Assembly (NCBI GenBank): GCA_951406725.2
Contig: OX597814.1
Span: 142,848,001 to 142,912,000, forward strand
Origin: Octopus vulgaris
Lineage: Eukaryota
DNA length: 64,000 bases
Direction of reading: 5' to 3'
Below the pieces are notes generated by a model. The model searched no databases. It saw only the letters and a list, made by a program, of their open reading frames with translations, and was not told the origin of the DNA. Positions 1 through 64,000 of this stretch are shown piece after piece (the first letter of the stretch is position 1; every line of letters starts with the position of its first letter). The translations under genes were made by a program, and so were the position numbers.

Positions 1-132
1 GCAAATAACTTGTAACGTTGTTATATTGCTTATAGTGCCCAGACTGCAAAGGAATAACAATAGGCTGTTCCTCAAATGCAATTGCTCTTGTTCAAGGTAA
101 AGAATCTGAAGATGATATCTGCTTCAATGGAT

Positions 133-513
133 GGAAGCACTCCGTCGGTTACGACGACGAGGGTTCCGGTTGATCCGAATCAACTGAACAGCCTGCTCGT
201 GAAATTAACGTGTAAGTGGCTGAGCACTCCACAGACACGTGTACCCTTAACGTAGTTCTTGGGGATATTCAGCGTGACACAGAGAATGACAAGGCCGGCC
301 CTTTGAAATACAGGTACAACAGAAACAAGAAGTAAGAGTGAGAGAAAGTTGCGGTGAAAGAGTACAGCAGGGATCACCACCATCCCCTGCCGGAGCCTCG
401 TGGAGCTTTAGGTGTTTTCGCTCAATAAACACTCACAACGCCCGGTCTGGGAATCGAAACTGCGATCCTATGACCGCGAGTCCGCTGTCCTAACCACTGG
501 GCCATTGCGCCTC
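133..513 (-). mobile_element. tRNA-derived SINE family A, tail 1, near full length
   Basis: Reverse complement starts GGAGGCGCAATGGCCCAGTGGTTAGG (A box) with GGTTTCGATTCC (B box); closely matches the copy at 8184-8548. Confidence 0.9.
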
Positions 514-1475
514 CAATACCAGATCTTTAAGTACGTAAAAAGAAAAAAAGCCCTTGACTGAACTTATTAAGTGCAAAGTTCATATTGAATGGGGGTATTT
601 CCAAATACATCTTTGCCAATCTAAAATACTGCAGTGTTGGTAGACCCTTGGCTTCTCCTATGAAATTTAAGCCTAGTTGGGTGCGACTTGATCAGACTAT
701 TGCATATGGTCAGTATGGACTGAGGGAAAAATAAGAACGTCGATTTAATTACCTTATGGTATTTGTTTCGACTCATTGCATTCTATGTTCAAATCCCACT
801 ATGGCCTAGTTCGATTGTAAACATTATGCGTTGCCTGGTCTAACACCATTACCTCGTTTCTTGAATACCTTTAATGAAGTTCACTCTGTTGCATACAGTC
901 GGACCAAGTTTTTGGCTTGAAAATGCCTTCCTTCATCTCTTCTATCAATTTCAGAGGCCCTGTAACAAGCCATAGGCACTGCCCTTCCTTCTGATTGAGA
1001 AAAAGAAGATAAAATAAAAGTCCAATAGAGTATCATTACTACTCTATGTTTATCAGTTGGGCCTTATCCTCGCTTATATTTCAGAATGTATGAAGGTTAA
1101 GACATCAAATCCAAACATCTTTGTAGCTTCCTGTATTTCGGAGTTCAAATATGCAGATCAGTAACACTGTGTCCTATTGTTTTTATATATTTTTTGAGAC
1201 GTATCAGACGAATGCGTTCGATGTTGGACTTAATCCCATACATTCCCATACATGATAGCTTCAAAATATGACAAGACAGCTTTCCTACTCCCTTGTGCCA
1301 TCACCGTTTGATATATAATCCATGTAAGCAGCGTGTGTGTGTATGTGTGTGCATGCGTGTGTGGAAAGAGAGAGAGAGAAAGAGAGAGAAGGAGGGAGTT
1401 AGATATATATAGATTGATAAAGAAAGATAGATAGATAGATGGATTGATTTTGCTATGGCTCATTCCACCTGTGTA

Positions 1476-1523
1476 TATTTTGAATAAACCAGAACTCTAT
1501 GGTAAGGTGGTTTATTCAAAATA
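1476..1523. repeat. Perfect 16-bp hairpin with 16-nt loop
   Basis: TATTTTGAATAAACCA ... TGGTTTATTCAAAATA; the loop contains G|GTAAGG. Confidence 0.85.
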
Positions 1524-1731
1524 AAAATCGGTAGATTTTTTTTCTCTGTAATTTCCTTTTGAAATCCATTACAATGTGTGCCTGATTGAGTCTTAGCGAT
1601 TCCAATATTCCATCAATAGCTTCTCTTTGAACTTTAGCTGTGGTTGTGTGTGCAAGACTAAGATTAATCTTCTCTCTACAATCATCCAGCAATCTCCTAA
1701 TATAATAATGAGCGTAGTGTTTTTATATATT

Positions 1732-1739
<8 letters not shown>

Positions 1740-1796
<57 letters not shown>

Positions 1797-2108
1797 AGAA
1801 TCACGCCGGACGCGGAGGAGGAGGAGAGAAAATAGTAATTCAGTGAAGGAGAAGTAGTGAGAGTAATAGCCCTCTGACTGAGTGAGAGTGTGAGAGAAAG
1901 TAATAGCAATGAGAGAGAGAGGAAGGGGTGACAGATAAATAAATAAGGAAGGAGTGAACAAAATCAGCGTTTCAACTCTGTGTGAGTATATGTGTGTGCG
2001 TGTACAAGGGAAGTATGTGAATGTCTGTATATGTGATTATTATGTACCTTATTTATATGTAACATACTACAATTAGCCGTCATTTATTGACGACACGTGG
2101 ACTACTAG
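1740..2108 (+). mobile_element. Non-autonomous Helitron, family H1
   Basis: Body matches 61688-62028; 3' hairpin GCCGTCATTTATTGACGAC followed by CTAG|T. Confidence 0.7.
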
Positions 2109-2764
2109 TTATTAATAAAATACTAGCTCAACTGCAAGTTGTGATGCATTCTATAATTCGAGATAGCAACATGCACGTAATAACAAGGGCTGGGTGACGA
2201 TCCGTGATGAGACGATAAGGCATAATTTGGATCAGTAGCATTTCATTTTGTAGCATGTTCTTTGTAATGCTTTTCATTATATATATATATATATATATAT
2301 AAAAAGACAGCTTCTAATGCAGCTATAACGGTTAATTGTTCAGTGGCACGATCATTAACTGCAGCAATTTGCCGAATATCAAAGTTGTCATACAGCGGAA
2401 ACCCACAGACATAATCTATCGCTTCTATCTATTTCAGATCCGTTCATGTTATAGCTTTCGGTATATTCTTGAAAGAAAGAGAGAGAGAGAAAAAAAAAGA
2501 AAAAAAATTATATGCAATCATTCTCCTTCGCAGATCTCCCTATATATCGACAGGGTGTATAGGGTAAATTGGTCTAACATCCTTTCAAATCAATTTCGGA
2601 AAAATCAATTTTTCTCACCATCAAACATTAACTTTTATTTCGTTCCGTGTCATATTCGTTGAAACTTCCAATCACCTTGCCAAAATTACACACGTTCGCA
2701 CACACAGACACAGACTCACTCACTCACTCTCTCTCTTTCATATATATATATATATATATATATT

Positions 2765-3075
2765 ACTTGTTTCCTTGTTTCAATCATTAGTGTACGGCCA
2801 TGCTTGGGCACCGCCTTGAAGAATGCTTAGTCGAAGGAATTGACCCTAGCCCATATATTTTTTTAAAGCTTGGTCCCTATTCTATCGATCACTTTTAGTC
2901 GAACCGCTCAGTTACGCGGACACCGGTTGTCAAGTGCTGGTAGGGGACTGATAGAAAAACACACACACATATGTATATATGCACAACGGGCTCCTTTCAG
3001 TTTCTGTCAACGAAATCCACTCAGAAGGCTTTGGTCAGCTAGAGGCTACAGTAAAAGACACTTGCCCGTGGTACC
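2765..3075 (-). mobile_element. SINE family C, partial
   Basis: Shares GAACCGCT.AGTTACG, CGGTTGTCAAG and CACTTGCCC blocks with the full copy at 24124-24535. Confidence 0.8.
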
Positions 3076-3082
3076 ACACACA

Positions 3083-3142
<60 letters not shown>

Positions 3143-3207
3143 ACACACACACACACACAACACATATATACATACATACATACACACATATATATATACA
3201 TACATAC

Positions 3208-3238
<31 letters not shown>

Positions 3239-3452
3239 CATACATACATACGTATATATATATACATATATACACACATATACATATGATTAATAATAAA
3301 TTCCATCTTCTGTCTTTCATTTGTCATATATATATACATATATGTAATTATGTATACAAAATATTCACTACACACACACATACATATATATGTATATGTG
3401 TATATATATATATATAGTGAATATTTTATATACATAATTACATATATAATCC

Positions 3453-3542
3453 ACTTTTACAAGAAGAGTGGTGACAGTAACTTCGAAGTTTCGAAGTTTC
3501 GATAGTCATCGAAGTCATTGTCATCATTCCTCTTGTAAAAGT
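3453..3542. repeat. Imperfect 34-bp inverted repeat, probable PLE pLTR remnant
   Basis: ACTTTTACAAGAAGAGTGGTGACAGTAACTTCGA / TCGAAGTCATTGTCATCATTCCTCTTGTAAAAGT; minus strand has GAAACTTCGAAGT, as at 23806. Confidence 0.7.
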
Positions 3543-3624
3543 ATAATAAATATATTCTCTACTAAAAGTATGAGTAATCCTTCAGCTTAATATAAAATTG
3601 CTCTTGTTATAATGCGACATAGAG

Positions 3625-3950
3625 TAAAGGGTAAATAGCTCCTTTGGTCATGAATGACCATGGGATTGCACCAAGAAAGTTACCCTCCGAGGCCAAGTCC
3701 GGGCAATGTTGTTTAAAGAAGACCAGCAGTCGCCCAGATACCAGCCTCCTCTCTCCATGCCACCGATGATATCCAAGGGAAAGGTAAAGACCGATACAGC
3801 TTGGCACCATTTCTACAGCTGAGTGAACTGGAGCAACATAATATATAAAGTGTCTTGCTCAAGAACACTATACATAGCCCGGTCCGGGAATCGAGCTGAC
3901 TACCTCATGATTGTGAACTCGACGCTCTAACCACTGAGCCATGCGCCTTG
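3625..3950 (-). mobile_element. tRNA-derived SINE family D
   Basis: Minus strand GCATGGCTCAGTGGTTAGAGCG, core TTCTTGAGCAAGACACTTTA, tail GGTCATTCATGACC; second copy at 10082-10411. Confidence 0.85.
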
Positions 3951-3990
3951 GTGGGACATAAAAACAAATATTAATGCACGCTTGCACGCA

Positions 3991-4023
<33 letters not shown>

Positions 4024-4351
4024 CCACACCATGCATAGTTAAATACTACTAGAAATAGTCAAATTATCCTAAATCATATTCTGGAATAGAAAGGCAAAAT
4101 AATGGTCACCACTGGAATGTTTTTAATCATGAATTTACTCAGTCAGAGATGACTCGGATAAACAACAATAACAGCAACGAAATCTACACCAACAACAACA
4201 ACCACATCAATCACAAAAACCACAACAGCAGAAGCAACAACAAAGAGCTGATAATAATCATTTTGCATTAACGTTAATAATCATTTTACAGGAGATGTTA
4301 TCATTCCTAGTGGAATGATAAGATTGAAGGCATTACGCTACATCAGTGCTG

Positions 4352-4585
4352 TTTCAAGTTATTTGCAAATTGATGGGAGGAAGCCGCTGTCCTATGTAAG
4401 GAGGAAAATGGTAACATTTTATAATTTCTAACTACGTATCATGTCAGAGTGACCCAAAGTTGTATCAAAGATGTTATCCAGAATGCTTTATTATAATAGA
4501 AAAAATATCAAAAAAGAGTTTGGAAGAATAAAAAAAAAAAATGAATATCAGTCTAAAAGATTAAGGTATAATATGCATTTATTGC
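4352..4585 (+). repeat. Local duplication copy 1 (paralog 6176-6395), possible decayed terminal exon
   Basis: Shared blocks TCAAGTTATTTGCAAA, AAAAAATATCAAAAAA, TTGGAAGAATAAAAAAA and TATAATATGCATTTATTG. Confidence 0.8.
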
Positions 4586-5290
4586 TAGTATTGTCAAGTA
4601 GAGAACTTAGTTCAGGATCTTAAAAATATTGAAATATTTTATTGCATACACAACAGTGAATCTTCAGAATTTCACAAAATGAAGAAATCAGCTACAAGCT
4701 CGATCTGGCTTATCCTCAACTGAAAACAATAGAATCTGCTTTTGAAAGTTTTGTCCTTCCTTCTTTCAATTAACGAAGAAGCAGTAAAGACTCACTATGC
4801 AATGATATTAGAATGTATCAGTTAAACACTACAAAAATTCACTTAAATTCACAACTTAAATATTTTTTATCCACCAAAACATTAATAACTACCGAAATAT
4901 TGCATTCACCCAATGAAATAAATAATTTATATCATCGTGCAGAAATGATCCATCTCTTTCATACTGTATCAAACAAGACAGCATGTTAATTGTTTAGATA
5001 TTCTTGGAGTTTAATATATATGTATGTATGTATATATATATATGTGTGTGTGGTACCTCGGGCAAGTGTCTTTTACTATAGCCTCTAGCTAAGATGGTGA
5101 GCAAGCAGAATCGTTAGCTCGTTGGGCAAAATACTCAGCAAAATTTCGTCCGTCCTCACGTTCTGAGTTCGACTTTGCCTTTCATCCTTTCGAGGACGAT
5201 AAGATATGTACCAGTTGAGTGCTGGGGTCGATGTAATCGACTCACCCGCTTCCCGAAAATTGCTGGCCTTGTGCCAACATTTTTTAATCA

Positions 5291-5362
<72 letters not shown>

Positions 5363-5458
5363 AACATCAACTCAATTGCTAACCAATGAAACAGAAGCTA
5401 TGCGAGACATTTTGAAAAGTTCAGAACATAAACTTAAAGATACTTTATCTCTGAATAA

Positions 5459-5808
5459 TCACCAACAGGTCCAGCCCTTGTTGCGGTGTTGTGGTGGCTC
5501 GTGAGACTCAATGATCCCGAGAGCTATGCCAGTAGAGTGCAAGCTCCTGGGAGGACATTCCATTCTGGGCACGTTTAAGGATAGAGGCTAGACTAATATA
5601 GACAACTTCTTCGCTAGTGTAAAAGTGGATTTACGTAGGGCCAACGCCCCGACCTAGAAAAGAGCAAAGTTGCAGAAGAATCGATGACAATCCTACACCA
5701 ACAAGACCTGGAAATTGATGGTCTTATAGACGGCCCAGGGTAGACAACAGTGCAGAAAAGTTACCGATGACCTTTGTTCCATAAGGCACAAAAGGTTTAA
5801 GTAAATTA
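5459..5808 (+). mobile_element. Non-autonomous RTE-like retroelement
   Basis: Ends GATGACCTTTGTTCCATAAGGCACAAAAGGTTTAAGTAA (RTE-type tail); flanked by direct repeat CTCTGAATAA (5449-5458, 5809-5818). Confidence 0.55.
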
Positions 5809-6175
5809 CTCTGAATAAACAATCTTCATAGTATCTAGAAGCTTATTAAGACTCATTTTATCTTTAACAACGATATGACAGGGAGAAAGTACCCCAAGGG
5901 CGCATTCTATATATTAAAATACACACACAGCAGGTTCATACTTATAGAGGACGGTGAAGTGAAACACTTCGATTAACTGAGATTATCCATGCAGGTTAGC
6001 AGAAAGAAAAATTCTGTCCAGAGATGTTTAAAATATTTATGAGCAATGAGCAAGAGAGATAACTTCAATGAGATCGGTTATTCGATTTGTTTTTCAAGTA
6101 AAGATAATGTAGATGGGAATGAATCTTGTTAAATGTATTTATTTTAGATGAATTCAAGATAATTTACAGTAGAAA

Positions 6176-6395
6176 TCAAGTTATTTGCAAACTGGTGGTA
6201 GGAAACCGATGTCCCGCGTAAAGAAAAAAATAGCGACACCATTCAAAGTCAAATTAGATATACCAGAACACTCTAAAGTTGTGTCAGACATATATTCAGA
6301 AGATTTTATCATCAAGGAAAAAATATCAAAAAAATATTTGGAAGAATAAAAAAATAACGTTTGCCTAAAGATAAAGATATAATATGCATTTATTG
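6176..6395 (+). repeat. Local duplication copy 2 (paralog 4352-4585)
   Basis: Open frame SSYLQTGGRKPMSRVKKKIATPFKVKLDIPEHSKVVSDIYSEDFIIKEKISKKYLEE*, versus SSYLQIDGRKPLSYVRRKMVTF in copy 1. Confidence 0.8.
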
Positions 6396-6526
6396 TCAGT
6401 ATCTCTCGAGTAAAGAACTTTTAATTACGCGAGTGATAGCATATTTGATGCAAGGAATATTAAAACAGAAAATTACTATTTTCTTAAATCTCACAACGAG
6501 AGATATTCAGCAACAGTACTTTGAAA

Positions 6527-6997
6527 TAAAGATTTTTGCCAACATAACATGGTAGTCCTGGTTTAGGACAAATGTTGCTGTAATTTAGCCCCAGGAGCCA
6601 TCGTCTCCAGTTGGCTATACGACACGATCTGTGTCCTTATATTTTCGAACGATTAAAACTTCGGCAAGTTACAGTGAAGCAATGTTTCTGCTAAGGATGC
6701 CCAATATGGCTGTTAATAATCTTTTTTACTATAGGTATAACACCTGAAATTTTGAAGCAGGGGCTGGTCGATTGCATCGGTCCCGGTGCTGACTGTGCTG
6801 ATGAAGGGAAATAACCCGGAAATCGCGATATTCAGATATTGTTTTGAGCTGAGTGGGGATGCTAAATTCCCTTGTTCGAAAATATAAGGACACAGAGCGT
6901 GTCGTATAACCAGCTGGAGACGATGTGTCCCGGGGCTAAATTACAGCAACAGTCGTCCTAAACCAGGACTGCCATGTTATTTTGGCAAAAATCTTTA
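6527..6997 (+). mobile_element. PLE-type mini element with inverted 124-bp arms and hammerhead
   Basis: Arm 6527-6650 is the reverse complement of 6874-6997; HHR lies between them. Confidence 0.75.
6793..6835 (+). ncRNA. Minimal type I hammerhead ribozyme
   Basis: CTGATGA-a-GGG-aaataa-CCC-g-GAAA-TCGCGA-TA; palindromic stem III ATCGCGAT; weak stem I CTGTG/TTCAG. Confidence 0.7.
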
Positions 6998-8183
6998 CTC
7001 CAATATTAAAACACTTCAATTGGATCAAATCAGTAATATAAGGAAAATATTAAGAGCCATATCCGAAAAGATAAAATAAGAACCAGTCGAGTGTCGGGGC
7101 CGATGCAATCAACCAGCCCCTGCCTCAATATTTCAGGTGTTATTCCTATAGTGAAAAAGATTATTAAAAGCCACGTTGGGCATCCTTAGCAGGAACATTG
7201 CATCACTGTAACTTGCCCAAGTTTTAATCGTTACGTAAATATATAGAATTGCATGGTTGTTGGTCGAAGCGTTGAACGTTTAGTAACAATATAAGTTGTA
7301 TATTTGTTGACGCAGATAAAAAGAATATTAAATAATTATTAAATAATATTAAATATCATTTATAATTGAATCATTTTTAAAACATTGCTCTCATGATAAA
7401 TAATAGTTATTTAGCCTGTTGAGTTGCCGATCAAAGAAGATAATAAATATTAATTAAGTAATTAATTAATAATGATTACATAGATCTGAAATAATGCGTA
7501 TTTCGTAGGAGATGGAAAAATAAATATTTTATTGACTCTTGAGAGGTGAAATGCTAGAAAAAACTGCGAGGGCGCAACAAAATATACTTGCAGATAATGT
7601 ACAATGGATAGTTCAGAGCTTAACGAAAACAACAAATGCATTGTTCAAAGGCAAAATGGATAATAGTATCAGATCGCACAAATAAAGATCAAGAGGTCAA
7701 TCCTCATAAAGATTATTGTAAATGTAATCTATGTTATTGGCCAAATCATATATAAATTGTTATATGTTATTAAAAAGTAAAAGCAAAATGATTCGACGAA
7801 AACTGAAAATTGAAAGAATATGAAAAGTCCAACAATGTAATAAACTGGTAAGCCACAGAGAAGAGGGGGAAAATTGAGCGTTTCGGTTAGTACTCTTCAA
7901 CGAAGGTTTCTACCCAAAATATTAAAATTTTCTTCTTCCTCTCAGTAAACCGATTTATTCCACTTTCGAACTGTTTATACTAAGGAACGCCCGTTGCAAT
8001 TATTCCCGATGGGGGGAAGCGAAAATGAAAGTGATCGTACTCATTATGCGGCGTGGTGGCACAGGAGAGGTAAGCAAGTGAGTACAGCGAAGGATTAGGG
8101 AAGACAAGGACAGATGCTGTAAGGTCGCTTAAGCTAACGTAACACTACCTTACCTTCATTTTTTTTATTTATTTATAATCACT

Positions 8184-8548
8184 GTGGAGGCGCAATGGCC
8201 CAGTGGTTAGGGCAGCGGACTCGCGGTCGTAAGATCGCGGTTTCGATTCCCAGACCGGGTGTTGTGAGTGTTTATTGAGCGAAAACACCTAAAGCTCCAC
8301 GAAGCTCCGGCAGGGGGTGGTGGCGAACCCTGCTGTACTCTTTCAACACGACTTTCTTTCACTCTATCTTCCTGTTTCTGTTGTACCTGTATTTCAAAGG
8401 GCCAGCCTTATCACACTCTGTGTCACACTGAATCTCCCCCGAGAACTACGTTGAGGGTACATGTGTCTGTGGAATGCTCAGCCACTTGCACATCAATTTC
8501 ACGAGCAGGCTGTTCCGTTGAACGGATCAACTGGAACCCTCGTCGTCG
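8184..8548 (+). mobile_element. tRNA-derived SINE family A, tail 1
   Basis: A and B boxes present; matches 133-513. Confidence 0.9.
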
Positions 8549-8584
8549 CAGCCCCCCCCCCCCAAAAAAAAAATTATAATCAAT

Positions 8585-9010
8585 GCACTGCAGCGATGCT
8601 GAGAAACCGCCTTGAAGGGTCAAGTCTAACAAATCGATTCCAGTACTTATTTTTTAAAGTTTGATACTCATTTTATCCGGTTCTTTTACCGAACCGCTAA
8701 GTTACGGAGATATAAACAAACCAATACTGGATGTCAAGCTGTGGTGGGAGACAAACAAACACGAAAAGACACACACGCGCACACACATATATACACACAC
8801 ACTCACACATATATATTTTATGTATAAACGTGTGTGTATGTCTGTGCATGTGTGTATCTGTTTGACAGACTAACAGACTACTTTCAGTATCCGTCTACGA
8901 AATTCACACACCAGACATTGGCCGGCCCAGAGTAATAATAGAAGTGGTACTGAAACTGAAACCACGTGGTTGCAAAACAGGCTTCTTAACCACTCGGCCA
9001 TGCGTGCGCC
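8585..9010 (-). mobile_element. SINE family C
   Basis: Family C blocks with internal CA/TA microsatellite. Confidence 0.75.
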
Positions 9011-9579
9011 TTTATGGACATGCCCTGACGTTACGTGAACCAGTCTCCCTGACTTACGTCACATAATTTACCATACATTTGATTCAACCAGACATTTGAG
9101 ATTTTCCAGACACTTCTCAGTCTTCTTCTCATCCTGAATTTTAAAATGGTCAAACCCAGAACGGTGCAACTGGCCTGTTTGTTCCTTTCACAGCGAACGT
9201 CTATGTTTATAGTCACTAATTGTCAATGCAAAATTTTCTTATTTTTCTTGGTTTCCTGTTGGCTTTCTGTTGGTCTATTTACAATTTACTCCGCTAGTTT
9301 CCTGTTTTCCAAAGCTTACCCATGAAGTATGGAGCCTGTTTAACCCTTACACAGGGTGATGGTTTACGTGACATCATGATATCGTCACCATCCTTCTACG
9401 TGGTTGAACAACCAATCCCAACTAATCGAGACTCACAGTACGGTTATACTATTCATCCTTTCGATTACTGAATACAAAACGTTGCTCGTGAGACCTCCGT
9501 TCGGGTGATTGTTCTGAGTCACCATCTCACTGTTGTACGCTAATCCGTTATAAGGTTACCAATTTACTACTGGGTGAAT

Positions 9580-9870
9580 TGGAGGCACATGGCCTAGTGG
9601 TTAGAGCAGCGGACTCGCGGTCGAGGGATCGCGAGTTCGAATCTCAGATCGGGCGATGCGTGTGTTTATGAGCGAAACACCTAAGCTCCACGCAGCTCCG
9701 GCAGAAGGTAATGGCGAACTTCTGCTGATTCTTTCGCCACAACTTTCTCTCACTCTTTCCTCCTGCATCTTGCAGCTCACCTGCGACGGACTGGCGTCCC
9801 GTCCAGGTGGGAAACCTATACGCCAAGGAGGCACGTCTGGCCAAAACGAGCTTGAGGTTGTAATGAATAA
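9580..9870 (+). mobile_element. SINE with family A head and a different tail (tail 2)
   Basis: Head matches 8184-8370, then diverges into TGCAGCTCACCTGCGACGGACTGGCGTCCCGTCCAGG. Confidence 0.8.
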
Positions 9871-10081
9871 GAAGTAAATCTATATTCCTCAAAACTCTTG
9901 AGCCCTGAGTTGGAGCCTCACCACCAGATGCAGCTTAATGCTTCATCGAGGATATAAGTAAGGTAAACTGCTGTTTATTTTATAAAAAGTACATTTTAAT
10001 TATAGTGTATGCCAGCAAATATAGGACTATAGTTTTAGAATGTGTATGTATGTCTGTTTATGAGTGCATATGGTATTGAGT

Positions 10082-10411
10082 AAAGACTCCCTTCGGTCAT
10101 GAATGACCATGGGATTGCACCAAGAAAGTCACCCTCCGAGGCCAAGTCTGGGCAAGGTTGTTTATGGAAGACCAGCAGTCACCCATGCATACCAGCCTCC
10201 TCTCTCAACGCCACTGATGTTATCGAAGAGAAAGGCAAAGGCTGATACAGCTTGGCACCAGTGACGTCGTAACTCATTTCTACAGCTGAGTGAGCTGGAG
10301 CAACATGAAATAAAGTGTCTTGCTCAAGAACACAACACACAACCCGGTCCAGGAATCGAGCTTATTACCTCATGATTGTGATACCGACGCTCTAACCACT
10401 GAGCCATGTGC
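10082..10411 (-). mobile_element. tRNA-derived SINE family D
   Basis: Matches 3625-3950. Confidence 0.85.
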
Positions 10412-10933
10412 ATAGGAGTGTGTGCATATTACGATATTATTCGAAAGTCAATTGTATTTAATTCTGATCGAGTAAACATGTGATCAAGAAAGGCCTTCCA
10501 GTAGTGACCATCTCATTATTTAGTGAGTATTTGAGACTACACTATCCAGTGTATCCTCTCCTTTCCCAACATCTAAGGTCTGTCTTGAGGAAGATTTAAC
10601 TCCTATTTATTTTAGTTGGTTAGATAACATATTGATATCCTCGTTGCTCCTGTCTATCTCAATATATATATATATATATATATAGGGAAATTGAAAATTA
10701 TCAAAGGGTCATATGTTTAATTGAAACTGAGTACCACTAAGAAAAAGGTATATATCTTTTTAACTTTTACTTATTTCACTCACTGGACTGCTGCCATGCT
10801 ATGGCGCAGCCTCGAAGGATCTTCAGTCGAGCAAATCGATCCCAAAATATCAACCACTTAGGTGCAAAATCGTGACCTTCAGTATTGTCTATCTGTTCGA
10901 ATGTTTTATTATCCTCTATTGCGCTTTTGTTCC

Positions 10934-11007
<74 letters not shown>

Positions 11008-11012
<5 letters not shown>

Positions 11013-12262
11013 TGTCGTACATCACTGCAAAGTGAAAATATTCGCTGATGACACTAAGCTCCAGCAAATCGTCAATGAAGAAGCAGACCGAACTCAACTC
11101 CAGTCTGATCTATATGCTGTGAGTCAATGGGCAGACAGAAACAAAATGCAACTGAATGAGGGAAAATTTGAGCTGATGCATTTTGGAAGAAATTCCTCAC
11201 TAAAACAACCTATTTCTTTATTACCCACAAGGGGCTAAACACAGAGGGGACAAACAAGGACAGACATAGGTATTAAGTCGATTACATCGACCCCAGTGCG
11301 TAACTGGTACTTAATTTATCGACCCCGAAAGGATGAAAGGTAAAGTCGACCTCGGCGGAATTTGAACTCACAACGTAACGGCAGACGAAATACGGCTACG
11401 CATTTCGTCTGGCTTGCTAACGATTCTGCCAGCTCGCCGCCTTACTAAAACAACCATACTCTCTTCCTTCAGGGGAACCGCTCACAGCCTCTAACAATAT
11501 CAGAGACCTGGGTGTAATTGTTGATGACGATCTCAGTTGGAGTGCACACATCAACAAGAAGGTCGATATAGCTCGTAGGATGAGTTCCTGGATCTTAAGA
11601 ACTTTCCGGTCCAGAGAACAAGATGCCATCATACCACTTTTTTCCTCCTTTGTACGGCCACACCTTGAATACTGCTGCCCACTGTGGTCTCCTCACACAA
11701 GACAAAACATTTCCAGAATTGAGTCACCCCAGAGGGCTCTCACTAAACAAGTTGAAGGCATGGCTGCTCTCGAATATTGGGATCGCCTTAAAGCCTTGAA
11801 ACTTTACTCCCTCCAGCGTCGCCGTGAGCGGTACATCATTTGTACGATGTGGAAAATATACCGCCAACTTTGCCCAAACGACCTAAACATTAGCTTCAAG
11901 GTTCATCCAAGACTTGGACCACGGGCTATACGTCCCCTGCCAAATTCAAGATCACAACATACATGTACACTGCAACATAATTTCTTTTCCTCAACAGGCC
12001 CTGCCCTATTTAACATTGTCCCGAGGGAGATCAAAGAGGAAAAGGATCCCATCAACTTTAAACAGAGTCTGGATAGATTCCTTCAAAGAATACCAGATAA
12101 GCCACCCATAATTGGATACAACTCACCCAACAAGAACTCACTACTTGAACAAAACTTGACTTAAACAGGATTCGAATAATCCTATCAGGTGGTGCTATTA
12201 AGTTAGACATGGCCTGGACCAATCTCTGGTCGAAACATATCTAAGTTTTTATCTAAGTTTTT
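11008..12262 (+). mobile_element. 5'-truncated CR1/L2-group LINE (RT C-terminal half and 3' UTR), interrupted by a SINE
   Basis: KIFADDTKL, IRDLGVIVDDDLSW, VRPHLEYCCPLWSPH and LYSLQRRRER motifs; 3' tandem ATCTAAGTTTTT; frame is continuous after removing the SINE and one TSD. Confidence 0.92.
11211..11443 (-). mobile_element. Young SINE family B
   Basis: Head AAGGCGGCGAGCTGGCAGAA, core CCTTTCATCCTTTCGGGGTCGATAAA (resembles the Meta-SINE core as I recall it); TSD ACTAAAACAACC at 11199-11210 and 11444-11455. Confidence 0.92.
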
Positions 12263-12654
12263 TATATACACGCACAGACATACACATACACACGTGCGCG
12301 TGGGCAGACACAAGCACACAAATCGGTTTTCAGCCCTCTTTCCCTCGAACAAATTTCACTCGGAAAGCATTCATCTGCTCAAGTTTATGGGAGATGATCA
12401 CTGCTGCACAAACTGAACGAACCCGAAACGAAGTGGTCGGGGAGCGAAATTCTTAATGACAAAACCATGCTTGCCTAGAGAATTTTAAAGTTTCGAGCAG
12501 CATCACCATTTTTAATTATATTTTCTAGGTAAGAATTGAACCAATGTTTTCTGGACCAGCTCAGCATTAGCTTCCACGATGTCTCATGTCTAGCAAATGA
12601 TTCTTATTTTTCTTTTCATTCTTTCTTTTGTTTTGTATTTGTCTTTTAATCCTT

Positions 12655-12851
12655 TGCTTATTTCAGTCATTGGACAGCAGCCATGCCTTGATATATTTTT
12701 TTCTTTTTTTAGTAGAATAGATCGATCCCAGGCAGAAACAGATTTTTGAAAATCAGGTACATATTCTATCGATATTTTTTGCCGAATCGTATTACGAGGA
12801 CGTAAACAAAACATCAGTAGTTGTCAAGCGGTAGCGTGGGATAAACACACA

Positions 12852-12888
<37 letters not shown>

Positions 12889-13080
12889 CACACACACACA
12901 CAAACACACATACACACACACACATGATGGCTTCCATACAGTTTCCATCTTCCAAATTCACTAACAAGGCATTGCTTAGCCCGAGGCTGTAATAGAAAGT
13001 ATTTATCCAAAGTACCGCGGGTAGATTGAACCCCAAATCATGCGGTTACAAAGCAGATCTCTTAACCACAAACCCAAGCC
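12655..13080 (-). mobile_element. SINE family C
   Basis: Family C head, body and tail with (CA)n. Confidence 0.75.
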
Positions 13081-14464
13081 TATTTATTAATTTTTTTTTA
13101 AAATTTTATATTTTAACTTTTTAGCTTAATTTTTCAGGTTTGCTTAAAATCAAAGCGGAAACACTTGGTAAATTATGATGAATTTAGTTTATACTGTTAC
13201 TAATATAAATGCACCCACCCAAGCTAAATTTAGTGTAAATTTGTTTATTAGTTGCTAAAATATGAGTAATTGCCATAAATATCGCTTTATCAAGAAGGAA
13301 AATATTTTAACTTGTTTTTAATTTATAAGATACGACTAACTTGTGGCATTCCTGGGTCTCTTGAAGAGTTTCAGCCTTGGGTTGATGATTTAGAACATAA
13401 GGTATTAACATATATAATGTTGTTTGTTTTAGTTTTTGTTTATAAGTAGGAACGAAATTTTAAAACTTGTCTGTATGTGTGTACAGGAACTCACCTCCTT
13501 CTTTGCTTAAAGAAATAATGATGAAAGCGATAGTGGTGCGGTTGCAGCAATGGTAGTGCAGAGGCTGAAAGGAATTGGTAAAAGCATGAAAGGAAAAAAT
13601 ACGTTTTTTCTTATAAACAAATTGCGGAACAAAAACCTATTAGCCGACTTTGCTAGCTCACTTAAATAGTCACTATAGCCTGGATATAAAGCTAATATTA
13701 AGAATTGGTGGGCAACAGGCTTGTTAGAAAACATAAACTAGACCGAATATAGATATATGCATTTGGTAGAGCTGAGCAGAATTAAGAGAAGAGTATTGTA
13801 AAGTGTTCCTGAGTAGATTAAAAGCTTTATAAAAATCAACGGCGGTAAGGTCTGTAGATTAGAGGTAAGCTTCCAGCGATGTGATTCTGTGACTATTTTG
13901 ATTCATCATCGTAATAGCCATTACCCTGTCCCTTTGGGAAAGATAACTGGGTTAATCACCTATTAAAAACAATAGACAAAAACTTGGAATTGCAAATAGT
14001 CAAACAGATGAAATTAAGGAGAAAAAGAAAAGAAAACTGGAGTTCAAGGAAATTTGTCTTGATCTCTGTCGCCGAAATCAAATCAATAAAATTATCATAA
14101 AAACATCGTGCATAATACTACGCTATCACGAGCAGTATGCATCTCGAATCGGCGCCATAAATTGTCTTAAATAAATCACTCTATCATGTGTAATACGCAA
14201 TGTTGTCCAACTGTTATAAGGGTAGATGATTTACTACAATTCAATATAATAGTCTTTTGTTTTAGTATTTCATTTCATATAAAATAAATTTATATAGGCG
14301 TAGATATATTTGTGTGGCTAAGAAACTTGCCTTACCACAGCTTGGTTCGGGTTCAGTCCTACTGCGTGGGCACCTTGGTCAAGTGGTTCGACAAAAAGAC
14401 CGATAGAATATGTACTGAACTTTTACCTGTGACTAAGAAAAAAATCAGAAGTACAGGAGAAACA

Positions 14465-14660
14465 TTGATTTCAAATTTTGGCACAAAGCCAGCAAGTTCG
14501 GAGTAGGAGTAAGTCGATTACATCGATCCCAATGCTCAACTGGTACTTATTTTATATACTCCAAAACAATGAAAGGCAAAGTTGACCTCAGCGGAATTTG
14601 AACTCAGAACATAAAAACAGACGAAATGCCGGTAAACATTTTGCCTGGTGTGCTAACGAA
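14465..14660 (-). mobile_element. Older SINE family B subfamily
   Basis: B core with alternative tail GCTGGCTTTGTGCCAAAATTTGAAATC. Confidence 0.75.
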
Positions 14661-14731
14661 GAACGGAAGAACTATTACAATAAATAAATAAAATAAGTAA
14701 TAATCATAATAGTAACAATAATGGTTGGGAT

Positions 14732-15830
14732 CTTTTTATTTGCTTTAGGGGCATCAAATGAGGGGGACATTAGAAGTACAGTTTACAATTAGAGTGGGGA
14801 TTTCTATAAAAGATGAGGGGAAGAAAAGGAGAAGAGGTGGGATAAAAGTATACATAGTAAATATAATATGTGGACGCATGTATGATGCAGTCCTGATGCA
14901 AGAGAAATTTCAGCTAAGGCTAATCAAGGAACACTATAGATGCAGGATCACCCTTGCCCAATTGTTGTTCTTCAATATATAAGGAACTGCCCCAGCATGG
15001 CCACAGCTCAGGAGCTGAAACTAGATGAAATTAAAAAGATATCTTATTTTTGCTGCAGTCATCCACCTTTTCATTAATTAGTTAGGGGAAGCACTTCCCT
15101 CTCCGCCCTCACTTTCCTTTCCAAGTGGAGCTTAAAAAGTGTCGATGAGGGATTGATCGAAGAGGATAGTGTCTGTCGTCAATCCTTTTAGTCAGATCCA
15201 TTGCACAACCTTTTCACTATTGTCATTAGACAGAGAAAACACTGCCCGCCTAGCACTATTAATGGTGGACATATGGAGACGATCTTAACGATGGACTCAT
15301 CAATAGTTTTATCCGTCCTCCATGCAAAAGGGCTGTTGGACAGAATTCTACAAGTTATCGATCTTGGACACTGCACGAACGCGGGCAGAACGGTTTCGAT
15401 GCCCCCATCTGACAGTACTTTCATACCTGTAGAGTTGGCCACTTTGTAACTGTGACCATAGTGATCTTAGATATTACTTCAAGGCTAAAAATTTCTGGAA
15501 GTTATTCACAATTTTCCCCGGACCAAGAGTCTTTTGGAACAAATCCGCCAGCTGATCCTCGTAGATATATAGAATTTCACTGATGACACCGTCGCTCTTA
15601 CTTATCAGTAGTCCGCTGTATATTGGTTGCGTGGAACTGCCACTGATCATAGATTAGTAGAGGGCAGTGTGTGCTTGACAGCTTTCCAGATGCTAAACAA
15701 TCAATCTTGTTTTTTTTGTTGACTCAAGAGTGCAATACCACTAGAGAGACGAGCTCTGGAAATGGGTACCTTAGAAGAGAAGACCACACCTGAACACCGT
15801 CTAAGAATCCCTGCAGATGGCGTGGCCTCA
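14732..15830 (-). mobile_element. Decayed Tx1/L1-like LINE 3' end
   Basis: Minus-strand peptides ETVLPAFVQCPR (zinc-knuckle-like), QCFLCLMTIVK and KLHLERKVRAEREVLP; putative 3' tail at 14732-14781; many stops and frameshifts. Confidence 0.55.
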
Positions 15831-16369
15831 GTGTGTGTTTGTGCATCAGCAGCCACTGCGTGTCGAGCCCACCATGCAGAGCACGCTGGCAGCAGATGGA
15901 TAACTTGACTAGTGGAACGTGCTCCGTCTATGTTCCATTTGCCAGGAAAGATCAGAAGTTAACAGTTTTGAGAGGAGAGGATTCATTGATACGATCGATC
16001 CTAGTACTAGTGTGATATTTCATTTTATCAACCCCAGAGGGATAAAAGCAAAATTAACTTTGGTGGGATTTGAACTCAGAACATAAAGAATCGGAACAAA
16101 TATCAAAAAGCGTTATGTCCATCGCTTCAACGATTCTGCCAATCCAAGAGAAAACTTTGGGTCTGTGAGACTATAAGTAGTTTTTCGGGAAATCTAATGA
16201 GATCATGGGAAATTGAACTAAAGTGAGGAAGGGAATCCCTAGAAAATGTAAAAATCCGGGAGGAAATACTTTGGTAAGGTTTGCTGTCTCCCTTGCACTG
16301 CATAATTGCATTGATTCCTTTGACTAACATAGTAAAAAGTTCCAGACCTGTTTATAAGTTTATCAAGAA

Positions 16370-18090
16370 GTGAGAGAAAATAGATCGTTTGCTATATATG
16401 GATAACTTCAAAATTTACACCAAACAGGAAAAAAAAAAGATCTTGGCTCTTGTTTAAAAAAATTAAGAATATTTAGTAAAGATAATGATATGGAGACTTG
16501 GGGAGGTAAATAGTCAGTGTTAATTCAGGAAAGTAGAAAGGTTAAATCCGACTATATAAATATTTAATAAAATGATATCTTATGATCACGGAAAGAGAAT
16601 GAGGAATGCAATTACCTAGGGAGCAGCAGCATGATAAAATAATGGAAAGAGAAATGAGATAAACTCTCTAAAGACAAAATTTAAGAGGATGATCAAAATA
16701 AAACTAAATGGAGAGTAATTCATCAAAACAGACAACACTTAGGCCATAGTGGAAAAGATAGAACTACATGAATTGGCTAGGACGAAGAAGCTGCTCATAA
16801 TGTATAACGCACATCTAAAATAATATCAACAGGCTCTGACTATCAATAAAGAGGCAAAGCCATTTTAAATATGCTAAAGGGCATGATTATTAGTTTGAAA
16901 ACTATGCTTGATATATAATGTGGAAATAATGTTGTGTATGTGTGGAAATATTAAAGCAATACAGAAATGGAAAGATTTCAAGAGTGGCAAATAGCTGGAA
17001 AGAAAAAGGCTAATCTATGCGATTAGCTGAAAAAGCTGGACGTGAAGAACGCTGAGGGATGGAAATCTAAAAAGAAAAACTGAATCATTAATTACAGCTC
17101 CCCAGGAAGGAAGGAGCAGAACGAATTTGATAAAGACTAAGTGGTAAAAACCAGTCAGGCAGCAAATACAGAATATGTGAGATAGAGAGGGAAGTATTAA
17201 CTACCTTTCAGACAAGAACTGTAAGCTAGCACAAAATGAGTATAAACGCAATTATGACCGTGTCGGTAAAAGAGAGCATTGGGATGTTACCTAAGTGTGT
17301 GGATTTGAAGATACAGATTAGTGGTGTAAAGATGAACCAGTGGGTATGGTAGTGAATGATGATTACGAGATTTTATAGGATTTCTCCATAGAGACTGATC
17401 GTATAAATGCATTAAGACCAGATATGATCGGAAAGTATAAAGAAGATATTCTGTTCAATCGTTGTCTTTGCAATGTCAAACGTTATATGATGCTAGAATG
17501 GATTTCAAGGAAATTGAGAAAACTGCGAAAAGTGGGTGAGGGCCAGAGAGAGGCAAGACGTGGTATGAGCACAAACCGCAGAGATTGGCGGAGTCGGAGA
17601 GTAGCAAAATCCTATGAGATTTCCCAATCCAAACAGATAAGGTGCTAGAACATAACAGACCGGACCTTGTGGTGGTGGTGGTGGTGGTGGATAAGGTGCA
17701 CCACATATACCATATAGTTGATGTTGTATACCCCTTTGACCCACGAATGGTAAAGAAGGAATATGAAAAGATAGATAGGTGCAACCCTCCTAAGAACGAA
17801 ATAGCCCGGCTGTGGAAAATGAAGAAAGTGAAGATAGTGTCAGTTATTACAGGGTCCTTGGAAACGGTATTAGAAGGCATCAAGAGGAATATAAAGGAAA
17901 TTGGAATAGAGTGCCCAGTAGAACTATTACAAAAGGTTTGTTTTTTTGGCAAAGCCAGAATAATCAGGCAAGTATTACATAGCTGAAAAAACCCCCCGAA
18001 TATCATGGTGCCGCATGCTGCAGGTAGTAAGCTCACTACGCATGTAAGATGCCAGGAGCTCCAACAAAACCTGTGATTAAGAGAAAATAA
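16370..18090 (+). mobile_element. Decayed R4/Dong-like RLE-clade non-LTR retrotransposon
   Basis: LLYMDNFKIY (RT), CKLAQNEYKRNYDRVG, HNRPDLV...VD...EK endonuclease motif and LLQKVCFFGKARIIRQVL*; ends in AAT repeats. Confidence 0.8.
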
Positions 18091-18096
18091 TAATGA

Positions 18097-18717
18097 TCCT
18101 TTCTACTATAGACACAAGACCTGAAATTGTGGGGAAGGAGACTAGTCAATTACATCGACCCCCTAACTGGTACTTACTTCATCAGACCCTGAAAGGATGA
18201 AAAGCAAAGTCGACCTCGGCGGAATTTGAACTCGGAACGTAACGACGGACGAAATGCCGCTAAGTATTTTGCACGGCGTGCTAACAATTCTGCTAGCTCG
18301 CAGCCGTAAAAATGATGATAATTCTTTCTGCTATAGACACAAGGCCTGAAATTTGGTCCCCGAAAAAATGAAAAGCAAAGTCGACCAAGGCGGAATTTGA
18401 ACTCAGAATCTAAAGATGGACGAAATGCTGCTAAGTACTTTATCCGGCGTGCCAATGGCTCTGCCACTTCGCTGCCCTAAATAATTATAATAATAATTCT
18501 TTCTACTAAAGGCACAAGGCCTGAAATTTTAAAGGAGTGAATAAATTGATTACATCGACCCCAGCACTCGCCCGGTGCTTATTTTATCGACTTCCGTAAG
18601 GATGAAAGGCAAAGTCGACATCGGCAGAATTTGACCTGAAAAAAAAAAGCGTAAATACGGACGAAATACCGCTAAGCAATTTCTTCGGCGTGCTAACGAT
18701 TCTGCCAGTTCGGCCGT
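18097..18717 (-). mobile_element. Tandem trimer of older family B SINEs separated by AAT-rich spacers
   Basis: Three B cores, each with tail CTTGTG.CT.TAG.AGAAAG plus ATT repeats on the minus strand. Confidence 0.85.
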
Positions 18718-18719
18718 AA

Positions 18720-19122
18720 CTAGTTGACCATGTCCCTTAGTGGCTGACGATATGCGCATCTCTGATCACAAGGAGAAGTAGTGGAGGAGCATCATAGACG
18801 TGTGTTGAAAGGAATTCTTAGAGGTTTGGATAATTCACCTTTGGAAACATGGGTGGATTGTTTAAGGATGTTTCCTTAAACAATCCTTATTCAGGGACCT
18901 TTTGTGCGGGATGGGCTACTCGACCAGAAGAAAATTCTAACTGGGCCCCACCTGCAAGGTCATGCGCTGTTTATCTTGATATGAGCTCACCATGTCGCGC
19001 ACATATGGTTGTGATGCATGTGCCTGGTGTACCCTTATCAAACGGGTAGTCATGATGGGTATAGTGGGCTTCGTATATTTTACCCCAGTGTCACTTTGAT
19101 GGCATGCACTGCTCTCTCACTC
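18720..19122 (+). mobile_element. Unclassified element ending in (AAT)n
   Basis: GC-richer non-coding block ending GCTCTCTCACTC then (AAT)n, directly upstream of a Dong-like copy. Confidence 0.4.
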
Positions 19123-19186
19123 AATAATAATAATAATAATAACAATAATAACAACAACAACAACAACAACAATAATAATAATAATG

Positions 19187-19237
<51 letters not shown>

Positions 19238-19239
<2 letters not shown>

Positions 19240-19726
19240 GGTCACAGAAAACGAGAAAGCAACCATACTCTGGGATATGCCGATACACACAGATAGAGAA
19301 ATTAAGGCCAACAGACCAGATATAGTTGTCAGAGATCATGAAGAAAAAAAATGCTTTCTAATTGATGTATCAATACCGGCTCATGACAACGTGTCTCTAA
19401 AAGAAATGGAGAAACTCTCAAAATACAAAGACCTGGAAATAGAGGTAACTAGAATGTGGAATCTGAAAACAGAAACAATTCCTATCATAGTAGGTGCATT
19501 AGGCATGATAAAAAAATATTCAGACAAATACATAACAAAAACACCAGGACTTACAAACACATATAACATACAGAAAATTGCACTACTAGGCACTGCACAC
19601 ATCCTACGCAGAACACTTTCCATACAATAACCATCAGAGCATCACAACAAATCACAGCACATACCCAAGGCACACAGAGCTGCGCTCGGTAGTGAAGTGA
19701 AAGCACGCTATAAAAATAAAACTACC

Positions 19727-19727
<1 letters not shown>
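19238..19727 (+). mobile_element. 5'-truncated R4/Dong-like element with intact restriction-like endonuclease domain, inside (AAT)n
   Basis: ILWDMPIHTDREIKANRPDIVV...LIDVSIP...EKLSKY...IPIIVGALG...LLGTAHILRRTL; (AAT)n on both flanks. Confidence 0.9.
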
Positions 19728-19760
<33 letters not shown>

Positions 19761-20634
19761 AAGAAGAAGAAGAAGAAGAAGAAGAAGAAGAAGAAGAACA
19801 AGAACAAGAACAAGAAGAACAAGAAGAACAAGAAGAACAAGAAGAACAAGAAGAAGAACAAGAAGAAGAAACAACAGTACATTCTGTAAGCAACAGAGTA
19901 TTTTAAAGTGTGTTTATTTGAATGAGTACGCATAATGAATCTAAGGAGAATCGAAAGTGTAACGATTTAACTGCTACTCTTAAATTAGCTTGGATTTTTA
20001 ATTTTTAATCTAAAGCAATCTACAGAACAAGACTTAGAATGTTTACATAGGCACAAGAGATTATATCATGAGAAGCATGAATATTAAATAAATTAACTAA
20101 AATGAATAAACGGAATCATAAGCGTATCTAGTTAGTGGCGCTGTGAAAGTAGGGCCGGGCCGTATGTGGTTGGTCCCCCTTTCAGCAGATTGGTATCACG
20201 ATCGAATCAAAATGGTTTCCTTATTAATTAACGATAACTCATCGGGATTTGCTTACATTTTCTTCCCGAGATACCGAACGATTATGAATGAATGCTTTTT
20301 TTTAAAAAAATGTTAAGAAATACGTCTGGCTAGATAAACATCTTTGACGTAATGGTATAAGGTTGTGAGCTAAACTAATTACTAGAGAGACAGATATAGC
20401 ATCTGTAGTGAACACACACACACACACACATACACACACACACACATATACATACACACACACATGCATATAAATGATATATGTTTATAGATGTCTGTAA
20501 CCTGACACAATATAGTGTTCCTTGAGGGTCCGTTATGGCCCACCATTTATATATATTTGAAACATCTGTTTCACTATAATGGTGAAGCGTGCGTGCAGGA
20601 ACTTTAATATAAACAATACAAAAAAGTTTATTCC

Positions 20635-20761
20635 TGTGTATATATATATATATATGTAAGTATGTATGTATATATGTATATATATATATATATATATATA
20701 CATACATACTTACATATATATATACATATATACATATATATATACATATATACATATATAT

Positions 20762-20826
<65 letters not shown>

Positions 20827-20859
20827 TACATACATACTTACATATATATATATATATAT

Positions 20860-20890
<31 letters not shown>

Positions 20891-20898
20891 TATGTAAG

Positions 20899-20955
<57 letters not shown>
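20635..20955. repeat. Long compound TA/TACA microsatellite
   Basis: Direct inspection. Confidence 0.95.
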
Positions 20956-20957
<2 letters not shown>

Positions 20958-22155
20958 GCAGTCATATCGGTCATGTGTGTTTAGTCACTCTTAAATAAGT
21001 TTCACGAAGGATAAGGACCAAAGCGCGAACGGAAACAGAATCTAGTCTCCAGGAAGATATTTGAGCTAATATTTTTTCACTGAAAAACTACCAGAATCAA
21101 CGTAATTTACTGATACAGTGAAAGCTCTTGAAGCCGAACTAAATTTCATTCAACTGCTCTGTTACTAGAAAAAGATAAATAGATAAAATAAAAAGAAAGG
21201 AAGATAGTAAATGTTATTACATCGATTAATAAACAGAATAGAATTCCACCGAAATATTTCAAGATGGTAGCCTTGTACTTTTGTTTATTCTAACAATGAC
21301 TCCGTTATCAGCTCATTCCACAACTTTTATGTCAATGACACAAATAGCAAAGGCACCATGGACATATTTAGAAATGAAGAGTATCAGTGGGGTATTCCAA
21401 TACAAACAATATACCTGAAATCTGATATATCACTCTGTGGAACAGGAACAGAACGCATGCATGCTGCAGGTATAAATGTTTGTCTCTTCTAAAGTTGCGT
21501 TGATGGAAAGTAGTAAATTCAAAGCGAACTAGTAGACAACATATGTAGTTTCTTAACCCTGATTATACACGCCTTTATGCATATACGTAATTATCAGTGC
21601 ATAAAGTTATTCAAGAAATTCTTCGGGGGTAGTAAGTAAGTTAGAGAAAATTATGGATTTAGCTGAAACTGTAACAAACATGAACTTATTTACTGCGTTG
21701 GAACATTGCAGAATATAAAATAAATTCCAAAACATCCATTTGAATCCGTTAAAAGTGGAAATTTATTTCTATGAGCAAAAAAGGCCTGTTACACTCCAAA
21801 TGTTTCCTAATCAAAATTAATCTATAATGCTAATGAATATTTCTTCTCGTTTACAAATTGTATAAATCTATTTTTCGCATTACATTATGTAAGCCCTCTT
21901 TTCTATGTACATGTTTCACGCAGAAACCGACCGACCCTGAATAATTTCTATTTATTTGTTTGTTTGTTTGTTTGTTTGTTTTTGCACCGCCAATCGTTCC
22001 TCTAACAAATAAGACTTGTTACTGTTAGAGGGGACTAGCTCTTATTTCGCTGTAACGGAAACACCTAAATAAATACCAAGAATGCACACATATATACTAT
22101 TACACTAGAATAAAAACATATGTACGAGTTAGTATAGTAGGCAATAGGGATGAAC

Positions 22156-22266
<111 letters not shown>

Positions 22267-22492
22267 TGTACTGCGCATGTACTCTGACATTTCGTCAGTC
22301 ACCGATCGTATCAGACTATCAATGGGTGTCTTTTTAAAATACACCCAAACATTGATAAACGTGCACTTCATAACACTTCTCCAGAACTAATTATTAGCTA
22401 AGGGCGTTAGTACTACATTTTTATGTATGTCAAGCCCAAAAAGAATGTACTTTGGTAATAAACAAAACTTTTTGATATTATTATTATTATTA

Positions 22493-22523
<31 letters not shown>

Positions 22524-23133
22524 CATTATTATTATTATTATTATTATTATACTTTGGTATAGAAAAATACTTAGATCCTACATTTGAATCTAAATTTTAT
22601 ATTACATTTATTCAGTTCCGTTTTTCATTTTACTTTAAGAGTGTTTATTTTAGTTCTTAATATAAGCTACACTAACACCATCTAGTCTCACCTACCGTGC
22701 CAGTGTCAGTTTATAAATTAATATACACACATACATACAAATATACACACACACACATATTCACCCCCCACCACCACCACCCTTCAAGCTACTAAGATTA
22801 TATTTAATTCAGTGTCTGCCATGTTTACTTCGTATTGTTTTCAATGTGTTGATAAAATATATTTTCAGAACATCTACTGTCTTAATTTCTTTTCCTCACA
22901 GTAGAAAAACAAAACATTACCAAATAGCAACAGTCGAGTCTAGAAAATATTATTTTGACTCTTTCTCTCCTATCTTCAAAGTTCTATTTTCTAAATTTGA
23001 CGTTATTAAAAAGCAAAGGTCCCCAGTGACTCATTATTTACGGTCGTTATTGATAGTTGTAACATTAATTTCATACAAACATACATACATACATACATAC
23101 ATACATACATACATACATACATACATACATACA

Positions 23134-23682
23134 TCATGGCTGCCCCCTCGTTATCGAGTATGACCATTGCACGAAGCTTAACTGTTACTGGTGCTGTGAT
23201 CGAATGTGCCCAGCTAAAGATCTACAATGTCTTGTACAGAATTGGCAACTAATACCTTTACCGGTAATAGCCGGCTGTAGTTGTAACTGGGCTTCATGTA
23301 CCTTTGCCTGTCGTTTAAGTCCTCCTGCTGAATTACACTCTTTTCCACATGCCCGACAGATATGATTAGTATTGTGTGTAACACCACCACCAGTGGCCAG
23401 GTTGTCACTCATCTGTCTCGCTTTATGACTACGAAGATGGCTCTTGAGTCCAGCTTTGCTGAGGCAGGGTCTTGCACAGACACTGCATGTCAGCATCACA
23501 AGAAGACCCTTCCCATCTGGAAGTGTAACAACGATGCCCTTCCTGACATCTCTCCTTACTTTCACATGTGCAACTCGAGATTTCTCAAAAGTGGCTGTCC
23601 CTTCGTGCACAATCCCTCTCCACCTGCTACGATCAATAGCTATGCCTTCCCATGTGTCAGGAGAGATGCAAGTAGGAGAGTG
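23134..23682 (-). mobile_element. 5'-truncated RTE-clade LINE with three C-terminal C2H2-like fingers, inside (ATAC)n
   Basis: WEGIAIDRSRWR (RTE ORF C-terminal motif); CSVC..HLRSH, CRAC..QAKVH, CQFC..HIRSQH. Confidence 0.85.
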
Positions 23683-23736
23683 CATACATACATACATACA
23701 TACATACATACATACATACATACATACATACATACA

Positions 23737-23768
<32 letters not shown>

Positions 23769-24123
23769 CACATACATACATATGATGATGACGGATTAAC
23801 TGGCTGAAACTTCGAAGTCACTATCGATACTATTCTTGTTGAAGAATAATAATTTTGTACTGTACAAACGTGTAGAGTAACCTACCTGATTAATGTAAAA
23901 TTGTTTATATTATAACTGAACATATTAAGGCAGCAAGTTGGCAGAACCGTTGGCATGCCGGGTAATATGCTTAGCAGCATTTCGTTCGTCTTCGCGTTCT
24001 GAGTTCAAATTCCACTGAGGTCGACTTTGCGTTTCATCCTTTCGGGGTCGATAGAATCGACTTAGCTCCTCTTCGAAATTGCTGGTCTTGTTCCGAAATT
24101 TGATACCAGTATAATTGAACATA

Positions 24124-24535
24124 GGCGCAGGAGTGGCTGTGTGGTAAGCAGCTTGCTAACCAAACACATGGTTCCGGGTTCAGTCCCACTGCGTGGCATC
24201 TTGGGCAAGAGTCTTCTGCTATAGCCCCGAGCTGACCAATGCCTTGTGAGTGGATTTGGTTGACGGAAACTGAAAGAAGCCTGTCGTATATATGTATATA
24301 TATATAAGTGTGTGTGTATATGTTTGTGTGTGTGTGTTTGTCCTCCTAGCATTGCTTGACAACCGATGTTGGTGTGTTTACGTCCCCGTCATTTAGCAGT
24401 TCGGCAAAAGAGACCGATAGAATAAGTACTGGGCTTACAAAGAATAAGTCCCGGGGTCGATTTGCTCGACTAAAGGCGGTGCTCCAGCATGGCCGCAGTC
24501 AAATGACTGAAACAAGTAAAAGAGTAAAGAGAATA
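24124..24535 (+). mobile_element. SINE family C, full-length reference copy
   Basis: GGCGCAGGAGTGGCTGTGTGGTAAG head, GGTTCAGTCCC B box, tail CAGCATGGCCGCAGTCAAATGACTGAAACAAGTAAAAGAGTAAAGAG. Confidence 0.9.
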
Positions 24536-24544
24536 CAAAGAAAC

Positions 24545-24591
<47 letters not shown>

Positions 24592-24870
24592 TGAACTTTT
24601 ACAAGATGGACGGCAGTGACTTTCGGAGTTTCTGTAATTTCTCTTCTTGAAAAAGCTTAATACACATGTACTCTAGAAAATGTATTGCGTATTTCTTTAT
24701 TTTGATCTTAACTTGTTTGTATGTAACTTCACGTATAACAAACATTAATTATATATGTACGTGTACGAGTGTGTGCGCATGCACGTGCGTGTGTGTATGT
24801 GTGTGTGTATATAGATAGATAAATAAATATTTAGATATATGATTGTGCGCGCGCGTGTGTCTGCGTGTAC

Positions 24871-24913
<43 letters not shown>

Positions 24914-25252
24914 GCTTCGTGTTTTCTAATAAATATTCCAAGAGTTTAACGCTTTTATCATCATGTAATATTCTTGTTGAAATAGCGAATAATTTAACCC
25001 AATACATTCGAACTGACAAATACCAGCCCTGCCTCCCCAAAATATTTATGAAATTCTTGGGCACCACCTCTTTTTTTCTCTTTTTTATAAATAAAAACAA
25101 AATAGAATTTATATACATATATTTTGTCTTCATTCGTAATACTACTGGACATGCTTAAAATGATGGAAACACAGTTATTTTGTATCTTGATTGGGTCATC
25201 ATGCAAATAATAAACACGCACATAGATTATGTTACTTCTTTTATTATTGTTG

Positions 25253-25503
25253 TTATTATTAGTCAATTCATTAGCATTTGATCATTTGATTAATCGATTG
25301 TTTGATTAACCTTCCGGTCAATCAATCAGTCAGCTAGATTTGTCAAAGTCCTTTCGTAGCCATTCACGACCTCATCAATTATATGACTTTCTGTTCCATG
25401 TCTGCTTGCAGACAAACCTAGATGATTGATTGATGGATCTATAGATTAGTCGGACAATCGATTAGGTAATTTGTTAAATGCTAACAAATTGACTAATAAT
25501 AAA
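25253..25503 (-). mobile_element. About 92-bp imperfect inverted arms flanking a degenerate hammerhead-like core
   Basis: Arms 25253-25344 and 25412-25503; minus-strand interior TTGATGAGGTCGTGAATGGCTACGAAAGGACTTT. Confidence 0.6.
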
Positions 25504-25899
25504 ATTAGGGAAATAGAACCAGTGATTGTGTTTATTTTTGTCATAATGACCCTCCTGCGATACAACAAAATATGTTTCAGCACATGAGTTCTCATCAAGA
25601 ATCTTGCAAACCAAATGTAAATTTTATGAAACAAGAAAACAGTGTTTCCTCATAATCTGTTTATCTTTCCTCTGCGCGAAACACTGTTCTACACTCCGGG
25701 TTCTATATGCAAAGTTGGGCCTCCCAACTTTAATAGACCAAAGACTTTTTTTCCTAAATATATACTGTTGAGAATGTGGTGCATCTAATATGTTCGTGTG
25801 TCATTTAGGCTATTAAATACGATAATTTATTTATAGTGAATATAAAACTAACATAGAGCTGTGAGAAAACATTACCACACCGCATCACACTCCCCACTA

Positions 25900-26490
25900 A
25901 ATATGAGTATCACACTGCTAAAGCCTTCAAAGTAGCTCCAAATGTTGGACTTTGCTATCACTGAGGATCTCTCTTGGCGAAAGCACATTCTTAGCTTATA
26001 GATAGAACTGCATCCTAAGGACTGGCTTTTTCTGTAGGGCCAGAAAATATTTTAGCCCCAACAGCTGCCTATACCTTGTAAGGACTACAGTTTAATACTG
26101 TTCCCAAATTTGGTACTATGCTGTTGCATAGTACCAGACAACATTATGTGAAGGTCAACAAAATTAAATTCACTCACTAACTGAAATTTCATTTCGGTTG
26201 TTTGCATGTTTGGTTTTTCATGCAACCCCTTTCTCTGATGATCTAGTATTGAGGCCAGCGCACAATTACACTAACACCGGTAATTCTTGCATCAAGTTCA
26301 GCTTCTTGCCTTCCATCATTCGTGAGAATGATCCCAAGACATTTAAACTTCTCTGTCTCTTTATAATACATGTTGAGTTACGCTAGGTTTCTTTGAGACA
26401 ACTAATGTCTCAGACTTCTCAACTTCTCAACATTTTCTTTCTTGCCTTGCAGCACTAGGTAGCAAACTATTTAATCCACGCTGAAGACCA
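25900..26490. mobile_element. Abutting LINE RT fragments (CR1-like plus strand, RTE-like minus strand)
   Basis: Plus strand AITEDLSWRKHI...RARKYFSP; minus strand EKFKCLGIILTNDGRQEAELDARI. Confidence 0.55.
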
Positions 26491-26699
26491 CCTTCGATCC
26501 TCAACAAATATCGGCCGACTGATCCGACGGCCACCAAACCATCTATCAATGGAAACACATACGCACACACATATTTTAAATTTGCTTACGGGAAACGTTT
26601 TGAATATGTAAATAAAGCTTCTATTCCATCTTGCTGGCCATAGCCTAATGATGCTGACTGGTGAACCAGTTTTTGGAGTTGCATCGAGCTGTACAGTGT

Positions 26700-27150
26700 A
26701 ATCATCCCAGGAATAGAATACGGACTGTGATCTTAAGAGACATGTTTGGGACAGAGAGGCAAAGGCATGTACCATCATACAGGTAAGCTGCTCTGTAGAT
26801 ATAAAAATATCTTCGCAAATCTAAGAAAAATAGGATATCTATGGAAAACTGCTTCGAAACCTCCAGTTTCTATATCCAGGCTATGAATTCATATTCAATA
26901 ATAAATGGAGCATTAGGTTTTGTTAGTAAATGCTTAAAGGTGAACCTGGATAACCTGGGATTTTCAGAAATAGAAATCGACCGGCTAATTCGTACATTAC
27001 AAGTGCAATGTGTGAGTGGAACAGTAAAAATAGGCAAGACTTTTCACAAGTTCCAAAAGTGAATTTGTCTGTGTTAACTACATCCCAAAGATGGAACCTT
27101 GTATCTTTGTTGGAAACCGGCTCCCTTCTCAGAAGAAGATTTTAAATAAT
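26700..27150 (+). mobile_element. RLE-clade LINE 3' fragment
   Basis: WDREAKACTIIQVSCSVD...GALGFVSKCLKVNLDNLGF...SGTVKIGKTFHKF*; homologous to 31162-31460. Confidence 0.7.
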
Positions 27151-27206
27151 CAAAAAATAGAAGAGACATACACACACACATACACACACGCATATATATT
27201 AAATAT

Positions 27207-27248
<42 letters not shown>

Positions 27249-27707
27249 TAGAAGAGACAGGTAAACAGAAGTAAGCGTAAGGTGTGTATTCAAAAGGGAA
27301 GTTGCGTACACAGAAACATGATGTAATAAATTCTTGTCTTTATAGCTGTTACGACAAACAATGACTGGTACCATAGCAGTGTATATTATTGAATGAGAGG
27401 TTCAATTACAGTCTAGGTGTATGAACTAGATTGTCTTTGAGTGAATCGTTGTACAAAATCATGTTATCTTTCTCAGAAGACTGTGGCAAATGACTTACCT
27501 TATATGCATGAATATGGCATCAGTTATTGGTTATCCGAAACCACAGTAAAGATAATAGTTGACTGAATCATTTATTAGTATATACAACGTTCAATCTCAA
27601 TACACTCCTGACACCTTCGTTTGATTATCTGTGTTTCCTGCTTCCATATTCCCTCGACGAAAAACGTTTATAACCGACTTCCATCCCCAGCGCTACATGC
27701 CCTAGAC

Positions 27708-28975
27708 CAGTGATTCCCAACGGTGGCGCCTGGGAAAATTGTGGGACATGGAATTGTGAAAATGCTTTTCTTCACAGCAAATGTACAACACCTTTACTCA
27801 GCCTAGCCAAACCAATCCCTTCCGCCAAGCAAACTGTGTGAAGACTGTTTGCTACAGTTTAGCATTATTCTTATGCCCTTGTGTGGAGATTTCGAAAATA
27901 TATAATTATGAGAAGCCAATAAATTATTAATCTTTTTACGTATTTTATACAAATGGTATGGTGATGTGCTGTAAAAAATTAGCATGTGTTTGGAAAAAGG
28001 GGTTTTATTTTGAGCTCATCGTGACTTTTGATGCTGAAATTATACATCTACAGATATCTAATTCACGGTTTCAAGCGTGAGCAAATATCAAAGAACATTA
28101 TCTCTTGCCTCGTATTTTACAAAAACGAAATTTAAATCTTTCATTTTCTATAAGAAAACAAACGGCAAAACATAATTTAGTTATTTGGCAGATTATCTCC
28201 GAGAAATTAAGCAACTTGAACAATAAACTCCAAGGGGCAATAACTCTTGTTGATGCAAAAACAAAGATTTGGGGATTCCACTACATTTTAGAATTAGGCC
28301 TAACATTTCTACAAGAAATTTCAGTCGATTTTACTTGTTGAATCAATATGAGATAACTAATACTGCTACAGACTTTTGAAAGTGCTGATAAAAGACTTCA
28401 ATGACAGATTTAGAGATTTACAGAAAATGAATTTTTCCTTTTTAGTTAACTCAACCATTGCTTGTAGACATCTCTGAAGTTCCAAAGAATCGCAACATGG
28501 TGAATCAGTGAATAATTTGTTCAAAATGAAAGGTACCAAGATGTGACTATTTGAGGTAGTTGAAAGGAAATACCCTAACACTGCCATTTCAGCAAAGGAA
28601 CTTCTCATTCATTTCTCCATGTTTCATTTGGTTGAGTGTGGCAGTAGTACTGTCGGCGATTTTGCTTCTAGCCAAGAGAAACAGACTTGAAATTACAAAA
28701 CGTGGTGATTTACGGCTAAAGCTAATGAAATTGTCTCCTCGAATCAAGGAAATCTTCAGTAGTTTCCAGACACAAGGTTTCCATTAGTCGTCCACGTTTT
28801 CTATCATAGTCAATAATGTACTTCTTTTTGTACTCAGTACTTAATAAAAGAATCACCGGTAGTTAATTGTGATAAAGTATTAAAAATAAATTTAATTTTT
28901 TCCAACTACTGGTGGGGCATACATTTTTCTGGAAAGTAATTGTGGGTCTACGGTAAAATAAGTTGGAAAATACTT
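27708..28975 (+). mobile_element. Decayed hAT (Buster/Charlie-like) DNA transposon
   Basis: Termini CAGTGATTCCCAAC / GTTGGAAAATACTT; TAGA-containing flanks CCCTAGAC / CTGTAGAG; C-terminus AKRNRLEITKRGDLRLKLMKLSPRIKEIFSSFQTQGFH. Confidence 0.75.
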
Positions 28976-29107
28976 CTGTAGAGGATGAAGTTGGAACTTC
29001 AACTCCTTCGTCCAAAGTAGATAGTGCTGAGGTAGCTTCAGATTTACCTGAACACTGCCTGGCGACTAACTATATCGTGTTTACTACTTTAGCATTCAGC
29101 AACTCAG

Positions 29108-29175
<68 letters not shown>

Positions 29176-29255
29176 TTCAAATTTACAGAAAAACAAAAGA
29201 CGAAGACAGGTGTATAAAAAACAAACAGGTATATTAGTTTAACACTCGAGAAAGT

Positions 29256-29292
29256 CTTTTACGTTTCGAGCCTATGCTCTTCAACAGAAAGG
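29256..29292 (-). ncRNA. Minimal hammerhead variant in PLE pLTR fragment (about 29170-29355)
   Basis: TTGAAGAGCATAGGCTCGAAACGTA (U at core position 3). Confidence 0.55.
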
Positions 29293-29627
29293 AACACGAT
29301 GAAATAAACAGAGAGAGAATAGAAAAAGCTTTTGAACCTACCGGTCAATCATGGCACTCTAACTCTATCTGGTGAGAGATAGATATTATTTTGTAAACTC
29401 AATATATGATTTTATGTGTTGCTATTAGTTTCATATGCTAAGAGCATGCCTGGCAATATTTTTAACACGTCTGGTCTCCTAGCACAATCATCAGGCACAG
29501 CCCACAAGGCATACCGAACAGTGCATGCTCTCAGCACGTGAAACTAGTAGTAGCACATAAAAACATAAACTGTATTTATTAAATAATATCTATCTATCAC
29601 TATATATATATATATGTATGTATTTTG

Positions 29628-29658
<31 letters not shown>

Positions 29659-29844
29659 ACACACACACACACACACACCACATATATATATATATGTATA
29701 TATTTGTATATATGTATATATGCATATATTTTTATATATATGTGTATATATATATGTATATATTTATGTATATATACGTATATATATATACATATATATG
29801 CGTATATATATATATACATATATATATGTATATATATATGTGTG

Positions 29845-29884
<40 letters not shown>

Positions 29885-29917
29885 CATACACACACATATT
29901 ATATATATACACATACA

Positions 29918-31030
29918 CAGGTGCCGAACTTCTTATCCGGTTATCCAGACATCCGGATTCACGACAAATCCGGCTATTTTTGAAAGTGGCTAGCTTTGAA
30001 TTTCCGTGGTGTATGCGTCACACGACGCCAGTTTCTCTGTGACTGCTGCTGTGTGGACGCCCTCCTCTCACATTAGTTTTCATTTTCTGTCCTGAGTAAA
30101 CCGACCCTTCTTTTACTGAAGTTGGTTAATTTTTCATACTGTACGATGTGTTTAAACAATTTTGTTCTTTACTTTAAGTGGATTAATAATGGTCAAACAT
30201 ACTCTGCTTTAAAAGTGTATTATTTTGTACCCGGATCTCTTAAAACTACGTTTTCCCTTTTCTTGGTTTATTTTTCATTCTATATATTATACGTGGTACA
30301 GTATTCTATATTTCAAGAGTTTTAAGAATTTTTAGTAGCTTAATAAAGATGAAACAGATCCTGCTTTAGAAATGTATTAATTTGTATATGTTACTAGCAG
30401 TATCGCCCGGCGTTGCTCGGGTTTGTAAGGGAAATAACTATATAAGCATTTTTAGAGAGTTACTTCCTTTATAGATGCCAATTCGGGCTTTCTTAGCCAT
30501 TTCTGTTTTGGTGTCTTCAAGCTATGAAGTCGTTGTTCTAAAAGAACGCTGGTCTCCTTGACAACGCATTACGACGTTGATTTCCTTAAACTCCCTTCCC
30601 CACAGCTTCACGAGGGAGGGAAGAAGAGGGAGAAGCAAACACAGGTGCAGGTGTTTGAGCGTGGACGCCAACTACGCCGCCATCGACACACGAAAAATTA
30701 TGCATTAAAATGGAATAAAAAATGATGTTAAATTATTTTTAAAATCGTAGACTCATCGTAGACGCGCGCTAATAGCCAGACGGGCTCGATATTAATCACG
30801 ACTATAAGATACCCGAATTTGGTTAAACTGCACCGCAAAATGTGGGAGGAGTTAGGAATCTAAATCGTAGGAGACAGACACTCACACAACTACAGTTTTA
30901 TATATATAGATATAACTTTGTTCTTTAATTTTCGTTGTTTATTTTATATTTTCGGTATATATTTAGCCTGTGTCCAGAAATCCGGACCATCTCTGGTCCC
31001 AAGGTTGCCAGATAAGACGTTCGGTACCTG
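29918..31030. mobile_element. Tc1/pogo-type MITE carrying a nested Helitron
   Basis: TIRs CAGGTGCCGAACTTCTTATCCGG / CCAGATAAGACGTTCGGTACCTG, followed by TA. Confidence 0.75.
30394..30910 (-). mobile_element. Non-autonomous Helitron, family H2
   Basis: Minus strand A|TCTATATA start, 3' hairpin CCCGAGCAACGCCGGG then CTAG|T; inserted at AT with no TSD. Confidence 0.8.
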
Positions 31031-31032
31031 TA

Positions 31033-31122
<90 letters not shown>

Positions 31123-31126
31123 CCTA

Positions 31127-31161
<35 letters not shown>

Positions 31162-31460
31162 TTAAATGATAAACTTCTGGAAAGTTTTACAGATTTTAAC
31201 AGTTCCAGTGATGGATTGCATCTGTAGTCGTCGAATTACCTTTCTCCTTTCTGGTTTTGAGAAGCCTAATTTCTCAAAATTGGTATTTAAGCAGTGCATT
31301 GCATACCCCAGAGCCCCAATAATTACAGGTATAAACCTGAACTTGTAATCTGGATAGAGTAACTGCAGATTTCCCAATAGTTCAGCGTAGGTGTTCTCTT
31401 TTTCATCTATCTTCAGCTTAATGTTAACATCCGCTGGGCAGCTATTTCCCAGAACTGTGC
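31162..31460 (-). mobile_element. RLE-clade LINE 3' fragment between microsatellites
   Basis: SCPADVNI...EKENTY...FIPVIIGALG...GTVKICKTFQKF. Confidence 0.75.
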
Positions 31461-32229
31461 ATCTTTATGCATGTATGTATGTATGTATGTATGTATGTAT
31501 GTATGTATGTATGTATGTATGCATGCATGCATGTATGTATAGGATTACGACCGTTTCGCAAAATCCATGCAGTATTAATTTCAGTACACATGAAATTCAG
31601 CATACGTGTTTGCTTTAATATGTCTGCTCAGCAGTGCTTATTCAAAAATCCCCATAAAAAAAACATTTGCAGAAAAGCAATCGATAAAAAATATGCTTCA
31701 GTTAGGAAAATGTGTTTTTCAGTGTTAGTTCTTTTGTTGATGTTTTGTAATTTACTACGAGAAAATTTGTTATATCTGCTGGAGATTAACAGCACCATTC
31801 GGACGTTCTCTCACCCAACCATCCTTCACTCAGTTTGTTACAAAAACTTACAAAAAAAAAAATGGCGCTGATATCATTGCCAGTAATGTAGATATGGTAT
31901 CTTTCTTACCCCCTCTCTCTCTCCCTCCCTGTCCCTCCTTATAATTAAAGGATTTGAAACAGATGAGTTTGAATTGTAATAATTACTTAATTCCTAAATT
32001 TAGTTTATTTTTCCCTCGTGCAAATTAAGATATACGTATGTATGTATGTATGTATGTATGTATGTATGTATGTATGTATGTATGTATGTATATGTGTGTG
32101 TATGTACGTATGTATTTATGTATGTAAATTTTTATATTAATATATATATGTGTATAGTATGTATGTTTATGTAGGAAAAACAGTTTACTCCCACATATGT
32201 AGGATAAGGAAATTGTTTTGGGGATAACT

Positions 32230-32785
32230 CATTTTACTCTTATTTGTTTCAGTCATTTGAATGCAGCCATGCTGGAGCACCGCCTTTAGTCGAACAAATC
32301 GACCCCAGGAATTATTCTTTGTAAGCCTAGTACTTATTCTATTGGTCTCTTTTTTGCCGAACCGCTAAGTTACGGGGACGTAAACACGCCAGCATCGGTT
32401 GTCAAGCGATGGTAGGGAGGGAACAAACACAAACACACAAACATATACATATATACATATATGTACGACGGTCTGCTTTCAGTTCCCGTCTCCCAAATCC
32501 ACTCACAAGGCATTGGTCGGCCCGAGGCTATAGTAGGAGACACTTGCCAAAGATGTCACGTAGTGGGACTGAACCCGGAACCATGTGGTTGGTAAACAAG
32601 CTACTTACCACACAGCCACTCCTGGACGGTCTACTTTCAGTTTCCGTCTATCAAATCCACTCACAAGGCTTTGGTCGGCCCGAGGCTATAGTAGAAGACA
32701 CTTGCCAAAGATGCCACGTAGTGGGACTGAACCCGGAACCATGTAGTTGGTAAGAAAGCTATTTACCACACAGCCACTCATGCAT
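32230..32785 (-). mobile_element. SINE family C with tandemly duplicated head
   Basis: 32467-32622 is repeated at 32625-32781. Confidence 0.85.
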
Positions 32786-33689
32786 GTGTATGTGTGCATG
32801 TGTGTGTGTGTTTGTGTGCGTGTGTGTATGTGTGCGGTGTGGTGTGTATGTGTGTGAGTGTACACACACACACACACCCACGCACACATATTTCTAAGGA
32901 GTCGAAATATAATTTGCTCAGGGTGCCAGCAAACTTGAAATCAGCACTGAGCCTATTAAACGTTGATACTGTAATACTAGTTTAAATGGATCGATCCAAT
33001 CGATTTTTCTCTCGTTCCCAAATTTATGGACTTGTGCCTCTCTTAGAAATTTCTATTACGAACAGCTTAAAACTCTCATAACATAAAATAACTTTAAAAA
33101 AAAAACTATAAAAAAAAGACGAAATAAAAAAATCTTGTTATGATTAAAATTACAGCGTCTATTTCTATAAAATTAGCTTAGATTCTGTGTATTAGTCAGG
33201 GGCGTTTAGTGCATCTAAGAACTATCAAATATATATCCTATACTAGGTTAGTGAACAGGCGTTACATCTCAGGTCAATGAGTGCGCTTGGCTGACTACTG
33301 TCTCTGGAGTGTAATGATAGCATCTGTAACAGGAAGAGAATCGATTAATATTGCTGTACAGTTTCGGTAAACAAAAATCGGTATATTTAGCTTAAATTAT
33401 TATCAACTTAGAGAAGGTACATGCAGAATATTCTACTAGGCATGGAAAGTACAGAGTAATTAGAACCGTCTAGGAATACACACACACACACTCACACACA
33501 CACATTCACACACACACACACACATACACACACATATACCCGTGGGTGTGTAAATATGTAAGTATATATTAAATAAAATAAAAAAAAATTTGGGTTTTTT
33601 TTATACTAGATTTGCGCGTGATGCACTTTACAGAATTTTAAAAAATAATAATATTACTTAATAATACTAAAAACATATTAAGAACATGG

Positions 33690-34105
<416 letters not shown>

Positions 34106-34110
34106 GTCAG

Positions 34111-34430
34111 AAGGCACGTGCCTTAGTGGTTAGGGGTATTCGGTTCACGGTCGAAAGGGTGTGAGCTTGGTTTCTGGTAGCGCGTTGCATCCTTGAGCAA
34201 GACATGTTTTTTTCACATTGCTTCAATCCACTCAACTGGCAAAAATGAGTTGTACATGTAACTCAAAGGGCCATATTGTCACATTACATGTCACGCTGAA
34301 TCTCCCTGAGAACTACGTCAAGGGTACGCGCGTTTCTGGGGTACCCAGCCACTTGTACGTTAATTTTACGAGCAGGCTGTCTCGTTGATGAGATCGACAG
34401 GAACACTCGTCGTCGTAACCGGCGGAGTGC
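34111..34430 (+). mobile_element. Chimeric SINE: family D-like core with family A tail 1
   Basis: CCTTGAGCAAGACA core, then TGTCACGCTGAATCTCCCTGAGAACTACG...CTCGTCGTCGTAACC tail. Confidence 0.75.
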
Positions 34431-34444
34431 CTAGCTGCGACGCA

Positions 34445-34595
34445 TTGGTAAGAAGCTTGCTTCCCAACCATGTGGTCTTTGGTTCAGTCCTACTGCGTGG
34501 TATTTTGGGCAAATGTCTTCTACTATAATTCCGGGCCGACCAAAGCCTTATGAGTGAAATTGGTAGACAGTAGACGGGAACTGAAAAAAGGCCCA

Positions 34596-34644
<49 letters not shown>

Positions 34645-34905
34645 CTCTCTCTCTCACTCTCTCTCTCTCTCTCACACACACATGTATATGGAGGTGGGTG
34701 CCTTTGTGCTTGTCTGCCACCACCGCCGCTTCACAACGGATGTTGTTTAGTTTACAGCCCCGTAACATTAGCCGCTCGGCCAAAAGCTTCTGGTAGAATA
34801 AACACAGGCTTTAAAATTAGTACTGATGTCGATTTGTTCAACTAAAACCCTTCAAAGCGGTGCCCCAACATGGCCGCAATCCAATGACTGAAACAAGTAT
34901 AAAAA
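34445..34905 (+). mobile_element. SINE family C
   Basis: Family C blocks. Confidence 0.8.
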
Positions 34906-35219
34906 ATATGAAGATAAAAAAAACAACTTTTTATATTCTAGTCTATGAATATGAATATTTTAAACTGCAGACAGTTATTAATTACTTGTTTATCGAATAA
35001 ATGAAAATATAATCATTAAGGTTTTATACTTAGAATGTTTGTAGTTCTCGCATTTTTTAAATATTTTATCACTTTCACAGCACAACAAAAGATGAGGCGG
35101 CGCCGGCCTGGCAGAATAATGAGGACGTTGGCAAAAATGGTATGCAGTATTTATTCCTGTCTTTTTATGTCCTGGGTTCACCGAAGTCAAATTTACTTCC
35201 TAGATCATATCGTTTCATT

Positions 35220-35790
35220 TAAAGGCGGCGTACTGGCAGAATTGTTAACTCGTCAGACAAAATGCTTAGCGGTATTTTCGGCAAATTTACGTTCTGAGGT
35301 TCAAATTCCGCCGAGTTTGACTTCTTTTTTCATCCTTTGGTGTCTATAAGATCAATACCAGTTGATTTAATCGATTATGCATTGCCAAACAATTTCAGAC
35401 CATGTGCTTCCACTACTTTCAAATTCTGGCGCAAGGGCAGCAATTTTGGGGAGGGTATAAGTCGATTACACTTACCCCCATCCCCAGTACTCGACTGGTA
35501 CCTATTCTATCAACTTCATGGACATTCACCCGAAATCTTTGAACAGGGCCTCGAAGTCGACCCTCGACGGCATTTGAACTCAGAACGTAAAGACGGACGA
35601 AATACCTATTTCTTTACTACCCACAGGGGAATAAACACGGAGAGGATAAACAAGGCAGACAAACGGATTAAGTCGATTATATTGACCCCAGTACTTATTT
35701 AATCGACCCCGAAAGGATGAAAGGCAAAGTCGACCTCGGCGGAATTTGAACTCAGAACGTAGCGGCAGACGAAATACCGCTAAGCATTTT
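35220..35790. mobile_element. Cluster of family B SINEs, young copy joined to an older copy at GACGAAATACC
   Basis: Junction GACGAAATACC|TATTTCTTTAC at 35605. Confidence 0.8.
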
Positions 35791-36292
35791 TGTAGCGTAC
35801 AAAAACCTTGTACTTATACCAAGATTATTCCTGAATCAATAAATAAAATAGCAATCAAGTACAGTAGATCAATATAATCGACTATGCAACCTCTCCCACC
35901 ACTAAATTCGAGGCTTTGTATCTATATAAGACATTATTAAATGCAGTGAATCAGCAGGGTCGTTTAAGAGTCAGTATTTCTTCCGGTTTCTGAGTTCGAA
36001 ACCTGCTGAGTTCAACATTACTTTTCCTTATTCCATGTTTTTTTGATGGGATAAAGAACTAGTCATGTACTGCAGTCAACATAATCGACCAACACCCTTC
36101 CCTCAAATTTCAGGCTTTGTGTCTTCATTTGTTTTTTTTATCTTTTGTTTCAGTCGTTGCGACCATGCTGGGGCACCGTCTTGGAGATAATAATTTACTT
36201 AAAATAGCTGCCCTTAGCTTCCACCACAGCCTCAAGGCGGCTCCAGAATATCTGGTGCATGCGTTCCTCACTGTGTCCCCACGTATATATAC

Positions 36293-36375
<83 letters not shown>

Positions 36376-36710
36376 ATGTGTTTGTCCTCCCACCATCGCT
36401 TGACAACCGATGTTGGTGTGTTTGCGTCCCTGTAACTGAGCGGTTCGGCAAAAGAGACCTATAGAATAAGTACTAGGCTTACAAAGTAAAATGTCCTGAG
36501 GTCGATTTGTTCGACTAAAGGCTGTGCTCCAGCATGGCTGCAGTGAAATGACTGAATCAAATACAAGAATAAAAGAATGGGAGATTTTCTTATGGTAGAG
36601 AAATAGCTAGTTTTAACTGCTATTTCTAAATTTCGGTATGTGGTGAAGCAATTTTTTTTGCTGAACCCTAATTATAATTATACTCATAATTATAAAAATT
36701 ATATACATAT

Positions 36711-36965
<255 letters not shown>

Positions 36966-39900
36966 GTATATGTATGTCTGTGTGTGTGATAACCTATTTT
37001 CCTCTAATCTGACCTGAGGTGGAAAAAGCTGCGTACACTTCAAAGGGTTGCAGTTTTTGCAAGAAACGATTGAGCACAGGCAAACGCCCAAGGAATACGA
37101 CACAGTTTGGTTGCACTAAGACAACGCGAACGGTGATACAAATAGGAAATACATGCACGTGCACACGCACACACCCAACTCGAAGATGTACAAATGATCG
37201 AAAAGAATCTATGAAGAAGGCTTTGTCTATGAAGTGGATGGCTTTTGGACAGTTTTAAATGAGAATTTGATTAAAAAAAAAAACTCTTGAGAAACGTGTA
37301 TGGTATTCTATAATATGTGTGTATGTATGTATTTATGTATGTGAGTATGTATGTATGTATGTATGTATATATGTATGTATATATGTATGTATGTGAGTAT
37401 GTATGTATGTATGTATGTATGTGAGTATGTATGTATGTATGTGTGCGTGTGAGTATATGTATGTATGTATATATATGTATGTATGTGAGTATGTATGTAT
37501 ATGTGTATGCGTGTGAGTATATGTATGTATGCATGTATGTATGTATGCATGTAAATGTGTATCTATGTATGTATGCATGTATGTATGTGTGTGAGTATAT
37601 GCATGTATGAATGTATTTATGAATGTATGTATGTATTTATGAATGTATGTATGTAGGTACGTATGTATGTAGTAAGAAGCTTGCTTCCCAACCACATGGT
37701 TCCGGGTTCAGTCGTCGTTGTAGTCGTTTTTGTTGTTTACGCCCCCCCCCCACAACTACCACCACCATTCATTTCTGAATCGGAGATCCATAATCAAATG
37801 TATTCCAGCTATGACTTCTCCACCTCTTGTATATCTTGCACGACGTTATCAAATGCAATTGGCTTTCATTTTCTCTAGAAGGAAGTGTGTGATTCGAGAA
37901 GAGATTTAGTCGTTATTACTAGCAGATCGAATAACCACATAAAGGCATTTGCTATATTGTTGGTATGACTTTCTCTAATGTGTACTTTCACTGTTTTAGT
38001 TTTGTTGAATGAGACTAGGAAGCCATTTTATCATTACGAGATGTTTTTGAATGATTCTATTCACGCCGCGAAACATTACGGTTTTCACACTTCCATGATA
38101 TATTACAAAATTATAAATAAAATAAAATAAAGGCAAAGCAAACCGATCTGCGTTCATAAAATGGAGTTTTGATAAGAACTTTAAAAAGTCTATTTCGGGT
38201 GTTTATCTGTAATGATAAACCATAGCACTTGCAGAGAGATAGAAAAGAGAGATATGTTTCTCAAAACACTACGTAGATTGATATATATCGTTGCTGATTT
38301 TTGATTCTATAGACCCAAAGTAGAGAAGGAAAGTGCAGTTTTGATTCGAATTTCATCATCGTGAAATATTAGAGCTATGAATGAGTAACTGATGTGATGC
38401 ATTAGTTAAGTTCTCTCCATGCTGATTGTTATCCGGAATGTTTCTGATGATTCTTTGAACATGTCGACTGTTTTCATTTTTCTTGTAGTCCTCCTTTTAT
38501 TGTTAGAGAGGGCTTTAAAGACGTGATTTTTGGTGGGGAGGTTATAGAAGTTTTCGATTTAAATACTTAAATATTATCAAGTTGATCTATTGATGTGCAA
38601 AATTCGGCTGGAATACTGACATGAGTGAAATATATGTTCCAACATAAGGGAATAAAATCTGCTTAAATAATAAAGGATTTTAAATAAGTCAATGCTCGAA
38701 GTTTCTATAAACCCTAAATATAAATAAGAAGTATGTAAAAAAATTTTGAAATATGGACAATACTAACCGTTGTGACACTCGGAGATATTTACAGCGTTGC
38801 GAATATATAGCAAGTGAAATTCAAACCAGCAAATAAATCTTTCTAAGTCCTGAAGTTCTCCATGGCCTTTGTAGTGGCTTTCACCATACTTATATATTTA
38901 TAGCATTTCTTAAACTAAAACAAGTTGAACATTATATTACTAAAGCGAATTCATTTATACGCAACACTATTTTAAGGTATTGTGAAAATGCTTATTTGAT
39001 TTATTTGAATACGTTGGCTTGTGTTATCTGTGAGATAGAAAAAAGCTTTCAGCTTAAATAAAATAATTCTTTTAAGTAGGGTATCTAATAATTTATAAAC
39101 ATCATATTTCAATGAATTCTTTGTTGGAGAAACGTAGATAGTTTTCTGTTTGAAGTAAAAGTTCAGTCTGAATCTCCCTACTTTCGTTTTTATTTTAAGG
39201 TACACAAGATACTCACGTAATTCGAATTTTACCAGATTATTATAACTTTGATAAAAACCTTCTTGAAACTATCAATCACATTGAAACTATCAATCTCGTC
39301 ATTTATTGTGACAACAGATTTCCTTTGATCAGTTTTAGTCATTCGACTCAACCCGTTGAAACTATCGACCGTTGTGGTAGTTATACGTCATCGATCTTAA
39401 TATATGTCAGTTACCCTCAATAAGCACTGTGAAAATATAGCCAACGTGAGAGTCTCAACGTAGTTGCTCGATTTATTAAAACCAACACTTATATATTTCT
39501 CAACTCACGCGCTGACATAGAAACGGAACATAACTTAAAGATATTATGCCTGAAAATAAAATTAGATTGTCACAATTTAAATGATTATTTAATTATAGAT
39601 CTATTCGATCGGATCTAACCAGGGTCTCAAAGACGCATAAAAATTAATCCCGTGCATACAGAGGAAACCAAATTTAACTGTTTTGCTTTAGAAGTCAGTA
39701 ATCTAGATATTTAAAGCGTATTTCTTAACATACAGCCAAAACGTCGCATCGAGTCATGAGGTACAAGCATAAAATGAAATTGATCTTAATTACAATTTTC
39801 AGACGGCTTAATCAGAAGAGTAAAGATAGTACCCATGATATTTCTTCGGAGACTCTGAGACTTATGAGGGAAGGGATAGGGAACCACGATTCATAGAATA

Positions 39901-40269
39901 CTGCACTAAGAAGCAGCGTATCAAGTTAACCTTAGATTAGAGACTTGATGTAAATACTTTCAAGAGAGCGGATACCATTAAACGCACCCGAGGTCCACAT
40001 GGTGGTGTTAAACTGGGCGTCTTCGAACGATTCTATTAGCATATTACTTTTTTTGTCTACTTGAAGCTAGCCATAAAAATGTTGTAGGAATTTATCCAAA
40101 GGCCATTTAAGAAGAGAGGAAATAACCCCAATATTTATCTGTCAATCTTTGGAAAATTGAAAAGTAAAATTGAGTGCAGCAGGATTTGAAGTTAGAGTCC
40201 AGAAAGCCGGAACAAGTGCTGCTAGGTAATAACGCAGCCCATTTACCAACTATATGGTATATTACTGAT

Positions 40270-40828
40270 AAGGCGGCGAGCTGGAAGAAACGTTAGCACG
40301 CCGGGCGAAATGCTTAGCCGTATTTCGTCTGCCGTTACGTTCTGAGGTGAAATTCCGCCGAAGTCAACTTTGCTTTTCATCTTTCGGGGTCGATTAAATA
40401 ATCGACTTAATCCCTTTGTCTGTCCTTCTTTGTCCTCTCTGTGTTTAGCCCCTTGTGGATAGTAAAGGTATTTCGTCTGCCATTACGTTCTGAGTTCAAA
40501 TTCCGCCGAGGTCGACTTTGCTTTTCATCCTTTCGGAGTCGATAAATTAAGTACCAGTTACGCACTGGGGTCGATATAATCGACTTAATCCGTTTGTCTG
40601 TCCTTGTTTGACCTCTCTGTGTTTAGCCCCTTGTGGGTAGTAAAGAAATAGGTATTTCGTCTGCCGTTACGTTCTGAGTTCAAATTCCGCCGAGGTTGAC
40701 TTTGCCTTTCATCCTTTCGGGGTCGATAAATTAAGTACCAGTTACGCAATTGAATAATCGACTTAATCCGTTTGTCTGTCCTTGTTTGTCTTCTCTGTGT
40801 TTAACCCCTTGTGGGTAGTAAAGAAATA
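40270..40828 (+). mobile_element. Family B SINE trimer (one head, three bodies)
   Basis: Bodies restart at GGTATTTCGTCTGCC (40468, 40651); a single TSD GGTATATTACTG (40256-40267, 40829-40840) flanks the whole array. Confidence 0.9.
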
Positions 40829-41588
40829 GGTATATTACTGCTGTCTATTTAATCCACTCCAGTTGGGAGAGTGTCTAAGTTAACTAATGTGGGACTGAAC
40901 TCCATTGATATCACTTTAAACACCAAAACATCTTAATGGACGCTCTCAGACATTCGACATAAGTCTCTTCGTGTTTTATCATATAAATCACATAATTAAC
41001 AACCTCAGAAAATAATCTTCAGACATATTTTACTTTTAATCTTTTATACCTTCTTATTTTGTTTTACTGTCTTAATGTTTATGTTTCAAGTTAAATGGGG
41101 ATAGAGAGAGGGCGGTATAGAGAGGGCGATAGAACGAGACAGTGGGAGAGAGAAAGAAAAGATGATTGAAAGGTTTCAAACTAATTTATTTATTTGTAAT
41201 ATTGCCTGTCTAATGCTTCCCTCATATTTACATTCTCACGCAGAATGTTAAAAGAATATGACTGTAACTTGAGACAGTAAAGAGACTGATAAGGAGATAG
41301 TCTATATCTGTCATGTCTACGTGATATCTCTATGGCTTGTTCAAAATGTCAAGTCGTCTGCTTCTTGCATGTCAATTTTCAAAAGTCAATTGTTGATTCA
41401 TTGATTTTGTAAATAGTAGCACGGAGAAAGTAAATTATTTCACTGAAATAATAATATAGCAACAACAGCAACAACAACAACTAGTCACAATTGAGAATAA
41501 ACTCTGTGTGGGTGTGTGTATGTACACACAACACACGTGTGTGTTCGTACACAAGCATGTAATAGATACATACATATACATCCAGAGT

Positions 41589-41661
<73 letters not shown>

Positions 41662-41965
41662 CTGCACTGAAAAGTAAACAATTTGCAATTTCATTTTAAA
41701 ATGTTTGAGCTTTAAAGTTAGTTATCGATTCTTCGTCGGTATCAACGATGAGCTGTCAATTTATCGATCAACTGAATTTATATTCGTAAAATTAACATAT
41801 TAGTGGCTGAGTATTTCAAGGACAGATGAACCCGTTAACCCAATTCTTAAGCCAAATTGCCCATTACACTACATGACAAAGATAGACCTAAAGAGAGGGA
41901 TCGATCCGAGTACTGGCCTTGTATTTTATTTATCAACCTCGAAGAATAAAACAAAGCAGAGTTTA

Positions 41966-42146
41966 TATTTCTTTACTACCCACAAGGGGCTAAACACAGA
42001 GGGGACAAACAAGGAGAGACAAACGGATTAAGTCGATTACATCGACCCCAGTGCGTAACTGGTACTTAACCCAGAACGTAGCGGCAGACGAAATACGGCT
42101 ACGCATTTCGCCCGGCGTGCTAACGTTTCTGCCAGCTCGCCGCCTT
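41966..42146 (-). mobile_element. Family B SINE, internally deleted
   Basis: TSD AACAAAGCAGAGTTTA at 41950-41965 and 42147-42162. Confidence 0.9.
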
Positions 42147-42409
42147 AACAAAGCAGAGTTTAATCAGCAGGATGTCAACTCAAGGAAGGAATACCTTGTA
42201 GCGTTTTATAGGATCCTATTACGACTTGGTTAATTTGTCGCCTTGAGATACAACATCACTACTGGAAAGTATATCTGATATTACAAGACAACTAAGGATC
42301 TTTACATGAGCATCCAACATGTTAAGAACAGTAGCTAAATTCACTCAAACATACTTCTCTGTCTCAAAGAAAAGGAAACATTTGATAATTTCTTCTTGGC
42401 TACAAAATC

Positions 42410-43019
42410 CTTCGATCAGGGCCACTGTTTTTGAGGGGAAGGGGAAGTCAAATACATCGACCTCATTACTTGACTAGTACTTTATTCTATTGATCTCGAA
42501 AGGATTAACGTCAAAGCGGGGAATGAAAGAAGAATGTAAAAAGCCGGAAGAAACGCCACTAAGCATTTTGTTCGGTATGATAGCGATTGTGCCAGCTTAC
42601 CTCTTTTCCTGGAAACAATAATATTTTCTACTATAGGCACAAGACCTGGAATTTTAGGGGAGGGGTTTGTTTGTTACATTGACCCCAGTGCTGAATTGGT
42701 GTCTATTTGATCGATTACGAAAGGATGAAAGATAAAGTCAACTTTGGTGGAATTTGAACACAGCATGTAAAGACGGACGAAATACCTATTTCTTTACTAC
42801 CCACAAGGGGCTAAACACAGAGGGGACAAACAAGGACAGACAAACGGATTAAGTCGATTACATCGACCCCAGTGCGTAACTGATACTTATTTAATCGACC
42901 CCGAAAGGATGAAAGGCAAAGTCGACCTCGGCGGAATTTGAACTCAGAACGTAGCGGCAGACGAAATACCGCTAAGCATTTCGCCCGGCATACTAACGTT
43001 TCTGCCAGTTCGCCGCCTT
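42410..43019 (-). mobile_element. Array of old family B copies joined to a young copy (42787-43019)
   Basis: Junction GACGAAATACC|TATTTCTTTAC at about 42786. Confidence 0.8.
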
Positions 43020-43305
43020 TCCAATAATGATTGGGAAAAAAGCCATGAGATTGTTATGGCTGGAAGATAGTAGTAGACAAAAATGTCTCTTTAATCTATC
43101 ATTTAGTTTGTACAGTTGGTCTGAATTTTGATCATAAGTATGCTCTGTCATGGATGACCACGGAATTAAAAGAAAAAAATACTAACAAAACACTTACAAC
43201 AGAAGCAACAATAACACGGCCAAAAAGAGGAGTCTACATAGTCGCTTGACCTACGAGAAAAAGTAGCCAAATTTTCCTCAAATCACATCCTACCGGAATG
43301 CTTTT

Positions 43306-43377
43306 GATCAGGTGTCTTGGGGAAATTTCGAACCTGGGTTCTCATTCTTAAGATATTTTTCGATGTTGATGTTGTTG

Positions 43378-43417
<40 letters not shown>

Positions 43418-43690
43418 TATTATTATTATTCAGGTCACTGCCTGGAATCAAACTCGGAATCTTGGGGTTAGTAGCCCGCGCTCTTAACCACTACGCCATA
43501 TGCCCGTGTCATCGAAAACTACCTTAGGAATGAGAACCCAGGTTCGAAATTTCCCCAAGACATTTTATGAAAGCTGGAGGGTATATCAGCCGAAACATTG
43601 TGTTAATAACAAACAAGATGACAAATATCCGCCTAATGTAAATAATATATATATATATATTATTTACATTAGGCGGATATTTGTCATCTT
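43306..43690. mobile_element. tRNA-like head plus PLE/hammerhead element with inverted arms and terminal palindrome
   Basis: Arms 43313-43365 and 43510-43562; tRNA-like 43433-43505 (minus); decayed HHR TTTATGAAAGCTGGAGGGTATATCAGCCGAAAC; perfect 76-bp palindrome 43615-43690. Confidence 0.75.
43433..43505 (-). pseudogene. tRNA-like sequence (nominal anticodon ACT), repeat-derived
   Basis: GGGCATATGGCGTAGTGGTTAAGAGCGCGGGCTACTAACCCCAAGATTCCGAGTTTGATTCCAGGCAGTGACC; A and B boxes present, poor acceptor stem. Confidence 0.65.
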
Positions 43691-43730
<40 letters not shown>

Positions 43731-44242
43731 GTATGTATGCATATATATATATAATATGTATGTATATATAATATGTATGTATATATATATGTGTGTGTGT
43801 GTTTGTATGCATGTGTACACACACACACACACACATATATGCATATAGTATCTTAAGCATCGCAGGGCATTTTGCCCGCTGCCTATAGTATCTGGATAAA
43901 TATGTATGTGAATTTTTGAAGGCGTTGCCTTCCTTATAGAGCTATTCATTAAAGAGACATTTCTGACTTGTAACTACTGTTTTTCAGTTGTTACAAATTA
44001 TGTCGACTATTTGGAAACGATATTTTGCAATATCTATTTTGGTACTGATGTAAATAGTCGAGAAAAACTAGTCGGTTACATCAGACCGCTCTTCGAAGAT
44101 CAGTGAAGGTGAGTAGGTTAAATAATAGGGATGTTGGTCTCACAATCATAAGGTGTTGGTTCGAATTAAGAATCAGGTGATGTCTTTGAACAAAGCACGT
44201 AATTTCACGTTGTTTTATACTACTTTACTGAAAAAGAGTACC

Positions 44243-44649
44243 TATTTCTTTACTACCCACAAGGGGCTAAACACAGAGAGGACAAACAAGACAAACGGAT
44301 TAAGTCAATTATATCAACCCCAGTGCGTAACTGGTACTTATTTAATCGACCCCGAAAGGATGAAAGGCAAAGTCGACCTCGGCGGAATTTGAACTCAGAA
44401 CGAAACGGCAGACGAAATACCTATTTCTTTACTACCCACAAGGGGCTACACACAGAGGGGACAAACAAGGACAGACAGACGGATTAAGTCGATTATATCG
44501 ACCCCAGTGCGTAACTGGTACTTATTTAATCGACCCCGAAAGGATGAAAGGCAAAGTCGACCTCGGCGGAATTTGAACTCAGAACGTAACGGCAGACGAA
44601 ATACCGCTAAGCATTTCGCCCGGCATGCTAACGTTTCTGCCAGCTCGCC
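44243..44649 (-). mobile_element. Family B SINE dimer
   Basis: TSD TTTACTGAAAA(A/T)GAGTACC at 44224-44242 and 44650-44668; internal junction at about 44421. Confidence 0.9.
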
Positions 44650-45826
44650 TTTACTGAAAATGAGTACCATCAAACTGTTGGTGCAGATTTTCTCTTTTCA
44701 TCCACCTGCCATTTCCTCCACATTCCGATGGGTCGAGAGCAGGAGGACCGAGATAGTGTCTATGCCTGCTTGTGATAACATAGGCAACTAAGACAATTAA
44801 TGAAAGCTTCGTTCAAATCACCAGGTCCTATTTGGTTTCGAGTGACTGCTAAGATATTTCTAAACTCCCTTAAAAAAAAAAAAAAATCGAAGGTGGCGAA
44901 ATGGCATAGTCGTTAGAAAATCGAACGATGTTTTGAGATATTCGTTCCAATTGCCTTAGTTCCAAATATCGCCGAGTAGTAAAGTAGTTGAACCATCTTC
45001 CTCCGCCTCTCTGGAAAACATTCGGCTGTGGTTAGATCAGGCGTTGAAAGGGATGGGCTCCGTTAGATTTATAACCTACGGGGCTAGCTGTAATGTCATC
45101 AGGATGTACCCCACCCACTCTAACGACACTTTCAGGGAGTTGAAAAGCTCAAAGAAGGAGGGGAAAAAAGGGACCGATTGTATCTTAAATGTGAAATGGT
45201 ACTGTCGAGTATATGATGTTTTGGAGACTATTAGTTAAAAATCAATTACGTCTATTGGCTGTATACTCAAATTACATCAAGTATTGAAATAATTAATATA
45301 TGAACAAATAATATAATTGGTATAACTATACAAGACACACACACATTTGCGTATGCGAGTATGTTTGTGAAATAATGAATTCTCGTTGAAGTGCAGTTCT
45401 ATTTATATAGAATTTTCGAATGACACTCCTGTTTTATTTTATATATTTACTTATTATTATCCATTTTGTTTTATTTTATATTAGACTTATTTTACTGTAT
45501 CACATTACAGATAATTTAATACATGAGACAGACTGTCTGATACTCTTCCGCTATTTCTTATCGTTTTCCACCTTAACGTTTACACACACACACATCAATG
45601 TTTTCGCAAAAAGGAAAAGATCAACTGTATTCTCGTTTATAGCAAAGTTCATAGAGACTGTGGTGGTGGTGAATAAATCAATATTTAAAAACAGAAGGGT
45701 GGTGGAATTACGGTGAAGCTGCCCGTGTCACAATTGTGTGTATATGATATTTTCTTTTGTCTGTGCTCAATTCCCCCCAGAGGTGACTTTATCGTTCGTC
45801 CTTCTGAAGTCGATAAATTATGTACC

Positions 45827-46059
45827 TATTTCTTTACTACCCACAAGGGGCTAAACACAGAGGGGACAAACAAGAACAGACACACGGATTACGTCGTTTA
45901 CATCGACCCCGGTGCCTGACTGGTACTTAATTTATCGACCTCGAAAGGATGAAAGGTAAAGTCGACCTTGACGGAATTTGAACTCAGAACGTAACGGCAG
46001 ACGAAATACGGCTGCGCATTTCGACCGGCGTGCTAACGTTTCTGCCAGCTCGCTGCCTT
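45827..46059 (-). mobile_element. Family B SINE inserted into an older, opposite-strand B copy
   Basis: TSD GATAAATTATGTACC at 45812-45826 and 46062-46076. Confidence 0.9.
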
Positions 46060-46695
46060 TTGATAAATTATGTACCCGTTAAGTACTCATATCGCATCTA
46101 GACATGGGTTTGTAGTTAAGAAGTTCGCTTTTCAACCACATGGTCTTGGGTTCTGTCCCATGGCGTTATATCTCCACAAATGTTTTCTATATAGATTCGT
46201 GCCAATCGACGCCTGAGTGAAATTGGTTGTCGAAACACGTCATACATACAAACAAACATACATACATATACACATGTGTTATATGTGTGTAAATATATGT
46301 GTATGAATGCATTTGTTTCTCTTGTATTTCTTTAAGTTGATACTGTTAAAAGAAAAAAACAACGGTGTCTGCTTAAAGCCTAGCGAGTTAACAATACGAT
46401 GAAAGCCTAATTTTAAAATGAGCGCTTGGGTTCATACCATCTACTAAAAGCGTGAAGGCAGTGCCCCGATATGACCACAATCCAACAAATGGATTGAGTA
46501 TAAGTGTAATCTATTGTATCTCTTCCCCAAAATCTTTATAGCCTCCTCACAAAGGACGATGGACTGGCCGATTACGCAGAGCAGCGGGCAAAATGCCTTG
46601 TTATATTTAATTATCACACCCACCCCACCTATACCTTCTCAACCCCATCCTCCTCCCGCAGATACCAAATCCACCCATTCCTCTCCGACAAAAAA

Positions 46696-47441
46696 AATAA
46701 AAAGACACTGGCATACAGGAACCCACAAACTTCCCCTCCCATTGAAAGTTGTTTTGCATGTATGATGTTTGAAGGTGTAGATCTGGAACTGATTAACAAA
46801 ACAACGAGATGGAAGAACACAAGGTTTATTAACGTGGAAGAAAAGACAAATGTTAAGGGGTGGCATACATGTGTTTTAGTATCAGAGAAACTGAAGAACG
46901 AAATAGAAAAGTATAAAGGTGGGTACAAGTGTTGGAGAGTGAACTATGACATGAAAGTGTTGCCGGATAATATAGAGTATGAAGAACTTATAAAAGAACA
47001 GGGATTGGATATTTTGGATGGTAAAGAATTTAAAGGAAGAAGGCGGCGAGCTGGCAGAAACGTTAGCACGCCGGGCGAAATGCTTAGCGGTATTTCGTCT
47101 GCGTTACGTTGTGAGTTCAAATTCCGCCGAGGTCGACTTTGCCTTTCATCCTTTCGGGGTCGATAAATTAAGTACCAGTTACGCACTGGGGTCGATGTAA
47201 TCGACTTAATACCTATGTCTGTCCTTGTTTGTCCCCTCTGTTTAGCCCCTTGTGGGTAATAAAGAAATAGGTAAAGAATTTAAAGGAAGTGAAGCTACTC
47301 GGAGGTGGGGCAAGTAGCTGCATTTTCATTTTTTCATTCACCTTATATTATACATTTTTTTTTTTTTCGTTTTTTTTCTATGTCCCCGCATGTCTTTGTA
47401 TTGTCCCCTCTTCGTTGGCCCCTTGATGGCAATAAAGAAAC
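46696..47441 (+). mobile_element. Putative LINE-like 3' end (short ORF plus tail), interrupted by a family B SINE
   Basis: Frame continues across the SINE as ...GLDILDGKEFKG|SEATRRWGK*; tail TGTCCCCTCTTCGTTGGCCCCTTGATGGCAATAAAGAAA resembles the family B tail. Confidence 0.45.
47040..47269 (+). mobile_element. Young family B SINE
   Basis: 20-bp TSD GGTAAAGAATTTAAAGGAAG at 47020-47039 and 47270-47289. Confidence 0.93.
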
Positions 47442-47794
47442 AGATGTTTAATTACCACTCTTTACATTCTGAGTTTGAACCCCATCAAAGTTAATTATGC
47501 CTTTCATATTTCTGTTTTTATAGTCGGGCAGATGAAGCTCATTAGCTTAGTGTGTGGGCTACCGATTTAGGGGAAGAAAAATCCTGGTTCTAAACCACCA
47601 CTCCCTTACACCCACCATGGGAGGGTTTCAGGAGTAAAACCTGAGGTAAAACTAAAAGTCGGTGCTTCTGAAGCAGTTCGACGTTATCGGCAAACTCGTT
47701 CTGGCAACTCTTGCTATGAGTTTGGTACCAAACTGCCAAATTATAAAGGCAGTACAATTCTATTTCTAAGATGAGAGATTTATATTTTGTACTG

Positions 47795-48120
47795 AGTAGC
47801 AAGAAGCTTGCTTCCCAGCCACATGGTTTCGGGTTCAATCCCACTGTGTGGCAACTTGGGCAAGTGTCTTCAACTGTAGCCTCGGGCCGAACAAAGCCTT
47901 GTGAATGGATTTGGTAGACATAAACTGAAAGAAGCCTGTCGTATATATATTTGTATTTGCTTGACAACCGATGTTGGTGTGTTTACGTCCCCGTAACTTA
48001 GCGGTTTTGGCAAAAGAGGCCGATAGAATAAGTCCAGAGTTCGATTTCTTCGACTAAAAAGCGGTGCTCCAGCATGGTCACGGTCAAAATGACTGAAACA
48101 AAAGAATAAGGATAAAAGAA
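47795..48120 (+). mobile_element. SINE family C
   Basis: Family C blocks. Confidence 0.8.
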
Positions 48121-48132
48121 TACTATACATCA

Positions 48133-48435
48133 GTCGAACTGTGTCCCCATTTTGATTGTTGTTTTCACTACATTCTCAGCTGTCGTACGCTCCAGGCTTT
48201 CTTCAGTTGATTTGTCTCAAACTGGGTTGTTGTATCGGAATTTCGAATCTAATCTTTTACTTGACCCACGGACGTACATACACTGTTCTCATTCCGCTCT
48301 CTGTGTATCGTGACATTTTTAGCTCCAGCTGATTTTCTTCTTTTTTTCTTTTTTTTTTTGTGAATTCACCTTAGTATCTTGCCTGAAATTGAACTCAAAA
48401 TTTCTAGGTGGCTTCACTACGCTATACCCGTAGGC
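48133..48435 (-). mobile_element. Diverged relative of the tRNA-head/hammerhead element at 43306-43690
   Basis: Minus-strand order: TAGCGTAGTG, GAGTTCAATTTCAGGCA, A-rich run, GGAATGAGAAC, TTCGAAATT, CTGAAGAAAGCCTGGAG..CAGCTGA, AACAACAATCAAAATG. Confidence 0.55.
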
Positions 48436-48489
48436 AGAGTGAATTTTTAAGGCTTATAAACCTAATGTCTATAATTATTACTAGTGTGA

Positions 48490-48672
48490 AAGCGGCGAGC
48501 TGGCAGAAACTTTAGCACACCGGTCGAAATGCGTAGCCGTATTTCGTCTGCCGTTACGTTCTGAGTTCAAATTCCGCCGAGGTCGACTTTACCTTTCATC
48601 CTTTCGGGGTCGATAAATTAAGTACCAGTTACGCACTGAGGTCGATGTAATCGGCTTAATCCGTTTGTCTGC
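48490..48672 (+). mobile_element. Family B SINE, 3' truncated
   Basis: Head and core intact; tail ends early. Confidence 0.85.
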
Positions 48673-48859
48673 ACTTGGTCTGCCTAGGAGTTTGTTATGT
48701 CCTAATATATGCACTGCTTCCTAAAGTTTTCTAATTTTCCTGTGTTGCACTCTGTCAATTATTTTGAACTTATCCATAGGGGTCGGTAGTCTCCATTTTC
48801 TCTCCACACGTAATCAACTATACCTGACTTTTCAATATCCCCTCGTGCTCGTGCCTTCT

Positions 48860-49185
48860 GAGTGCTGTTCTTTTGGATCCATCAGTGACATGGAGAGTGG
48901 GGGACACGCTGAATAGGGAACAACCTGTTCTCCATACCTGACAATCTAGGCTTGGATCCTATCAAATACACTATACTGGAGAGACAGAACCGGACAGTAC
49001 ATCGAGAAGGACGGTCCGGCCTCGTCTACGGCGTTGACAATACAGGGAGCCACAGTTACCGGTTGTAAGTCGTAGCTACAACTCAAAGAGCACTGAAACA
49101 GTACACAAGCGCGGCTTATGTGGCAGAGACTGTCACTCGTTCATTGGATTGTTCAGTCACAGGCAACTTTGTTACAGTAGGGCCA
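48860..49185 (+). mobile_element. Decayed RTE-clade LINE C-terminus
   Basis: LCGRDCHSFIGLFSHRQLC resembles the RTE terminal CGRxCxSRIGLxSH motif. Confidence 0.55.
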
Positions 49186-49382
49186 ACAAATAGGAAATTC
49201 ATCCATGGTCAATATCGACAGACAAACAGATATTTCCAACGTCAAGAAAATAGAGGAGCAGTGAAGAACTGGTGTCGCTCTTCATCTTCGTTTGTTTGTT
49301 TGGATTAATGAGCTGAATAATTTCACTTACAACAGAAATAAAACTAGTGCTATCTTAAGGCTTGGATACACTGGGTAGTTGT

Positions 49383-50018
49383 CAGAACCGGATTAAGACC
49401 CACAGAGGCCCTACGCACTTAAAAGATTTTGGTGTCCCCATATTTATGTAATTCAAAATATAAACAATAACAAACCATAGAATAAATATTTATTTTTTCA
49501 AAATGAAACAAAACTAACAGTAAAATGGAAAATAATATTTACTTTTGTATACTACCATTTTATTTAAATTTGAAAAGTTTTCTCCTACTTCTTTTAATAG
49601 CAGAGTCTTTGATCAGATCCTCACTGTGACATCATGAACACTTCGAAATTATATTGCTGATCACTTCGAATATTATTTTAGCAAGTCTGAAGTGATTTAC
49701 CATTTCTTATTTCTTTATTGCCCTCAAGGGGCTAAACCTAGAGGGGACAAACAAGGAAAGACAAAGGGATTAAGTCGATTATGTCGACTCCAATGCGTAA
49801 CTGGTACTTAATTTATCGACCCCGAAAGGATGAAAGGCAAAGTCGACCTCGGCGGAATTTGAACTTAGAACGTAATGGCAGACGAAATACGGCTACGCAT
49901 TTCGCCCGGTGTGCTAACGTTTCTGCCAGCTCACCGCCTTGTGATTTACCATTTCTGTGGTGCCCCTGCTTTCCTGGAGGCCGTAAGCATGTACTTATTT
50001 TGCTTTAATCCAGCATTG
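49383..50018. mobile_element. hAT-type non-autonomous transposon containing a family B SINE (49708-49940)
   Basis: Termini CAGAACCGGATTAA / TTAATCCAGCATTG; 8-bp TSD GTAGTTGT / GTAGTTGC; SINE TSD GTGATTTACCATTTCT. Confidence 0.7.
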
Positions 50019-50549
50019 GTAGTTGCTTGGAGGATAAGGGAACGACTGATAGAGGAACCCAATGCTAATCTATATACGTATGCTGTGGTTTTCTGTAAGC
50101 AAATAAACACTACAGGCTCCGGTACATAAACGCGAACCCTTTAACCATTGATACTCTCGATTATATAATTCGGTGTTTGAATAATAATCTCAAAAGGCAA
50201 GATTTCAGGTAATGAAGCCATTTAACACTGGAGATTTCAGTATGAAAAAGTGAACACTGAAAATGTTTAAGAATTTTTATAACATGCAAAATATAACTTT
50301 TTACCTTTTTGCTGTAATCATCTAAATTCCATCGATTAAACCTTGTTTCATTACAGAAAGCTCTTTCATTATAGGAAAACTTAAAGAAGAGAAAAATTTT
50401 TCGCATTTTCCTGTTTTGTTTTAACATGTTATTTTCTGTTGTGGCAATATATATAACCTTTTGTTATATTTCTGTTGAAATACACTGCCTTTGTTTAAAG
50501 TAATTTTGATAATAATAAAGGATTTAGTACAATAACATTGTCATTATTA

Positions 50550-51190
50550 AGGTGGTTCAAATTAGCAGAAATGTTAGCACGCTGTACAAAAGCGTTTAGC
50601 GGCATTTTATCCTTTACGTTCTGAGTTCAAATTCTGCCGAGATCGACTCTGTCTTTCTTCACTTCCAGATCGATAAGTACCAGCTGGACACTGGGGTTGA
50701 TATAATCGACTTAACTCCTTTCCCGAAGCTGCTGGCCTTGTGCCAAAATTTGAAACCATTATTAAGCTGGCGAAAGGTGGCAGCTTGGCAGAAACGTTAG
50801 CAAGCCGGGCGAAATGATTAGAGGCATTTCGTTGGTCTGTACGTTCTGAGTTCAAATTCCACCAAGGTTTACTTTGCTTTTCATCCGTTTGGGGTCGATA
50901 AAATAAGTATCAGTTGTGCATTGGGGTTAATGTAATAGACTTACCCACTCACCCGGAATTGCTGGCCTTGTGCCAAAAGTTGAGACCATTAGTAAGCAGA
51001 TGAAAAGTGGCACGCTGGCAGAAACTTTGGCACACCGTACTAACAGTACTTACTGGGCACGTCGTCCGTCTTTACGTTCTGAGTTCAAATTCCGCCGAGG
51101 TCGATTTTGCCATTCATTCTTTTGGGTTCGATAAAATAAGTACCCCTCCACTGAAAACTGCTGACCCTGTTCCAAAATTAGAATTATGAT
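50550..51190 (+). mobile_element. Tandem trimer of older family B SINEs, possibly inside a piggyBac-like MITE (about 50453-51311)
   Basis: Three B cores with GCTGGCCTTGTGCCAAAA-type tails; outer ends CCTTTTGTTA / TATCAAAAAGAG are degenerate. Confidence 0.7.
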
Positions 51191-53431
51191 GCTGGTGTTT
51201 GGAATATAAATTAACATGAAATTTTGATGGGAAGTTTTAATTCAGATCACAGGAAACGTGTATCACAGGAATATGTTCGGTTTCAGATGGTTTGATATCA
51301 AAAAGAGTTGCAATCAAACTATAACATCTTATGTAAATTTAACTTCATGTGCTGTTTTGCTTGATTGACAGAGCCATTATAACGCTGAACAAAATACTTA
51401 GCGGTAGTTAGTCACGGTTTTCACATTCCAGACGAGAGAAGTTGGAATTGAGCTAATTTCTTGTCTAATCCAGTTAGTGACATAATTTGGAATCAGACTG
51501 GAACAATTCCACTTCTCCTACACTGTAAATTCTTTCGAAGTATTGCCCGAATATTAGATTACACATTTCCTAATTACTTCATACCTCTTTGCTAGGGATG
51601 ATTTTAAAGTGGTACCAACAACATCAATATAAACTGAAGTGTACATGGTTAGGAACCTCACTTTGCAACCACGTGGTTTCGGGTTCAGTTCCACAGCGCG
51701 GTAATTTGGGAAAGTGTCTTCTTCTATAACCGGGCTTTGTAAAAGAATTTGATAGACAGAAATTGTAAAGGTTCGTGTATAATGTGTGTGTGTAACTCCC
51801 ACCACCTGATAGCCGGTGGCTGGTTTACATCTCCGTAACCAAGCCGTTCGGCCAAAGTGATCGACAGAATAAGTACCAGACTTTAAAAATAAAAATAAGT
51901 TCTGGTTCGATTTGTTCGACTAAATTCGTCAAACAGTGCCCCAGCTTGGCCTCACTCTAATCACTGAAACAAGATAAAAGAAGCTATATAAATAAACGAA
52001 AATTCTTCTGGAATTTGAAACTGTAGTGTGGTCCTCAGATGTCACTAGTACTCATTCTCAGCTGAGAGTACGAGAGCAACATGAAATAAAGTACCTCGTT
52101 GAAGGACACAACTCACTCATCCGGTGCCGAAATTGAACCTATGACAAATCGTCTGCTCAACATCTCTAATCTCAAAACTACGAGTCTTCAGAGTTTTAAT
52201 GAAATATCTGTGACAGAATTAGAAAAGTATCACTCAACATAGTACTGCTATTTTGTTACGTTTTGAGTTCAACTTCCATTAATGTCAGTTTTGCCAGTCG
52301 TTTTTCTGGAGGTCGAAAAAAAATGCTGTTCAAATATTAGGATCGATATAGTCGATTATTCATTTAAAGGCGGTACTCCATTATGACAGGAATCCAATGA
52401 ACGAAACCCAACCCGTAAAAGAATATCTAAAATCTAATCACATTTTTCTTAATAATAATATATAAAAAAAAAAATCCTTCTATATATTTGTAAGGCAATG
52501 CCATTACTCATGCTGAGTCTTAACCATATGAGTAATACGGGAACAGAGGACTTTATGGGGTAGGGATAAAAGGGGGGAAAAAATAAACAAACAAACAAAA
52601 CAAAACAAAAAGCATTTCGCCAATCTGGTGGAAAATGCAGAAAAATGATATGAATATCCATTCATAATAACTTGAGCACAAAGAAAACATATTTACCAAG
52701 TTGTATCTACAACGAATATTGTTAAAATTCAAAGCAAATTAGCCCTTTTATCGTAATGCAATAAAATGCCATGTTTCTCCATTCCTATTTACCATTTTCT
52801 ATTAATATATATCTCAAATGCAAAGGCAACTTTATTACCAATTCCGTAGTTGATATTAACTGGTGATGGAAGAGAGGGTTATATAGAGGTTAGTCAGTAG
52901 AAACGTTAGCGCACTAAACTTGTTGCGCTACATTATTTACTTTTATTATTATAGGTAGTGAGTTCAAATCCAGTCGGTATCGACTTTATTTTCTTGACAT
53001 TGTTTAGTAACAGGTCAACTATAATCCAGCAGATATGATCAAAGGCGTTCTTGCCGTAACCATCCATCCGTTTTTAACATTTGCATTTATATTATCAAAC
53101 AACAATATTTCTTTCCCTTTTTAATACAACAGGGTGTAATTTGAGGGAGATTTGCTTACTATTTCTTGCAGGTAGAACAACCACATATAAACATTAAGCT
53201 ATCGCATGGGTCGATGAAATTAATTCCAGTGATGCACTTGGATTGATGAAATCGATCACGTTTTTTCCCTTGAGGAAATTGATATTAGGCCAATTCAAAG
53301 AAATCGATATTAACTGAAATATATTGTTATTTAGTATTATTAACATCATTATGGCCCAAAATGGCAGAATCGCAGGAATCGGCAAAGCGCCGAAAGAAAC
53401 GACTTACTGTATTTATTTATTTAGTCAAGAC

Positions 53432-53466
53432 ATCGTTCGCGGTCTTTTGGCTAAGATCAAAGTGTA
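53432..53466 (+). pseudogene. RNU2: 3'-truncated U2 snRNA retrocopy
   Basis: ATCGTTCGCGGTCTTTTGGCTAAGATCAAAGTGTA matches the U2 5' end (AUCGCUUCUCGGCCUUUUGGCUAAGAUCAA-GUGUAG); TTTAGT lies on both sides. Confidence 0.85.
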
Positions 53467-53704
53467 ATATTTTAGTACATTTTACTTTTTGGGTTCAGAT
53501 CTCACCTGTGCCTTTCAATATGCCGGGTTTGAGATTCATAAAATGAATAATAACCAAATAGTAGAGTTCATATCATCATATATCATTTTCTTTCTCGATC
53601 CTCTAAGGTTTCCGTGGAGTACAGTAATCCCTCGACTACGTTCCACCACCCCACCCGCGATAGGTGAAAATCCGTGAAGTAGAAATGACACTGAATATAT
53701 ATTT

Positions 53705-53775
<71 letters not shown>

Positions 53776-53807
53776 TTTATTTTAAGCAGCAGAAAATTCA
53801 ACAAAAT

Positions 53808-53845
53808 CTGTTACTCTGAGTTTCTCGTTGCCGTTCATCAGACAG
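53808..53845 (-). ncRNA. Minimal type I hammerhead ribozyme (inverted copy)
   Basis: Exact reverse complement of 56044-56081. Confidence 0.7.
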
Positions 53846-54787
53846 TTTTTGCTAGAATGGAACCGATATATCAATTCAATCTAGACTCTTACAAACGCTA
53901 CACCTTTAAAAAGAAATGGACTTGTTTGATTGGCCCTTTAGAAAAAACGGTCAATCTTCGAGCGATAAACAAAAAGGTCAAAAATATACGTATATATATA
54001 TAAAAAACTTATAAAAATTATTAAATCCGAGGAAAAAACCTTACATTGAATAAAATACATATTGACGTTAATGAAGAAAGTGCAAATCAATGCATAGAAA
54101 TTAAACCTGTTATAAATATTACACTGCAATACATATTTATATTAAAATGTACATATATATATCAACATACACAAAAGGATGCGCGCTAACGCCATACATA
54201 TACAGACGTATGAATATAAATCTAAATATACACATAAATGCATGTGTACATATATTCACGCAAAACCATCTCGCACGCAAGCTAAAATTCATCTATGTAG
54301 CGATTCTCATATACTGAGTAAGGGGGGGAACGAAAGAAAGGGAGAGAGAGAAAAAGGAACGAAGGAGGGGTGGGGAAAAAACGAAAGAAGAAAAAATTAT
54401 GGATACAAGCTGTCTAACGGCATTATTGGCATATATGGAGACATGTATACAACCACAAGTTCGAATGGATACATATACATACAGTCGTGTATGTGTGTGC
54501 TTAAGCACAAACATACTCTCACTTACACATACACAGATACGCATGCTTACAAATACATATCCTTTGCTATACACATCAACATTCTAATTTTGACAACATT
54601 GCTTTTTTTTAAAAAAACATTGCTTTAAAAATAAAAAAATAAAAAAATTGATAAAAATAAAAATAAAAATAAAAATTAAAATATATACGAAAGACATAAA
54701 ATAAAATATAACATCCTATTTTGGATCATTTATAAATAATCAAGGTAATATAAATAATCAAGGTAATCCTATACAATACAAAAACAT

Positions 54788-54949
54788 GGAGCATACAAAA
54801 ATAATTTCAAGTGCAAATTTTGTCTATTAGAAAAAATGTACATCTTATTCAAAGACAATAATTCTTTGAATCAAAGAAGTGAGCTAATGAACTTATGTAG
54901 GCACGCGACTAAATTTAAAATGTCGAATATAAATATACCATATGGATAG
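54788..54949 (+). pseudogene. PLE GIY-YIG endonuclease C-terminal fragment
   Basis: GAYKNNFKCKFCLLEKMYILFKDNNSLNQRSELMNLCRHATKFKMSNINIPYG*; CxxCxxEKxxI...LNxRSE...CRH..KF motif. Confidence 0.85.
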
Positions 54950-56043
54950 AGTGTATATTTTGTATTTTTGATTTTGATTTTGACTCTTGAACGATGAGCG
55001 CTACGATGGATTTTGTTTCCAAGCTATGCGGATCTTAATCCGTATAGCAAAGTCTTATGTTTCCACATATACATTAGGAAAAACCTCCGACTTTGTTTTC
55101 GTGTTTTTGTATTGTATAGGATTACCTTGATTATTTATATTACCTTGATTATTTATAAATGATCCAAAATAGGATGTTATATTTTATTTTATATGTCTTT
55201 CGTATATATTTTAATTTTAATTTTAATTTTTATTAATGCACCCATTTTTTTTTTTTTTAAAGCAATGTTTTTTTAAAAAAAAGCAATGTTGTCAAAATTA
55301 GAATGTTGATGTGTATAGCAAAGGATATGTATTTGTAAGCATGCGTATCTGTGTATGTGTAAGTGAGAGTATGTTTGTGCTTAAGCACACACATACACGA
55401 CTGTATGTATATGTATCCATTCGAACTTGTGGTTGTATACATGTCTCCATATATGCCAATGATGCCGTTACACAGCTTGTATACATAATTTTTTCTTATT
55501 TCGTTTTTTCCCCACCCCTCATTCGTTCCTTTTTCTCTCTCCCTTTCTTTCGTTCCCCCCCTTACTCAGTATATGAGAATCGCTACATAGATGAATTTTA
55601 ACTTGCGTGCGAGATGGTTTTGCGTGAATATATGTACACATGCATTTATGTGTATATTTAGATTTATATTCATACGTCTGTATATGTATGGCGTTAGCGT
55701 GCATCCTTTTGTGTATGTTGATATATATATGTACATTTTAATATAAATATGTATTGCAGTGTAATATTTATAACAGGTTTAATTTCTATGCATTGATTTG
55801 CACTTTCTTCATTAACGTCAATATGTATTTTATTCAATGTAAGGTTTCTTCCTCGGATTTAATAATTTTTATAAGTTTTTTATATATATATATATATACG
55901 TATATTTTTGACCTTTTTGTTTATCGCTCGAAGATTGACCGTTTTTTCTAAAGGGCCAATCAAACAAGTCCATTTCTTTTTAAAGGTGTAGCGTTTGTAA
56001 GAGTCTAGATTGAATTGATATATCGGTTCCATTCTAGCAAAAA

Positions 56044-56081
56044 CTGTCTGATGAACGGCAACGAGAAACTCAGAGTAACAG
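56044..56081 (+). ncRNA. Minimal type I hammerhead ribozyme
   Basis: CTGT-CTGATGA-aCGgcaaCGa-GAA-ACTC-a-GAGT-A-ACAG; stem I CTGT/ACAG; near-palindromic stem III; A-A at the base of stem II. Confidence 0.7.
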
Positions 56082-56189
56082 ATTTTGTTGAATTTTCTGC
56101 TGCTTAAAATAAAGCATATTACTCTACCACTGGTATTTGAGTACTCTTTTTTCCACCTTGTTTCACATTTATGTGTTTACTACGGTATA

Positions 56190-56597
56190 TATATATATAT
56201 ATATATATGAAGCTGAAGTTGTCTGTGTGTGTGTGGCAGGTTTGGTAGCCTTCAACTAACACTATCTCCTCCGAGACCCTGCGTCGCAAGTTGACCAAAA
56301 TTGAGAGTATGATAGAAGAAGGCTTGCTCTTCATTCCGTATAAGAAAAATTCAAATCGGACCATGTTAAGACCAAAAATTATTTACATCAAAAAGGTGCT
56401 TTTTTTCTGTGAAAATTCTTATTTTTTTACGATTTTTTGACTGCTGTGTCGCCATTTTTCGGTGTATTTCAACCAGAAAAATGTTCACTTAAAGAGAATA
56501 ACAAGCTACATAATGCAAAAGTTTTACTTTTTAAAAATTCCAATTCTAAAGAGTCGAAAAGAAAACAAACTCGGGTAACGCTGGGCTATACTGCTAG
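56190..56597 (+). mobile_element. Non-autonomous Helitron related to H2
   Basis: Starts in (TA)n then GAAGTTGTCTGTGTG; ends CTCGGGTAACGCTGGGCTATACTGCTAG. Confidence 0.7.
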
Positions 56598-57322
56598 CTT
56601 TTATAATTTGCATATATTTATTTTATTATAAAGGCAACACAACACCACGGAAGAATCGACGTAAGCTTAAATAATAAACCGCGATAGGTGATCCGCAATA
56701 TGGCGAAGGATTACTGTATAAGTGCCTGAGATCATAATACTCCCACTGGAGTATTATGGAGTTGCAATTTCAAGGGCAGTAATCTTGAGGGAAGAAGTAT
56801 GTCTGTTACAAAGAACTCTGTACTTGACTGGTATTTCATGTTATCGACTCCGATAGGATGAAAAGGAAAGTTGACCACGACAGGGTTTGCAGTCAGAATA
56901 TAAAGAGCCGGAAGAAATGTCGCTAAGCATTTTGACCCTGTGTTAACGATTCTGTTTGTCTCTTTATTATCAGATATACCTTTCCTCAAAATTTATGCCC
57001 TTGTGTCAATGTCAGAAATCCTTATTCTTAATGTTACGAGGGCAAGGGTTAGCAGAATCGGTAGAGCATCTAACAAAGTAACTTATTTAGTCCCGTTTAT
57101 CCTTTCGGAGTCAATAAATAAAAAAAAAAACAGTACCAGTCAGGAGTGGTTGTTCTAAGTCTTTGTGTTGTGAGTTGAAATTCAGCCATGTCCAATTTGG
57201 GTGGTATATCTGAAACAATTAAAAGATACCCAGTTTAACAAACCTGGCGCCTTAGTCTTCGACCTGAGGATAAATACACCATTTTTCCCCACCACCAGTC
57301 TCGAAGGTCTTGTAAAGGATAA

Positions 57323-59025
57323 CACTGGTCAACAAAATTAAATGTATTATACTCATTATGAATGCAAACCAACTCTTTTTAGACTAATTTTTCATGCTGA
57401 TTTCAAAATTTCACTCCATTCGTATGCAGCACGTATCAGATTTTCAGTAGTTAATGCAAATATTTACGTATTTATAATAAATAAGGACATATTATTTTTA
57501 GAAAGTAAAGGAATTTATTGAGTTAGAGATCATCACTATCATTCTACAAAGAGTGAATACACAAAAAATGGGTCAGATAAAGTTAGAACAACAGAGTTAG
57601 AAACATTGTGATTTGGATTTCCTGCGGTGTTCCTGATCTGGTTGATCACGGTAAAGTGTCCAGCAATAGTCAGCCAGCATACTGTAATTCCAGAAGCCTT
57701 GGTACCGTTTCTCCGTTGCACTAATGTCCCGGTGAAATCTTTCACCATGTTCATTAGACACTGCTCCAAGGATATCCGCGAAGAAATCCAGATGGGAGTC
57801 CAAGAAGTGAGCTTTCAGTGACATGCGACAACCCATTGCTGAGTAATATTTCAGAAGATTCTTGATGCCATTCTTGCAGTCCATTGTCTTCTTGTTGCCC
57901 AAGAAATTCTCACAGATCCAATTGCAAAGCATTCCAGACAAACAGTTCCACTTCATCCAGTGTTGTCTTGAAGTTGACATCTATGAGTACTTCTCTAATT
58001 TGGGGGTCCTACAAAGATACCCTGTTTCAACTTCACCTGTGTGATTCTGGGAAGCTTTTCTACAATATACTCAAACCCTCTGGCATTTCACTTCCCTAGT
58101 GTTTTTACAAACTGCTTCATCAGTCCAAGCTTCATGTGCAAAAGAGACACTAGGACATTACATGGATCTACAAGAGGTGTATTCTTGACGCTAGATAGTC
58201 CTGACTGGTATGATTTTGTTGTCTGCCAGTTTGATTCCAAATAATATCTGTCAGTTGCCCGACTATCCCATAGGCACAAGAAACAATAGTATTTTGTGGA
58301 ACCTCACTGCATTCCCATTAACATTCTAATAACTTTTAAATCTCCACCTATTTTCCATGAGTATCTTTCATGGGCAATGGCATGAAGTAAAAGTTCCATA
58401 TGATTCCTGAAGTTGAATGGAGTGGCCAATAGGAATGAAGGGCTTCAAATTAACATGTGCAGCCCATAACTTGTCCTGATCTCCAAGAGGACAGTCAAAG
58501 TATAGCTTATAAATCTTCTTGATCACTGGTGTTATTGTACGTTTTTGAGCTTCCGCAATAAATTGGCCACAGACTTAGCAAAACACATCAGAACGATTTC
58601 TACACTGTTAACACAGCAAAACAAGTAAAGAAATAGATACAAACGATTATATTTATATTGAACGTGAGATGATGAAATATTTCATCAGACCAATTATGAC
58701 TGGACAATTTGAGATGTTGAAATACTTATTTCATCAGACAAAACTTGAATGGTTAATTTATGATGATGAAATATTGCACCTGAACTATGCAGCAATGAAT
58801 AATGTAGTTTATTTTGAAGGTATGTTTCCTTGATGTAAATGAAATACATACATACATCATTAATTGGAATTTTTATATAATGCATGAGCTAAAACAAAAA
58901 AACTTTCTCATCTTGAAAACTGTACGTGATGTCAAAAAACTAATTGTATATTTGAAATCAGCATTAAAAACTGCTCTGAGCACACCTTGACGTATGCTTG
59001 ATAAAAAAATACTTGTTGACCAATG
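57323..59025 (-). mobile_element. Chapaev3-type (CMC) DNA transposon with decayed transposase
   Basis: TIR CACTGGTCAACAA / TTGTTGACCAATG; 3-bp TSD TAA; N-terminal CRNRSDVFC*VCGQ...YKLYFDCPLGDQDK; LHMKLGLMKQFVK; MSLKAHFLDSHLDFF...SNEHGERFH. Confidence 0.8.
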
Positions 59026-60084
59026 TAATGAAAAATGCTTTCCTTTCTGACTAAAAGAGTTAAAAATCAAATCATTCGTTCCTTAGCTGTCTTCCACTTT
59101 TTATCGTTCGGGTGTCGATGAAAATCAATGCAAGTCAAGTTAAATATTGGACTCAAATTTTGGTACAAGGCCAGCAGTTTCAGGTGCAGTGATAAGTTGG
59201 TTGCATCAACCCCAGTGCTCAACTGGTAATTATTTTATCGATACCGAAAGGATGAAAGACATAGTCAACCTCGGTGCAGTTTGAACTCAGAATGTAAAAT
59301 TTATGGTATATTTCCTATTATTCATGGTGGCAAAAGTGCACTTTCAAAATTATCCAATATATAAGGGGTAACATTCAGGTAATACGTACACAAACACACA
59401 CACACACGTATTTTTAACTTTTAATTAATTCAAGCATTAGACAATGGCCATGTTGGAGAGCTGCTTTGAAATAGACAAATGAAGCGACCCCAGTACTTTT
59501 TATTAGAGTCTGGCACTTATTCTATCAGTCTATTTTGCCGAACCGCTAAGTTACGAGGACATAGACACACCACCAGCGGTTGTCAAGCAGTAGGGGGTGA
59601 GAGAGTAAACATGAAGACACACACACCTCACATACATATTTATGTATACAGAGGGCTTCTTTCAATTTCCGTCTACCAAATCCACGCACAAGGCTTTGGT
59701 CGGCCCGGGTCTATTAGTAGAACACACTTGTCCAAGTTGAAACTGAACCCGGAACCATGTCGGTGGGAAGCAAACTTCTTACCACACAGCCTCACCCATA
59801 TACAGTTATTTCAAAAGGTGACCATAGATATTAGTCTATGTTTTCTAAAACATTTCAGACTCCTTGACCTAGAATTGAAAAATAACAAAAGTATGAATGT
59901 TTAGTTATTATGCTACATTCTATATGTTATGTTGGCGTGTATGTCTGAAGGTTTTGTTTATTGCTTGTCTGTATTGCTTTTTTATCATTCCCAAGACACC
60001 CATTATTATTACTCGAAGACCAACTTTTCTCTAAAGCTTGAGAATTAATATAAACAATATGATATATCACTATATATCATACAG

Positions 60085-60317
60085 AAGGCGGCGAGCTGGC
60101 AGAAACGTTAGCACGCCGGGCGAAATGCGTAGCCGTATTTCGTCTGCCGTTACGTTCTGAGTTCAAATTCCGCCGAGGTCGACTTTGCCTTTCATTCTTT
60201 CAGGGTCGATAAATTAAGTACCAGTTACGCACTGGGGTCGATGGAATCGACTTAATCAGTTTATCTGTCCTTGTTTGTCCCCTCTGTGTTTAGCCCCTTG
60301 TGGGTAGTAAAGAAATA
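60085..60317 (+). mobile_element. Young family B SINE
   Basis: TSD GATATATCACTATAT at 60061-60075 and 60318-60332. Confidence 0.9.
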
Positions 60318-60343
60318 GATATATCACTATATGGATCCCTTGT

Positions 60344-60689
60344 ATGCTAAAAATAGACGTCAAACCGTCTTACCACTAAATCTATGTTCTCAACTTAGTA
60401 ACGCGCTAGTCCGAGTGTGTTTGAATCGAAATTTAAATACATGGCATTGGAACTCTACAATCGTATCCTCTCACGGAGACGGGTGGTGTCCAGTTCCATT
60501 GTTGTGTCAGCACCGATTTCACTGAGGAGACACAGACAATTGTTGAATTGTCCATGTCGAAACCTTAAGGTATGGAATTAAGTACTATGTTTATTTCTTT
60601 TCATTTGTCTAGCTCGTAAACATCTAGCGGGTTACTAAGTTGAGAACATAGATTTAGTGGTAAAACAGTTTGACGTCTAATTTTAGCAT
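60344..60689 (+). mobile_element. PLE-type mini element: 66-bp inverted arms around a hammerhead
   Basis: Arms 60344-60409 and 60624-60689. Confidence 0.8.
60516..60578 (+). ncRNA. Type I hammerhead ribozyme with extended stem II
   Basis: ATTTCA-CTGAGGA-GACA..GACAATT-gttg-AATTGTC..TGTC-GAA-ACCTTAAGGT-A-TGGAAT; full core, G-C closing pair, palindromic stem III. Confidence 0.85.
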
Positions 60690-61086
60690 CACTTGACCAG
60701 GGATCCCGAATCACCGAGCCACAGACCAATACCGAGCTGGGGATCATTTGGTACCAGGACGCACAAAAAGAATAAATTTTAGAATTTTATTTCTCTTTTA
60801 TTGACTATCGCAACCTGCGGTGTGTTTTTGCACTATATGCACCTGTATTATATAATAAATAAATAAATCTAACATAATAATGATCTTAGTGTTTTTATAT
60901 AAATGTGTATATATATATATACAAAATGAGAAAATGGAGAAACATACCTAAATCAATCATCAACCATCAGATAATACCCAATCAATACTTTATTAAACCA
61001 TTACATAACAGCAATGACATTATACATAATATATTGCAAATATAACTAGACATGGAAATAGAAATAGAAAATACAATTACACCATA

Positions 61087-61197
61087 TCTGACAGCTGTTT
61101 CGGCCGTGAAGACAGGTATGTCTCATTTAACCTATTAGCCATATAAAGCAGGTATAAATCAGACATTAACAAGAATGTCTCACGGCCTCTTCAGAGA
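61087..61197 (-). ncRNA. Type I hammerhead ribozyme with long stem II insertion, in PLE fragment (about 60920-61560)
   Basis: TCT-CTGAAGA-GGCCGTGA-(about 70 nt)-TCACGGCC-GAA-ACAGCTGT-C-AGA. Confidence 0.8.
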
Positions 61198-61491
61198 ATT
61201 TAATGTATGAAAAAATTTACATATAAATATAAAAATAAAAAATATAAAAATGTGTGCATAGACACTCATAATTCTACACATATATATATACACATTAATA
61301 CAATATAAACAAAATATATCAGTATACATTAACAAACACAATTATTTTCCATATTGGACTCATAGTTCTATAACCAACATCAAGGAAATACATGTACACT
61401 CACAATTAAATTTAAAGCAGACATATATATATAACAGTCCAGTTCATTAAAATGTATAACCACACAAAAAGTCAATAAAATTAATATTAAT

Positions 61492-61529
<38 letters not shown>

Positions 61530-61574
61530 CCATGATTGTACCATGTAAAGCAAGCGGACATCCACATATATACT

Positions 61575-61609
<35 letters not shown>

Positions 61610-61687
61610 TAAAAAATGGAGTTAACGCTCTGGTAACTATTTATTTATTTTTTCGTGTTAATTGTTAACAAGGTAAAAATACACTCA

Positions 61688-61738
<51 letters not shown>

Positions 61739-62028
61739 GCCGGATGCGGAGGAGGAGAGAAAATAGTAATTCAGTGAAGGAGAAGTAGTGAGAGTAGTAG
61801 CCCGGACTGAGAGGGAGTGAGAGAAAGTACTAGCAATGAAAGAAAGGAAGGGGTGAAAAAGATCAGCGTTTCAACTTTGCGTGAGTATATGTGTGTATGT
61901 GTGTGCGTGTACACAATGGAAGTATGTGAACGTTTGTATGTGTAAGTATTATGTACCTTATTGAGTACCTTATTTATATATAAAATATTAGAATTAGTCG
62001 TCATTATTGACGGCACGTGGTAAGCTAG
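61688..62028 (+). mobile_element. Non-autonomous Helitron, family H1
   Basis: A|TC start, hairpin GTCGTCATTATTGACGGC, CTAG|T end; matches 1803-2108. Confidence 0.8.
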
Positions 62029-62269
62029 TTACATGATATGCACTTTACTGGGTTTTGTTACATGTGTGATTCCCAGATCTGTAGAAAAATTGTCTTGCAT
62101 GAAACCTGTCTCTGGTACAAAAAATGTTGGAGAGAGTTGCACTAGACAATCTTCAATTTGAACGATAACTGGGGATCTTTACAGATACTACTACACCAAC
62201 ACAGAGTGGACCTGGAAGTAGTGGTGACTAAGGGTTAACTCCCAAACTAGATGAAGCCTCACCACCTAG

Positions 62270-62405
62270 ATACAGTTTAATGTTTTTCTTGATACATGGT
62301 ACATCAATACACACTTGATTTATTATATTGCGAATGGCTTTCGCTTTCAATGATAAGATTCTAGGTATCTCTAGTTCCAGGTCTTTATACCTGGGTAGTT
62401 TCTCT
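62270..62405 (-). mobile_element. Dong-like endonuclease fragment next to a family C SINE (62407-62705, plus strand)
   Basis: EKLPRYKDLELEIPRILSLKAK resembles EKLSKYKDLEIEVTRMWNLKTE at about 19410-19475. Confidence 0.55.
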
Positions 62406-62571
62406 TGGCGTGGCTGTGCGGTTAGTTTCAGATTCAGTCTTATTGCGCAGCACCTTGGGCAAGTGTCTTCTACTATAGTTTCGGATTGATCGATGCCTTG
62501 TGAGGGAACTTGGTAAACGAAAACTGTATGGAAGCCCTCGTATATATACATATCTGTGTACGTGTGTATGT

Positions 62572-62608
<37 letters not shown>

Positions 62609-62706
62609 ATCACCTTCCCCATTGCGTAACAACCGGAGTTGGTTCTTTACATTCCCATAACATAGCAGTTTGGCAAAAGAATTCTGTTAGAATAAGTACC
62701 AGACTT

Positions 62707-62752
<46 letters not shown>

Positions 62753-62854
62753 ATATATTGATTAAAATGGTAGAACAACAAAAGAAAGAAAGAGACCTCG
62801 ATCATGGCTACCGAATAATTGTCACATATTACATTTACAGATACATATACATAT

Positions 62855-63310
62855 AAACAGCTGCAAGAAGTGATTTTAATGATTTCAATAATTTATTAGG
62901 ATTTTTAAAATTTGTATTCTTATCTTATATGTATTGAATTATAAGATATATATGTATGCTATTAAGGTTTTCATTTTGCTAAATGAATAAATAATCCAAC
63001 ATTCTAAAATCTGTAAGTTGATGAACAAACTAAATTTGTTTCTCCATTTTCTTATATATATATACCACCAAGTAAGTTAGGGGTTGTGGATACAAACCTC
63101 TAGGCTGAAACAGCTGTAAGTGATTTCAATGATTCTAACAATTTATATTAATGTTTTTTTTAATAACTACTTGTATTCTTATCTTAAATGTATTGAATTT
63201 TATACTGTATATATGTATGTTATTATGGTTGTAGTTTTGATTATTAAATAAGGCAACATTCTAATATCCTAAAGCTGATAAACCAACTAATGTGTTTCTC
63301 CATTTTCTTA
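62855..63310 (+). repeat. Diverged tandem pair (period about 253 bp) of PLE pLTR-like units
   Basis: Both units start AAACAGCTG and end GTTTCTCCATTTTCTTA; near-identical motifs occur on the minus strand at 60927-61100. Confidence 0.65.
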
Positions 63311-63328
63311 TTTGTAATTATATATATA

Positions 63329-63399
<71 letters not shown>

Positions 63400-64000
63400 G
63401 GTTCGATTTATTCGATTAAACCATTCAAGGCGGTACCCCAGCATGGGCCGCAGTCCACAGTCCACAGACTAAAACAAGTAGGAGATAAAAGATATTTTTC
63501 AGAGCTACATTGTCGTCTGTTGGAATTGAAGTATCGATTGCTTTGTTTTATTCATCAGTTTTTACAGGTGAATGGAAACATCGGTAAAGATAAAAACAAA
63601 ACACCGTGTAGCATCTTAGTTACGTCTGTTTCTGCTTAACTTGATTTCAGATCCTGTCAGAATCGACTCTGCTTTTCAATCTTTCAGGATCGTTAAAATA
63701 TAAAGTCAGACAAGAACTGAAATCGGTTTAATCGACTGTTTCTTTTACCAAACGTCAATGTTATGGACGTACGTAAGAAATATATTTTCTTTAGACTAAC
63801 AGTTAATTAGTTTCAGATTCTGGTAAATTTGTTTAGCAGTAAGAATTGTAAAGTGAACAATGATTAAGAATTCGAACTGTTAAGTATGTGTAAACATATT
63901 TAATGGCTGAACCATGAAAAGAAAATTAGAGGGCTTATATGCCCCTAAATTAGACTATTTTCTTTAGTCAGTAAACAGTGATCGCTTATAAGCTTTAAGC

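Follow-up and report, generated by a model that had tools for sequence, protein, structure and literature searches.

Introduction

Penelope-like elements (PLEs) and metazoan non-LTR retrozymes are the described systems closest to the repeat studied here, and the statements on them draw on parts of the sources cited. PLE insertions carry an inverted, 5'-truncated copy, often with the tail at one end (PMC8557442), and PLE units are flanked by a target-site duplication (TSD) of 9-10 bp (PMC3846280). For the Poseidon element PAc in vitro, both strands have been described as cut, with the RT starting at two internal positions of the RNA that set the tail (PMC11167929; Frangieh et al. 2024). The same source gives uncut RNA as the main substrate and reports that RNA-seq ends do not fall on the ribozyme site (PMC11167929). 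Metazoan non-LTR retrozymes are 150-450 nt long (Cervera & de la Pena 2020, PMC7229834), a later study lists retrozyme units of 51-972 nt (Li, Clavereau & Pollet 2026, bioRxiv 10.64898/2026.07.22.740005), and in both works the metazoan non-LTR retrozymes are proposed to be non-autonomous PLE derivatives.

The window, which is the whole stretch of Octopus vulgaris DNA analysed here (64,000 nucleotides), contains at 60344-60689 what a sequence-only reading had taken for a 346-bp hairpin element with 66-bp inverted arms and a complete hammerhead ribozyme. We propose that it is a decayed copy of a hammerhead repeat with a unit of about 501 nt, likely pasted in trans by a PLE enzyme that primed from both strands of one staggered cut. 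Like the metazoan non-LTR retrozymes, the family is non-coding and low in GC, has a highly self-paired predicted RNA with one canonical type I hammerhead, and occurs as dispersed monomers. Its 501-nt unit is longer than the retrozymes of 2020, though within the size range of the 2026 study as far as that source was used. Unlike in the retrozymes, a head-to-tail dimer with two ribozymes was not found in the family, and we therefore call it retrozyme-like and not a member of the retrozymes. Like the EN+ PLEs, it shows partial tandems, a 5'-truncated copy lying inverted at the 5' end, a one-sided tail, a TSD around the whole inverted unit, and microsatellite or AT-rich targets. It differs from the EN+ PLEs in having no RT/GIY-YIG ORF, a tail of about 90 nt instead of 30-40 nt, and a canonical 4-bp stem II in place of the minimal PLE hammerhead. 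Judged from its sequence, the 501-nt element likely works as a non-autonomous PLE passenger that resembles the non-LTR retrozymes. The family's insertion ends give countable predictions on inverted insertion by PLEs and on the role of the hammerhead, a matter of modest importance.

Organization of the locus

Alignment within the window confirmed the inverted match, as the arms 60344-60409 and 60624-60689 are complementary at 62 of 66 positions (94%) and the 346-nt strand 60344-60689 has a fold z-score of -14.3 against 100 shuffles. The 346-bp boundaries did not hold on either side. At 25 of 28 other places the family runs on beyond 60689, and from 60693/60698 on the window sequence belongs to a separate, unrelated repeat family. 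On the left, the arm extends to 60047 and is split by a later repeat with a 15-bp direct repeat. The features are as follows, with unit positions numbered from m1, the first base 3' of the predicted cleavage site.

60047..60075, minus strand: outer part of the inverted copy, m131-157, which ends at the family's short 3' end; 25/27 identity to the unit over 60047-60073
60061..60075, plus strand: left copy of the 15-bp direct repeat, the TSD of the presumed SINE; exact match at 60318-60332
60076..60317, plus strand: later insertion of a very high-copy repeat into the inverted arm, between the 15-bp repeats
60318..60409, minus strand: inner part of the inverted 5'-truncated copy, m52 to about m143; 92% identity to the unit over 60314-60409
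60399..60689, plus strand: forward 5'-truncated copy, m328-501 then m1-117; 93% identity to the unit over 291 nt
60404..60409, no strand: 6-nt microhomology at the head-to-head junction, coinciding with the predicted unit-RNA helix m52-58/m332-338
60515..60579, plus strand: type I hammerhead ribozyme motif, cleavage predicted after 60572
60698..60865, plus strand: unrelated repeat family adjoining the truncated 3' end; 393 genome candidates, other copies of which start at the same motif

The segment 60318-60409 takes in both the left arm of the earlier reading and the right copy of the 15-bp duplication (60318-60332). The repeat at 60076-60317, which we take to be a SINE, reaches a summed contig depth of 10^6-10^7 in DNA-type runs. 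Contigs of the two DNA-type runs X5 and X6 continue from 59900-60075 into this repeat, and those of X8 and X9, which bear other species labels, end at 60075, where it starts, which weakly suggests that the X8 and X9 samples lack the SINE.

The forward copy is without its 3' end, which is expected to be the long end at m~251. The start of the 60698-60865 family resembles a hAT-type terminal repeat. An extension of the right arm to about 60706 was considered and rejected, as that stretch is the start of this other family. The junction is spanned by contigs covering 60600-60888 in X5 and X6 and is therefore not an assembly error. The lost right end (m118-251) and the TSD of the window copy were absent from the following ~12 kb, comprising the rest of the window and the next 9 kb (L088). 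The locus is thus a decayed, SINE-interrupted, 3'-truncated and otherwise ordinary dead repeat copy. As a side observation, the cleavage site is located within a 43-nt GT...polypyrimidine-AG stretch (60570-60612) that looks like a short intron, and no reading frame results from it.

The hammerhead ribozyme

A strict descriptor scan of the window returned one complete type I hammerhead, at 60515-60579, in agreement with the complete ribozyme claimed before. The putative ribozyme has the type I core CUGANGA/GAAA/UH and stems I to III, with a predicted cut after 60572. Stem I (60515-60521/60573-60579) has seven pairs, two of them G-U; the core lies at 60522-60528 and the GAAA at 60559-60562; stem II consists of 4 bp, a CA/CA internal loop and 7 bp; and stem III is palindromic. 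An Rfam scan of the window gave no hammerhead match at E<=1. Alignment of the family's ribozymes used 33 of 36 rows, the three rows with indels being left out. The core is kept in 9 of these 33 sequences, and the window copy alone keeps the core, G10.1-C11.1 and stem III all intact. Stem cells are paired in 87% of cases compared with 26-42% in slid controls. Covariation over the stems did not rise above shuffles in the 33 sequences (107/500 and 159/500), and one double change, A-U to C-G, occurs in six of them. The window copy carries the best-preserved ribozyme of the family, which makes it the natural choice for a cleavage assay.

The palindromic stem III had been read as favouring cleavage as a dimer. 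A dimer model is given in PMC4209133, and our folding predictions are consistent with it. A monomer fold with all three stems is predicted to be rare (p 0.004, against 0.53 for stems I and II), and the stem III palindrome would form a self-duplex of -13.2 kcal/mol.

The family unit and its template

The family was searched in the octopus's own 2.8-Gb genome, with 40 candidates scored per search, a sampling that favours tail- or ribozyme-bearing copies. The queries gave 191, 310 and 747 candidates, which are rough figures and not copy numbers. The 191 belong to the 346-bp query, and among the 40 scored of them only the window and L007 match the full 346 bp. A 27-nt ribozyme pattern with at most three mismatches had 33 genome matches and a control had none. 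Tiling of the loci yielded a circularly permuted unit of ~501 nt whose tail runs back into its head, a junction crossed by 21 segments in 72 loci. The unit is ORF-less, with a longest open frame of 59 aa and a GC content of 35.5%. The 101 segments of at least 150 nt have a median identity of 88% to the consensus (range 69-95%), indicating that the family is old. Contigs of four putative-RNA runs contain scattered divergent copies of it, with no circular joint among them. An snRNA-type promoter in the unit was considered and rejected, as upstream regions from 5 of the 20 U2 loci fetched did not outscore shuffled sequence in alignment (27-198 of 200). The U2 snRNA genes (L217-L236) themselves have at least four upstream sequence types.

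Copies of the family across 82 loci are 5'-truncated to a variable extent, and their 5' ends pile up just after the ribozyme site. In the loci from the tail query, 13 of 15 segments reaching m19 stop at m3-18, compared with 22 of 85 in the three preceding bins (Fisher p=1.3e-5); over all loci the counts are 18 of 61 and 43 of 352 (p 0.0013), these p values being optimistic in that the arms within a pair are not independent. Seven segments extend upstream by more than 400 nt, and each of them ends at m66-97 of the preceding lap. The longest segment measures 696 nt, and a copy with two ribozymes was not seen among the family copies found. The pile-up and the lack of a two-ribozyme copy suggest, at the level of sequence, a linear template, cut or uncut, rather than a rolling circle. 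We infer that the m3-18 stops may be run-off from cut RNA and that the m66-97 stops may mark the transcript start. Two other causes may account for the pile-up. One is stalling of the RT at stem I; in the other, the stem III palindrome anneals and the centre of the hairpin is then lost, a course against which the solo and asymmetric cases L048, L196, L054, L055 and L059 speak.

A bolder reading, less likely than not, is a one-ribozyme PLE passenger that never needed a circle. A partial-tandem master would be transcribed from near m66-97, its RNA would be cut once by the hammerhead as an intermolecular dimer, and twin priming from two fixed sites would copy the cut 3' product as well as the uncut RNA. 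If this is true, the decayed copies are a fossil record of ribozyme cleavage in vivo, contrary both to uncut RNA as the PLE substrate and to the rolling-circle spread of retrozymes.

The classical alternative, a non-LTR retrozyme in which tandem masters give a circular 501-nt RNA that is turned into DNA, with inversions arising by two-strand priming, is possible though rather unlikely. It would fit the circular permutation of the unit and the copies that extend over the cleavage site as well as the tail-head junction. The circular consensus also has a fold z-score of -8.5 with 67% of its bases paired, which together with its GC content is as described for retrozyme circles in the part of PMC7229834 used here; the real, decayed copy L005 reaches a z-score of -2.3. 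However, none of the 33 ribozyme-motif matches has a same-strand neighbour one unit away, the three pairs seen being opposite-strand. The longest segments span 1.1-1.4 units, and a circle would not impose the m66-97 stop shared by all seven long ones. Tandem masters could nevertheless have been lost or lie among the unscored candidates.

Insertion ends and head-to-head pairs

The 3' ends of the segments fall into two clusters comprising 91 of 125 ends, 44 at m140-172 (short) and 47 at m228-262 (long). The two preferred sites, m~157 and m~251, are ~90 nt apart, and the ends often adjoin TA, CA or TAT repeats. The 82 loci contain 37 head-to-head pairs, of which 24 are long/short, one is long/long, none is short/short, and 12 have a disrupted end. 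The sole long/long pair, L205, is old (69-76% identity). The window copy is one of the 12 disrupted pairs, and its left arm has the short end. Partial tandems, the inverted 5'-truncated copy, the tail on one end, the TSD and the AT-rich or microsatellite targets are all present in the family's insertions.

Direct repeats flanking the pairs, typically 12-14 bp, score at least 12 in 7 of 20 pairs compared with 15 of 380 mismatched controls. Outside low-complexity DNA the corresponding counts are 5 of 20 and 5 of 380. TSDs are unreadable in microsatellite targets and for the window copy.

In 10 of the 24 long/short pairs the short-end arm extends beyond the 5' limit of the long-end arm by 10 nt or more, and the long-end arm has the extra tail. 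Therefore, neither arm in these pairs can have been copied from the other. For them this contradicts a fold-back origin of the arms, in which one cDNA primes itself where it is self-complementary and the fold-back copy must lie within the first copy; antisense self-priming is an idea put forward in PMC3846280. The overlap of 1-11 nt at 13 of 30 head-to-head junctions would suit fold-back, as would the position of the window junction on the predicted helix m52-58/m332-338. Against it, the arms of L030 barely overlap (8 nt), and we regard this origin as very improbable.

It is likewise very improbable that the unit represents no more than the pseudo-LTR of an autonomous PLE, every copy being a very strongly 5'-truncated one. 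PLEs in this genome do make the same inverted structures (window 53770-56119), but all 21 segments crossing m251/252 enter the unit's own tail. With all 33 candidates for m240-380 scored, PLE ORF pieces turned up at two of the 82 loci only, L027 and L146. At L146 the ORF piece lies ~800 nt from the repeat. At L027 (1205-1790) the 5' fragment of a PLE-like ORF is fused to the unit at m309, and the repeat adjoins mid-ORF. A template switch at the PLE 3' end was rejected for L027, as other copies of that PLE run through the point. This ORF-bearing family is one that we assign to the PLEs from its motifs; Pfam returned no families for five proteins including the PLE pieces. BLAST found no match between the unit and the 5' regions of this one PLE family.

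A MITE-like hairpin element spreading as a fixed arm-ribozyme-arm unit, although L007 matches the window across the whole 346 bp, is scarcely credible, as the arms of L007 end differently, arm overlap in 30 pairs lies anywhere between 7 and 216 nt, the two ends are unequal, and the window arms were cut by later events. Inverted arms that vary in length from copy to copy leave no fixed MITE-like unit. Identical arm boundaries, on which the idea of a self-propagating class of hairpin retrozymes depended, were looked for and do not exist, and one other of the 40 scored candidates matches the whole 346 bp, so that idea is refuted. Its alternative, minimal PLE insertion products, is supported with one change: the source is a non-coding unit of ~501 nt and not a truncated ORF-bearing PLE.

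Proposed mechanism of insertion

Based on these ends, we propose the following for insertion by a PLE enzyme priming from both strands. The GIY-YIG/RT protein of a PLE, acting in trans, would nick AT-rich DNA on its two strands, with the nicks ~12-14 nt apart. From each 3'-OH a cDNA would then start at one of two internal sites of the template RNA, and the two truncated cDNAs would be joined head-to-head by a short microhomology, so that the overlap of the joined copies looks like terminal arms. Many templates would be the 3' product of ribozyme cleavage, with run-off at m1, and others would be uncut RNA that started one lap earlier, near m66-97. The window copy would come from an uncut or ligated template, as the cleavage site lies inside its forward piece. 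Two fixed start sites, one per strand, would explain the rule that the tail is on one end, and 5' ends that accumulate just past the cleavage site suggest cut RNA as a template in vivo. Against the proposal, no autonomous PLE with the sequence of the unit was found, the tail is longer than the 30-40 nt described for PLEs, and the long/long pair L205 breaks the pairing rule.

In L1 twin priming, the second primer binds a single RNA at an internal position that varies. The 501-nt family resembles it in its inverted truncated insertions within a TSD, presumably primed from both nicked strands. Unlike in L1, both 3' ends are fixed and the copies overlap, and two passes over the template are therefore needed. 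The two 3' sites may be compared with the two-strand cutting and two internal RT starts of Poseidon PAc, from which the family differs by the piling up of its genomic 5' ends just after the ribozyme site. The one-sided tail on PLE insertions is already published. For the near-strict short/long count and the run-off pile-up we found no published description in the PLE and retrozyme sources used here, which is weak evidence of absence.

Other hammerhead sites in the window

About ten hammerhead-like motifs had been counted in the 64 kb. An intact core with stem I is present at just three sites, 60522(+), 53841(-) and 56048(+), and this pattern has no match in reversed and complemented controls. 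The core-only pattern has 13 matches in the window, compared with 8.6 ± 3.0 in 50 shuffles. Degenerate motifs were found at 6798(+), 25378(-) and 7900(-), and another near 3500(-) by eye alone. The other sites named in the sequence-only reading have no sequence in common with the 60344-60689 locus. Its notion of a recurring arm-ribozyme-arm class thus survives as an insertion geometry shared among unrelated families and not as a fixed unit.

The site at 6527 (6521-7232) is a copy of an abundant tandem hammerhead repeat of ~352 nt with 3446 genome candidates, and carries stem I substitutions relative to other copies. The arm-ribozyme-arm copy at 25253-25510 is older and has a degenerate core at 25378(-); its family has variable coverage and 937 genome candidates at 69-84% identity. 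The region 53770-56119 is a large head-to-head inversion with arms of ~1 kb and a left end in (TA)n, and the arms carry identical minimal hammerheads at 53841(-) and 56048(+). A 56-aa frame within it (54779-54946; Pfam 0) resembles a PLE endonuclease C-terminus. The inversion has the same geometry as the 60344 locus, from an ORF-bearing element. Long inverted repeats also occur at 48489-50943 and 45857-47241 (arms of 140-189 nt).

The segment 3300-3325 is a fragment of an ORF-bearing PLE-like family (cf. L091-L109), which has a hammerhead-like motif in its 5' region with a different palindromic stem III. At ~30 nt downstream from the cut, this family and the 501-nt unit have a short pyrimidine-rich motif in common, seen by eye and with no BLAST match. 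The open frames 11421-12164 and 19100-19630 (Pfam 0) resemble C-terminal parts of non-LTR retrotransposon proteins. At 53430-53542 a weak U2 snRNA-like match, under the gathering score, is probably a U2 snRNA pseudogene fragment.
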